Assembly: GCA_046881885.1 (NCBI GenBank)
Contig: JBKSMP010000024.1
Span: 96,744 to 128,743 of the forward strand
Source of the DNA: Opitutales bacterium
Lineage (GTDB): Bacteria > Verrucomicrobiota > Verrucomicrobiia > Opitutales > UBA9783
Direction of reading: 5' to 3'
DNA length: 32,000 nt
Positions 1 to 32,000 of the stretch are shown here, piece by piece. How positions within the stretch are numbered: position 1 is the stretch's first letter; the number at the start of each line of letters is the position of its first letter. A program made the translations under genes and the position numbers. The notes under the pieces were generated by a model, which had not been told where the DNA came from, ran no database searches, and saw only the letters and a list, made by a program, of their open reading frames with translations.

Positions 1-106
1 GGGCATATCCCTCCAAAAGATGCTTACGAAACTCAACCAAAGAATTTCCATTTGGAGCCGTTAATCCAACACCCGTAATCACAATGCGCTCAGACAAATT
101 CAACAT
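1..106 (-). CDS. Beta-ketoacyl-ACP synthase (KAS I/II, FabF-like), N-terminal fragment running off the window start
   Basis: A reverse-strand ATG at 106-104 opens a frame that leaves the window. The 35 visible codons read MLNLSERIVITGVGLTAPNGNSLVEFRKHLLEGYA. This is the typical condensing-enzyme N-terminus (R-[IV]-V-[IV]-T-G-x-G-x-x-[ST]-P-x-G-N). It is absent from the ORF track because it is truncated. Confidence 0.5.
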   Translation of the reverse strand, partial: MLNLSERIVITGVGLTAPNGNSLVEFRKHLLEGYA

Positions 107-155
107 AAAAAAATTCCGTCACTTTAAAAGTAACACATTTTAAAACTTTTTGAAG

Positions 156-2807
156 CTAAAAAACACACTTTTTAAGTAATTCTTCCAAACTTTGCTTTTT
201 TTGCTGATTTTCTTGCAGTAATTTCCGCACACCATCAATAACGGGAGCCGGTGCACTTGCCATAAAACGCTCATTCTTTAACTTCTGTTCGGCAGAAGCA
301 ATATGCTGCTTAAGACGCTCCAATTCCGCAAGCCACTGTTGTTTTTCCTCTTGAGAAAGCTCTTTTTGCTCTAAAATAAGCGCAAACGTTCCCCAATGCG
401 TAACCACTTTTGCGGCATGTTCCGGCTGTTCCTGAACCTTTTCTAGGTTTCGTAGCCCGACTAAGCGCATGATAAGCTCGTGATGGTGCTCAAAAGCCTC
501 TTCATACGTCTTTTGCAAAAGGACACTCATTTCCACATTCTTGTTGGCACTTAAGCCGTTTTCAGCCTTCAATCCGCGCAATTCTCCTACCAAAGTCCGC
601 AAACGTTCAACTTCCTCAAGCGCTACTTCGGAATAACGAGCAATCAAGTCATGCACTCTTGATTTAAAGGCTTCCACATCCCAACCAGCTTGCTGAATCC
701 AACCTTCACCTAATTGTAACTGCCCCCATAATTCTTCAGTAATATAAGGAGCATACGGCGATAACATAACCAAGATTTGCCGCAAAAACAAGTCCTGTAT
801 TGTTAAACACTGCGACTCTTGATGCTTTTGCACTTCCAAATACCAATCACAAAATACACTTTTAAAGCATTGCTGAAGGAGTTTAATGGCCGCATTAAAT
901 TCGTATTTCTCCAAAAAGTTTTGGAAACTCTCCATCGTTTCGCACAAATGCTTCAACAAATGGCAATCATATAACGACAACGATTTTCCTTCCAAAGCCT
1001 TCCAATAATCCTCTAAAGACGCGTAAACTATCGTCTCGCCTTGCATCTTCCGAAAACGACACGCATTCCACAATTTCGTGCAAAAATTCCGTCCTTGCGT
1101 TAAAAACCGTTCGTCAAAACGGATATCTTGCCCTTGAGGCGCGATCGAAAGAAGACCCAAACGGACACCATCTGCCCCATAATCTTTAATTAAATCGAGC
1201 GGATCGGGCGAATTACCTAAACTTTTCGACATTTTACGTCCCTGAGCATCACGCACAATTCCGGTCAGATAAACATTTTTAAACGGTACACGTTCCTCCA
1301 GAGGCCGATCTTCCAGAAACTCCAAGGACGCAATAATCATGCGTGTAATCCAGAAAAACAGAATATCTGGACCCGAAACAAGTGTATTACTCGGGAAAAA
1401 GCGATTAAAAAATGCTTTATTTTCGGCATTCTCATCACGCCCATTCAAGGTACCAATAGGCCACAACCATGACGAAAACCAGGTATCCAAAACGTCCGAA
1501 TCTTGTTCCCAATTTTCAGGATCTTGAGGGCCATCCACAGAAACATGAATCGAACCATTCGTCTTATGATACCAAACCGGAATACGATGTCCCCACCATA
1601 ACTGCCGACTGATACACCAATCCTGAATGTTGTCGAGCCAATGCAAATAGGTTTTAATCCAACGCTGCGGCCAGAACTTAACCAAAGCTTGCTCGGCAAC
1701 TTTTTTCGCCTCCTCTACTTTAGGATAACGCACAAACCATTGCTCGGACAAACGTGGCTCAATCGGTACATCGGCGCGCTCTGAGTAACCAACGGCATGA
1801 TCGTAAGGTTTTACAGAAACGAGTAAATTCTTCTCTTTTAAAGCTTCTATAACGGCTTCACGGGCTTTAAAGCGATCGAGACCTGCAAACGGCGCCCCTA
1901 AGTCATTCACAAATCCGCGTGCATCCAGCACCTCAATAAAAGGTAATTGGTGGCGTTGGCCAACGGCAAAATCGATAGGATCATGCGCTGGAGTAATTTT
2001 CAAGGCACCTGTTCCAAAATCCTGCTCAACAACACTATCGCCAATAATCGGAATCTGTCGATCCGCAAACGGACACTGAGCATGCAAACCGATTAAATCT
2101 TTGTAACGTGGATCTTCTGGATGAACCGCAAGCGCAACATCTCCCATAATAGTTTCCGGACGAGTGGTTGCTATTTCCAAAAACTGGCCTGGCTTTTCAA
2201 CAATTGGATAACGAAAAGTGTATAAAAAAGCCGGTGTTTGCTTCATAATAACTTCTTCGTCACTGAGAGCCGTTTGCGAAACCGGACACCAATTTACCAA
2301 ACGTTTACCTTTATAAATATAGCCGCGCTCATATAGATCAACAAAAGCTTGCAAAACACCACGTGAATACTCTGGATCCAGCGTATACGTAGCATGCGAC
2401 CAATCACAAGAAACACCTAAACGCTTCAATTGATCAAAAATAATCGTACCATGCTCCTCCCGCCAAGCTTGTACGCGCTGAATAAACGCTTCACGGCCCA
2501 TTTCTTGGCGTCTGAGCCCTTCTTTCTTCAAAACCTTCTCAACCTTACTTTGGGTTGCAATACCTGCATGATCCGTTCCGGGAACCCAAAGCACATCCTT
2601 ACCCTGAATCCGTGCCCAACGACACAAAACATCTTGTATGGAATTATTCAGCGTATGGCCCATGTGGAGAATACCTGTAACATTCGGCGGCGGCATAAAG
2701 ACCGTAAACGTTTGCCGACCATCATCTTTAACCTCAAAACAACGTGCTTCTTGCCAACAAGCATTCCACTTTTTCTCAATCTCTTCCGGACGATACGTCT
2801 TTTCCAT
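156..2807 (-). CDS. valS: Valyl-tRNA synthetase
   Basis: The ORF carries the class I HIGH region (PPPNVTGILHMGH), a KMSKS motif and a C-terminal coiled coil. The N-terminus MEKTYRPEEIEKKW mirrors the canonical ValRS start (E. coli MEKTYNPQDIE, from memory). I therefore place the start at ATG 2807, which has AAGGGT 9 nt upstream, rather than at the TTG at 2831 used by the ORF track. The stop is TAG at 156-158. Confidence 0.96.
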   Translation of the reverse strand: MEKTYRPEEIEKKWNACWQEARCFEVKDDGRQTFTVFMPPPNVTGILHMGHTLNNSIQDVLCRWARIQGKDVLWVPGTDHAGIATQSKVEKVLKKEGLRRQEMGREAFIQRVQAWREEHGTIIFDQLKRLGVSCDWSHATYTLDPEYSRGVLQAFVDLYERGYIYKGKRLVNWCPVSQTALSDEEVIMKQTPAFLYTFRYPIVEKPGQFLEIATTRPETIMGDVALAVHPEDPRYKDLIGLHAQCPFADRQIPIIGDSVVEQDFGTGALKITPAHDPIDFAVGQRHQLPFIEVLDARGFVNDLGAPFAGLDRFKAREAVIEALKEKNLLVSVKPYDHAVGYSERADVPIEPRLSEQWFVRYPKVEEAKKVAEQALVKFWPQRWIKTYLHWLDNIQDWCISRQLWWGHRIPVWYHKTNGSIHVSVDGPQDPENWEQDSDVLDTWFSSWLWPIGTLNGRDENAENKAFFNRFFPSNTLVSGPDILFFWITRMIIASLEFLEDRPLEERVPFKNVYLTGIVRDAQGRKMSKSLGNSPDPLDLIKDYGADGVRLGLLSIAPQGQDIRFDERFLTQGRNFCTKLWNACRFRKMQGETIVYASLEDYWKALEGKSLSLYDCHLLKHLCETMESFQNFLEKYEFNAAIKLLQQCFKSVFCDWYLEVQKHQESQCLTIQDLFLRQILVMLSPYAPYITEELWGQLQLGEGWIQQAGWDVEAFKSRVHDLIARYSEVALEEVERLRTLVGELRGLKAENGLSANKNVEMSVLLQKTYEEAFEHHHELIMRLVGLRNLEKVQEQPEHAAKVVTHWGTFALILEQKELSQEEKQQWLAELERLKQHIASAEQKLKNERFMASAPAPVIDGVRKLLQENQQKKQSLEELLKKCVF

Positions 2808-2954
2808 CAACACCATACCCTTATTATTCAAAACACACCGCCCCTATTCCGTCCAGTTTTTTTTATAAATTTTGAAAACAAGAAAAAGAATTTCTATCCC
2901 TAATCCCACTCCAAACAACTTGACTTACACTTACAAAAAGAATAGAATTTGCCA

Positions 2955-4766
2955 ATGGATTTATCTTTGGCACATTTGAAAAAAGTTTTGAAATTCGGTT
3001 TGTTTACGCTATTTTTTAGTATAAATCTTTCAGTAAAAGCCTACGTTCCCGCACAACTTGAAGGGAAATATGCAATAAAAGAGAATGATACACTATGGGG
3101 TACAGATTGGTTTTCTAGCTTCCCAAATAGAAATTTAACCTGCACCCCTAGTGCTATGGTAGACGAAGCAGGAGTTTTATGGACTGCATCTTTTGAATAT
3201 ATGCAAGATCATAAAGGACTTGGTTACGAACTTGACTGCCATGAAAGGGTAAATGGAACAATCACTTCACAAGAACATCGTTTCTATCCATGGACACTCA
3301 TTCCAAACGTCACACCAAATTGCGGAAGTGATCCCAACCTTAATACCGGAATCCCAGAGGATTCAAACTTTTTCCAGAAATACATACACAATATCCTACA
3401 ACCTTGCATCGCACAAGATATTGAAAATGCTTCTCATGTTTGCATGTTCATTTACTGTCCACCGACACGTTATATGAATGCTACATGCAACAATCCCAAT
3501 GCTGAGGGGGGAAGTGTTGAAGGCTTAATGTATTTTGATTTTTATAAAGATTTCATCAAAGGTACTTATGCAACAAATCTCACTCACGAAACAAATTTTT
3601 ACTACCATACCGACAATCGCATTTATGCTTTTAATCAGCAAAACTTACGAAAAAGCTCTGATATGACTCACGTAAATCTAGAAACTGGGAATTACACTGC
3701 TTGGCATTATCGTGGATTGGTCCATTTAAATTTTATTGCCACCAATGAAAGTGATGGCACCTGTCATGCTGTGTATCATCAATATAACAGTCGGTGGTCA
3801 GATAGAAACTCCATCACAACAAGAACGACACATGCAACTCATACTACAATAAAAACTTATCCTCGTTATATAAAATTTGGTGATCATGTGTATGGAATGA
3901 TTGCCGATTCATGCTTTAATGGCATTTATATCACAAAACAAGGAATAGAAGATTCCGACTATACAACCATACAAAACTGGGCCTATCCATTTAACAATAT
4001 AACACATTATAGTATTTGGGCAGTAGCACACAACTACGACTTTTGTATCGCAAAAGCAAAAGATGGAACAGGTGTTGTTTGCGTATTAGGATTACGTCCT
4101 ACTTGCGCTTCATCTGCAGATAAAACTGAATTATCCGCCGCTTATAATAAAGCATGGAATAATACTTATACAAATTGGAACTCCAGTAATATTTCTGACC
4201 CCATTTGCCTTATGCTATCTTCTTGTAGAATGGATAAAACACCAAGTGATAAAACCGGAACATTTTCCGTAAACAAATACCCCGAACTATGCTATGAATC
4301 ACCGCAAAACATTATTTATTGCACTGGAAAAACTTCTTTTTCTCAAGCTTGCGATCTTTATTGTTCTTGTCGTACAGATGATTATGAGTATCACGATACA
4401 CAGCTTTACAAAAATACACATAAATGCTGTGTTTATACAGCTCCAAGCGGCAATCAATACATCATCTATGCTTATTGCTATCCCGGAAAAACAAAAAAAT
4501 GCTATTTAGGTTATGCACAGTGTATCGTGGATTCCAATTATAAAGTACAACTTCTTACAAAAACAGAATTTTCAAAAGAAATTTACAACGAAAAAGGAGA
4601 GAGGACAGACATAGAAAGTATAGGAGAGATGAATACTTGCGAATATATCGTTTCACTCGACTGTAAAGGCCCTGCAGGCAACGAAAATGTATGGCTAACT
4701 TGGCGTTATGGGGATTCCCATTACTATCTTTTCCATATCGCCGCCAAAGACCTTGTTGGAGAATAG
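2955..4766 (+). CDS. Hypothetical secreted cysteine-rich protein (603 aa from ATG 2955)
   Basis: This is a long uninterrupted ORF. It has a signal-peptide-like N-terminus (MDLSLAHLKKVLKFGLFTLFFSINLSVKA/YVP) and 26 Cys. I recognise no family motif. The ORF-track start at 2949 is TTG; the first ATG is at 2955. Confidence 0.8.
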   Translation: MDLSLAHLKKVLKFGLFTLFFSINLSVKAYVPAQLEGKYAIKENDTLWGTDWFSSFPNRNLTCTPSAMVDEAGVLWTASFEYMQDHKGLGYELDCHERVNGTITSQEHRFYPWTLIPNVTPNCGSDPNLNTGIPEDSNFFQKYIHNILQPCIAQDIENASHVCMFIYCPPTRYMNATCNNPNAEGGSVEGLMYFDFYKDFIKGTYATNLTHETNFYYHTDNRIYAFNQQNLRKSSDMTHVNLETGNYTAWHYRGLVHLNFIATNESDGTCHAVYHQYNSRWSDRNSITTRTTHATHTTIKTYPRYIKFGDHVYGMIADSCFNGIYITKQGIEDSDYTTIQNWAYPFNNITHYSIWAVAHNYDFCIAKAKDGTGVVCVLGLRPTCASSADKTELSAAYNKAWNNTYTNWNSSNISDPICLMLSSCRMDKTPSDKTGTFSVNKYPELCYESPQNIIYCTGKTSFSQACDLYCSCRTDDYEYHDTQLYKNTHKCCVYTAPSGNQYIIYAYCYPGKTKKCYLGYAQCIVDSNYKVQLLTKTEFSKEIYNEKGERTDIESIGEMNTCEYIVSLDCKGPAGNENVWLTWRYGDSHYYLFHIAAKDLVGE

Positions 4767-4862
4767 CCATAAACAGCTTTAGCAAAACAAACCACAAATA
4801 ATTAAAGTTTGCGCTTGCAAAGAAGGCCTGATGTCTTTTTTATAGCATTATATTTATTAAAC

Positions 4863-5048
4863 ATGAGCGAAAACAAAGAGAAGATTTCGGTTTTAAATTT
4901 AACATGGCGTGATACGGATCAATTGAAGAATTTTACCACAGAAACAGGTAAAATCCTACCACGTAAAATTACTCGTTTGTCCGCAAAAGAACAACGCCAT
5001 ATAACGCAAGTCATAAAGCAATCACGCAATTTCTTATTGATGCCGTAA
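4863..5048 (+). CDS. rpsR: 30S ribosomal protein S18
   Basis: The product MSENKEKISVLNLTWRDTDQLKNFTTETGKILPRKITRLSAKEQRHITQVIKQSRNFLLMP aligns with the S18 core (E. coli ...[49 protein letters not shown]). ATG 4863 is chosen over the upstream TTG at 4809. Confidence 0.9.
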   Translation: MSENKEKISVLNLTWRDTDQLKNFTTETGKILPRKITRLSAKEQRHITQVIKQSRNFLLMP

Positions 5049-5058
5049 ACGCTTTTGT

Positions 5059-6045
5059 ATGAAAGCAATTGTTGGGCATTCAGCACAGGAAGCTGTTCGT
5101 TGGCTGCAATTGGGAGAACCTGTAGCCTTGCCCACTGAAACGGTTTATGGTTTAGCGGCTCCATTGTTCGAAGTAGCCACCATACAAAAGATTTACAAAT
5201 TAAAACGGCGGCCAACCGAAAATCCGCTTATTGTACACATTTTGAATACACAACAGCTAGAAGAAATTGCGTTTGTGCCTTCTAGCGCGCTTGCTTTAGC
5301 AGAAAATTATTGGCCTGGACCTTTAACATTAGTCTTAAAGAAAAAAGATTGTGTGCCGTCCATAGTTACAGGCGGCCTTTCTTCAGTAGCTGTTCGAGCC
5401 CCACAAGCTCCCCTTTTTAGGGAAGTCATTTCTTTACTACAAGAACCGCTTGTCGCTCCCAGCGCCAACACCTTTCAACATCTCAGTCCAACAACAGCAC
5501 AACACGTTTTACAAGATTTAGGCAATGAACTTTCCTACATCCTTGACGGAGGCCCTTGTAACTTTGGCGTCGAATCAACCATACTATCGCTTCTTGATGA
5601 AGAAAAACCAACTTTGTTGCGCCACGGCCCTATTTCCAAAGAAACACTAGAAGCTTTTCTAAAAAAACCCATTGTCGATGGCATTTCTACGAAAATCCAT
5701 CTATCCCCTGGCCTATATAAAAAACATTATAGTCCACAAAAGCCGCTTTATTGGGTCCAACAACTCGAAGGCTTCACACCATCAGAAGCTTACAAAAAAT
5801 GTTTTCATGAAAATGCTGCCCATGTTTTTTTGTATCCACCCAAGCATACGTTAGCGCCTCATGAATACGTTCTAAGCCCTAATCAAACCCTAGAAGAAGT
5901 CGCTACGCACCTTTTCGAATGCCTGCAAAAACTAGATCAAGAACATTGGACATCTATCTGGATCGAAAAAGCTCCTAATTATGGCATCGGAAAAGCTATT
6001 AACGATCGTCTATCGCGAGCAGCCCATATCGATTTAACAGCTTAA
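5059..6045 (+). CDS. tsaC: Threonylcarbamoyl-AMP synthase, Sua5 type (YrdC domain plus Sua5 C-terminal domain)
   Basis: The YrdC/Sua5 motifs are present: PTETVYGLAA, KRRPTENPLIVHI, WPGPLTLVL, VAVRAP and APSAN. At 328 aa the length fits the two-domain Sua5 form. The gene starts 10 nt after the rpsR stop. Confidence 0.9.
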   Translation: MKAIVGHSAQEAVRWLQLGEPVALPTETVYGLAAPLFEVATIQKIYKLKRRPTENPLIVHILNTQQLEEIAFVPSSALALAENYWPGPLTLVLKKKDCVPSIVTGGLSSVAVRAPQAPLFREVISLLQEPLVAPSANTFQHLSPTTAQHVLQDLGNELSYILDGGPCNFGVESTILSLLDEEKPTLLRHGPISKETLEAFLKKPIVDGISTKIHLSPGLYKKHYSPQKPLYWVQQLEGFTPSEAYKKCFHENAAHVFLYPPKHTLAPHEYVLSPNQTLEEVATHLFECLQKLDQEHWTSIWIEKAPNYGIGKAINDRLSRAAHIDLTA

Positions 6046-6052
6046 AAAAACC

Positions 6053-6439
6053 TCAAAGACAATAACGAATCTCCTTAATAACAGGAGTCGGCAAAATTTG
6101 ATTAAGGGTGTTTTGAATAAGTTCCCGCTCAAACTGTAATTTCTGCTGAACAATCGCATTAGGCACTTTTAGCCACAAACACCCTCTTTGCGTTAAACGT
6201 TCCGGATTACACTGAGCTGCAGTTGTCCCTGCAAACCAACTCGACCAATGCTCGTCTAAAAACTGCAAATAATCCACACGCTTTTGATCACGCAACAACC
6301 GATTAAGCGCATTCCCCAAAACATTATCTAAAGCAACAGGGGCCTCATTAGGCCTATCAATGGCATCCTTAGGAAGCCCCCTAAAGGTAGCAATAAGGCG
6401 AATATCGCTTGGGCGAAAAGTAAATTCTTTACGCGACAC
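6053..6439 (-). CDS. DUF721 / DciA-like protein
   Basis: The 128-aa product has the DUF721 pattern: LDNVLGNALNRLL..., W..W.G...A..C.P..L..G.L.L.V.....QQKL.F....I...LN. The start is GTG at 6439-6437, which lies inside the last codons of the upstream gene (11-nt overlap). Confidence 0.6.
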   Translation of the reverse strand: MSRKEFTFRPSDIRLIATFRGLPKDAIDRPNEAPVALDNVLGNALNRLLRDQKRVDYLQFLDEHWSSWFAGTTAAQCNPERLTQRGCLWLKVPNAIVQQKLQFERELIQNTLNQILPTPVIKEIRYCL

Positions 6440-7766
6440 GTTCTACGATAAAATCTAAGTAATTAGGCCGTTTAGGAGCTAATCGATAGGCTGAACGCAA
6501 GTATTCCAATGCCGTATCCAACCGAGAATGATCATTGTAATGAATCATCATCAACGCATCACCTTGTTTGACTTGCGAACCTACTTTTTTGAGCTGCGTA
6601 ATTCCAACCGAGGTATCGATTTCATCTGAATCTTTCGGCTGCATTAAAATATCCACACCTTTAGCCAACATACCTGAATTAATCGCATGAATATAACCAC
6701 GTTTAGGCGCAGCCAACTTGCGAACGTATTTTGCTTTTGGAAACTTTTCCGGATTGTCGATATAAGAAGTATCGCCACCTTGAGCCTTAACCATTTCTTT
6801 GAATTTAGCGAGAGCAGATCCATCACTTAAATGACGTAAAATCGTTTGCTTTGCAGATAAAGTTGATCCGGAAACACCCGCCAAACGAACCATTTCCATA
6901 CCTAACTTCAAAATAAGTTCTTTCAAGTCTTCTGGTCCACGTCCTTGTAATAACTCTATAGCTTCTTGAATTTCCAAACCAGTACCAATAGAACCTCCTA
7001 AAGGCTGATTCATGTCGGTCACCAAAGCCACACAACGACGTTGCAAGGAACGAGCAACACGAGTAATAACACGGGCCAATTGCTTAGCCTGCTCGAGATC
7101 CTTCAAGAAAGAACCATTTCCCCATTTTACATCAACAACCAAATTTTCGGAACCAACCGCCAACCGCTTACTTAAAATACTGCTGGTAATAAGCGGAATA
7201 CTTGCTACGGTAGACGTTTCTTGACGCATTTCATTCAAGGTTTGATCAACAGGAGCAATTTGTTTAGGTTGTGAACAGAAGCAACAACCAATTTTTTCTA
7301 GCTGTTGGGCACAAGCTTTAACGGATAATTCAGTCTTAAACCCTGGGATTGCTTGCAATTTCCTCAAGTTGCCAAATATAAAATTCTCATCTTCACCAAT
7401 CACCGAAGGCACAATAACCCCACAAGCGGCCACAAGGGGTGTTAGAACTAAGTTACTTTTGTCACCTACTCCCCCCGTTGCATATAAAGAAATTTTTGGT
7501 TTTCCAAGGTCTGTTAAATCAACAACTTCACCTGAAAGCATCATTTCTTCGGTTAAAACAGCTGTTTCTTGGGCCGACAAACCACGGAAAAAAATTGCCA
7601 TAATAAGCGCGGCCAATTGATGGCTAGGAATTTTTTCAGACAAAATGGATTCAACAACATAACGAACCTCATTATCTGAAAACTCTTCACATGCGCATTT
7701 CTTTTCAATTAAATACGCAAAAGAAGGTTGCATAATTTTACTTGTAGCTGCTTTTTTTTCGACCAT
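6429..7766 (-). CDS. Thymidine/pyrimidine-nucleoside phosphorylase family protein, divergent (phosphate-binding signature not conserved)
   Basis: The protein is colinear with DeoA/Pdp. Shared regions are the N-terminal helical domain (..QLAALIMAIFFRGLS..E), TGGVGDK, ...IPGF, the nucleoside-site block STVASIPLITSSILSKRLA...VVDVKWGNGSF, and the PYNP C-terminal domain (GDALMMIHYND). The SGRGLGHTGGTLDK-type signature is replaced by VIGEDENFIFGNLRK. An alternative start is the Met at 7733 (MQPSFAYLIEKK). Confidence 0.85.
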   Translation of the reverse strand: MVEKKAATSKIMQPSFAYLIEKKCACEEFSDNEVRYVVESILSEKIPSHQLAALIMAIFFRGLSAQETAVLTEEMMLSGEVVDLTDLGKPKISLYATGGVGDKSNLVLTPLVAACGVIVPSVIGEDENFIFGNLRKLQAIPGFKTELSVKACAQQLEKIGCCFCSQPKQIAPVDQTLNEMRQETSTVASIPLITSSILSKRLAVGSENLVVDVKWGNGSFLKDLEQAKQLARVITRVARSLQRRCVALVTDMNQPLGGSIGTGLEIQEAIELLQGRGPEDLKELILKLGMEMVRLAGVSGSTLSAKQTILRHLSDGSALAKFKEMVKAQGGDTSYIDNPEKFPKAKYVRKLAAPKRGYIHAINSGMLAKGVDILMQPKDSDEIDTSVGITQLKKVGSQVKQGDALMMIHYNDHSRLDTALEYLRSAYRLAPKRPNYLDFIVERVA

Positions 7767-7873
7767 GGACTTAAAAGGTTAATCTTAAAAAAATAAAACC
7801 TGCACAAAGTACTTTATTTATTTTTTTAATCAAGACTATAATTGACATTTTTTTACAAAAATGTCCAGCTTTT

Positions 7874-8752
7874 TTAAAAAACAAACAATAGTATACCAAT
7901 AAAAATGCGATAATAACCGAAAATACTTAGGCCATTTTTCTCTAAATATTTAAAAAAAGAATAAATCGTAGATGTCCCTATTAGAAAAGCTACCAATATA
8001 CCTAAAAAGCAAGTACTGCCGTCCATAAGCATAAAAATTTCGCTGCCATTTTTTAAAAATTTATAGCCTGTTGCAACTAAAGAAGTTAATAAACCCAACA
8101 AAAAACTAAAGCGAATCGCTTGTATTAGGCCAAGGCCTACACAAACACCCCCCATTATTGTTGCTAAAGAACGGCTAAAACCTGGCCACAAAGCAACCAT
8201 TTGAAACAAACCGATCGTTAAAGCCATAGTCCATGACATTGCGTATAAATCTTTAAACTGTTGATTATTGCGACGTCTGAAATACTCCATCACTAATAAA
8301 ACAATTCCACCAACAATAAGCGCATTGGCCACACAAGTACGATTATAAAACCTCTGAATGTAATCATCCAAGAAAAATCCTGCTAAACCAGCAGGTATAA
8401 AGGCCAATCCGACATTCCATCCCAGTTTAAAGCCAATTTTATCCTTACCCAACACCCCACGAATAATACGCAAAACATCTTTTCGAAAAAACAAAAGGAG
8501 CGTTAAAATCGTACCTAATTGGATACAAACCATGTAATTATTTAAGGCGCTTTGCCTCTGTTCCGAAGTCTCCGTGGACCTAAAACAGCGTTCATTCACC
8601 AAAATCATATGCCCTGTTGAAGATACCGGCAAAAACTCTGTCAAGCCTTGCACAACCCCTAAAGCCAATGCTTGCTGCGTGGAAATTTTTTCAGAATCTG
8701 CCTGAAGCTTCCAAGGCATAATCGTAAGAATCAAAGCAATCAATATGCGCAT
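7874..8752 (-). CDS. uppP: Undecaprenyl-diphosphate phosphatase
   Basis: This is a polytopic membrane protein with the BacA/UppP signature GVVQGLTEFLPVSSTGHMIL. ATG 8752 is preferred to the TTG at 8761. Confidence 0.9.
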   Translation of the reverse strand: MRILIALILTIMPWKLQADSEKISTQQALALGVVQGLTEFLPVSSTGHMILVNERCFRSTETSEQRQSALNNYMVCIQLGTILTLLLFFRKDVLRIIRGVLGKDKIGFKLGWNVGLAFIPAGLAGFFLDDYIQRFYNRTCVANALIVGGIVLLVMEYFRRRNNQQFKDLYAMSWTMALTIGLFQMVALWPGFSRSLATIMGGVCVGLGLIQAIRFSFLLGLLTSLVATGYKFLKNGSEIFMLMDGSTCFLGILVAFLIGTSTIYSFFKYLEKNGLSIFGYYRIFIGILLFVF

Positions 8753-8838
8753 ATACAACAAAACTAATTTTTATTTAAAAGCCTACAAGCTTAAAAACTT
8801 TCAAACTTGAACGACTCTTACAAAAACATTTACCTACC

Positions 8839-10320
8839 TCAATAAGCCGTTGCAAAAACCGCAAGTGGGCAATTTGTTTTTTGTGTAAACAAACAAGTAC
8901 CACGCTCGGATGCAAAAGATTGTGGAAGACAGCGTACCGTAACCTTTAATTCTTCTTTAATTTTTGCTTCAACAGCTGGATCTTCCGACCAATAAGCAAG
9001 CGCAAACCCTCCCTCATTCTTAAAGAATTTATAAAATTCCTCCACCGATTCCGTACGCTTAAGCGAAGCCTGTAAGCGCTGAGAAGCTTTTTGGAATAAA
9101 CGCTGCTGCATCTGTTCCAAATTTTGTGCAAATTGAGCAACAAAAGCCTCTTGTTGTACGGTTTGTTTCTTCAAATCGTCACGCCAAGAAAACGTAAGCG
9201 TACGATTTTGAACTTCCGATGGTCCTACTTCAATCAAACAACACGCACCTTTTTTAATCCATTGCCAACGTTTTTCACCGCCACGCAAATCACGCTTATC
9301 GAGCTCTACTGAAACAGTCCCAAAGGCATTCTGGACACACAACTGCTGTTTTAATTCTGCACAATAAGCTTCAATCGATGCACGCTGAGCTTCGTCGTGA
9401 ATAATCGGCAAAATAACCGCATGCGTATTGGCAATTCGAGGCGGCAAAACCAAACCGTCATCATCGGAATGCGTCATAATGAGCGCACCAATAAGACGCG
9501 TTGTAACCCCCCAAGAAGTCGTCCAGGCGTACTTTGTTTCGCCATCGGCATCCACAAATTGAATGTTCATGGCTTTGGAGAAATTTTGTCCTAAAAAGTG
9601 CGATGTTCCCAATTGCAAAGCTTTTCGATCCTGCATCATAGCCTCTAAGGTATACGTAGAAAGCGCACCTGGGAAACGTTCGCTAGCGGTTTTTTCTCCT
9701 ACAATCACGGGAATAGCCAATACGTCCTCAGCTAATTTCCGATAAACCTCCAACATACGCAAGGTTTCTTCACGTGCTTCCACCTCGGTCGCATGAGCCG
9801 TATGCCCTTCTTGCCACAAAAACTCCGAAGTACGCAAAAACAAACGTGTACGCATTTCCCAACGCACGACATTGGCCCATTGATTAATCAAAAGAGGCAA
9901 ATCGCGGTAAGATTGAATCCAGCGCGAAAAGGCTTCTCCGATGATGGTTTCAGAAGTCGGACGAACAATTAGCGGCTCTTCCAAAGGGGATTGAGGAACA
10001 AGACGGCCCTCATCATTGGCTTTCAAACGTGAATGAGTAACGACAGCACATTCCTTTGCAAATCCTTCCACATGTTTGGCTTCTTTTTCCAGAAAACTAA
10101 CGGGAATAAAGAGTGGGAAATACGCATTTTTCACACCTAATGCCTTAAATTCCGAATCCAAGGTTTGCTGCAAACTTTCCCAAATTTGATACCCATAAGG
10201 CTTTAGAATCATGCAACCTCTTACAGGGGAATGTTCCGCTAAATCAGCAACTTTAATAACCTGCTGATACCATTCGGAATAATTTTCTGCACGTGTAGGA
10301 CTCACTCCGGTCTTCTTCAT
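8839..10320 (-). CDS. proS: Prolyl-tRNA synthetase, archaeal/eukaryal-like class II form (no INS editing domain)
   Basis: The 493-aa product has a class II core (..FPLFIP.., ..RPTSET.., ..WQEGHTAH.., GTSHFLGQNF), an anticodon-binding domain and the C-terminal ...ATAY tail typical of this ProRS type. Confidence 0.94.
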   Translation of the reverse strand: MKKTGVSPTRAENYSEWYQQVIKVADLAEHSPVRGCMILKPYGYQIWESLQQTLDSEFKALGVKNAYFPLFIPVSFLEKEAKHVEGFAKECAVVTHSRLKANDEGRLVPQSPLEEPLIVRPTSETIIGEAFSRWIQSYRDLPLLINQWANVVRWEMRTRLFLRTSEFLWQEGHTAHATEVEAREETLRMLEVYRKLAEDVLAIPVIVGEKTASERFPGALSTYTLEAMMQDRKALQLGTSHFLGQNFSKAMNIQFVDADGETKYAWTTSWGVTTRLIGALIMTHSDDDGLVLPPRIANTHAVILPIIHDEAQRASIEAYCAELKQQLCVQNAFGTVSVELDKRDLRGGEKRWQWIKKGACCLIEVGPSEVQNRTLTFSWRDDLKKQTVQQEAFVAQFAQNLEQMQQRLFQKASQRLQASLKRTESVEEFYKFFKNEGGFALAYWSEDPAVEAKIKEELKVTVRCLPQSFASERGTCLFTQKTNCPLAVFATAY

Positions 10321-10429
10321 AATCCATTATCCAAGCGACTTCTTTACAGTTTTGCAATCTTCTTCTACAAAAATATCAAAGCCCCACAAATAGTATCTGC
10401 AGGGCCCTTTCTAGATTTAAAGTAAAAAC

Positions 10430-11080
10430 TTAAAATTGATAACGCAAACCAAACTCGAGCGAATGCATATACGGCGTCTTGAGCGGCTTGATATCAGCAT
10501 TAAAATCTTTATGCGCAAAGGTTACGGTTTCTGTCTTCATGCAACGATACCCCATGGTCAACATCCAATTAGAACTGATTTCATAGGATACACCTGCCAT
10601 AAGCTGACCAGCAAACGCATATTTGACTAAATCGTAGTTTGCATTAAACATAGCATTTTCATAAAAATGATACTTCAATCGTACAAGACCACAGCCAGCA
10701 CCGACATAAAAAGAAACCTGATCTTGCAATTTAAAATCATAATATACATTCAACATGGAAGACAAAGCTGTAAAACGTGCATTTTGACAATCATCACCAC
10801 CATGATTAAAAATCGTAGCATAATGCTTTGCCGCACGATCTTTCACTTCTTTATTTTCGTATTGAATAATACCCAACTGAAATCCCAAACGCCAATTATC
10901 ATATTGGATACCAATTTCGCCATTCAAAAGCGGTGCGCTTTTGTAAGAAACCCCATCCTTTTTCTGAGGAACACAATAGCCTGCTTTTAATTCAACATAC
11001 TTACGAAAGGCATTATCTGCATGCAAACAACTCGCACAAACACCTACGAACAACCCAATTACTTTTGTACTTACTTTCAT
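10430..11080 (-). CDS. Small outer-membrane beta-barrel protein (OmpA-like/OMP_b-brl type, 8-strand class)
   Basis: The signal peptide is MKVSTKVIGLFVGVCASCLHA/DNA. The body shows alternating amphipathic beta-strand patterning with aromatic girdles, and the terminal sequence GLRYQF ends in Phe. The mature part contains four Cys. Confidence 0.72.
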   Translation of the reverse strand: MKVSTKVIGLFVGVCASCLHADNAFRKYVELKAGYCVPQKKDGVSYKSAPLLNGEIGIQYDNWRLGFQLGIIQYENKEVKDRAAKHYATIFNHGGDDCQNARFTALSSMLNVYYDFKLQDQVSFYVGAGCGLVRLKYHFYENAMFNANYDLVKYAFAGQLMAGVSYEISSNWMLTMGYRCMKTETVTFAHKDFNADIKPLKTPYMHSLEFGLRYQF

Positions 11081-11177
11081 TTAAAAAAATATTCTCAGAT
11101 AAGAATCACACAACAAACAGCACAAAGTCAAGCCATCATTACATGAATTTTATTCAATTTCACCTAAAATCAAAAAT

Positions 11178-11265
11178 TCCGAACACAAACAGCAGGCCGC
11201 CTAATGGAAACTGCCCGACCTCACAATCGGGCAGTAATGTTTTTTTGTCAAATCTTTTATTTATT
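11178..11265 (-). repeat. Copy A of an 88-nt conserved 3'-end module (last two codons, TAA, hairpin and a conserved distal block)
   Basis: 80 of 88 positions are identical to 11964-12051 by my hand alignment. Four of the eight differences fall in the hairpin loop. Confidence 0.9.
11211..11234 (-). terminator. GC-rich hairpin downstream of the 223-aa paralog (candidate intrinsic terminator)
   Basis: CTGCCCGA-cctcacaa-TCGGGCAG forms an 8-bp stem. On the gene-sense strand it is followed only by TTT. On the opposite strand it is followed, after 5 nt, by T7. Confidence 0.5.
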
Positions 11266-11928
11266 ACTTTGCTCAGACATAAGCACATCAAAATCAGATT
11301 GTAACCTTGGAGGTATTTGATTTCGATTCGTGTATAATTGACTTGGTGTAATTTTATTTGCTCTTATTAATCTAGTAGCTGCATTTTTTTTCCCAGGTGT
11401 CGCCGTTCTTTGTATATAATCAAAAATCTGCTGACCAGTAACCCCCTTAGGCTTTCTTGCTTCTTTTTCACGGCGTCTTTGCTCCTCTGCTTGTGCCGCC
11501 TTGCATACTTTACAGGTTTGCCCCATATCCAAAACTTGAACAAGATCACATAAAATTGTTACTTCCGATAACAAACGATCGCATTTTTCCAACAAAGCGC
11601 GATAAACCCTATCCGCATTCAACGGATCCACTTCTAACGTACCCGTATCGGTCGTCCTAACAGCCAATTCCTGCTTCAAAGTCCGACAATGGTGACGATT
11701 CCTTACACCTCGTAAGCGCTGGGCCTCTAGCTCATGCTCCTGTACAAACGCCTCCTCTACATCACTATCCCAATTATCAACTTCAAATTCATCTAAACGC
11801 AATTTCAAAGTTTCCACAGGGCATTGGCCGATCTTGTGATCCATCCCACAAACGTCACAAAAATCTCCCCACAAAAGCCCTTGCAAACCCAAACCTAAAC
11901 CGATACATTTGAACACACTACTCTTCAT
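11257..11928 (-). CDS. Hypothetical protein (~223 aa) with two CxxC motifs and a C-terminal module shared with the upstream 797-aa protein
   Basis: ATG 11928 (MKSSVFKCIGLGLGLQGLLWG...) has AAGGAAA ~9 nt upstream and is preferred to the TTG at 11955. The C-terminal ~80 aa align with the C-terminus of ORF 12043-14436 (AEEQRRRE-EARKPKG-TGQQ...TP.KK..A.R..RA..I.P...Y...NK*). Confidence 0.7.
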   Translation of the reverse strand: MKSSVFKCIGLGLGLQGLLWGDFCDVCGMDHKIGQCPVETLKLRLDEFEVDNWDSDVEEAFVQEHELEAQRLRGVRNRHHCRTLKQELAVRTTDTGTLEVDPLNADRVYRALLEKCDRLLSEVTILCDLVQVLDMGQTCKVCKAAQAEEQRRREKEARKPKGVTGQQIFDYIQRTATPGKKNAATRLIRANKITPSQLYTNRNQIPPRLQSDFDVLMSEQSNK

Positions 11929-11963
11929 ATTATCATTTTCCTTTCTTTTAATCAAACAAACGC

Positions 11964-12051
11964 TCCGAACACAAACAGCAGGCCGCCTAATGCAAACTGC
12001 CCGACTTGATAGTCGGGCAGCAATGGTTTTTTGTCAAATTTTTTATTTATT
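11964..12051 (-). repeat. Copy B of the 88-nt conserved 3'-end module
   Basis: 80 of 88 positions are identical to 11178-11265. It sits at the same position relative to the stop codon of its gene. Confidence 0.9.
11997..12020 (-). terminator. GC-rich hairpin downstream of the 797-aa paralog (candidate intrinsic terminator)
   Basis: CTGCCCGAC-ttgata-GTCGGGCAG forms a 9-bp stem. The stem is conserved with copy A while the loop differs. Confidence 0.5.
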
Positions 12052-14436
12052 TTCTTTTTCTAAACTCTTAAAAGCTTCATGAAAAAATGGATCTAGTTGA
12101 CTCAAACTTAAATAAGTTGTACCAGGCTGTATTCTTTGGGCTCGCACCGCTCGATTGGCAAGCATACTTTTTTTAGGCGTACCATGCTGCACGACATAAT
12201 TTACCAGTTGTTGTCCCGTAAACCCCTTAGGCTTTCTAGCTTCTTCTTCACGGCGTCTTTGCTCCTCTGCTGCAAGACGTCTACGTTCTGCCTCTTCGCG
12301 CTCAAGACGTTCTCTCTCCAGGCGCTGCTGTTCCGCCAACTTCCGCTGTTCTTCTTCTCTGCGCTTACGCTCCTCCTCGGCTTTCCTTTTCTGCTCTGCC
12401 TCTTCCTTAGCTTTACGTTCCGCTTCTTTTTGCTGTCGGCTAAGCTCCGCTTGACGTTTTTGTTCTGCCTCTAATCTTTCGTTTTCCTCTTCCAATAAAA
12501 GCTCTACCCCTCGAACCATATCCATATCCAGCTCTGCCACATCTGATTCCCGCTGCTTTAGCAACACATCCATCGACGCTTCTATTCTTTGCTGATTAAC
12601 AATATTTTTCGATCTTTGCTTTAAAAACATATACTTTTCATCCAACTTACCGTAAATCGCCTTCTTTTTCCTCTGAAAATGACTTACATCCAACAATTCA
12701 AAACATTCTTTCTTCTCATTGTAATCTAAAAACATCGGCTCTGGAAACCGACATTCCTGCCGAGACACAAAATTCTGAAGCGCTTTAAACAAAAGCTCAT
12801 CTGTAGCAAAAACATACACTTTAATTTCTAATTGTTGCTTTTGATTTTCTGGACTGATCGAATCTTTAATACAAAGAAACTTATCTCCTATCCCTGATCG
12901 ACCTAAAGAATAATTTGTCAAAACATGCTGCACCTCTGCATTTTTTTCTTTCAAACAAGATTTCCACAACAAACCATAAAATATATTTTTTAAACTACGC
13001 GGACTAAGATACAAAGCTATTGATTTTTCATCTTTTTTGCCGTTTTCAAGAAACTTCTGCCCCGTTGCTTGACATAAATCTTCACTAATTAACGCATTAA
13101 AAGAAGGTTTTAATACTTTACTATTTAAAACACAGGAAGCATTTAACTGCTGCAACATAGACACTTTAATTTCCTTTAAAAAATAAAATTTATTATCTTC
13201 TATTTGCGGATATAAAGAAATCTCTTCTTCCTTTCCATTATCCCAAAAAATTGATTTTTTATTGTAAAGACATACAGAAAAAGCTGTTAAATCAACATTC
13301 TTATTTTCCATACTTTCCAAGGACAAAAAACAACTTTCCAAGGACAAAAAACAATATATCTCTGGAATAACCACCTTACCTTCTCTTTTTTCTGCAGAAA
13401 AGAAAATAAATTTATTTAACGAACCATCGTTCAAAGAAGGAAACCGATCTAAATAAGTAGAAGCTGATTGTAAAAGCTTCAATTTTTTTTCCCCCCCAAA
13501 AAAATGTTGTAAAGCAAAAGCACAAGCCTTTTTATTTGCATAGATATCTTTATCCAATTTATCAAAAGAATCAATTTCTTCCTTTGGGCTCAGCTCAACA
13601 CGATGCGAATCATTTAATAATTCATAAAAACATTCCTTCAATTTGGATTTGTAACCTTCCGGAAAAATTCTCAATATACCCTGCAAAGGATCTTTAAATT
13701 TACAATAAAAATTTTTAATGGAAAGTTCATCAAATTGTTGCATATAAAAAACTAACAAATTTTTCAATATTTGTTGTAAGGGAAGCAAAACACCTAACTG
13801 ATTACTTAAGTTTTCTACCGCTATTAAACTAATAAGTACATTTATACAATTTTTGTAAACTTGATCATTCGCAAAATCATCTACATCTTCGTTTACAAAC
13901 AATCTAAAACAATGCTTTGCTAAATTTTCATTAAATTCTTCATTTTTACTTAAACTTACAATTTCTGCCTTATGTTTTTTTATAAAATCTTTAAACAAAT
14001 CCTCTTTTTTCTTATAAAATGTACTTTTAATTAAAGTCTTGCCTTCTGCATCTAAAACGTCACTAAAATTGTAAAAATAGCTTTCATCAAAATTCAAAGT
14101 TGCTGACTGAACACTAAGATGCTGTATATTATACACTAAAAACCTAGCCAAAACCTTTTGAAGATTTGCTAAAATTTCATATTCTAATGCATCTGTTTTT
14201 CCTCTTTCTAAAATCTGTTTTATCTCCTTTGCTGTTTGAGAATAACGATCTTCTTCATCTTGCAAACCAAACAAAGAAAAACAATTCTTAATATCATCTT
14301 CTCGAAAACTCTTTTTTTTACTCAAATCTTTTATTGTTTGTATATTTTTCTCATTCAAAAGACGATCCGCCTTTACCGCGCTTAACGAAAAAGCAATAAA
14401 AACAAAACACTTAACAATACTATAAATTTTATGCAT
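12043..14436 (-). CDS. Hypothetical exported protein (797 aa): signal peptide, AT-rich K/N/F/L-rich region, E/R/K charged coiled-coil, shared basic C-terminal module
   Basis: The start is ATG. The signal peptide is MHKIYSIVKCFVFIAFSLSAVKA/DRL. Residues ~647-730 are almost pure E/R/K/Q/A heptad-like sequence. The last ~67 aa are homologous to the C-terminus of ORF 11257-11928. Confidence 0.8.
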   Translation of the reverse strand: MHKIYSIVKCFVFIAFSLSAVKADRLLNEKNIQTIKDLSKKKSFREDDIKNCFSLFGLQDEEDRYSQTAKEIKQILERGKTDALEYEILANLQKVLARFLVYNIQHLSVQSATLNFDESYFYNFSDVLDAEGKTLIKSTFYKKKEDLFKDFIKKHKAEIVSLSKNEEFNENLAKHCFRLFVNEDVDDFANDQVYKNCINVLISLIAVENLSNQLGVLLPLQQILKNLLVFYMQQFDELSIKNFYCKFKDPLQGILRIFPEGYKSKLKECFYELLNDSHRVELSPKEEIDSFDKLDKDIYANKKACAFALQHFFGGEKKLKLLQSASTYLDRFPSLNDGSLNKFIFFSAEKREGKVVIPEIYCFLSLESCFLSLESMENKNVDLTAFSVCLYNKKSIFWDNGKEEEISLYPQIEDNKFYFLKEIKVSMLQQLNASCVLNSKVLKPSFNALISEDLCQATGQKFLENGKKDEKSIALYLSPRSLKNIFYGLLWKSCLKEKNAEVQHVLTNYSLGRSGIGDKFLCIKDSISPENQKQQLEIKVYVFATDELLFKALQNFVSRQECRFPEPMFLDYNEKKECFELLDVSHFQRKKKAIYGKLDEKYMFLKQRSKNIVNQQRIEASMDVLLKQRESDVAELDMDMVRGVELLLEEENERLEAEQKRQAELSRQQKEAERKAKEEAEQKRKAEEERKRREEEQRKLAEQQRLERERLEREEAERRRLAAEEQRRREEEARKPKGFTGQQLVNYVVQHGTPKKSMLANRAVRAQRIQPGTTYLSLSQLDPFFHEAFKSLEKENK
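13313..13354 (-). repeat. Perfect 21-bp tandem duplication inside the 797-aa CDS
   Basis: CTTTCCAAGGACAAAAAACAA occurs twice back to back (13313-13333 and 13334-13354). It encodes CFLSLES-CFLSLES in frame. Confidence 0.95.
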
Positions 14437-14525
14437 GGAACAAAAGTGATTCCCAAACTACTAAATGTCAACACAATTTAACAAAAAATAATACCTACAC
14501 TTATCCCAAAATTAATTTTACCAAA

Positions 14526-15848
14526 TCAAACCCAATCAAAAATAATCGCAAACAATGCAAAAAGGAACAAAGGAATATTATAATGTAAAAACGTTGGAAC
14601 ACAGGTATCTTTGACATGATCATGTTGACCATCGACATTAAGACCGGCAGTAGGACCAAGTGTGGTATCCGATACAGGCGCTCCAGCATCACCCAAGGCT
14701 GCTGCGGCAGTTACCAGCATAATAATTTGAGGACCCGTAAAATTTAAACCCAAACAAACCGGAACAAATACGGTCGCAATAATAGGAATTGTTCCAAAAG
14801 AAGATCCGATACCCATAGTTATAATAAGGCCAACACAAAGAATACAAAAAGCACATATGCCTTTATTCGCCGGCAATAACTGCAGTAAATCACTCGCAAG
14901 CGTTTGTATACAACCCGTCTCTTTCAAAACATTTGCAAAACCTGCTGCAGCCAACATTACAAAAGCCACAAAACCCATCATATAAATCCCTTCATACATG
15001 AGCTGATCCAAAGCCTTCTTTTCAACCACTTTTAAAACAAATAACACACTTAAGCCAACAATAGCACCTAGAGGCAATGAATGAAAAACAAGCTGAATTA
15101 CAAAAGTAAGAACCATAGCTCCTATCATAATCCATTGTTGTCGCTTACTCAAAGAAGGTTTTTTAGGCTTATCTTCTACTATCGCTACAGAATTAGATTC
15201 ACTATAGATACGGGGTTTTTTATAAGAAAATAAAAGCGCCCAAACCAGACCTACAACAAAAGAAAAACCTAAAAGCAAAAAAGGAAGTTGAGCATCATGA
15301 AAACACACACATACACCATTTTGATTAATATTATCTAAAACCAAGCCCTGAAAAATAATTCCAAAACCTACCGGAAAAGCAACATAAGGCATCGTTAAAC
15401 CGAATGCTAAAATACAAGCAACCGCCCGACGGTCTATCCGGAGTTTATTCATTGTCTTTAAAAGAGGCGGTATAACCATAGGAATAAATGCAATATGAAT
15501 GGGAACCAATGTTTGAGACGCCATCGCCATAAGCATTAAAAACAGGTAAAGCAACGATTTTTTGCCTTTTGTAAGCAGCGTAATTTTTTCCGACAAAAGA
15601 CTAGCACAACCAGTATGAATCATAGTAGCCGCAAAAGCACCCAACAGGATATAACTTAAAGCCGTTTCGCAATTATCCCCCATGCCACCTATAAAGGTAT
15701 CCATAATCACCTTAAAGGGCATTTGGACACATAAGCCAGCTATCAATGCCGAAAGAATAAGAGCCAACAAAACATTAACCTTCTTTAAACAAAGTAGATA
15801 CAATACACAAACCGAAACAACAACTGGATTTAAAATCAGCTTTAACAT
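14526..15848 (-). CDS. Polytopic permease of the NhaC/YuiF-like Na+/H+ antiporter family (ion-transporter superfamily)
   Basis: The protein has ~11-12 hydrophobic segments. The N-terminal block ...GGMGDNCETALSYILLGAFAATMIHTG... resembles the YuiF/NhaC-family signature as I recall it. ATG 15848 is preferred over the GTG at 15854. Confidence 0.7.
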   Translation of the reverse strand: MLKLILNPVVVSVCVLYLLCLKKVNVLLALILSALIAGLCVQMPFKVIMDTFIGGMGDNCETALSYILLGAFAATMIHTGCASLLSEKITLLTKGKKSLLYLFLMLMAMASQTLVPIHIAFIPMVIPPLLKTMNKLRIDRRAVACILAFGLTMPYVAFPVGFGIIFQGLVLDNINQNGVCVCFHDAQLPFLLLGFSFVVGLVWALLFSYKKPRIYSESNSVAIVEDKPKKPSLSKRQQWIMIGAMVLTFVIQLVFHSLPLGAIVGLSVLFVLKVVEKKALDQLMYEGIYMMGFVAFVMLAAAGFANVLKETGCIQTLASDLLQLLPANKGICAFCILCVGLIITMGIGSSFGTIPIIATVFVPVCLGLNFTGPQIIMLVTAAAALGDAGAPVSDTTLGPTAGLNVDGQHDHVKDTCVPTFLHYNIPLFLFALFAIIFDWV

Positions 15849-15981
15849 AAGCACTTAAACGCTTGTAAAAAATTTTTTAAATCCGCAATAAAAATATGAA
15901 AAACAGGACTTCCCATTAAACACTAATTAAAAGAAAAATAAAAAGAAAAATCAAGCTGAGCAATAGGCCCCATCGTTTAAC

Positions 15982-16068
15982 TGGTGGTGGGGGAGCGATT
16001 CGAACGCTCGAAAGGGAAACCCTGACAGATTTACAGTCTGCATCCTTTAGCCACTTGGATACCCCACC
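15982..16068 (-). tRNA. tRNA-Tyr (anticodon GTA), class II with long variable arm, CCA encoded
   Basis: The reverse complement folds as acceptor GGTGGGG/CCCCACC, anticodon stem GCAGA/TCTGT with loop CT-GTA-AA, a long variable arm, T arm GAGCG-TTCGAAT-CGCTC, discriminator A and CCA. Confidence 0.93.
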
Positions 16069-16171
16069 ACTGTGATTATTAAATGTAAGTGTTTTTTTTT
16101 ACTTGCCAAGAACTTTTTTGAAAAAATTTAATACATTGACTTCAAAACAAGTTTTAGACAATTCTAATACC

Positions 16172-16609
16172 ATGCAAATTGAAACGTTCAATGAACACAG
16201 TATTTATAAAATAGCAGACGTAAACCCTATCCTAGAAGCGCTAGAATCCTACATACCTATCGGTTATACAGAAATCTCAATCGCCTTTGTAACAGAACAA
16301 ACAATCTGTGATCTACATGAACGTTTTTTGCAAAATCCAGATCCAACAGACGTTATTACCTTTCCTGCAAGCGATGAAGATGTAGAAAAAGTTGGCGAAA
16401 TTTGCATCTCTGTTGATGAAGCCTTAAAATATTGCAACGAAAATAATTCCCTTGAAGAAGAGTTAACGCTCTATCTAGTTCATGGTTGGTTACATTTAGC
16501 GCATTATGATGATATCCAAGAAGAAGATCGTTCGCTTATGCGTCAAAAAGAGAAAGAAGCTCTAGCATTCCTTAAAACACAAAAAATCTCAAGGCTTATT
16601 CTTCTTTAA
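16172..16609 (+). CDS. ybeY: Endoribonuclease YbeY (rRNA maturation factor)
   Basis: The metal-binding motif VHGWLHLAHYDD matches H-G-x-L-H-L-x-G-Y-D. At 145 aa from ATG 16172 the length is typical. The ORF-track start at 16103 is TTG. Confidence 0.87.
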   Translation: MQIETFNEHSIYKIADVNPILEALESYIPIGYTEISIAFVTEQTICDLHERFLQNPDPTDVITFPASDEDVEKVGEICISVDEALKYCNENNSLEEELTLYLVHGWLHLAHYDDIQEEDRSLMRQKEKEALAFLKTQKISRLILL

Positions 16610-16748
16610 AATCCCTACATTTGCTAGCTTTACTAATAAAGTTACAATTCCTCCACTTTGAGCATTGACTTTTATAAAAAAAGGAGGTCTTATTATAGTA
16701 GAGCTATTTTGTTAGCAGTTTTTCATTTTCCTATAGTCAATTAATTTT

Positions 16749-18437
16749 ATGGACGAAGCATTAAAGAATCCAGAAAATGTTTTAGTGGAGAACGCAGATG
16801 TTCCTACCAAACCTCGAGTAAAACGGGCGCGTAAAGCGGTTACAAACAAATCTACCGAAGATACGAATACCCCTTCGGCAGATATCACAATGGAAGCAGT
16901 TAAGGAAACTATAGACTCAAAACCTACACCTACAAATGAACCTCCCAAAGAGCTTATAAAACCTAAAGCTCATATTAAAGAAACAAACAGTCTACAACCT
17001 TATCGAAAAAACCCTAACAATAAAAATACAAATAATGCCAAGCAAACGACTTTATCCCCTCATTTACAACGATATCGGTGGTGGATGGGACAATTGAATC
17101 AATGGCGAAATATCGGCGACATTCATTCCATAACCAATTTAATAACAGAGGTTACGGACCCTGCATTGCCTGCTTTTTCATTCAATGAATGGTACGACAA
17201 ACCTCTAAAAGAACTTCTCGAAGGTATTCCTGCAGAATCGCAACTAACCTCTTTAACTCGACAAAGCATTTTAAGGGAAAAGATGCAAGTTGCTTGTGAA
17301 CATAAGCAAGCTATTTGTATTGAAGGTGTAGTTGCAAAAGTTCCAAACACAGAAGAATGGTGTGTTTGTTATGCTTCTGATAATTATCAATTACGAGAAC
17401 TAAGCGCCTATCTTCCTAAGGTTTTAGTACGTAAACACGGAATACGTCCAGGACAAACCATACAGGCACAAATTTTCATGTCGCCAACACATGTCCAATG
17501 TCCTTGCGTTATTAAAATCAATACCGTCATGGAGAAAACTCCAGAAGAAATGCGTACCATTCCGCATTTTAAAGAATTGACGCCGTATTATCCTACAGAA
17601 CGTATTTTGCTGGAAATAAAACCGGAAAAAGGTTGGGACAATAATGCCATGCGTATTGTGGATATTTTGACACCCATCGGCTTTGGACAACGTGGACTTA
17701 TTGTGGCGCCACCAAGAACCGGTAAAACAGTTTTACTGCAAAACATAGCTCATTCGATCGTTAAAAACCAGCCACAAGCACATCTCATTATCCTTCTTAT
17801 TGATGAGCGTCCTGAAGAAGTAACAGACTTCAAAAACTTATTACCCGGCATTGAGGTTATTAGTTCAACCTTTGATGAATCTCCCGAAAGCCATGTACGT
17901 GCAGCTGAAGTCGTTATTGAAAAAGCCAAACGTTTGGTAGAAATCGGCGAAAATGTAGTTATCCTTTTAGACTCCATTACACGTCTAGCACGAGCCTATA
18001 ATACGATTATTCCAAGTTCTGGAAAAGTTCTTTCGGGAGGTGTTGAAGCCAATGCGCTCCAAGGTCCAAAAGCCTTTTTTGGAGCTGCTCGTAACATTGA
18101 ACAAGGCGGAAGTTTAACAATATTAGCAACCGCATTGATCGATACAGGCAGCAAAATGGATGAAGTTATTTTCGAAGAATTTAAGGGCACCGGCAACATG
18201 GAACTTCATCTCGATCGTTCGCTCATTGATAAACGCGTTTTTCCTGCTATCAATATCGAAAAGAGTGGAACTCGTAAGGAAGAACTCCTTTATCATCCGG
18301 ATGAATTACACAAGATTTATGTTTTGCGTCGTGCCTTAAAGGGAGTCATTTCGCCAACAGAATCGATGGAAATGTTACTCGATAGAGTTCACAAAACCAA
18401 CAATAATATCGAATTTTTAATGTCCATTAACGGTTAA
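16749..18437 (+). CDS. rho: Transcription termination factor Rho with ~143-aa N-terminal extension
   Basis: The C-terminal ~420 aa are colinear with E. coli Rho: [15 protein letters not shown] (Walker A), [24 protein letters not shown], and [38 protein letters not shown]. The total is 562 aa versus 419 in E. coli. Confidence 0.95.
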
Positions 18438-18438
18438 C

Positions 18439-19962
18439 ATGAAAAAGCATTTTTATATTACAACAGCCATTGATTATGTCAATGGGCAGCCGCATCTTGG
18501 CCATACTTATGAAAAAGTTTTAGCTGATGTCGTTGCACGTTATCATCGCCTCAAAGGTGAATCGGTACATTTTCTAACAGGTGTTGATGAACACGGTCAA
18601 AAGGTCCAACAAAAAGCTCAAGCCTTAGGTAAAGAACCACAAGCTTTTTGTGATGAAGTCACAGAATCCTTTGTCGCGCTAACCCACGCCTTAAAGCTTA
18701 CCAATGATGATTTTATCCGTACAACGGATGAACGTCATAAGAAAATCGTACGATGGGCTTTACAAAAACTTTATGATCAGGGCTTGATTTATAAAGCTGA
18801 ATACAAAGGCTTTTATAGCGTTAAAGAAGAACGATTTTTACTAGAAAAAGATAAAATTGATGGGGCTTGGCCCGCACTATTTGGAGAAGTTAAAGAACTT
18901 TCTGAAAGCAATTATTTCTTTAAATTAAGCGCTTATCAAGATTGGCTAATCAGCTATTTAAAAGAAAATCCAGACTTTATTTTCCCGCATTATCGGCAAA
19001 AGCAGGTCTTAGAATTCTTAAAAGAACCGCTTAATGATTTGTGCATATCGCGGCCTATAGACCGGTTACAATGGGGAATTCCCCTACCCTTTGATCCCGA
19101 ATTTGTAACCTATGTTTGGTTTGATGCACTTCTCAACTACATTTCTGCCGTAGGACTCAATACCGAAAGCTTCGAACAATATTGGCCGGCGGATTGCCAC
19201 ATTATAGGTAAAGACATTCTCGTACCATCACATTCGATTTATTGGCCGATTATGCTCAAAGCCCTCGAATTACCTTTGCCGAAGCAGATCATAGCACATG
19301 GCTGGTGGCTCACTTCTGGAGAAAAAATGTCGAAAAGCCTCGGTAATACCTTCAATTTATTCGATTGGTTTGAAGAAAAAGGTATCGATGCAGTACGCTA
19401 TTTCTTAATGCGAGAAATGGTAACAGGGCAAGATTGCGAATTTTCTTTAGAAAACTTCGAAAATCGTTACAATAACGAATTAGCCAATGAATGGGGCAAC
19501 CTGATAAGCCGTACCTTTAACATGATTCAACGTTATTGCGATGGCAAAGTCCCTACCCCAAGCCAGCCTAACGAGGATTTAAAAAGCATCTGGAAAGAAA
19601 CCTACGAAGCTATTAATAAGCATTTTGATCAATTTCAATTCTCGCAAGGCTTAGAAAAACTCTTTAAATTCATTCGTGAACTCAATCGTTATATCGAAAG
19701 CAAAGCCCCTTGGAAATTGGCTAAAGATCCTGCAGAAGCTAGCCAAATGGAATTAAAAGATGTATTAGCGCATTTGATAGAAGGTATTCGCTTATCGGTT
19801 CAATACCTACAAATTATCATTCCGGTCAGCAGTCAAAAACTTATGGAAGCCTTGCAAATCCAAGATAAACCTTCCAATTTCTCTTGGAATCCTCAAACTC
19901 TATCGGGCACTTTCATAACCGAAAAATTACTGCTATTCCCAAAGGCTGAAAAACGCGCATAA
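18439..19962 (+). CDS. metG: Methionyl-tRNA synthetase (short form, no C-terminal tRNA-binding domain, no Cys knuckles)
   Basis: The HIGH variant GQPHLGHTYE and KMSKS are both present, and the product is 507 aa. The ATG lies 1 nt after the rho stop. Confidence 0.95.
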   Translation: MKKHFYITTAIDYVNGQPHLGHTYEKVLADVVARYHRLKGESVHFLTGVDEHGQKVQQKAQALGKEPQAFCDEVTESFVALTHALKLTNDDFIRTTDERHKKIVRWALQKLYDQGLIYKAEYKGFYSVKEERFLLEKDKIDGAWPALFGEVKELSESNYFFKLSAYQDWLISYLKENPDFIFPHYRQKQVLEFLKEPLNDLCISRPIDRLQWGIPLPFDPEFVTYVWFDALLNYISAVGLNTESFEQYWPADCHIIGKDILVPSHSIYWPIMLKALELPLPKQIIAHGWWLTSGEKMSKSLGNTFNLFDWFEEKGIDAVRYFLMREMVTGQDCEFSLENFENRYNNELANEWGNLISRTFNMIQRYCDGKVPTPSQPNEDLKSIWKETYEAINKHFDQFQFSQGLEKLFKFIRELNRYIESKAPWKLAKDPAEASQMELKDVLAHLIEGIRLSVQYLQIIIPVSSQKLMEALQIQDKPSNFSWNPQTLSGTFITEKLLLFPKAEKRA

Positions 19963-19973
19963 GCGCTACAATT

Positions 19974-20013
19974 CCTGCAAAACTTGGTGTAAAGATATAT
20001 CGAGTTTTGTAGG
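19974..20013. terminator. Inverted repeat between convergent metG and kinase genes (possible bidirectional terminator)
   Basis: CCTGCAAAACT...AGTTTTGTAGG forms an 11-bp stem with one G-U pair and an 18-nt loop. Neither side has a good U-tract. Confidence 0.3.
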
Positions 20014-20022
20014 AAAAATTCG

Positions 20023-21627
20023 TTAATATTTACCTGCATGAATTACCTCATAAACCTTTTTAGAAACAGGAATACTTTGATTTGTATCAGGGGGTTGACC
20101 ATCTACATAAGTCCAATCTTTTAATTTTTGAGCTGCCTCTAAATTTTTCTCACACCAATTTTTATAAGCATCTTTTCCTTCTTTAATTTTTACTAAACCA
20201 TATGAAGGAGTATTAACATACGAAGGATCGGCCTTAACCAAAGCATCAAGCGCAGCTAGACCTTGTTTTGAAATTTTTTTATCTTTGTTAAAAATCATAT
20301 CTCTTATAGAAATTGGAATAGCTTTCGGACGGTCTTTTTCTACTATATTTTTGGCATTTGAATAAAGTATAATTTTCCCATCTCCACCATTGTCTTCTAA
20401 AGATGAAGAAAATATTTGTAAAAGTTCTGCTACCTGGGCCGCACTTGGTCGTTCTGCCGGATTGGGATTAAGACTATCTCTAAGTAATCCTTGTAAAAAA
20501 TTACATTGTTCATCTGTATAAAAATCGGGAATTTTACCTATTTCCCTTTGTGCTATAAGGAAATTTTCTTGAGACAAGTTATTGAACAAGGTCCCTGCAA
20601 TTCTTGTTTTCTGAATTCCTGCAGGAGCATTAGAAATTATTTGATCTTCCCAAAAACAATTACCCGTTCCCCCAATAAAACTTTCGATAATAGAAATACC
20701 ATAAGAATAAACATCGGCAGCAGGTGATATACCCATATCTTCCACCGCTCTCTTTAACATTTCAGGCGCCATATACAAAGGACTTCCTATCGCTATTGCT
20801 TTTGCATCATTTTCTTTTGGCTTTTTTAGGTCACAAGCAGTTCCTAAATCAATCATTTTTGCTTGAATTAATTTATTATCTTTACGTTCAGAATCATCAA
20901 ATACACGTACCATAAGATTTTCTGGTTTTATATCGCGATTCACAACACCCGCTTCATGAGAAATCGCAATTGCATGCCCCATTTGTGCTAATATTAAACA
21001 GCGATCTTTAATATTTTCTTTTGTACAAGGTATACATGGTGGTCTCGGATTTTCACGACACGGTTTTTCTGTATATAAAAACTTTTGAAAATCTTTTCCC
21101 TCTGCTTTTTCAAAAACAAGAACTTTTTGCTCATCTATTTTAAATTCCCCATGAAAGGTTGTTAAAAAACCAATTCCTTGTTGATAAAACATCTGATCAT
21201 CAAATCGAGCGCTACCTTCAAAAAGTGCTTTATTTTCTTTTGCCTCTTTGATGACAGCTTCCTCATTACCTGTTGTTTTCAAAACCTTAATAACATATTC
21301 TTTTCCACTAGCATCTTTAGCTCCATAAACCGTACCCAAACCACCCTCTCCAAGAGGTTGTTCATTCTTATTTTTCCACAATTTTTTAAATTCTCTATTA
21401 GACAATATTTGCTTAGGCGTTTTCACACGATGCTTAATTGAATCAGTATGAAATCCGTCAAAACCTTTCCCAGCATTAGAAAGATTATCCATTTTCTCAC
21501 TAACCCCTGCCTTACCTTTAGGATTTTGTATAATAAATTTTCGTTCTTTAGTTAATCTTTTTCCTTCAATTAAAAATGATTGAGGTTCAGGTTGTAAAGG
21601 AGTTGTATTTGCAGCATTAACAGACAT
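20023..21627 (-). CDS. Eukaryotic-like (Hanks-type) Ser/Thr protein kinase, soluble, with unique N- and C-terminal regions
   Basis: The kinase subdomains are present: GEGGLGTVYG (Gly loop), YVIKVLK (VAIK Lys), VVNRDIKPENLMV (catalytic loop, HRD changed to NRD), IDLGTA (DFG changed to DLG), GSPLYMAPE, DVYSYG and ...NPAERPS. I see no TM segment and no PASTA, TPR or FHA domains. Confidence 0.9.
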   Translation of the reverse strand: MSVNAANTTPLQPEPQSFLIEGKRLTKERKFIIQNPKGKAGVSEKMDNLSNAGKGFDGFHTDSIKHRVKTPKQILSNREFKKLWKNKNEQPLGEGGLGTVYGAKDASGKEYVIKVLKTTGNEEAVIKEAKENKALFEGSARFDDQMFYQQGIGFLTTFHGEFKIDEQKVLVFEKAEGKDFQKFLYTEKPCRENPRPPCIPCTKENIKDRCLILAQMGHAIAISHEAGVVNRDIKPENLMVRVFDDSERKDNKLIQAKMIDLGTACDLKKPKENDAKAIAIGSPLYMAPEMLKRAVEDMGISPAADVYSYGISIIESFIGGTGNCFWEDQIISNAPAGIQKTRIAGTLFNNLSQENFLIAQREIGKIPDFYTDEQCNFLQGLLRDSLNPNPAERPSAAQVAELLQIFSSSLEDNGGDGKIILYSNAKNIVEKDRPKAIPISIRDMIFNKDKKISKQGLAALDALVKADPSYVNTPSYGLVKIKEGKDAYKNWCEKNLEAAQKLKDWTYVDGQPPDTNQSIPVSKKVYEVIHAGKY

Positions 21628-21709
21628 GCTTTTTTCTCAGCACTTTCCATACCCATTTCTTATTTCTGTTGAATTCAAAAAACTTTTGCAAATTACTTAT
21701 ATAAAAATT

Positions 21710-22255
21710 TCAAACATCAGTACCCCGTAGTTGCTTCCACTTACGAAACATACGAGTGCGTTCAGGAAGAGGATCTGGAGGTAAAGTAGTGAACCATTTT
21801 AGGTCTAAAGACTCATCGGATAATTTTATAGCATCATCAGGCTGAGTGGTTTTTAACAAAAAGCGAATATCGTAATGCCAATGATCGGGTTGTGATTTTA
21901 TGGAAAAAAGATGTACACTAAGATCGAAAATACCTTCTTTAGCAAGTTCCAAGTGTTCTAAGCCGGACTCTTCATAAGCTTCCTTAAAAGCAACAGCCAA
22001 AATATCCGTATTGCCATCTGCATGTCCACCTACTTGAAGCCAAAAACCTAGCTTTTTATGCAAAGTTAACAGAAATTTATCCCCTGTAGCGTTTTCAATC
22101 CAGGCGGAACCCGTTATATGTCCAGGAAGGTAGTTCCGATCAAAACACTTGTCACCATGCTCTTGAACAAATGCAATCGTTCGCTTTAAATCTTCAGCTT
22201 CTGTCTTATCTTCAGGTTTGTATGCAAAAAGCAAATCCAACAACGACGTACTCAT
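21710..22255 (-). CDS. NUDIX hydrolase
   Basis: The Nudix box is GGHADGNTDILAVAFKEAYEESGL (G-x5-E-x7-[RK]-E-x2-EE-x-G). The product is 181 aa. Confidence 0.85.
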   Translation of the reverse strand: MSTSLLDLLFAYKPEDKTEAEDLKRTIAFVQEHGDKCFDRNYLPGHITGSAWIENATGDKFLLTLHKKLGFWLQVGGHADGNTDILAVAFKEAYEESGLEHLELAKEGIFDLSVHLFSIKSQPDHWHYDIRFLLKTTQPDDAIKLSDESLDLKWFTTLPPDPLPERTRMFRKWKQLRGTDV

Positions 22256-22262
22256 AGATTTT

Positions 22263-23573
22263 TCAATCGTTTCCTTTCATTTTTTCAAGTTTTCTATAAA
22301 AAGTACGCCTCGGAATACCTAATAATTTTGCAGCTTCTGATTTATTACCGCCAGTTTCTTGAAGCGTTTGCTTAATCAACTGCAGCTCATTTTGCGTCAT
22401 TTTAGACAAAGAAGATTCTTCTGTTGCAGCAAAACGACTATCGAGATCAACAACATCAATGAGGTTATTGCGGTACATAACTACACTATTTTCTGCAAAA
22501 TTCCTCAATTCGCGAATATTTCCAGGCCAATTATACGTTTGTAAGGCTTCTAAAGCTGCCGAAGAAAGTTCCGGTGGTCGACACTGGTTTTCTGCAGCAA
22601 AAACACTACAATAATGATTTAGTAGCAAAGGAATGTCTTCTTTACGTTCACGCAATGGCGGCAAATGAATTTCAATAACATTGAGACGATAATAAAGATC
22701 TTCACGAAAACGCCCAGCAGCTACTTCCGCCTTTAAATCGCGATTAGTTGCGCAAACAAGACGAATATCGAGCGGAATTGCTTGCGTACCACCAATACGT
22801 TCGATCGTTTTCGTTTCCAAAAAACGTAATAATTTAACTTGGGTATTAAGATCTATTTCCCCAATTTCATCGAGAAATAGAGTACCTTCATGGGCTGATT
22901 CAAAAAGTCCAATATGGCGTTGATGAGCTCCCGTAAAGGACCCACGCTCATGTCCAAAAAGTTCAGATTCAATAAGGTTTTCAGGCAATGCAGCACAATG
23001 AACGGGCACAAACGGTTTAGATGCTCGCAAACTATATTGATGCAATAAATGTGCCGCAACCTCTTTACCTGTACCTGTCTCACCTGTAATAAGAACGCCT
23101 GTCTTGGATGGCGCCACTTGTTCAATCTGCTGCAAAACTTTCACAAATGCTTTGGCTTTACCCAACACCTGAAGATTTGCTGGAAGCTTCTTAGACGGAT
23201 TTTTAGAGGGATTACGGTCTCGCAAGGCCTTTTGTACCAAAGCTTCCAAACGTTCCAATTGCACCGGTTTGCTGACAAAATCATAAGCTCCATGCTTCAT
23301 GGCCTCTACAGCAATTTCTATGGTTCCATAAGCCGTCATCATAATACAAACCGGCTTATAGGGCAACGACAAGGCCTTATCAATAACCTGCATACCGCTT
23401 TGTTGGCCCATTTTCAAATCTGTAATCACCACATCAAATCTTTCGGATGCAAGTAATTGAATCGCTTCTTGGGGATTACAGGCTGTATAGACGTCGAAAT
23501 TTTCTGAAAAAGCCAGTTTCAGCCCTTCGCGTGTATGTTTTTCGTCATCAACTATGAGCAAAATTCCTTGCAT
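22263..23573 (-). CDS. Sigma-54-dependent response regulator (NtrC/AtoC family: receiver, AAA+ and Fis-type HTH domains)
   Basis: The receiver domain has LLIVDDE, VVITDLKM and SKP. The AAA+ domain has GETGTGKE and ESELFGHERGSFTGA (GAFTGA-loop variant). The C-terminus has GGNKSEAAKLLGIPRRTFYRKL. ATG 23573 (MQGILLIVDDE) is preferred over the TTG at 23582. Confidence 0.92.
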   Translation of the reverse strand: MQGILLIVDDEKHTREGLKLAFSENFDVYTACNPQEAIQLLASERFDVVITDLKMGQQSGMQVIDKALSLPYKPVCIMMTAYGTIEIAVEAMKHGAYDFVSKPVQLERLEALVQKALRDRNPSKNPSKKLPANLQVLGKAKAFVKVLQQIEQVAPSKTGVLITGETGTGKEVAAHLLHQYSLRASKPFVPVHCAALPENLIESELFGHERGSFTGAHQRHIGLFESAHEGTLFLDEIGEIDLNTQVKLLRFLETKTIERIGGTQAIPLDIRLVCATNRDLKAEVAAGRFREDLYYRLNVIEIHLPPLRERKEDIPLLLNHYCSVFAAENQCRPPELSSAALEALQTYNWPGNIRELRNFAENSVVMYRNNLIDVVDLDSRFAATEESSLSKMTQNELQLIKQTLQETGGNKSEAAKLLGIPRRTFYRKLEKMKGND

Positions 23574-23578
23574 ATGCT

Positions 23579-24220
23579 TCAATCTTGAGGAAGTTTTAAA
23601 CGCGCAATTTCCTGCATAATCCGATCACTAATAGCTTGCATCGGATCGGCTTGCTCTTGAGTTTCCGACGCAAGTTCTTCATAGCTAAGTGGTTTCCCAA
23701 AAACAATTGCCACATTAGGTTTGAAATTCGGCCACTTAGCACCTTTCGGCCAAGCTTCATAGGTTCCAAAAATACGAACAGGAACTACCGGCGCTTTCGA
23801 TTTGCTTACAAAAAGCCCAATACCTTTCTTAGGCCGTTGCGGAAGCCCCGTCGGCGAACGCGTACCTTCAGGAAACATTTGTACGGGATTTCCATCCGCA
23901 AGCAGCTTTAAAACCTGTTTAATTGAACGAATATCACTTCCCTTATCCCGATCTACAGGGATCATGTATAAACGACGAAAAAACCATGCAATACCTCGCT
24001 TAAATAAAGTCTGACGAGCAAAGGAATAAACCGGTTGCCGATTCGCATGTACAGCGATTAAAGGCGGATCTAAATAACTAACGTGATTTCCAGCCAAAAT
24101 AAACCCACCTGTTGCAGGAATATTTTCTAGTCCGTACAGTCTTCCTTTGTAAGCTCTTTTAAAAATAAGCTTAAAAAACCAGCAAACCAAACGGTAACAA
24201 AAAGAAAGATTTGATTTCAT
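23579..24220 (-). CDS. plsC: 1-acyl-sn-glycerol-3-phosphate acyltransferase
   Basis: The acyltransferase motifs NHVSYLDPP (H-x4-D) and FPEGTRS are present. The TGA stop lies 5 nt before the regulator ATG. Confidence 0.87.
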   Translation of the reverse strand: MKSNLSFCYRLVCWFFKLIFKRAYKGRLYGLENIPATGGFILAGNHVSYLDPPLIAVHANRQPVYSFARQTLFKRGIAWFFRRLYMIPVDRDKGSDIRSIKQVLKLLADGNPVQMFPEGTRSPTGLPQRPKKGIGLFVSKSKAPVVPVRIFGTYEAWPKGAKWPNFKPNVAIVFGKPLSYEELASETQEQADPMQAISDRIMQEIARLKLPQD

Positions 24221-24265
24221 TACAAAAATTGTATATGACTTTTTTTATAAAATTAAAAGAATAAT

Positions 24266-24739
24266 ATGCTAGAAGATAAAAAATGGTTGAATTTATTAGA
24301 AACGACAATCGATCAACTGGATGGACGGCCCTCTTGGAATCTTTATTTTATGTCCATTGCTCTGCTCCTATCTGCACGTTCTAGCTGTGAACGCTTACAT
24401 GTAGGTTGCGTACTGGTTTCAGGGAAAGAAAATAAACACAGAATCATTGCCGCCGGCTATAATGGCTTTCTAGCAGGTCTGCCCCACGAATCTATTGTCC
24501 GTGATGGCCATGAGCAAGCAACAGTTCACGCCGAACAAAATGCACTTGCCGATGCTGCACGACGTGGCGTAACTACCCAAGATGCAATTGCTTACGTCAC
24601 ACATTTCCCTTGTATAAATTGTGCAAAAATGTTGTTGGCAGCTGGTATAAAAAAATGCTATTATTATAAAGATTACCATAATGACGACTTGGTGGTTCGT
24701 TTGTTTGAATCGGCCAATGTCGGTTTGGAACAGTTTTAA
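24266..24739 (+). CDS. dCMP deaminase (ComEB/cytidylate deaminase family)
   Basis: The zinc motifs VHAEQNAL (H-A-E) and PCINCAKML (P-C-x2-C) are present. The product is 157 aa. Confidence 0.9.
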   Translation: MLEDKKWLNLLETTIDQLDGRPSWNLYFMSIALLLSARSSCERLHVGCVLVSGKENKHRIIAAGYNGFLAGLPHESIVRDGHEQATVHAEQNALADAARRGVTTQDAIAYVTHFPCINCAKMLLAAGIKKCYYYKDYHNDDLVVRLFESANVGLEQF

Positions 24740-24740
24740 T

Positions 24741-25301
24741 ATGCAATTTGAAGTCTCAGTTTTTCCGCAAAATTTCTCTGGACTCGTACTTTTATCGAAT
24801 CCACAAGTAGAAACGTGTTGGGATAAAGTTGTTATGGTTGTCATCAAACATAGCCAAGAGACGGGTGCTATCGGTTTACAACTCAACCGTCCTTCTCGGC
24901 TAAATCTAAGCGACTTCAATGACAAAAACTGGGAAAGTTTTGGCAATATCCCTGTTTTCTTAGGTGGACCACGCCAAATGCAAAAATTGATGATTACAGC
25001 CTTTGATTGGCATCGTGAACAACAGCTTATCAAATGGCGTTTGGGTCTATCTCCTAAGCAAGCCTATCAACTTGTTTGTGATTATCCAGCGATGAATTTT
25101 CGAGCCTATTGTGGCCACATAAGCTGGCAAAGCGGACAATTGGAGGAAGAGCTTAAAAATAAAATTTGGTTGCCAATACCCGTTCCCCAAAAGAAGCTTT
25201 TTGCGCCACATCCTCAAAATTTATGGCAGGATTTGATGTCACAATTCTATCCATTAGGCCTATTTTTCAAGCAATTGCCTACCAATCCTTCTCTAAATTA
25301 A
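24741..25301 (+). CDS. YqgE/AlgH family protein (UPF0301)
   Basis: The family pattern is present: GLVLLSNP......F...VV.V.KH....GA.GL.LNRP, ....PVFLGGP, and ...GH..W..GQLE.E. ATG 24741 lies immediately after the dCMP deaminase stop. The ORF-track start at 24681 would overlap that gene by 59 nt. Confidence 0.8.
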   Translation: MQFEVSVFPQNFSGLVLLSNPQVETCWDKVVMVVIKHSQETGAIGLQLNRPSRLNLSDFNDKNWESFGNIPVFLGGPRQMQKLMITAFDWHREQQLIKWRLGLSPKQAYQLVCDYPAMNFRAYCGHISWQSGQLEEELKNKIWLPIPVPQKKLFAPHPQNLWQDLMSQFYPLGLFFKQLPTNPSLN

Positions 25302-25317
25302 TTTTCTAAAAATTACT

Positions 25318-27030
25318 TTATTCAGCACTCAAGCGCCAATCAATAAGCTGTAATTGAAGTGTTTTGTAGGATTGCCAGTAATTCCAAGAAATGCGTACCG
25401 CTAAATCAATAGGTGTTAAAACTGGCAAACCCGTATATCCCATATTCCAAGCAATAACTGTAAAATCATTCAATTTAAATCGTAAATGCGCTCCATTCTT
25501 ACCAAAACGTTCTGGCTTTTTCTGTAAACTCACATTTAGTAAAGCAAACGTAGGCATCTCATTTCCTTGACCAAAAGGCCCAAGACGTTCGATTTCTTCA
25601 AGAAATGTAGGACTTATCTCTTTAAGCGATACAACATCGGCTATCTTTAACGTAGGCTCTGGTAATTGTTCTGCAAATTGTTCTCTTAACAACTCATTTA
25701 AACGCTGCTCCCAAACTTCAATAGCCTCTTCAGTAAGCGTTAAGCCAACCGCTGCTGGATGTCCACCCCATTGTTCAATATGTTCTTGTGAAGCCGTCAG
25801 TAATTCCACCAAATTGACTTCAGGAATACTACGTCCTGATCCTTTCGCCTTACCATCTTGATACCCCAAAACAAAAATGGGACAATTAAATTTTCGCATT
25901 AAACGTCCTGCAACAATTCCAACAACTCCCACGTGCCAAGATGGTTTATAAAGCACATAAGCTAATTGCTTAGGACGTTCCTGAATCATTGCTTCTGCTT
26001 CTAAAGCAATCCTATGTTCAATATCTTGACGCTCTGTATTCAATTTGTCTAATTGTTGTGCTATAACACGACAAAACTCAGGATCCGAATGGGTCAGCAA
26101 ACCATATGGAATTTCAGCAGAATCTAAGCGCCCACTTGCATTAACCCTCGGCGCAATTTTAAAAGCAACATCGTCAACCGTCAATGGAACAGCTTCGGAA
26201 CAACCTGAACATTCAAGCAATTTTAAGAGGCCAAAACTCTGCGAATGCACCATTTCCTTCAAGCCATAATAGACCCATAAACGATTTTCGCGTCGCAAGG
26301 GTACCAAATCAGCTACAGATCCCAAGGCTACAAAATCTAAAAAAGGCTTCAAACGCATGTTCTGAGCAATTTCATGGCCCTCTTTCTTTAATTTTTTTAG
26401 CCAAGCATGTAGCCATTTAAAAACAAGACCTGCCGTACACAGTTCCTTGGCTGACTGAGAGTGTTTTTCTGGATTTACATGAGGATTTACAATAATAGCG
26501 TCCGGCAAATGATCTCGATTACGCTTATGATGATCTACAATAATAACTTTAATATCACGTTTCCGAAGCTGTTCTACCGCCTCTATCGAATTCGTTCCAC
26601 AATCCAAGGAAATCAGACAATCTAAATGTGATTCTGTGGTTAAAATCCGCTCTACAACACGTTCTGTCAAGCCATAACCTTCTGTTTCGCGCATAGGAAA
26701 ATAAGGCTCAAAATGATACCCTAAAGCATGAAAACAGCGCGCCATTAAAGCCATACTTGTTACGCCATCCACGTCGTAATCACTTAAAATGGCAATACGC
26801 TTATGAGTTCGGCAAGCATCATCCACCCAATCAACAGCTTCTACTAAACCCTCTATCAGCTCAGGCGCTTCAACATCTTGCAACGATGGAGAAAGAAACC
26901 GATGAAATTCTTTCTCATCTTTAAAAGGAATTTGCCGTAACAGGTGCCCTACACTTCTAGACACCCCACTTTCAGCAATACACAATTCAAGCCAGGGCTC
27001 AACAATAGGCGCGTTAAAAATCCAACGCAT
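25318..27030 (-). CDS. recJ: Single-stranded-DNA-specific exonuclease RecJ
   Basis: The DHH family motifs are present (ILSDYDVDGVTS, SLDCG, IIVDHHK), together with a DHHA1 region (GGHPAAVG). The ATG abuts the secDF stop with no intervening nucleotides. Confidence 0.93.
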   Translation of the reverse strand: MRWIFNAPIVEPWLELCIAESGVSRSVGHLLRQIPFKDEKEFHRFLSPSLQDVEAPELIEGLVEAVDWVDDACRTHKRIAILSDYDVDGVTSMALMARCFHALGYHFEPYFPMRETEGYGLTERVVERILTTESHLDCLISLDCGTNSIEAVEQLRKRDIKVIIVDHHKRNRDHLPDAIIVNPHVNPEKHSQSAKELCTAGLVFKWLHAWLKKLKKEGHEIAQNMRLKPFLDFVALGSVADLVPLRRENRLWVYYGLKEMVHSQSFGLLKLLECSGCSEAVPLTVDDVAFKIAPRVNASGRLDSAEIPYGLLTHSDPEFCRVIAQQLDKLNTERQDIEHRIALEAEAMIQERPKQLAYVLYKPSWHVGVVGIVAGRLMRKFNCPIFVLGYQDGKAKGSGRSIPEVNLVELLTASQEHIEQWGGHPAAVGLTLTEEAIEVWEQRLNELLREQFAEQLPEPTLKIADVVSLKEISPTFLEEIERLGPFGQGNEMPTFALLNVSLQKKPERFGKNGAHLRFKLNDFTVIAWNMGYTGLPVLTPIDLAVRISWNYWQSYKTLQLQLIDWRLSAE

Positions 27031-29532
27031 TTACGCCTTCATCCAATCATGAGTAGCTTCGTCGTCCTCACTCGGCTTCGCAATATTATTACGATTGCCA
27101 CGATTCCAAAAATAGAAAATCGGCGACGCAATAAAGATCGAAGAAAAGGTTCCTACTAGAATACCCAACAAGAACACAAGTGCGTAATCACTTACCACAC
27201 CCGAGCAAAATACGTACAAAAATACAGCTGGAATAAACGTTGTTAAGCTCGTCATCAAAGTACGCGATAATGTCTTATTGATGGCCAAATTCATTACTTG
27301 AGCTAAATTCAATTGGATATTGCGCTTCAATTCCTCACGAATACGATCAAAGATAATGATTGTATCATTGATGGAATATCCGATAACCATCAAAACAGCA
27401 GCAACCATAGGCGCCGTAAATTGATGTCCTAAAGCGATGTATAACCCAATCGTAATCAAGGTGTCATGAAGTAATGCGATAGTAGCACCAAAACCATAAC
27501 TAAACTCAAAGCGAAAAGCTACATAAAGCAGGATTCCCATAAGAGCAAAAATAACAGAAATAATAGCATTTTTCTGCACTTCTTTGCTAACCGTAGCTCC
27601 GATATGAACTTGAGCAACTTGCTTGAACTGAGAATCGGAAAATTTCTTCTGTAAAGCCGCTAAAACAGTCGCACTTTTTCCCTTCTCGGTTTGCAACTTT
27701 AAGAAATTCGAAGCACCTGATTGTCTTTGATAAACGGCATTAACTTCGCCCAAATTCGATTGCTTAGCGAATTGACGAATAACCTGCCCATCTACTGGCT
27801 TTTCGTAACTTAATACCAACTCATCACCACCAACAAAATCAATACCCAAAATGCTTTTACCACGTATACCGGTTGCAACACAACCAATGATAAACAAACC
27901 GATAGATACAGCAATCGCATGCCAACGATGCTTCATAAAATCGTAGCTTACATCACCCAACCACGATTTTAAAGGCAAAGAAAAACGTTCTTTTCTTGCT
28001 AAAATCTCAAGCAATGCACGATTGAAACACAAAACCGAAAACAAGGTCGTTAAGATACCAATCCCCAAGGTTATTCCAAAACCTTTAACAGGACCGGTAC
28101 CAAACCAAATCAATAAAACAGCGGTTAACAAGGTCGTAATATTAGCATCTAAAATCGTAACAAAGGCTTTTTTATGCCCCAACAGGAGTGAAACAACTGC
28201 ATCTTTACCAGCACGCATTTCTTCTCGAACGCGTTCCAAAATTAAAATATTAGCATCAACGGCCATACCAAATGTAAGCGCTAAAGCCGTAATACTTGGC
28301 AACGTAATTGTAACTTGAATGCTTGCCCAAGCGATCACGATAAAAACAAAATTCAAAATAAGCGTTAAAGCACTTGTTAAACCAGCTCCACGATAGTAAA
28401 AAACGAGCAAAGCCATAACAAAAACAACACTCACTAGTGCAGCATAAATAGCCGACGTTTTAGCACTAGCAGCTAAAGAAGGTCCAACCTCATAAATTTC
28501 ACTCAAATCTAATTCAAATTCCAAAGGATTATTCAAAGTATTAGCTAATTCAAGCGCCTCACGTTGCGTAAATTTACCTGAAATACTCGCTTGACCTTCG
28601 GTAATTTCAGAACGAATAACCGGCGCCGAACAAACCTTTCCATCCAAAACAATAGCCAAACGTTTGTTCAAATTCTTTTTGGTAATCGTCGCAAAAAGCT
28701 GCTTACCCTCTGATGTCATTCGCAAAGAAACTTCCGGCTTACCATAACCATCAAGCACACAATGCGCTTCACGAACAGATTTTCCAGTCATCTCAGGCAA
28801 ACGCTTAACCACAATCGGAATCTGTTGCTCCTGCCCTTCTTGATCTTCTTGAGTCAAAAAAAGGCGTTCATACCCTAAAGGCACAGCATCATTAGGACCT
28901 ATAGCGTCATTAACCAAACGAAACTCTAATTTGGCAGGCTTCTTAAGAGCTTGCATAATATGCGGATTCGCTTCTAAAGAAAGTCCTGGCAATTGCACTT
29001 CAATACAACGTTCTCCGCGAGCACGAACAATAGGCTCCGAAACCCCTAAAGCATCCACACGACTTGTGATAACATCCACACCTTTTTGAATCAACTGCTG
29101 CTTTTCCCAATCGCCTTTACCTACCAATGCATTTTCATTAATTTCTAGTGTAAAGACTACACCACCACGTAAATCCAAACCTTCCTTAAAAACACATTGA
29201 GATTTTTTCAACAAAAACTGCAACAAAGCCTGATTCTTTTTAGTAAGATTTTTTATATCAGAAACATTATACTGCGGGAAAAAAGTGCTCAAATCCAAAT
29301 TCTGCTTTTGACAGAGCGTTGCCAATGCCAAGCTTAAATGCCCATATTCCTTTGCCTGAACACTCGCTTTAGCTTGATCTAACAAACGCAAAAAACCTTC
29401 TTTGTCATGCTTCACCTTTGAGACTAAAAAGGCATCAAACGGCTTTGTTTCAAATGGCATTAATTGGAAAAGGCCTGCAACCAGGACTACAAGCGTAATC
29501 CACAATCTTTTTTTTGTCCCGCTAAACATCAT
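27031..29532 (-). CDS. secDF: Protein translocase subunit SecDF (fused)
   Basis: The 833-aa product has the SecD periplasmic region (GLDLRGGV..., RLAIVLDGKV.SAP.I) followed by two 6-TM bundles. The second carries SecF-type motifs (IGYSINDTIIIFDRIRE). Confidence 0.93.
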   Translation of the reverse strand: MMFSGTKKRLWITLVVLVAGLFQLMPFETKPFDAFLVSKVKHDKEGFLRLLDQAKASVQAKEYGHLSLALATLCQKQNLDLSTFFPQYNVSDIKNLTKKNQALLQFLLKKSQCVFKEGLDLRGGVVFTLEINENALVGKGDWEKQQLIQKGVDVITSRVDALGVSEPIVRARGERCIEVQLPGLSLEANPHIMQALKKPAKLEFRLVNDAIGPNDAVPLGYERLFLTQEDQEGQEQQIPIVVKRLPEMTGKSVREAHCVLDGYGKPEVSLRMTSEGKQLFATITKKNLNKRLAIVLDGKVCSAPVIRSEITEGQASISGKFTQREALELANTLNNPLEFELDLSEIYEVGPSLAASAKTSAIYAALVSVVFVMALLVFYYRGAGLTSALTLILNFVFIVIAWASIQVTITLPSITALALTFGMAVDANILILERVREEMRAGKDAVVSLLLGHKKAFVTILDANITTLLTAVLLIWFGTGPVKGFGITLGIGILTTLFSVLCFNRALLEILARKERFSLPLKSWLGDVSYDFMKHRWHAIAVSIGLFIIGCVATGIRGKSILGIDFVGGDELVLSYEKPVDGQVIRQFAKQSNLGEVNAVYQRQSGASNFLKLQTEKGKSATVLAALQKKFSDSQFKQVAQVHIGATVSKEVQKNAIISVIFALMGILLYVAFRFEFSYGFGATIALLHDTLITIGLYIALGHQFTAPMVAAVLMVIGYSINDTIIIFDRIREELKRNIQLNLAQVMNLAINKTLSRTLMTSLTTFIPAVFLYVFCSGVVSDYALVFLLGILVGTFSSIFIASPIFYFWNRGNRNNIAKPSEDDEATHDWMKA

Positions 29533-29861
29533 TTATTCCTATTCTTTTTCGTATCAACAAGTTTGGTTTGAATAAAACTTTTATGAAGTTCTATCTTAGA
29601 ATCTCCGGTTTTCATAACTAAACGCTCTGCTTTTACTTGCAAAACGCTACCGATAATTCCAGACGTCGTCATAACTTCATCCCCTTCTTTAAGCTCTGCA
29701 ATCATCTTTTCCTGAGCCTTTTGACGCTTTCTTTGAGGTGCAATGAGTAAAAACCAAAAAGCCAAGAAGAAAAAAACCATCATCAACAACGATGAACTTC
29801 CTGGATTCACTTGCGCACTTACTTGGTCACCTATCGTTAAATACATAATTCCATTGCTCAT
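29529..29861 (-). CDS. yajC: Preprotein translocase subunit YajC
   Basis: The protein has a single TM segment followed by QRKRQKAQEKMIAELKEGDEVMTTSGIIG.V. It overlaps the secDF start by 4 nt (ATGA). Confidence 0.88.
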   Translation of the reverse strand: MSNGIMYLTIGDQVSAQVNPGSSSLLMMVFFFLAFWFLLIAPQRKRQKAQEKMIAELKEGDEVMTTSGIIGSVLQVKAERLVMKTGDSKIELHKSFIQTKLVDTKKNRNK

Positions 29862-29976
29862 AACTATTTATAATAAACACTCTTTTCAACAATAATGCAA
29901 GCTTGTTTGTTAGCTTTTTAACACTTTATCGGTATGAATTCTTGACTTTAACAAAGAATTATCGTACCGTTAAATC

Positions 29977-30213
29977 ATGGCAGTAAAAGAAAATAAAATC
30001 TCAGAAAACGTTAGAGGAAAATTTTACGTAGACAATCAATGCATCTCTTGTGGACTTTGTCGCGAAATTGCACCCGAAATTTTTGGAAGCGTAAGCGATA
30101 CAGACGCATCCTTTGTTAAAAAGCAACCTTCGACGGAAAACGAGGTCGAGCTTTGCATGGAAGCCTTAGAAAGCTGCCCTGTAGACGCTATCGGTCAAGA
30201 TGGTGACCAATAA
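29977..30213 (+). CDS. Small single-cluster ferredoxin
   Basis: The 78-aa product has C-I-S-C-G-L-C ... C-P (CxxCxxC...CP) cluster ligands. Confidence 0.8.
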   Translation: MAVKENKISENVRGKFYVDNQCISCGLCREIAPEIFGSVSDTDASFVKKQPSTENEVELCMEALESCPVDAIGQDGDQ

Positions 30214-30235
30214 TTATCATCAATAGAATTTACTC

Positions 30236-30270
30236 AAATCCCTGCTTTAGAAAGTAGGGATTTTTATTTT
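30236..30270 (+). terminator. Rho-independent terminator of the ferredoxin gene
   Basis: AAATCCCTGC-tttagaaa-GTAGGGATTT forms a 10-bp stem with one G-U pair. It runs directly into TTTTTATTTT. Confidence 0.62.
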
Positions 30271-30478
30271 AAAAACATTTCAATCCCCATCTAGCTTTCC
30301 TCCGCTCCAATATACATTTTCACACGCAACCTCATTGCATAACAAAACACCCAATTTTTAATTTTCCACTCAATTTAGCAACACCCTAACTAAAAAACCA
30401 TTGTTTTTAGATTGCATTTTATGCTTGCTTCAGCTATCAAATAGTCAAAATAAAGAAATACATTCAAAAAAAGATTAA

Positions 30479-30778
30479 ATGTTGGACACAGAGGACTTAA
30501 ATTATTCATTTTTTGAAAAGTTGCTACCCGACCAGAAAGAATGGTACACCGTCAAGGAAGCGGCGGCCATACTTGGACGGAGCGATCAATATGTACGAGA
30601 TTGTTTTGACAATCAAAAATTACTAGGCCATGTTTGGAATGCGAAAGCTAAAAGAGGACAAGAAAAAAGAAGGACCTATCACATTTCTCGACAAAGTCTT
30701 GTTTTATTTTTTATGGAAACCGCTAACTATCGTGCTAGTGATTTTTTGCAACGTATTCGTAATGCCGAAAAACATTAA
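30479..30778 (+). CDS. Small helix-turn-helix DNA-binding protein (excisionase/MerR-like HTH)
   Basis: The 99-aa product contains WYTVKEAAAILGRSDQYVRDCFDNQKLLG, which is the typical [YL]-T-V-K-E-A-A-x-x-L-G-x-S HTH of the excisionase-family DNA-binding domain. Confidence 0.6.
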   Translation: MLDTEDLNYSFFEKLLPDQKEWYTVKEAAAILGRSDQYVRDCFDNQKLLGHVWNAKAKRGQEKRRTYHISRQSLVLFFMETANYRASDFLQRIRNAEKH

Positions 30779-30845
30779 ACAAATGTGTTTTTTCAAAAAA
30801 TTTGCTTGTGTTTTTACGGAATGCAAGTGATAGTAGTTACATATT

Positions 30846-31214
30846 ATGTTGAATTTTTTGATAATTGTTGGATCTATTCTATTAGTTGGCTTGTGCGCAT
30901 GGATTATTTTGCTCATTTTAATGCAAAAACCAAGCGCTAATGCAGGCATGGGAGCAGCTTTAGGAGGAGGCGCAGCAGAATCTGCTTTCGGAGGTGAAGC
31001 TTCTAATGTTTTGACACGTTGGACGGTTTTCGGAGTTATTGGATTTTTCACCCTCACGCTTTTCCTGACATTAGCCCAAGTTTACAACCATCACAAAAAC
31101 ACAGCGACAACTGAATTAGTTCCCGTTATTGAAAAGCAAGAAGCGAGCTCTTTAACGCAAATACCAAGCGAGAAGTCAGAAAACGCTGTTGCTCATGAGG
31201 CAAGCAATAAGTAA
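30846..31214 (+). CDS. secG: Preprotein translocase subunit SecG (with C-terminal extension)
   Basis: The protein has two TM helices flanking the Gly-rich loop (QKPSANAGMGAALGGGAAESAFGGEASNVLTRWT). Confidence 0.85.
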   Translation: MLNFLIIVGSILLVGLCAWIILLILMQKPSANAGMGAALGGGAAESAFGGEASNVLTRWTVFGVIGFFTLTLFLTLAQVYNHHKNTATTELVPVIEKQEASSLTQIPSEKSENAVAHEASNK

Positions 31215-31251
31215 TCACAGCATTTTTTTTATAATAAATTGTTTCGTACAC

Positions 31252-31914
31252 ATGGCTGTGTGCGAAAAGTTTATTTTTGAAGACCCAGAACGATTATTTG
31301 GCATTACAGAACGCATTTGTGCTCTAAAAACATATACTCCAAACGAAAATTATTGTTGGCATCTAGAATGGAAAGTTGACAAACAAAGCTATTCAGGACG
31401 CTTGACAGGAAACGTAGAAGGCTCACATCATTGGATTAACATTGTGTTCCCAGATCAAACAACGCTCTTTTTTGACAAAAACAATCCTCAACAAGCTTTT
31501 TACCCCCATCGCCTCTGTCCTTTACCGCAAGAACGTTGGCAAGAACCTTTAGGCGGACTTCCTTCCGTTTCTTATGAACTTATTGCCATGCCGTTTTTAA
31601 ACGACACCGTTATTTCCGTTAAAAAAACAGCTAAACAAGGACGAAAAGCCTTAGAAGTAGATTTTAAACGCGAAAACCATATCTCTACTAAAGCTTTTCT
31701 AGATTTAAAATTTAACACAATTTTAGAAGTTCAAGCACATTCAACCCATCCTACTGGCAAATTCCAATTAAAAAGCTTAAAAAAATTCAACGGCATTTGG
31801 GGACTTCATCAAGCCGTATTCTCGCAAGGGAAAAAAACCACAAAGCTAAAAATAACTTCAATAGGGTTCCTGCAAAAGTCGGAGATGAAAAACTTTGGTA
31901 TGCCGCATGAATAA
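31252..31914 (+). CDS. Hypothetical protein (~220 aa)
   Basis: The frame is uninterrupted with ordinary composition, and I recognise no motif. The start is ambiguous between ATG 31252 and ATG 31195, which overlaps the secG end. Confidence 0.55.
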   Translation: MAVCEKFIFEDPERLFGITERICALKTYTPNENYCWHLEWKVDKQSYSGRLTGNVEGSHHWINIVFPDQTTLFFDKNNPQQAFYPHRLCPLPQERWQEPLGGLPSVSYELIAMPFLNDTVISVKKTAKQGRKALEVDFKRENHISTKAFLDLKFNTILEVQAHSTHPTGKFQLKSLKKFNGIWGLHQAVFSQGKKTTKLKITSIGFLQKSEMKNFGMPHE

Positions 31915-32000
31915 TGAAAAAAGCGGTCGTTTCAAGGGGGCTAAAATTTTTTGATATTATTTTTCGCTCTTCAGACCGCATAGATACTGAATTTACTGGC

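Follow-up and report, generated by a model that had tools for sequence, protein, structure and literature searches.

Two consecutive genes whose products look exported, and which are otherwise dissimilar, end in the same basic module and are followed by a gene encoding a small outer membrane barrel. The question raised by this arrangement is how two unlike proteins came to share a C-terminus, and what that C-terminus might do. The locus lies within a 32,000-nucleotide stretch of Opitutales DNA (hereafter the window, meaning the whole stretch that was analysed), and a sequence-only reading had suggested, as a hypothesis, that the module is an anchoring or targeting tag associated with the barrel. 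The analysis reported here favours, with moderate confidence, a different answer, namely that the module is an orphan binding tip borne by a stalk, private to this pair of genes and shared between them via partial duplication and gene conversion.

Organisation of the cluster

Open reading frame analysis located the three consecutive minus-strand genes of the earlier description: a large gene (12043..14436; 797 aa), a small gene (11257..11928; 223 aa from a conserved ATG at 11928, with a longer ORF at 11257-11955 giving 232 aa from a TTG codon) and the barrel gene (10430..11080; 216 aa). The spacers had been described as consisting of a repeated 88-nt module alone. The repeat is genuine, and one copy fills the spacer between the large and small genes, but the spacer between the small and barrel genes is 176 nt long, only about half of which is repeat. 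The repeated element is 98 nt long and forms the 3′ part of a duplication of ~330 nt that enters both coding regions. All three products look exported via the Sec pathway, as judged from signal peptides assessed by eye and by hydropathy alone. The N-terminus of the large protein is Sec-like (MHKIYSIVKCFVFIAFSLSAVKA followed by D), the small protein has a weaker signal (MKSSVFKCIGLGLGLQGLLWG followed by D) and the barrel protein begins with MKVSTKVIGLFVGVCASCLHA followed by D; these signal peptides are kept in homologues. Beyond the N-termini, the sole segment in any of the three proteins that resembles a transmembrane helix is one marginal window at residue 355 of the large protein (KD 1.63).

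The large protein comprises a Sec-type signal peptide (residues 1-23), a helical region of ~610 aa, a charged single helix and the C-terminal module. Searches of Pfam, NCBIfam and PADLOC assigned neither the protein nor its helical region to a family, and full-length homologues were limited to two others, with 64-70% identity. The charged segment is rich in E, R and K (residues 638-733; 12238..12525, minus strand) and is predicted by AF2 to form one continuous helix of 96 residues; it contains 28 K+R and 32 D+E, with a GRAVY of -2.1. In bearing a small C-terminal domain on a long, charged, continuous helix, the protein resembles TolA domain II and the single α-helix spacers of the E-R/K type. 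However, matches to MAP7 and TolA were sub-threshold and compositional only, with the TolA model (NCBIfam TIGR02794) scoring 15.1 bits against a cutoff of 59.45 and covering the charged helix alone (residues 650-733). The N-terminus resembles a cleavable signal as opposed to the TolA anchor, and the locus provides no TolQRB or Pal context.

The small protein has a weak signal-like N-terminus, an acidic helical part, a short E/R/K helix linker of varying length and the C-terminal module. Its two CxxC motifs, remarked on previously in a protein of ~223 aa, correspond to C24xxC27 and C139xxC142; both are invariant in four homologues and are included among the 8 Cys of the acidic helical part. Pfam, NCBIfam and PADLOC returned no family, and the N-terminal part of the gene is under purifying selection (pN/pS 0.12-0.26).

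Of all parts of the cluster, the barrel is the only one to which function can be attached by homology. Over residues 10-216, the 216-aa protein passed the Pfam OMP_b-brl model (PF13505; 53.8 bits, cutoff 28.7), and it also exceeded the Pfam cutoffs for Surface_Ag_2, Opacity and OmpA_membrane; its C-terminus (...GLRYQF) resembles, by eye, an aromatic β-signal. With four Pfam models passed, a signal peptide and Phe as its last residue, it is like the small barrels grouped around OMP_b-brl, OmpA-TM, OmpW, Opa, Surface_Ag_2 and Rickettsia Adr. It differs in falling below the NCBIfam equivalog or subfamily cutoffs for Adr (Rick_Adr; 42 versus 210 bits) and OmpW (23 versus 287 bits), so that membership can be stated at the superfamily level only. 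POTRA, ShlB, Autotransporter and Usher domains were absent from Pfam and NCBIfam matches to the barrel; a role as a protein translocator of the Omp85/TpsB, autotransporter or usher kind, whose barrels have at least 12 strands, was rejected, the protein being 216 aa long and matching small-barrel families alone. Judged by its domain content, then, the barrel is a generic small outer membrane protein, devoid of POTRA or translocator domains. Close homologues number only seven, the closest in the database (P0011) being 88% identical by BLASTP. A more distant relative, P0017, belongs to an array of outer membrane protein paralogues of a different organism and sheds no light on this locus. A conserved TTGAC motif lies ~50 nt upstream of the barrel gene, which probably has a separate promoter.

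The shared C-terminal domain

The first two proteins had been described as alike at their C-termini only. BLASTP aligned residues 723-797 of the large protein with residues 147-223 of the small protein at 48% identity (E=2e-19), and outside the last ~77 aa returned no other match at E<1. The module proper occupies residues 734-797 of the large protein (12046..12237, minus strand; tail type A; pLDDT 83-87), where it is basic (pI 10.3), and residues 160-223 of the small protein (11260..11451, minus strand; tail type B; pLDDT 80-85). Independent AF2 models of the two proteins, with input alignments of 2 and 4 sequences only, contain the same confident β-α-α-β-α domain of ~58 aa (pLDDT ~85). The predicted fold is that of a helical α/β mini-domain, with neither a terminal hydrophobic helix nor a β-sandwich, and hydropathy analysis revealed no hydrophobic window at the C-terminus of the module.

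The earlier view that the module corresponds to no known sorting signal holds, in that models for LPXTG, PEP-CTERM, the T9SS CTD and GlyGly-CTERM were unmatched in Pfam and NCBIfam (E<=1-10) by both proteins and by the isolated module. Seven module sequences matched no Pfam family at E<=10, a sequence-profile search of the PDB returned chance matches only (E>0.1), and Foldseek comparison of both AF2 models with the PDB yielded nothing at E<0.1, the large model retrieving only generic helical repeats. As modelled, the module would be an undescribed small basic domain carried on a charged single-helix stalk.

The module is also rare. An exhaustive HMMER search of 1.84 billion representative proteins for further carriers recovered only orthologues of the large and small genes; among 185,579 species genomes a single one contains the module, a word-index protein search gave no match, and scans of metagenome contigs with module and small-protein profiles gave no confirmed carriers. 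The expectation that carriers adjoin the barrel was upheld, since in each of the related loci recovered (L001, L004, L005 with L009, and L007) the gene immediately before the barrel bears the module. The order large, small, barrel is kept in four related metagenomic lineages, and a tail-bearing gene directly precedes the barrel in all five. In L007 the genes downstream differ, and only ~30 nt, with no hairpin, separate the tail-bearing ORF from the barrel.

Duplication and gene conversion at the 3′ ends

The duplicated segment of ~330 nt, present in two copies only in the window, consists of a coding junction (~95% identical between copies), a diverged tail (~45%) and the 98-nt 3′ element (88%, or about 90%), and thus includes a stop codon and terminator hairpin. 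Copy 1 of the 3′ element (11954..12051, minus strand) comprises the stop codon, TTGACA with an A-run, a hairpin at 11997-12020 and a T-rich tail; copy 2 (11168..11265, minus strand; hairpin at 11211-11234) lies between the small gene and the barrel gene. The core motifs of the element occur twice in the window and in none of 100 shuffles. The hairpin is kept in 8 copies from four lineages, with changes of loop-proximal pairs, and comparison of the window with Rfam revealed no RNA family, indicating that the element is not a known RNA. The presence of a conserved hairpin closing each of the first two genes, together with the conserved TTGAC before the barrel, does not indicate an obligatory operon.

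Identity matrices and sliding windows showed the paralogues to be closer within a genome than orthologues are between genomes, in defined tracts with mosaic breakpoints. Synonymous states specific to a genome are shared by its paralogues: the large and small genes of L004 are 100% identical at the junction, those of L001 both read GGTGTTACAGGA, and in L005 the 3′ halves of the two tails are 97-100% identical. The large gene of L002 and the small gene of L004 are 100% identical upstream of the junction, L002 and L004 both deriving from one co-assembled MAG that possibly contains two strains and that carries two different large-gene tails. Three mosaic types of tail (A, B and C) can be distinguished, and the tails group by type as opposed to gene or genome. 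The large-gene tail of L002 is an A/B hybrid: its 3′ half resembles the B-type tails of small genes, locally with 97% identity to that of L004, and its 3′ terminus matches that of the L001 small gene exactly, even beyond the stop codon. The small gene of L005, for its part, has acquired the 3′ half of a type-A tail. Judging from these alignments, homogenisation acts on the junctions and terminators inside each genome. The shared stop and terminator and the genome-specific homogenisation point to partial duplication with gene conversion, and not to convergent acquisition of a signal.

Divergence and frameshifting of the tails

The large-gene tail is intact in every lineage compared, and no stretch of the locus is more diverged: the window and L001 share 38-41% identity here, as compared with a background of ~85% over 8.4 kb. 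The small-gene module is in frame in the window only, being frameshifted in L001, L004 and L005/L009 (three of four lineages). Within it is a G3A8 homopolymer run (11384..11394, minus strand) that is 1 nt shorter in relatives, with a stop 5 codons later; differences between lineages in this tail take the form of G3A8, G2A8 or G3A7, and of T7 or T6. The frameshifts are located at A or T runs and the downstream frame is free of stops. Since the related loci were recovered as short contigs from metagenomes, in some cases at low coverage (2.6x for L005), homopolymer frameshifts may in part be errors; L005 and L009, from two samples, nevertheless agree, and L001 and L004 shorten the run differently. 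Because three of the four lineages have frameshifts in it at A/T runs, the small-gene tail is dispensable or switchable. Its pN/pS of ~0.35-1.0 is based on very few changes and fits decay and switching equally.

Alternative explanations

On the points by which the tag hypothesis could have been overturned at once, the module matched no known domain with an unrelated role, its carriers do neighbour the barrel in other loci, the cluster is conserved and the products look exported. A tag recognised by the adjacent barrel, by which the two exported proteins would dock at the outer membrane, would also suit the position of the tail-bearing gene directly upstream of the barrel in five lineages (at ~30 nt in L007, despite the changed downstream neighbourhood), the signal peptides on both carriers and the barrel, and a module with no known alternative role. 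Even so, this explanation is very unlikely. Known sorting signals have many unrelated carriers per genome, whereas this module has two carriers anywhere, which are neighbours related by a duplication that includes the terminator, and in three of four lineages the small-gene copy is not in frame. The module, moreover, is a folded domain of ~58 aa and not a terminal peptide signal; it varies more than any other part of the locus (38-41% identity), next to a barrel that is 88% identical to P0011 and ~77-98% identical to L001 at the DNA level. Hairpins and a probable separate promoter intervene between the genes, and the barrel belongs to a generic family. A barrel-directed sorting tag is thus not supported, and the barrel is linked by conserved position only, although its adjacency in every lineage, including L007 with ~30 nt and no hairpin, leaves room for a functional link. 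The variable tail invites comparison with polymorphic toxins (CdiA-CT, Rhs-CT), in which a large exported protein likewise has a sharp conserved junction (here EEQRRREEEARKPKG.TGQQ) and a variable C-terminal piece, the second junction and tail copy downstream being reminiscent of orphan modules. However, the tail is only ~55 aa long with no toxin family match, no type-specific immunity ORF follows, a search of the spacers for a hidden immunity-like gene found no credible ORF, and the window provides no TpsB, Rhs or T6SS context. The downstream carrier also brings an N-terminal domain of its own, which is conserved whatever the tail type and is under purifying selection, and a toxin with cognate immunity was rejected. 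Gene conversion between tandem surface-protein paralogues is familiar from pilE/pilS and opa in Neisseria, and from the msp2 expression site of Anaplasma with its pseudogene donors. The present locus is similar in its conserved flanks and variable core, mosaic tracts and within-genome homogenisation, and the homopolymer frameshifts in one copy are counted as a further likeness; it differs in having only two copies, each the 3′ end of a full gene that is otherwise unrelated to the other, and no donor archive, in a host that is uncultured and for comparisons that are between lineages only. A contingency or cassette locus, in which the 3′ ends would swap tip variants via the junction and terminator handles and so vary the exposed tip of the large stalked protein under host or phage pressure, with the small-gene tail often a silent copy and the A8 and T7 runs as an on/off switch, is suggested by the mosaic tails (the L002 large-gene hybrid and the L005 small gene with its type-A 3′ half), by two large-gene tails in one MAG, by frameshifts at homopolymers with a stop-free frame downstream and by the large-gene tail as a divergence outlier. 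It is unlikely, given two copies and no cassette archive, lineages ~15% apart in DNA (so that exchanges may be rare and old), run and tail differences seen between lineages only, the frequency of A7-A8 runs at 38% GC, and a small-tail pN/pS that fits decay equally well. A minimal two-gene form, in which the stalked exported protein would change its ~58-aa tip by conversion with an often-silent neighbouring copy, guided by the junction and terminator handles, and homopolymer runs would set whether that copy is expressed, is distinctly unlikely; if true, it would imply variation of a ligand or antigen in a bacterium that is uncultured and possibly associated with a host.

Other explanations concern the domain itself. 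A diverged LysM-like domain could tether both periplasmic proteins to peptidoglycan, the helix acting as a periplasm-spanning spacer comparable to TolA or Lpp. The module is like LysM (PF01476) in its ~45-aa size, predicted β-α-α-β core with LysM-like element lengths, glycine spacing (G-x10-G-x19-G), basic pI and exported carriers, and hhalign against four E. coli LysM domains gave an ungapped alignment of 37 columns in register with a score of 12.7, reached by 7 of 200 column shuffles (p ~0.035) and compared with 9.9 for reversed LysM. The hhalign probability was nonetheless 1%, and none of the 7 module sequences matched Pfam LysM at E<=10, whereas E. coli controls scored 47-111 bits. No LysM match emerged from PDB sequence or Foldseek searches, the signature GDT and Asn motifs are missing, and an extra C-terminal helix is present. 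An unrelated HTH helix, furthermore, scored higher (24.8 over 16 columns), indicating that short profile matches are not specific, and a domain that binds the wall should hardly be more polymorphic than all other parts of its protein; a LysM-like identity is consequently regarded as very improbable. The proposal that the module is an HTH-like nucleic acid-binding domain, and the proteins secreted effectors or membrane-anchored DNA tethers, would draw on the pI of 10.3, two helices joined by a tight turn and a weak profile match of helix 2 to helix 1 of the HTH_Tnp_1-type repeats in P0006 and P0008. That match spans 16-27 residues only, in P0006 falling partly on the inter-repeat linker, and was judged not to represent homology, being short and repeat-inflated; P0006 and P0008 are repeat proteins of the HTH_Tnp_1 kind, encoded on a 2.66-Mb contig unrelated to this locus. 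With no HTH match in Pfam, no secretion-system or DNA-related genes in the window, and signal peptides that place the domain outside the cytoplasm, this proposal is most improbable.

Origin and possible role of the module

The preferred reading, an orphan binding tip shared by duplication and conversion, runs as follows. The cluster encodes two Sec-exported proteins confined to this lineage and, after them, an ordinary small outer membrane barrel. Before the lineages split, the 3′ end of one gene, comprising junction, domain, stop codon and terminator hairpin, was copied onto its neighbour, which is why both proteins carry the module. Gene conversion since then has homogenised junction and terminator in each genome, and has moved tail types A, B and C from one gene to the other. 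The analysis shows the anatomy, the rarity, the duplication with conversion, the frameshifts and the predicted fold class, whereas the role of the module is inferred. The module may be a binding tip and not a sorting signal, held away from the body of the protein by a rigid stalk, and would presumably act in the envelope or outside the cell. Its binding partner may vary, which would account for the large-gene tail having diverged more than the rest of the locus.

The locus reveals no new sorting or secretion pathway. What it would add is an undescribed small basic domain, carried on a charged stalk by exported proteins of a poorly known lineage. If the preferred reading is correct, the pair would constitute a clean, small example of partial 3′-end duplication and conversion grafting a domain and its terminator onto an unrelated neighbour, with two copies held partly identical while the core diversifies. 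The polymorphism of the tail would be of greater importance if populations actively switch.

Organization and conservation of the gene cluster

Three consecutive minus-strand genes are located within window 10430-14436, comprising a large gene (12043-14436, 797 aa), a small gene (11257-11955, 232 aa from a TTG codon or 223 aa from the conserved ATG at 11928, where homologues begin) and a barrel gene (10430-11080, 216 aa). Resemblance between the large and small proteins is confined to the last 77 residues (48% identity, E=2e-19), in keeping with the description in the sequence-only reading of three minus-strand ORFs, two of which have only their C-terminal end in common. The basic C-terminal domain common to both is referred to here as the module or tail, and the conserved segment preceding it as the junction. 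The third gene product was likewise rightly taken for an outer membrane beta-barrel, since it passes Pfam OMP_b-brl with 53.8 bits; Surface_Ag_2, Opacity and OmpA_membrane were passed too, and scores fell under the NCBIfam cutoffs for Adr and OmpW. Searches of Pfam, NCBIfam and PADLOC returned no family for the large or small proteins. The cluster is flanked by genes for a Na+/H+ antiporter and prolyl-tRNA synthetase (ProRS), and the rest of the window encodes ordinary chromosomal housekeeping functions (ValRS, MetRS, Rho, SecDF, RecJ, an NtrC-type activator and a Ser/Thr kinase), together with two sizeable plus-strand ORFs without a Pfam family (2949-4766, 605 aa; 31189-31914, 241 aa). The large gene also contains a perfect 21-nt tandem duplication (13312-13353) that gives two in-frame copies of CFLSLES at residues 362-375, the heptad being present once only in homologues P0002 and P0003.

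Whether module carriers adjoin such barrels elsewhere, a question raised by the sequence-only reading, can be answered in the affirmative. Locus L001 (JGI, 8.4 kb) retains the order antiporter, large, small, barrel and ProRS, while L004, from a MAG, comprises a large-gene tail, 3' element, small gene, 3' element and barrel start, and the ENA loci L005 and L009 combined provide large, small and barrel genes. In L007 (Logan), which has glycosyltransferases downstream instead of ProRS, the barrel is 67% identical and a tail-bearing ORF lies ~30 nt upstream with no hairpin between; this ORF ends in LHDFFHPAFDELMNDEK and a stop codon, recognisably a type-A tail end (see below; LDPFFHEAFKSLEKENK and stop in the window). 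Adjacency of the tail-bearing gene to the barrel is therefore conserved.

The module itself gave no match in a word-index protein search, and two metagenome scans for the module or small protein were similarly negative. When 1.84 billion representative proteins were searched exhaustively with hmmsearch, only three matches were real, namely the large protein of the window, a large-orthologue fragment (P0004) and a small orthologue (P0005), and a scan of 185,579 species genomes placed the module in one MAG, titled 'uncultured Opitutales bacterium' (GCA_964543635.1). Counting of carriers, as had been suggested, thus returned orthologues of these two genes only, and the module is confined to this pair of genes within one narrow, uncultured lineage. 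Two other full-length homologues of the large protein (70% and 64% identity) and seven close homologues of the barrel (67-88%) were recovered. The N-terminal ~60 aa of P0004 (L006 288-1244) has a CotJA Pfam match and is unrelated to the large protein, probably reflecting a chimeric scaffold or wrong start. Weaker module matches were to repeat proteins and were judged spurious. P0006 (L015 8001-9398) and P0008 are signal-peptide proteins with 4-8 tandem HTH_Tnp_1-type repeats and RAEEQRTGQQIV linkers, encoded beside AbiE and ParE genes on a contig of 2.66 Mb that is unrelated; these proteins are unusual in themselves, and their likeness to the junction was judged to be chance.

Predicted structure of the C-terminal region

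AF2 models were built on very shallow alignments, with the N-terminal regions of both proteins at low confidence, although the C-terminal results were reproducible across large- and small-protein models. The large protein is predicted to form one E/R/K-rich helix (residues 638-733; 28 K+R and 32 D+E in 96 residues) followed by the module (pLDDT 83-87), a basic domain (pI 10.3) ordered as β, α (741-751), α (754-765), β and α (783-796); the small-protein module adopts the same topology (pLDDT 80-85). Pfam at E<=10, a PDB profile search and Foldseek against the PDB all lacked significant matches, in line with the sequence-only reading, in which the module could be assigned to no known sorting signal or DNA-binding domain. 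A LysM relationship was considered because the predicted β-α-α-β core and G-x10-G-x19-G spacing are alike. Indeed, hhalign placed the module against four E. coli LysM domains over 37 ungapped columns in the same register, but with a score of only 12.7 and a probability of 1%; 7 of 200 column shuffles scored as high, reversed LysM gave 9.9, and an unrelated HTH helix scored higher (24.8 over 16 columns). The LysM-like character of the module is accordingly only a lead.

Duplication and gene conversion of the 3' ends

A repeat search of the window revealed a 98-nt direct repeat (11168-11265 versus 11954-12051, 88% identity) and a 76-nt coding repeat (11416-11491 versus 12196-12271, 84%). In an end-to-end alignment of both copies, the junction, encoding AEEQRRRE.EARKPKG.TGQQ, was ~95% identical, whereas the tail core was about 45-55% identical, with identity returning to ~90% over the final codons and the stop and on into the 3' element. 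This pattern indicates that the '88-nt module' previously described, while indeed repeated, is the non-coding end of a ~330-nt 3'-end duplication as opposed to an independent spacer element; nor are the genes separated by the repeat only, the small-to-barrel spacer being 176 nt with ~88 further unique bases. The module is shared, then, by DNA duplication, terminator included. The 3' element and module each occur in two copies, and no more, within the 32 kb.

The 3' element consists of TTGACA plus an A-run, a GC-rich hairpin (11211-11234 and 11997-12020, minus strand) and a T-rich stretch, and has no Rfam match in the window. The hairpin is kept in 8 copies from 4 lineages with loop-proximal pairs changed, and a terminator scan called it on the plus strand only. 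The hexamer and A-run (11240-11256 and 12026-12042, minus strand, immediately after the stops) are conserved in 7 of the 8 copies across lineages, and could supply the downstream gene with a -35 box or merely be the A-arm of a bidirectional terminator. The barrel probably has its own promoter, suggested by a CTTGAC(T/G)TTGTG motif ~50 nt upstream of its start codon (11110-11135) that is conserved in L001, L004, L009 and L010.

Segment-by-segment scoring of nine aligned 3' ends resolved three types of tail. Type A occurs in the window large gene and in the large and small genes of L005. Type B occurs in the small genes of L001, L004 and the window, with mutual identities of 90-93%, and type C in P0004 and, at 91% identity to each other, in the L001 and L004 large genes. 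The large gene of L002 is an A/B hybrid, its 3' half resembling B-type small-gene tails (97% to that of L004 in places) and its terminus identical to that of the L001 small gene, including sequence just past the stop codon. Unlike the tails, junctions and terminators group by genome: large and small junctions are 100% identical in L004, and GGTGTTACAGGA is present in both copies of L001, against GGGGTTACTGGT in L004 and the window small gene. Across their 3' halves, the two L005 tails agree at 97-100%; the L002 large and L004 small genes are 100% identical over at least ~60 nt ahead of the junction, and the L001 small gene has gained a further ~29 codons from the charged helix of the large gene. 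This pattern is the signature of repeated gene conversion with different breakpoints. Moreover, general DNA identity between the window and L001 is ~85%, yet their large-gene tails share 38-41%, less than any other part of the 8.4-kb syntenic block, which indicates tail replacement rather than gradual drift. L002 and L004 derive from one bin (GCA_964543635.1), which therefore contains two unlike large-gene 3' ends, A/B-hybrid and type C; this could mean that strains are mixed, that there are two paralogues or that the tail is polymorphic within the population.

Frameshifts in the small gene

A G/A run in the small gene is G3A8 in the window (11384-11394), G2A8 in L001 (~6362-6371) and G3A7 in L004 (~917-926). 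Since the latter two are one base shorter, their small ORFs end GKKMQ(L/Q)LD and stop, with the remaining 39-41 tail codons stop-free in another frame. L005 (~1800-1810) and L009 (~55-62) have T6 for T7 in the small-gene tail, altering the last 12 residues; T7 is found in that organism's large-gene tail in otherwise identical surroundings, and the two independent samples agree. The N-terminal part of the small gene is under clear purifying selection (pN/pS 0.12-0.26, pS up to 0.5), while tail values are ~0.35-1.0, from few changes. The G/A run differences could reflect phase variation, transcriptional slippage, decay or assembly error. Conversion may renew a small-protein tail that is dispensable, or slippage may switch the tail; some of the frameshifts could be metagenome error.

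Possible function of the module

Two exported-looking proteins are predicted to end in one and the same folded basic domain, set on a charged helix; the domain occurs in this gene pair alone and is shared through a 3'-end duplication that gene conversion has kept mosaic. The domain most likely acts as a binding tip, with the helix as a rigid stalk that would hold it off the protein body, and the partner of the tip would probably be variable because the tail is polymorphic. It is unlikely that the module instead serves as a sorting tag recognised by the barrel. The conserved adjacency of tail-bearing gene and barrel keeps such a link alive at low probability; however, there are only two carriers, one module copy is often broken, the module is modelled as a folded domain as opposed to a peptide signal, tails vary to a much greater extent than the barrel does, and hairpins and a probable promoter intervene. 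Hence, of the exported cluster with dedicated barrel proposed previously, the exported-looking cluster and its conserved neighbours stand, whereas the tag mechanism is not supported. A cassette-like, phase-variable system for swapping of tips is improbable also. What the cluster presents is an orphan domain of a rare lineage, which its two carriers came to share by partial duplication and gene conversion.

Follow-up and report, generated by a model that had tools for sequence, protein, structure and literature searches.

A terminator-like hairpin with an invariant TTGACA-containing block flanks two tandem paralogs with hypervariable C-termini in gut Opitutales

The 3'-UTR-derived small RNAs of enterobacteria (CpxQ, DapZ and SroC types) carry a conserved single-stranded stretch directly 5' of the terminator hairpin of their own mRNA. 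The module analyzed here shares this anatomy, an 18-nt invariant unpaired block followed by a covarying hairpin, although it comes from another phylum and has no sequence or Rfam relationship to these RNAs. With REP/BIME elements it has in common the form of a short extragenic palindrome past stop codons but, unlike them, it is neither dispersed nor high-copy, being specific to a single locus. To our knowledge, hardly any gene-expression signals have been characterised in Verrucomicrobiota, above all in uncultured gut members of the Opitutales, and our literature search for Verrucomicrobia promoters returned nothing relevant.

A precedent for a conserved element beside an exchanged gene segment is the Sma/Cla repeat, found at the 3' end of the Neisseria pilE/pilS loci (PMC4023411). 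As in that system, a conserved non-coding sequence of ~60 bp is located immediately 3' of gene copies with a recombining variable coding segment. On the other hand, the two elements are unrelated in sequence, our module displays RNA-type covariation and has only a putative role in recombination, and the paralogs form an expressed tandem pair, with no division into a single expression locus and many silent cassettes. The main features of the window (the whole 32-kb stretch of DNA analyzed) that are relevant to this comparison are as follows.

12043..14436, minus strand: large paralog, 797 aa, not assignable to any real Pfam family
11257..11928, minus strand: small paralog, 223 aa, clade-restricted, no Pfam family
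10430..11080, minus strand: outer-membrane beta-barrel (OMP) gene 3' of module copy A (PF13505, E = 3.4e-14)
11986..12043, minus strand: module core, copy B (covariance model R1, 85.1 bits), 3' of the large and 5' of the small paralog
11200..11257, minus strand: module core, copy A (covariance model R1, 81.0 bits; aligned with 16 other copies), 3' of the small paralog and 5' of the OMP gene
11964..11992, minus strand: distal 29-nt block of copy B, identical to that of copy A in this genome, not conserved among relatives
11178..11206, minus strand: distal 29-nt block of copy A, identical to that of copy B in this genome, not conserved among relatives

Extent and distribution of the duplicated module

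The original prediction of an 88-nt module duplicated at the 3' ends of both paralogs was confirmed by a gap-free alignment of positions 11178-11265 and 11964-12051 (80/88 identical; differences at 11207, 11220, 11222, 11224, 11226, 11235, 11240 and 11254), which a repeat search extended to 98 nt (11168-11265 vs 11954-12051, 88%). Each copy begins at the last codons and the stop codon of a gene on the minus strand, which is the small paralog in one case and the large paralog in the other. The module is indeed, as had been proposed, better conserved than the adjacent coding sequence, where upstream identity between the paralogs is 96% over the first 45 nt (the anchor) and then only 51-60%. The main cause of this difference had, however, been missed: the module outscores its coding neighbourhood because it borders a hypervariable cassette, made up of the last ~55 codons, which the paralogs exchange (see below).

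Comparison of 17 copies from about ten related metagenomic strains limits the constrained part to the proximal ~58 nt in gene sense. Read on the minus strand of the window, this core is made of an A-rich sequence, ATTTGACAAAAAACCATT, an 11-bp GC-rich hairpin with a 4-nt loop, and UUU(G/C)CAUUA, i.e. of the invariant block ATTTGACAAAAAACCATT, the hairpin and UUUGCAUUA. Short direct repeats, CCATTA/GCATTA, flank the palindrome. The distal 29-mer (TCCGAACACAAACAGCAGGCCGCCTAATG), with exactly two occurrences in the window vs 0 expected (100 shuffles), had been described as a perfectly conserved block. This holds within the present genome, but in four copies from relatives (L002_dn, L006_dn, L006_up and L021_up) the block is replaced or contains indels, with a mean identity there of 0.48-0.57. 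Judging from these alignments, its identity in this genome reflects a local, lineage-specific homogenisation and not function. A candidate second hairpin in the distal block was rejected, as RNAalifold retained only the first hairpin and the block is unalignable in four copies.

A covariance search with the R1 model and all filters off detected only the two copies in the 32-kb window. Among 185,579 GTDB species genomes, strict and degenerate patterns matched one contig (L007), which belongs to the same clade, and the exact 29-mer had no match; the pattern also gave no match in viral contigs or in the first scan of JGI metagenomes. A looser JGI pattern returned 11 loci (L010-L020), all lacking the hairpin and dismissed as chance matches. 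In every related strain recovered, the core was found 3' of both tandem paralogs, always at the same two positions. The original prediction would have been at odds with a high-copy REP-like repeat scattered over unrelated loci, and the element proved to be locus-specific and not REP-like. A REP, MITE-like or other mobile palindromic repeat inserted twice would account for an extragenic palindrome with short flanking direct repeats. Against it stand the two copies of the unfiltered search, the single GTDB contig of the same clade, the constancy of both positions in all strains and the absence of the hairpin from JGI pattern matches elsewhere; this explanation is already largely refuted, and we consider it extremely improbable.

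The best Rfam scores on the locus were 18-22 bits as compared to gathering scores of 47-49 (E > 3); across the window no family reached its gathering score, and the flank of L004 gave only sub-threshold noise. An integron attC-like reading, based on the resemblance of GCCTAAT to RYYYAAC, was discarded for want of an inverted partner. Other intergenic regions of the clade are also well conserved, with 95% column identity in the OMP-ProS spacer; therefore, conservation alone is not exceptional for the module.

Structure and strand of the hairpin

The two strongest stem-loops in the window are those of the module.

11210..11235, minus strand: hairpin A, sense RNA ACUGCCCGAUU-GUGA-GGUCGGGCAGU, 11 bp including two U·G, dG -17.9 sense and -15.3 antisense
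11996..12021, minus strand: hairpin B, sense RNA GCUGCCCGACU-AUCA-AGUCGGGCAGU, 11 bp, dG -20.2

Selection on RNA structure, originally proposed from the differences between the two copies, was corroborated by 95.8% pairing of stem cells over 15 copies (vs 18-47% with the partner slid), by compensatory changes at two pairs (G-C to A-U at one and C-G to U-A at the other) and by a variable loop. Two of the four differences that had been ascribed to the loop (11220 and 11226) are in fact stem positions paired as U·G, the sense stem having 11 bp and the loop 4 nt. Over 17 copies the stem contains 22 G·U cells as opposed to 2 A·C cells and therefore folds in the gene-sense RNA rather than in the antisense; the sense dG ranges from -12.7 to -20.3 kcal/mol, and most copies fold less stably as antisense. 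What is preserved is a hairpin of the sense RNA that reads out of the upstream paralog.

The polarity of the element had been regarded as odd, the hairpin being followed by TTT in gene sense and, after 4-5 nt, by T7 or T6 on the plus strand. The G·U to A·C ratio and the mostly weaker antisense fold settle it for the gene-sense strand, and they equally disfavour the antisense small RNA or antisense terminator that had been among the options. In fact, a plus-strand terminator or antisense RNA formed by the hairpin and the T6-T7 run is called by the terminator scan at both copies, and the scan calls them on that strand only, since the sense tail UUU(G/C)CAUUA falls short of its threshold of at least 5 T in 8. 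However, the T run begins 4-5 nt past the stem, there is no plus-strand gene upstream, and each of the 22 G·U cells becomes an A·C mismatch on the plus strand, with an antisense dG of only -8.6 to -13 kcal/mol in many copies. We therefore find this alternative hardly credible.

As in an intrinsic (Rho-independent) terminator, a GC-rich 11-bp stem with a tetraloop is placed just past the stop codon (at a distance of 4-15 nt in each case) and followed by U residues; the module is on the sense strand, its stem covaries and its loop is free to vary. The sense tail scores 2.3-3.2, like other putative terminators of the clade (1.1-3.2). In contrast to a typical intrinsic terminator, the U tract is limited to UUU, with G or C and AUUA making up the rest of a mixed U-rich tail, which speaks against termination, and the stem is preceded by an 18-nt invariant block that termination would not need. 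Overall, the hairpin probably works in the sense RNA as a terminator or as a 3' stabiliser.

Among other structures considered, a candidate long-range helix between the A-tract and a downstream UUUUG has both sides either invariant or shifted among copies, and an ACCAUUA/UAAUGGU pairing is restricted to the variant of L002_dn and L006_dn. A -1 ribosomal frameshift signal (A AAA AAC, spacer, hairpin) was rejected: the heptamer comes after the stop in all copies, which also differ in the frame it has with respect to the coding sequence.

The invariant block and its TTGACA box

The block that precedes the stem includes a -35-like hexamer, which has a counterpart in front of the large paralog.

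11236..11253, minus strand: invariant 5' block of copy A, ATTTGACAAAAAAACATT, with little or no variation among 15 aligned copies; TTGACA at 11246-11251
12022..12039, minus strand: invariant 5' block of copy B, ATTTGACAAAAAACCATT; TTGACA at 12032-12037
14466..14471, minus strand: TTGACA box of the large paralog, ~35 nt before the ATG, conserved in L024 and L025, with the same TTGACA-17-nAnnnT geometry as the module

The perfect gene-sense TTGACA that had been noticed just after each stop codon is present in both copies and is kept in 16 of the 17 copies across relatives, the sole change of the hexamer being TTTACA in L024_dn. Four-fold sites of the window genome and of L002 have an identity of only 0.59-0.68, and yet the longer string ATTTGACAAAA..CCATT shows little or no change among 15 copies, drawn from lineages with small proteins of 55-87% identity. 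By this measure, the 18-nt block ahead of the hairpin is under strong sequence-specific constraint.

The box resembles a sigma-70 promoter (TTGACA-17-TATAAT) in its perfect, conserved -35 element, in the optimal spacing of 17 nt (16 in L007_up) to a -10-like hexamer nAnnnT, in the invariance of A2 and T6 and in the geometry shared with the box of the large paralog, where TTGACA is followed at the same spacing by CACTTT or CAGGTT and, 6-7 nt later, by the ATG; another gene carries TTGACT-17-TAGAAT-6-ATG. It differs from such a promoter in that the -10 candidate (GACTAT, GATTGT, AACCAT, GATCGT, GACCAT or GACTGT, with only A2 and T6 invariant) is located inside the hairpin stem-loop, the invariant A in the stem and the invariant T at loop position 2 while the remaining loop positions vary, and in that the spacer is invariant as well. 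A weak -10 (3/6 match to TATAAT, below the threshold of the promoter scan, which does not call it) argues against a promoter, and a promoter would leave the invariance of the spacer AAAAAACCATT unexplained. Readings as ECF or sigma-54 promoters were rejected, as neither spacing nor motifs fit. The small paralog is SD-led, and its 114-nt intergenic region contains no other promoter-like sequence. In L004, the module is preceded by unrelated sequence ending in a canonical terminator, homology to the window starts exactly at the 5' edge of the module, and no further promoter candidate is seen for the small gene. Taken together, the case for the TTGACA block being a promoter is nearly balanced, with a slight tilt to the negative.

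The best explanation that we can offer, tentatively and at somewhat less than even confidence, is a compact terminator-like hairpin overlapping a TTGACA-17-nAnnnT promoter of the next gene and also providing the 3' homology arm of a cassette exchange. The hairpin with its short U-rich tail would terminate, or stabilise the 3' end of, the mRNA of the upstream paralog; TTGACA and nAnnnT would make up a sigma-70-type promoter embedded in the same DNA, from which the next gene would be transcribed anew, starting ~35 nt downstream of TTGACA within the 3' arm of the stem. Since a transcript from the embedded promoter would exclude the hairpin, two overlapping functions have to be assumed. The promoter of copy B would serve the small paralog, and that of copy A would be a second, upstream promoter of the OMP gene; the latter has its own conserved TTGAC box ~60 nt before the ATG, so the copy A promoter would be partly redundant. 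A terminator and/or regulatory cassette reused between genes, as first suggested, thus remains the best class of explanation, except for its antisense variants, which the G·U vs A·C cells disfavour.

A simpler alternative is a plain intrinsic terminator or 3'-end stabiliser, duplicated along with the gene 3' end and kept alike by gene conversion. Here TTGACA would have no promoter role, and the block might be an A-tract or upstream context that aids termination, or might be conserved for another cause. The sense-strand specificity and position of the hairpin, the similar UUUGAUAUUUUU tails of other terminators in the clade, the evident concerted evolution of the 3' ends and the weak -10 are all consistent with it. 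On the other hand, termination requires no 18-nt invariant sequence 5' of the stem, lineages at about 35% neutral divergence share an invariance that conversion inside a single genome cannot account for, and in L004 the module persists directly behind another, canonical terminator. We regard this alternative as unlikely, albeit deserving consideration.

The constraint on the entire 18-nt block, spacer included, would be accounted for by a 3'-UTR-derived small RNA or cis-regulatory RNA, with UUUGACAAAAAACCAUU as a seed or (A-rich) protein-binding region and the hairpin and UUU as its terminator; two near-identical small RNAs would then be released from the two paralog mRNAs. The anatomy of known 3'-UTR small RNAs fits, with an invariant single-stranded stretch followed, on the sense strand, by a covarying terminator stem with a variable loop. 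However, a search of the 32-kb window for sites complementary to the invariant block at up to 3 mismatches found no target, there is no Rfam match and no identifiable 5'-end signal, and the A-rich seed is of low complexity, all of which makes such an RNA a rather improbable explanation.

Exchange of C-terminal cassettes between the paralogs

The paralogs form a clade-specific, signal-peptide-bearing pair, the last ~55 codons of which are hypervariable and preceded by a conserved coding anchor.

11260..11415, minus strand: C-terminal cassette of the small paralog, type S1, hypervariable
11416..11491, minus strand: coding anchor EEQRRRExEARKPKGxTGQQ of the small paralog (repeat family D2, 84%), 5' homology arm of the cassette
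12046..12195, minus strand: C-terminal cassette of the large paralog, type L, hypervariable
12196..12271, minus strand: coding anchor of the large paralog, its first 45 nt being those 96% identical between the paralogs

Across strains, the two slots exchange cassettes of at least four types (L, S1, S2 and S3), chimeras included, although some of the mosaic contigs are ~1 kb long and could be assembly chimeras. On long contigs, orthologous slots differ in their cassette, e.g. S2 occupies the large gene of L024 and the small gene of L002. The conservation profile is 0.56-0.65 in the cassette vs 0.80-0.90 in the core. These strain comparisons identify the core, at the level of sequence, as the place where the hypervariable C-terminal cassette, exchanged between the two genes, has its fixed 3' limit. 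Moreover, AAACATTTGACA, found 5' of TTGACA, follows S2 in both L024_up and L002_dn, i.e. the bases at this place travel with the cassette, and the sequence 3' of the hairpin goes with the slot; therefore, breakpoints fall inside the core. Within our preferred explanation (hairpin, overlapping promoter and homology arm), crossovers would resolve in two arms, the anchor and the core, because both are conserved while the intervening cassette is not. Such crossovers would homogenise the module and, in this lineage, also the distal 29-nt block.

The same observations can be read, by analogy with the Neisseria Sma/Cla repeat (PMC4023411), as pointing to an element that is primarily recombinational, its core being selected as a 3' homology arm or as a protein-bound enhancer of cassette exchange. 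The shuffling of at least four cassette types, with chimeras, and the breakpoints inside the core would be in line with this role. In contrast, each locus has just two copies, and a search for silent cassettes found none in the window, in L002 or in L024; wobble-tolerant covariation favours an RNA or single-strand structure over a duplex DNA site; and any conserved flank could act as a homology arm without selection for that role. We rate this reading as quite unlikely. A bolder version, in which the core serves gut Opitutales as the dedicated cis element of a two-slot system for exchanging C-terminal cassettes, its 18-nt block and hairpin (as RNA or ssDNA) being recognised to direct or license tail swapping, or else is the source of a 3'-UTR small RNA coupling both genes, also appears improbable.

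For comparative work, the locus is a clean case in which a sense-strand terminator-like hairpin is fused to a conserved TTGACA box. Of greater importance, the element led to a pair of paralogs with hypervariable tails exchanged between fixed flanks and with a homopolymer off-switch, a G3A8 (frameshift) tract in the small gene that turns this gene off in some strains, a combination typical of loci of host interaction or surface variation. Should the module be no more than a terminator/promoter junction, this would be an ordinary finding; if the exchange-element or small-RNA reading is true, then together with the G3A8 tract it would make the locus a variation system of a kind not described before, acting on a secreted or surface protein of Verrucomicrobiota.

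Outside the clade, an exhaustive phmmer search with the L cassette produced only weak repeat matches (a YDG-domain giant protein and a 425-aa protein), which were judged not meaningful, and a profile search with the cassette alignment A8 had one 42-aa fragment as its sole match. A Foldseek comparison of the small-protein model with the PDB returned nothing with E < 2; the AF2 model itself contains a confident C-terminal helical domain (pLDDT about 89).

The module and its distribution

The module stands 3' of the first two of three tandem genes:
12043-14436, minus strand, 797-aa protein (large paralog), first
11257-11928, minus strand, 223-aa protein (small paralog), second
10430-11080, minus strand, outer-membrane beta-barrel protein (OMP gene), third

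A direct repeat follows the stop codons of both paralogs (11168-11265 versus 11954-12051, 88% over 98 nt), and its hairpins are the two strongest stem-loops of the 32-kb window. The 80/88 identity originally reported between the copies in an 88-nt frame was reproduced, as was a shared 29-mer, present twice in the window with 0 occurrences expected. Pfam held no fitting family for the large or the small paralog. An 'Opitutales bacterium' MAG encodes a hypothetical protein identical to the small protein, and only ~10 relatives, all metagenomic, were found among 5.8 billion proteins. We retrieved the contigs of relatives (L002-L009 and L021-L025) for comparison; the module is present after both paralogs in every one long enough to cover the position. 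Several contigs terminate within the module, as expected of an assembly-breaking repeat. Ends at or inside it recur in the clade (L005, L009, L022, L023, L025), consistent with a near-identical repeat that assemblers fail to bridge.

Against the high-copy scattered repeat that the original prediction had named as a risk, a search without filters using a covariance model of the ~58-nt conserved core (R1) found the module exactly twice in the 32-kb window, and nowhere beyond the expected module positions in the related loci. A strict degenerate pattern matched 1 contig, of the same clade, among 185,579 GTDB species genomes and had no match in viral contigs. Matches to the pattern in JGI data were rejected as further copies, the hairpin being missing. 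Rfam also has no family matching the module. A REP-like element is thus rejected, and the module is locus-specific.

The conserved core and its hairpin

The module alignment comprises 15 copies, and two further copies from contig L024 were inspected. In gene sense (window minus strand) the core runs from an A-rich stretch through ATTTGACAAAAAACCATT to an 11-bp stem, a 4-nt loop, the return stem and UUU(G/C)CAUUA. The 18-nt block shows little or no variation; by comparison, the window genome matches L002 at only 59-68% of four-fold degenerate sites, and small-protein identity in the other lineages is 55-87%. Since further intergenic regions of the clade are likewise well conserved, conservation by itself is not unusual here, and the informative feature is the pattern inside the module. 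A 3'-UTR-derived sRNA with the 18-nt block as its seed may be an alternative, less likely explanation of the module.

The distal 29-nt block does not hold up as a conserved functional part. It is perfectly identical in the window genome and its close relatives L004 and L007. In four copies (L002_dn, L006_dn, L006_up, L021_up) the distal part including it has given way to unrelated sequence or carries indels, and nowhere in the intergenic region is identity lower (0.48-0.57). The perfect identity is thus lineage-specific homogenisation and provides no evidence of function.

RNAalifold retained a single hairpin in the module. Its stem cells are paired in 95.8% of cases (versus 18-47% with the partners slid), double changes occur at two stem pairs, and the observed covariation score was reached by only 3 of 500 shuffles, in agreement with the proposed selection on RNA structure. 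The stem cells of 17 copies comprise 157 Watson-Crick, 22 G·U and 2 A·C combinations, the wobble variants being distributed over 7 of the 11 stem pairs. Strand-symmetric mutation would give equal numbers of G·U and A·C; the bias shows that the structure is under selection in the gene-sense strand, whether as RNA or, conceivably, as single-stranded DNA. The sense fold is at least as stable as the antisense fold in all copies but one (e.g. -18.3 versus -8.6 kcal/mol). This resolves the odd polarity previously read as possibly antisense, the plus-strand T run being simply the complement of the conserved A tract in the 18-nt block.

Exchange of the adjoining cassettes

Both paralogs share a coding anchor, EEARKPKGxTGQQ (96% identity over 45 nt), beyond which ~55 codons are only 51-60% identical. 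The module is indeed better conserved than this adjoining sequence (80/88), whose poorer conservation reflects a hypervariable tail after the shared anchor. Across strains, at least four types of tail occur (L, S1, S2, S3), found in both gene slots in all combinations. The sites compared correspond to 11260-11415 (small paralog) and 12046-12195 (large paralog) of the window, in loci L002-L008 and L021-L024, and include chimeric cassettes.

Tail types by locus
window: large paralog L; small paralog S1
L023: large paralog S1; small paralog L
L007, L024: large paralog S2; small paralog S1
L002, L022: large paralog L/S1 chimera; small paralog S2
L008: large paralog S3; small paralog L
L005, L006: large paralog L; small paralog L
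L021: large paralog S3

Some ~1-kb contigs are possibly strain chimeras; the long ones suffice to show non-orthologous cassettes in orthologous slots. The S2 tails of L024 (8.4 kb) and L002 (5.7 kb) are 89% identical yet lie in different genes. A six-genome conservation profile gave 0.83-0.94 for the small gene's N-terminal part, 0.56-0.65 for the cassette and 0.80-0.90 for the module core, so that the module marks the 3' edge of a hypervariable cassette that is exchanged. The bases just 5' of TTGACA go with the cassette (S2 is followed by AAACATTTGACA in L024_up as well as L002_dn) and the sequence 3' of the hairpin goes with the slot, which suggests that crossovers resolve within the core. 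No silent cassettes were found in the window, L002 or L024. A less likely alternative is that the module is a selected recombination element analogous to Sma/Cla, a 66-bp repeat that lies 3' of pilE in Neisseria (PMC4023411). Overall, the cassette-shuffling locus is a more unusual result than the module that delimits it.

Several observations concern the paralogs themselves. The small paralog has a G3A8 tract at 11384-11394 (minus-strand sense CCTGGGAAAAAAAATG), one base shorter in L007 (L007:911-930, G3A7), L021 (L021:876-895, G2A8) and L024 (L024:6356-6375, G2A8). Shortening truncates the protein to 208-211 aa, but in the -1 frame the ORF of the downstream cassette remains intact. It occurred as two independent events, making phase variation or transcriptional/ribosomal slippage a candidate. 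A variable-length Glu/Arg/Lys-rich coiled-coil insert near 11492 (alignment columns 209-267), similar to the large paralog's repeat region, distinguishes small-protein orthologues of 223 and 265-266 aa. In L009, a 318-aa ORF (L009:288-1244) joins a CotJA-like N-terminus of higher GC to the large paralog's coiled-coil region, anchor and S2 cassette; the contig stops at TTGACA, and the ORF is probably a chimeric assembly. When the L-type cassette was searched exhaustively, P0016 (2102 aa, E = 4.5e-7), a giant repeat protein with a YDG domain, and the unannotated P0017 (425 aa, E = 1.4e-4) matched weakly over several stretches, probably as compositional or repeat noise.

Promoter-like features and a possible mechanism

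TTGACA is invariant except for TTTACA in one copy, and is followed 17 nt downstream (16 in one copy) by a hexamer nAnnnT, of which the A (a stem position) and the T (loop position 2) are invariant and the remaining three loop positions variable. TTGACA-17-CACTTT (CAGGTT in L024) also precedes the large paralog, with ATG 6-7 nt on, conserved in three lineages, and another window gene has TTGACT-17-TAGAAT-6-ATG; this genome thus seems to use -35 boxes of the TTGACA type together with weak -10 elements, and a leaderless geometry. Several genes with promoter-like boxes at 14436-14471, 2920-2957 and 10321-10345 (examples being TTGACA-17-CACTTT-6-ATG, TTGACT-17-TAGAAT-6-ATG, and GATAAT-5-ATG before proS) have a predicted start at or adjoining the ATG and no SD, and leaderless mRNAs may be common in the organism. 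The small paralog has a purine-rich SD, and its 114-nt upstream region contains no promoter-like sequence besides the module. In L004 the large paralog is missing upstream, and homology to the window begins exactly at the 5' edge of the module, directly preceded by unrelated sequence whose last element is a canonical terminator bearing a long U tract; here the module would be the sole candidate source of small-gene transcription. This replacing segment (L004:1-123, terminator AAAACAACCAACCgagtGGGTTGGTTGTTTGTTTATTTTT) is apparently non-coding, has no Rfam match and may reflect a deletion or rearrangement, or else represent a third module context.

Against a promoter, the -10 candidate matches only 3 of 6 positions and the promoter scan makes no call, the invariant spacer is unaccounted for, and a conserved TTGAC box of its own precedes the OMP gene. 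A plain terminator, its conserved context left unexplained, may be another, less likely alternative. In stem, position, strand and -35 hexamer, the module behaves as would an intrinsic terminator with an overlapping promoter of the sigma-70 type; its U tail is short and its -10 match partial.

The comparison establishes that the hairpin is under selection for its structure on the sense strand, that the block upstream of it is invariant, and that the two copies are locus-specific and border the exchanged cassette on its 3' side. On the preferred, terminator-promoter reading, the hairpin and short U-rich tail would terminate or stabilise the mRNA of the upstream paralog, the embedded TTGACA-17-nAnnnT would restart transcription for the next gene, and the anchor and core would act as homology arms of cassette exchange, accounting for local homogenisation.

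Elsewhere in the window, ARAGORN placed a tRNA-Tyr at 15982-16068; at the gathering threshold, no Rfam family was listed anywhere in the window, the tRNA family included. A 1.3-kb stretch without a long ORF on the gene map (29862-31188) is associated with two good terminator-like plus-strand hairpins (30236-30263 and 31242-31267), along with TTGACA boxes at positions 30606 and 31011.
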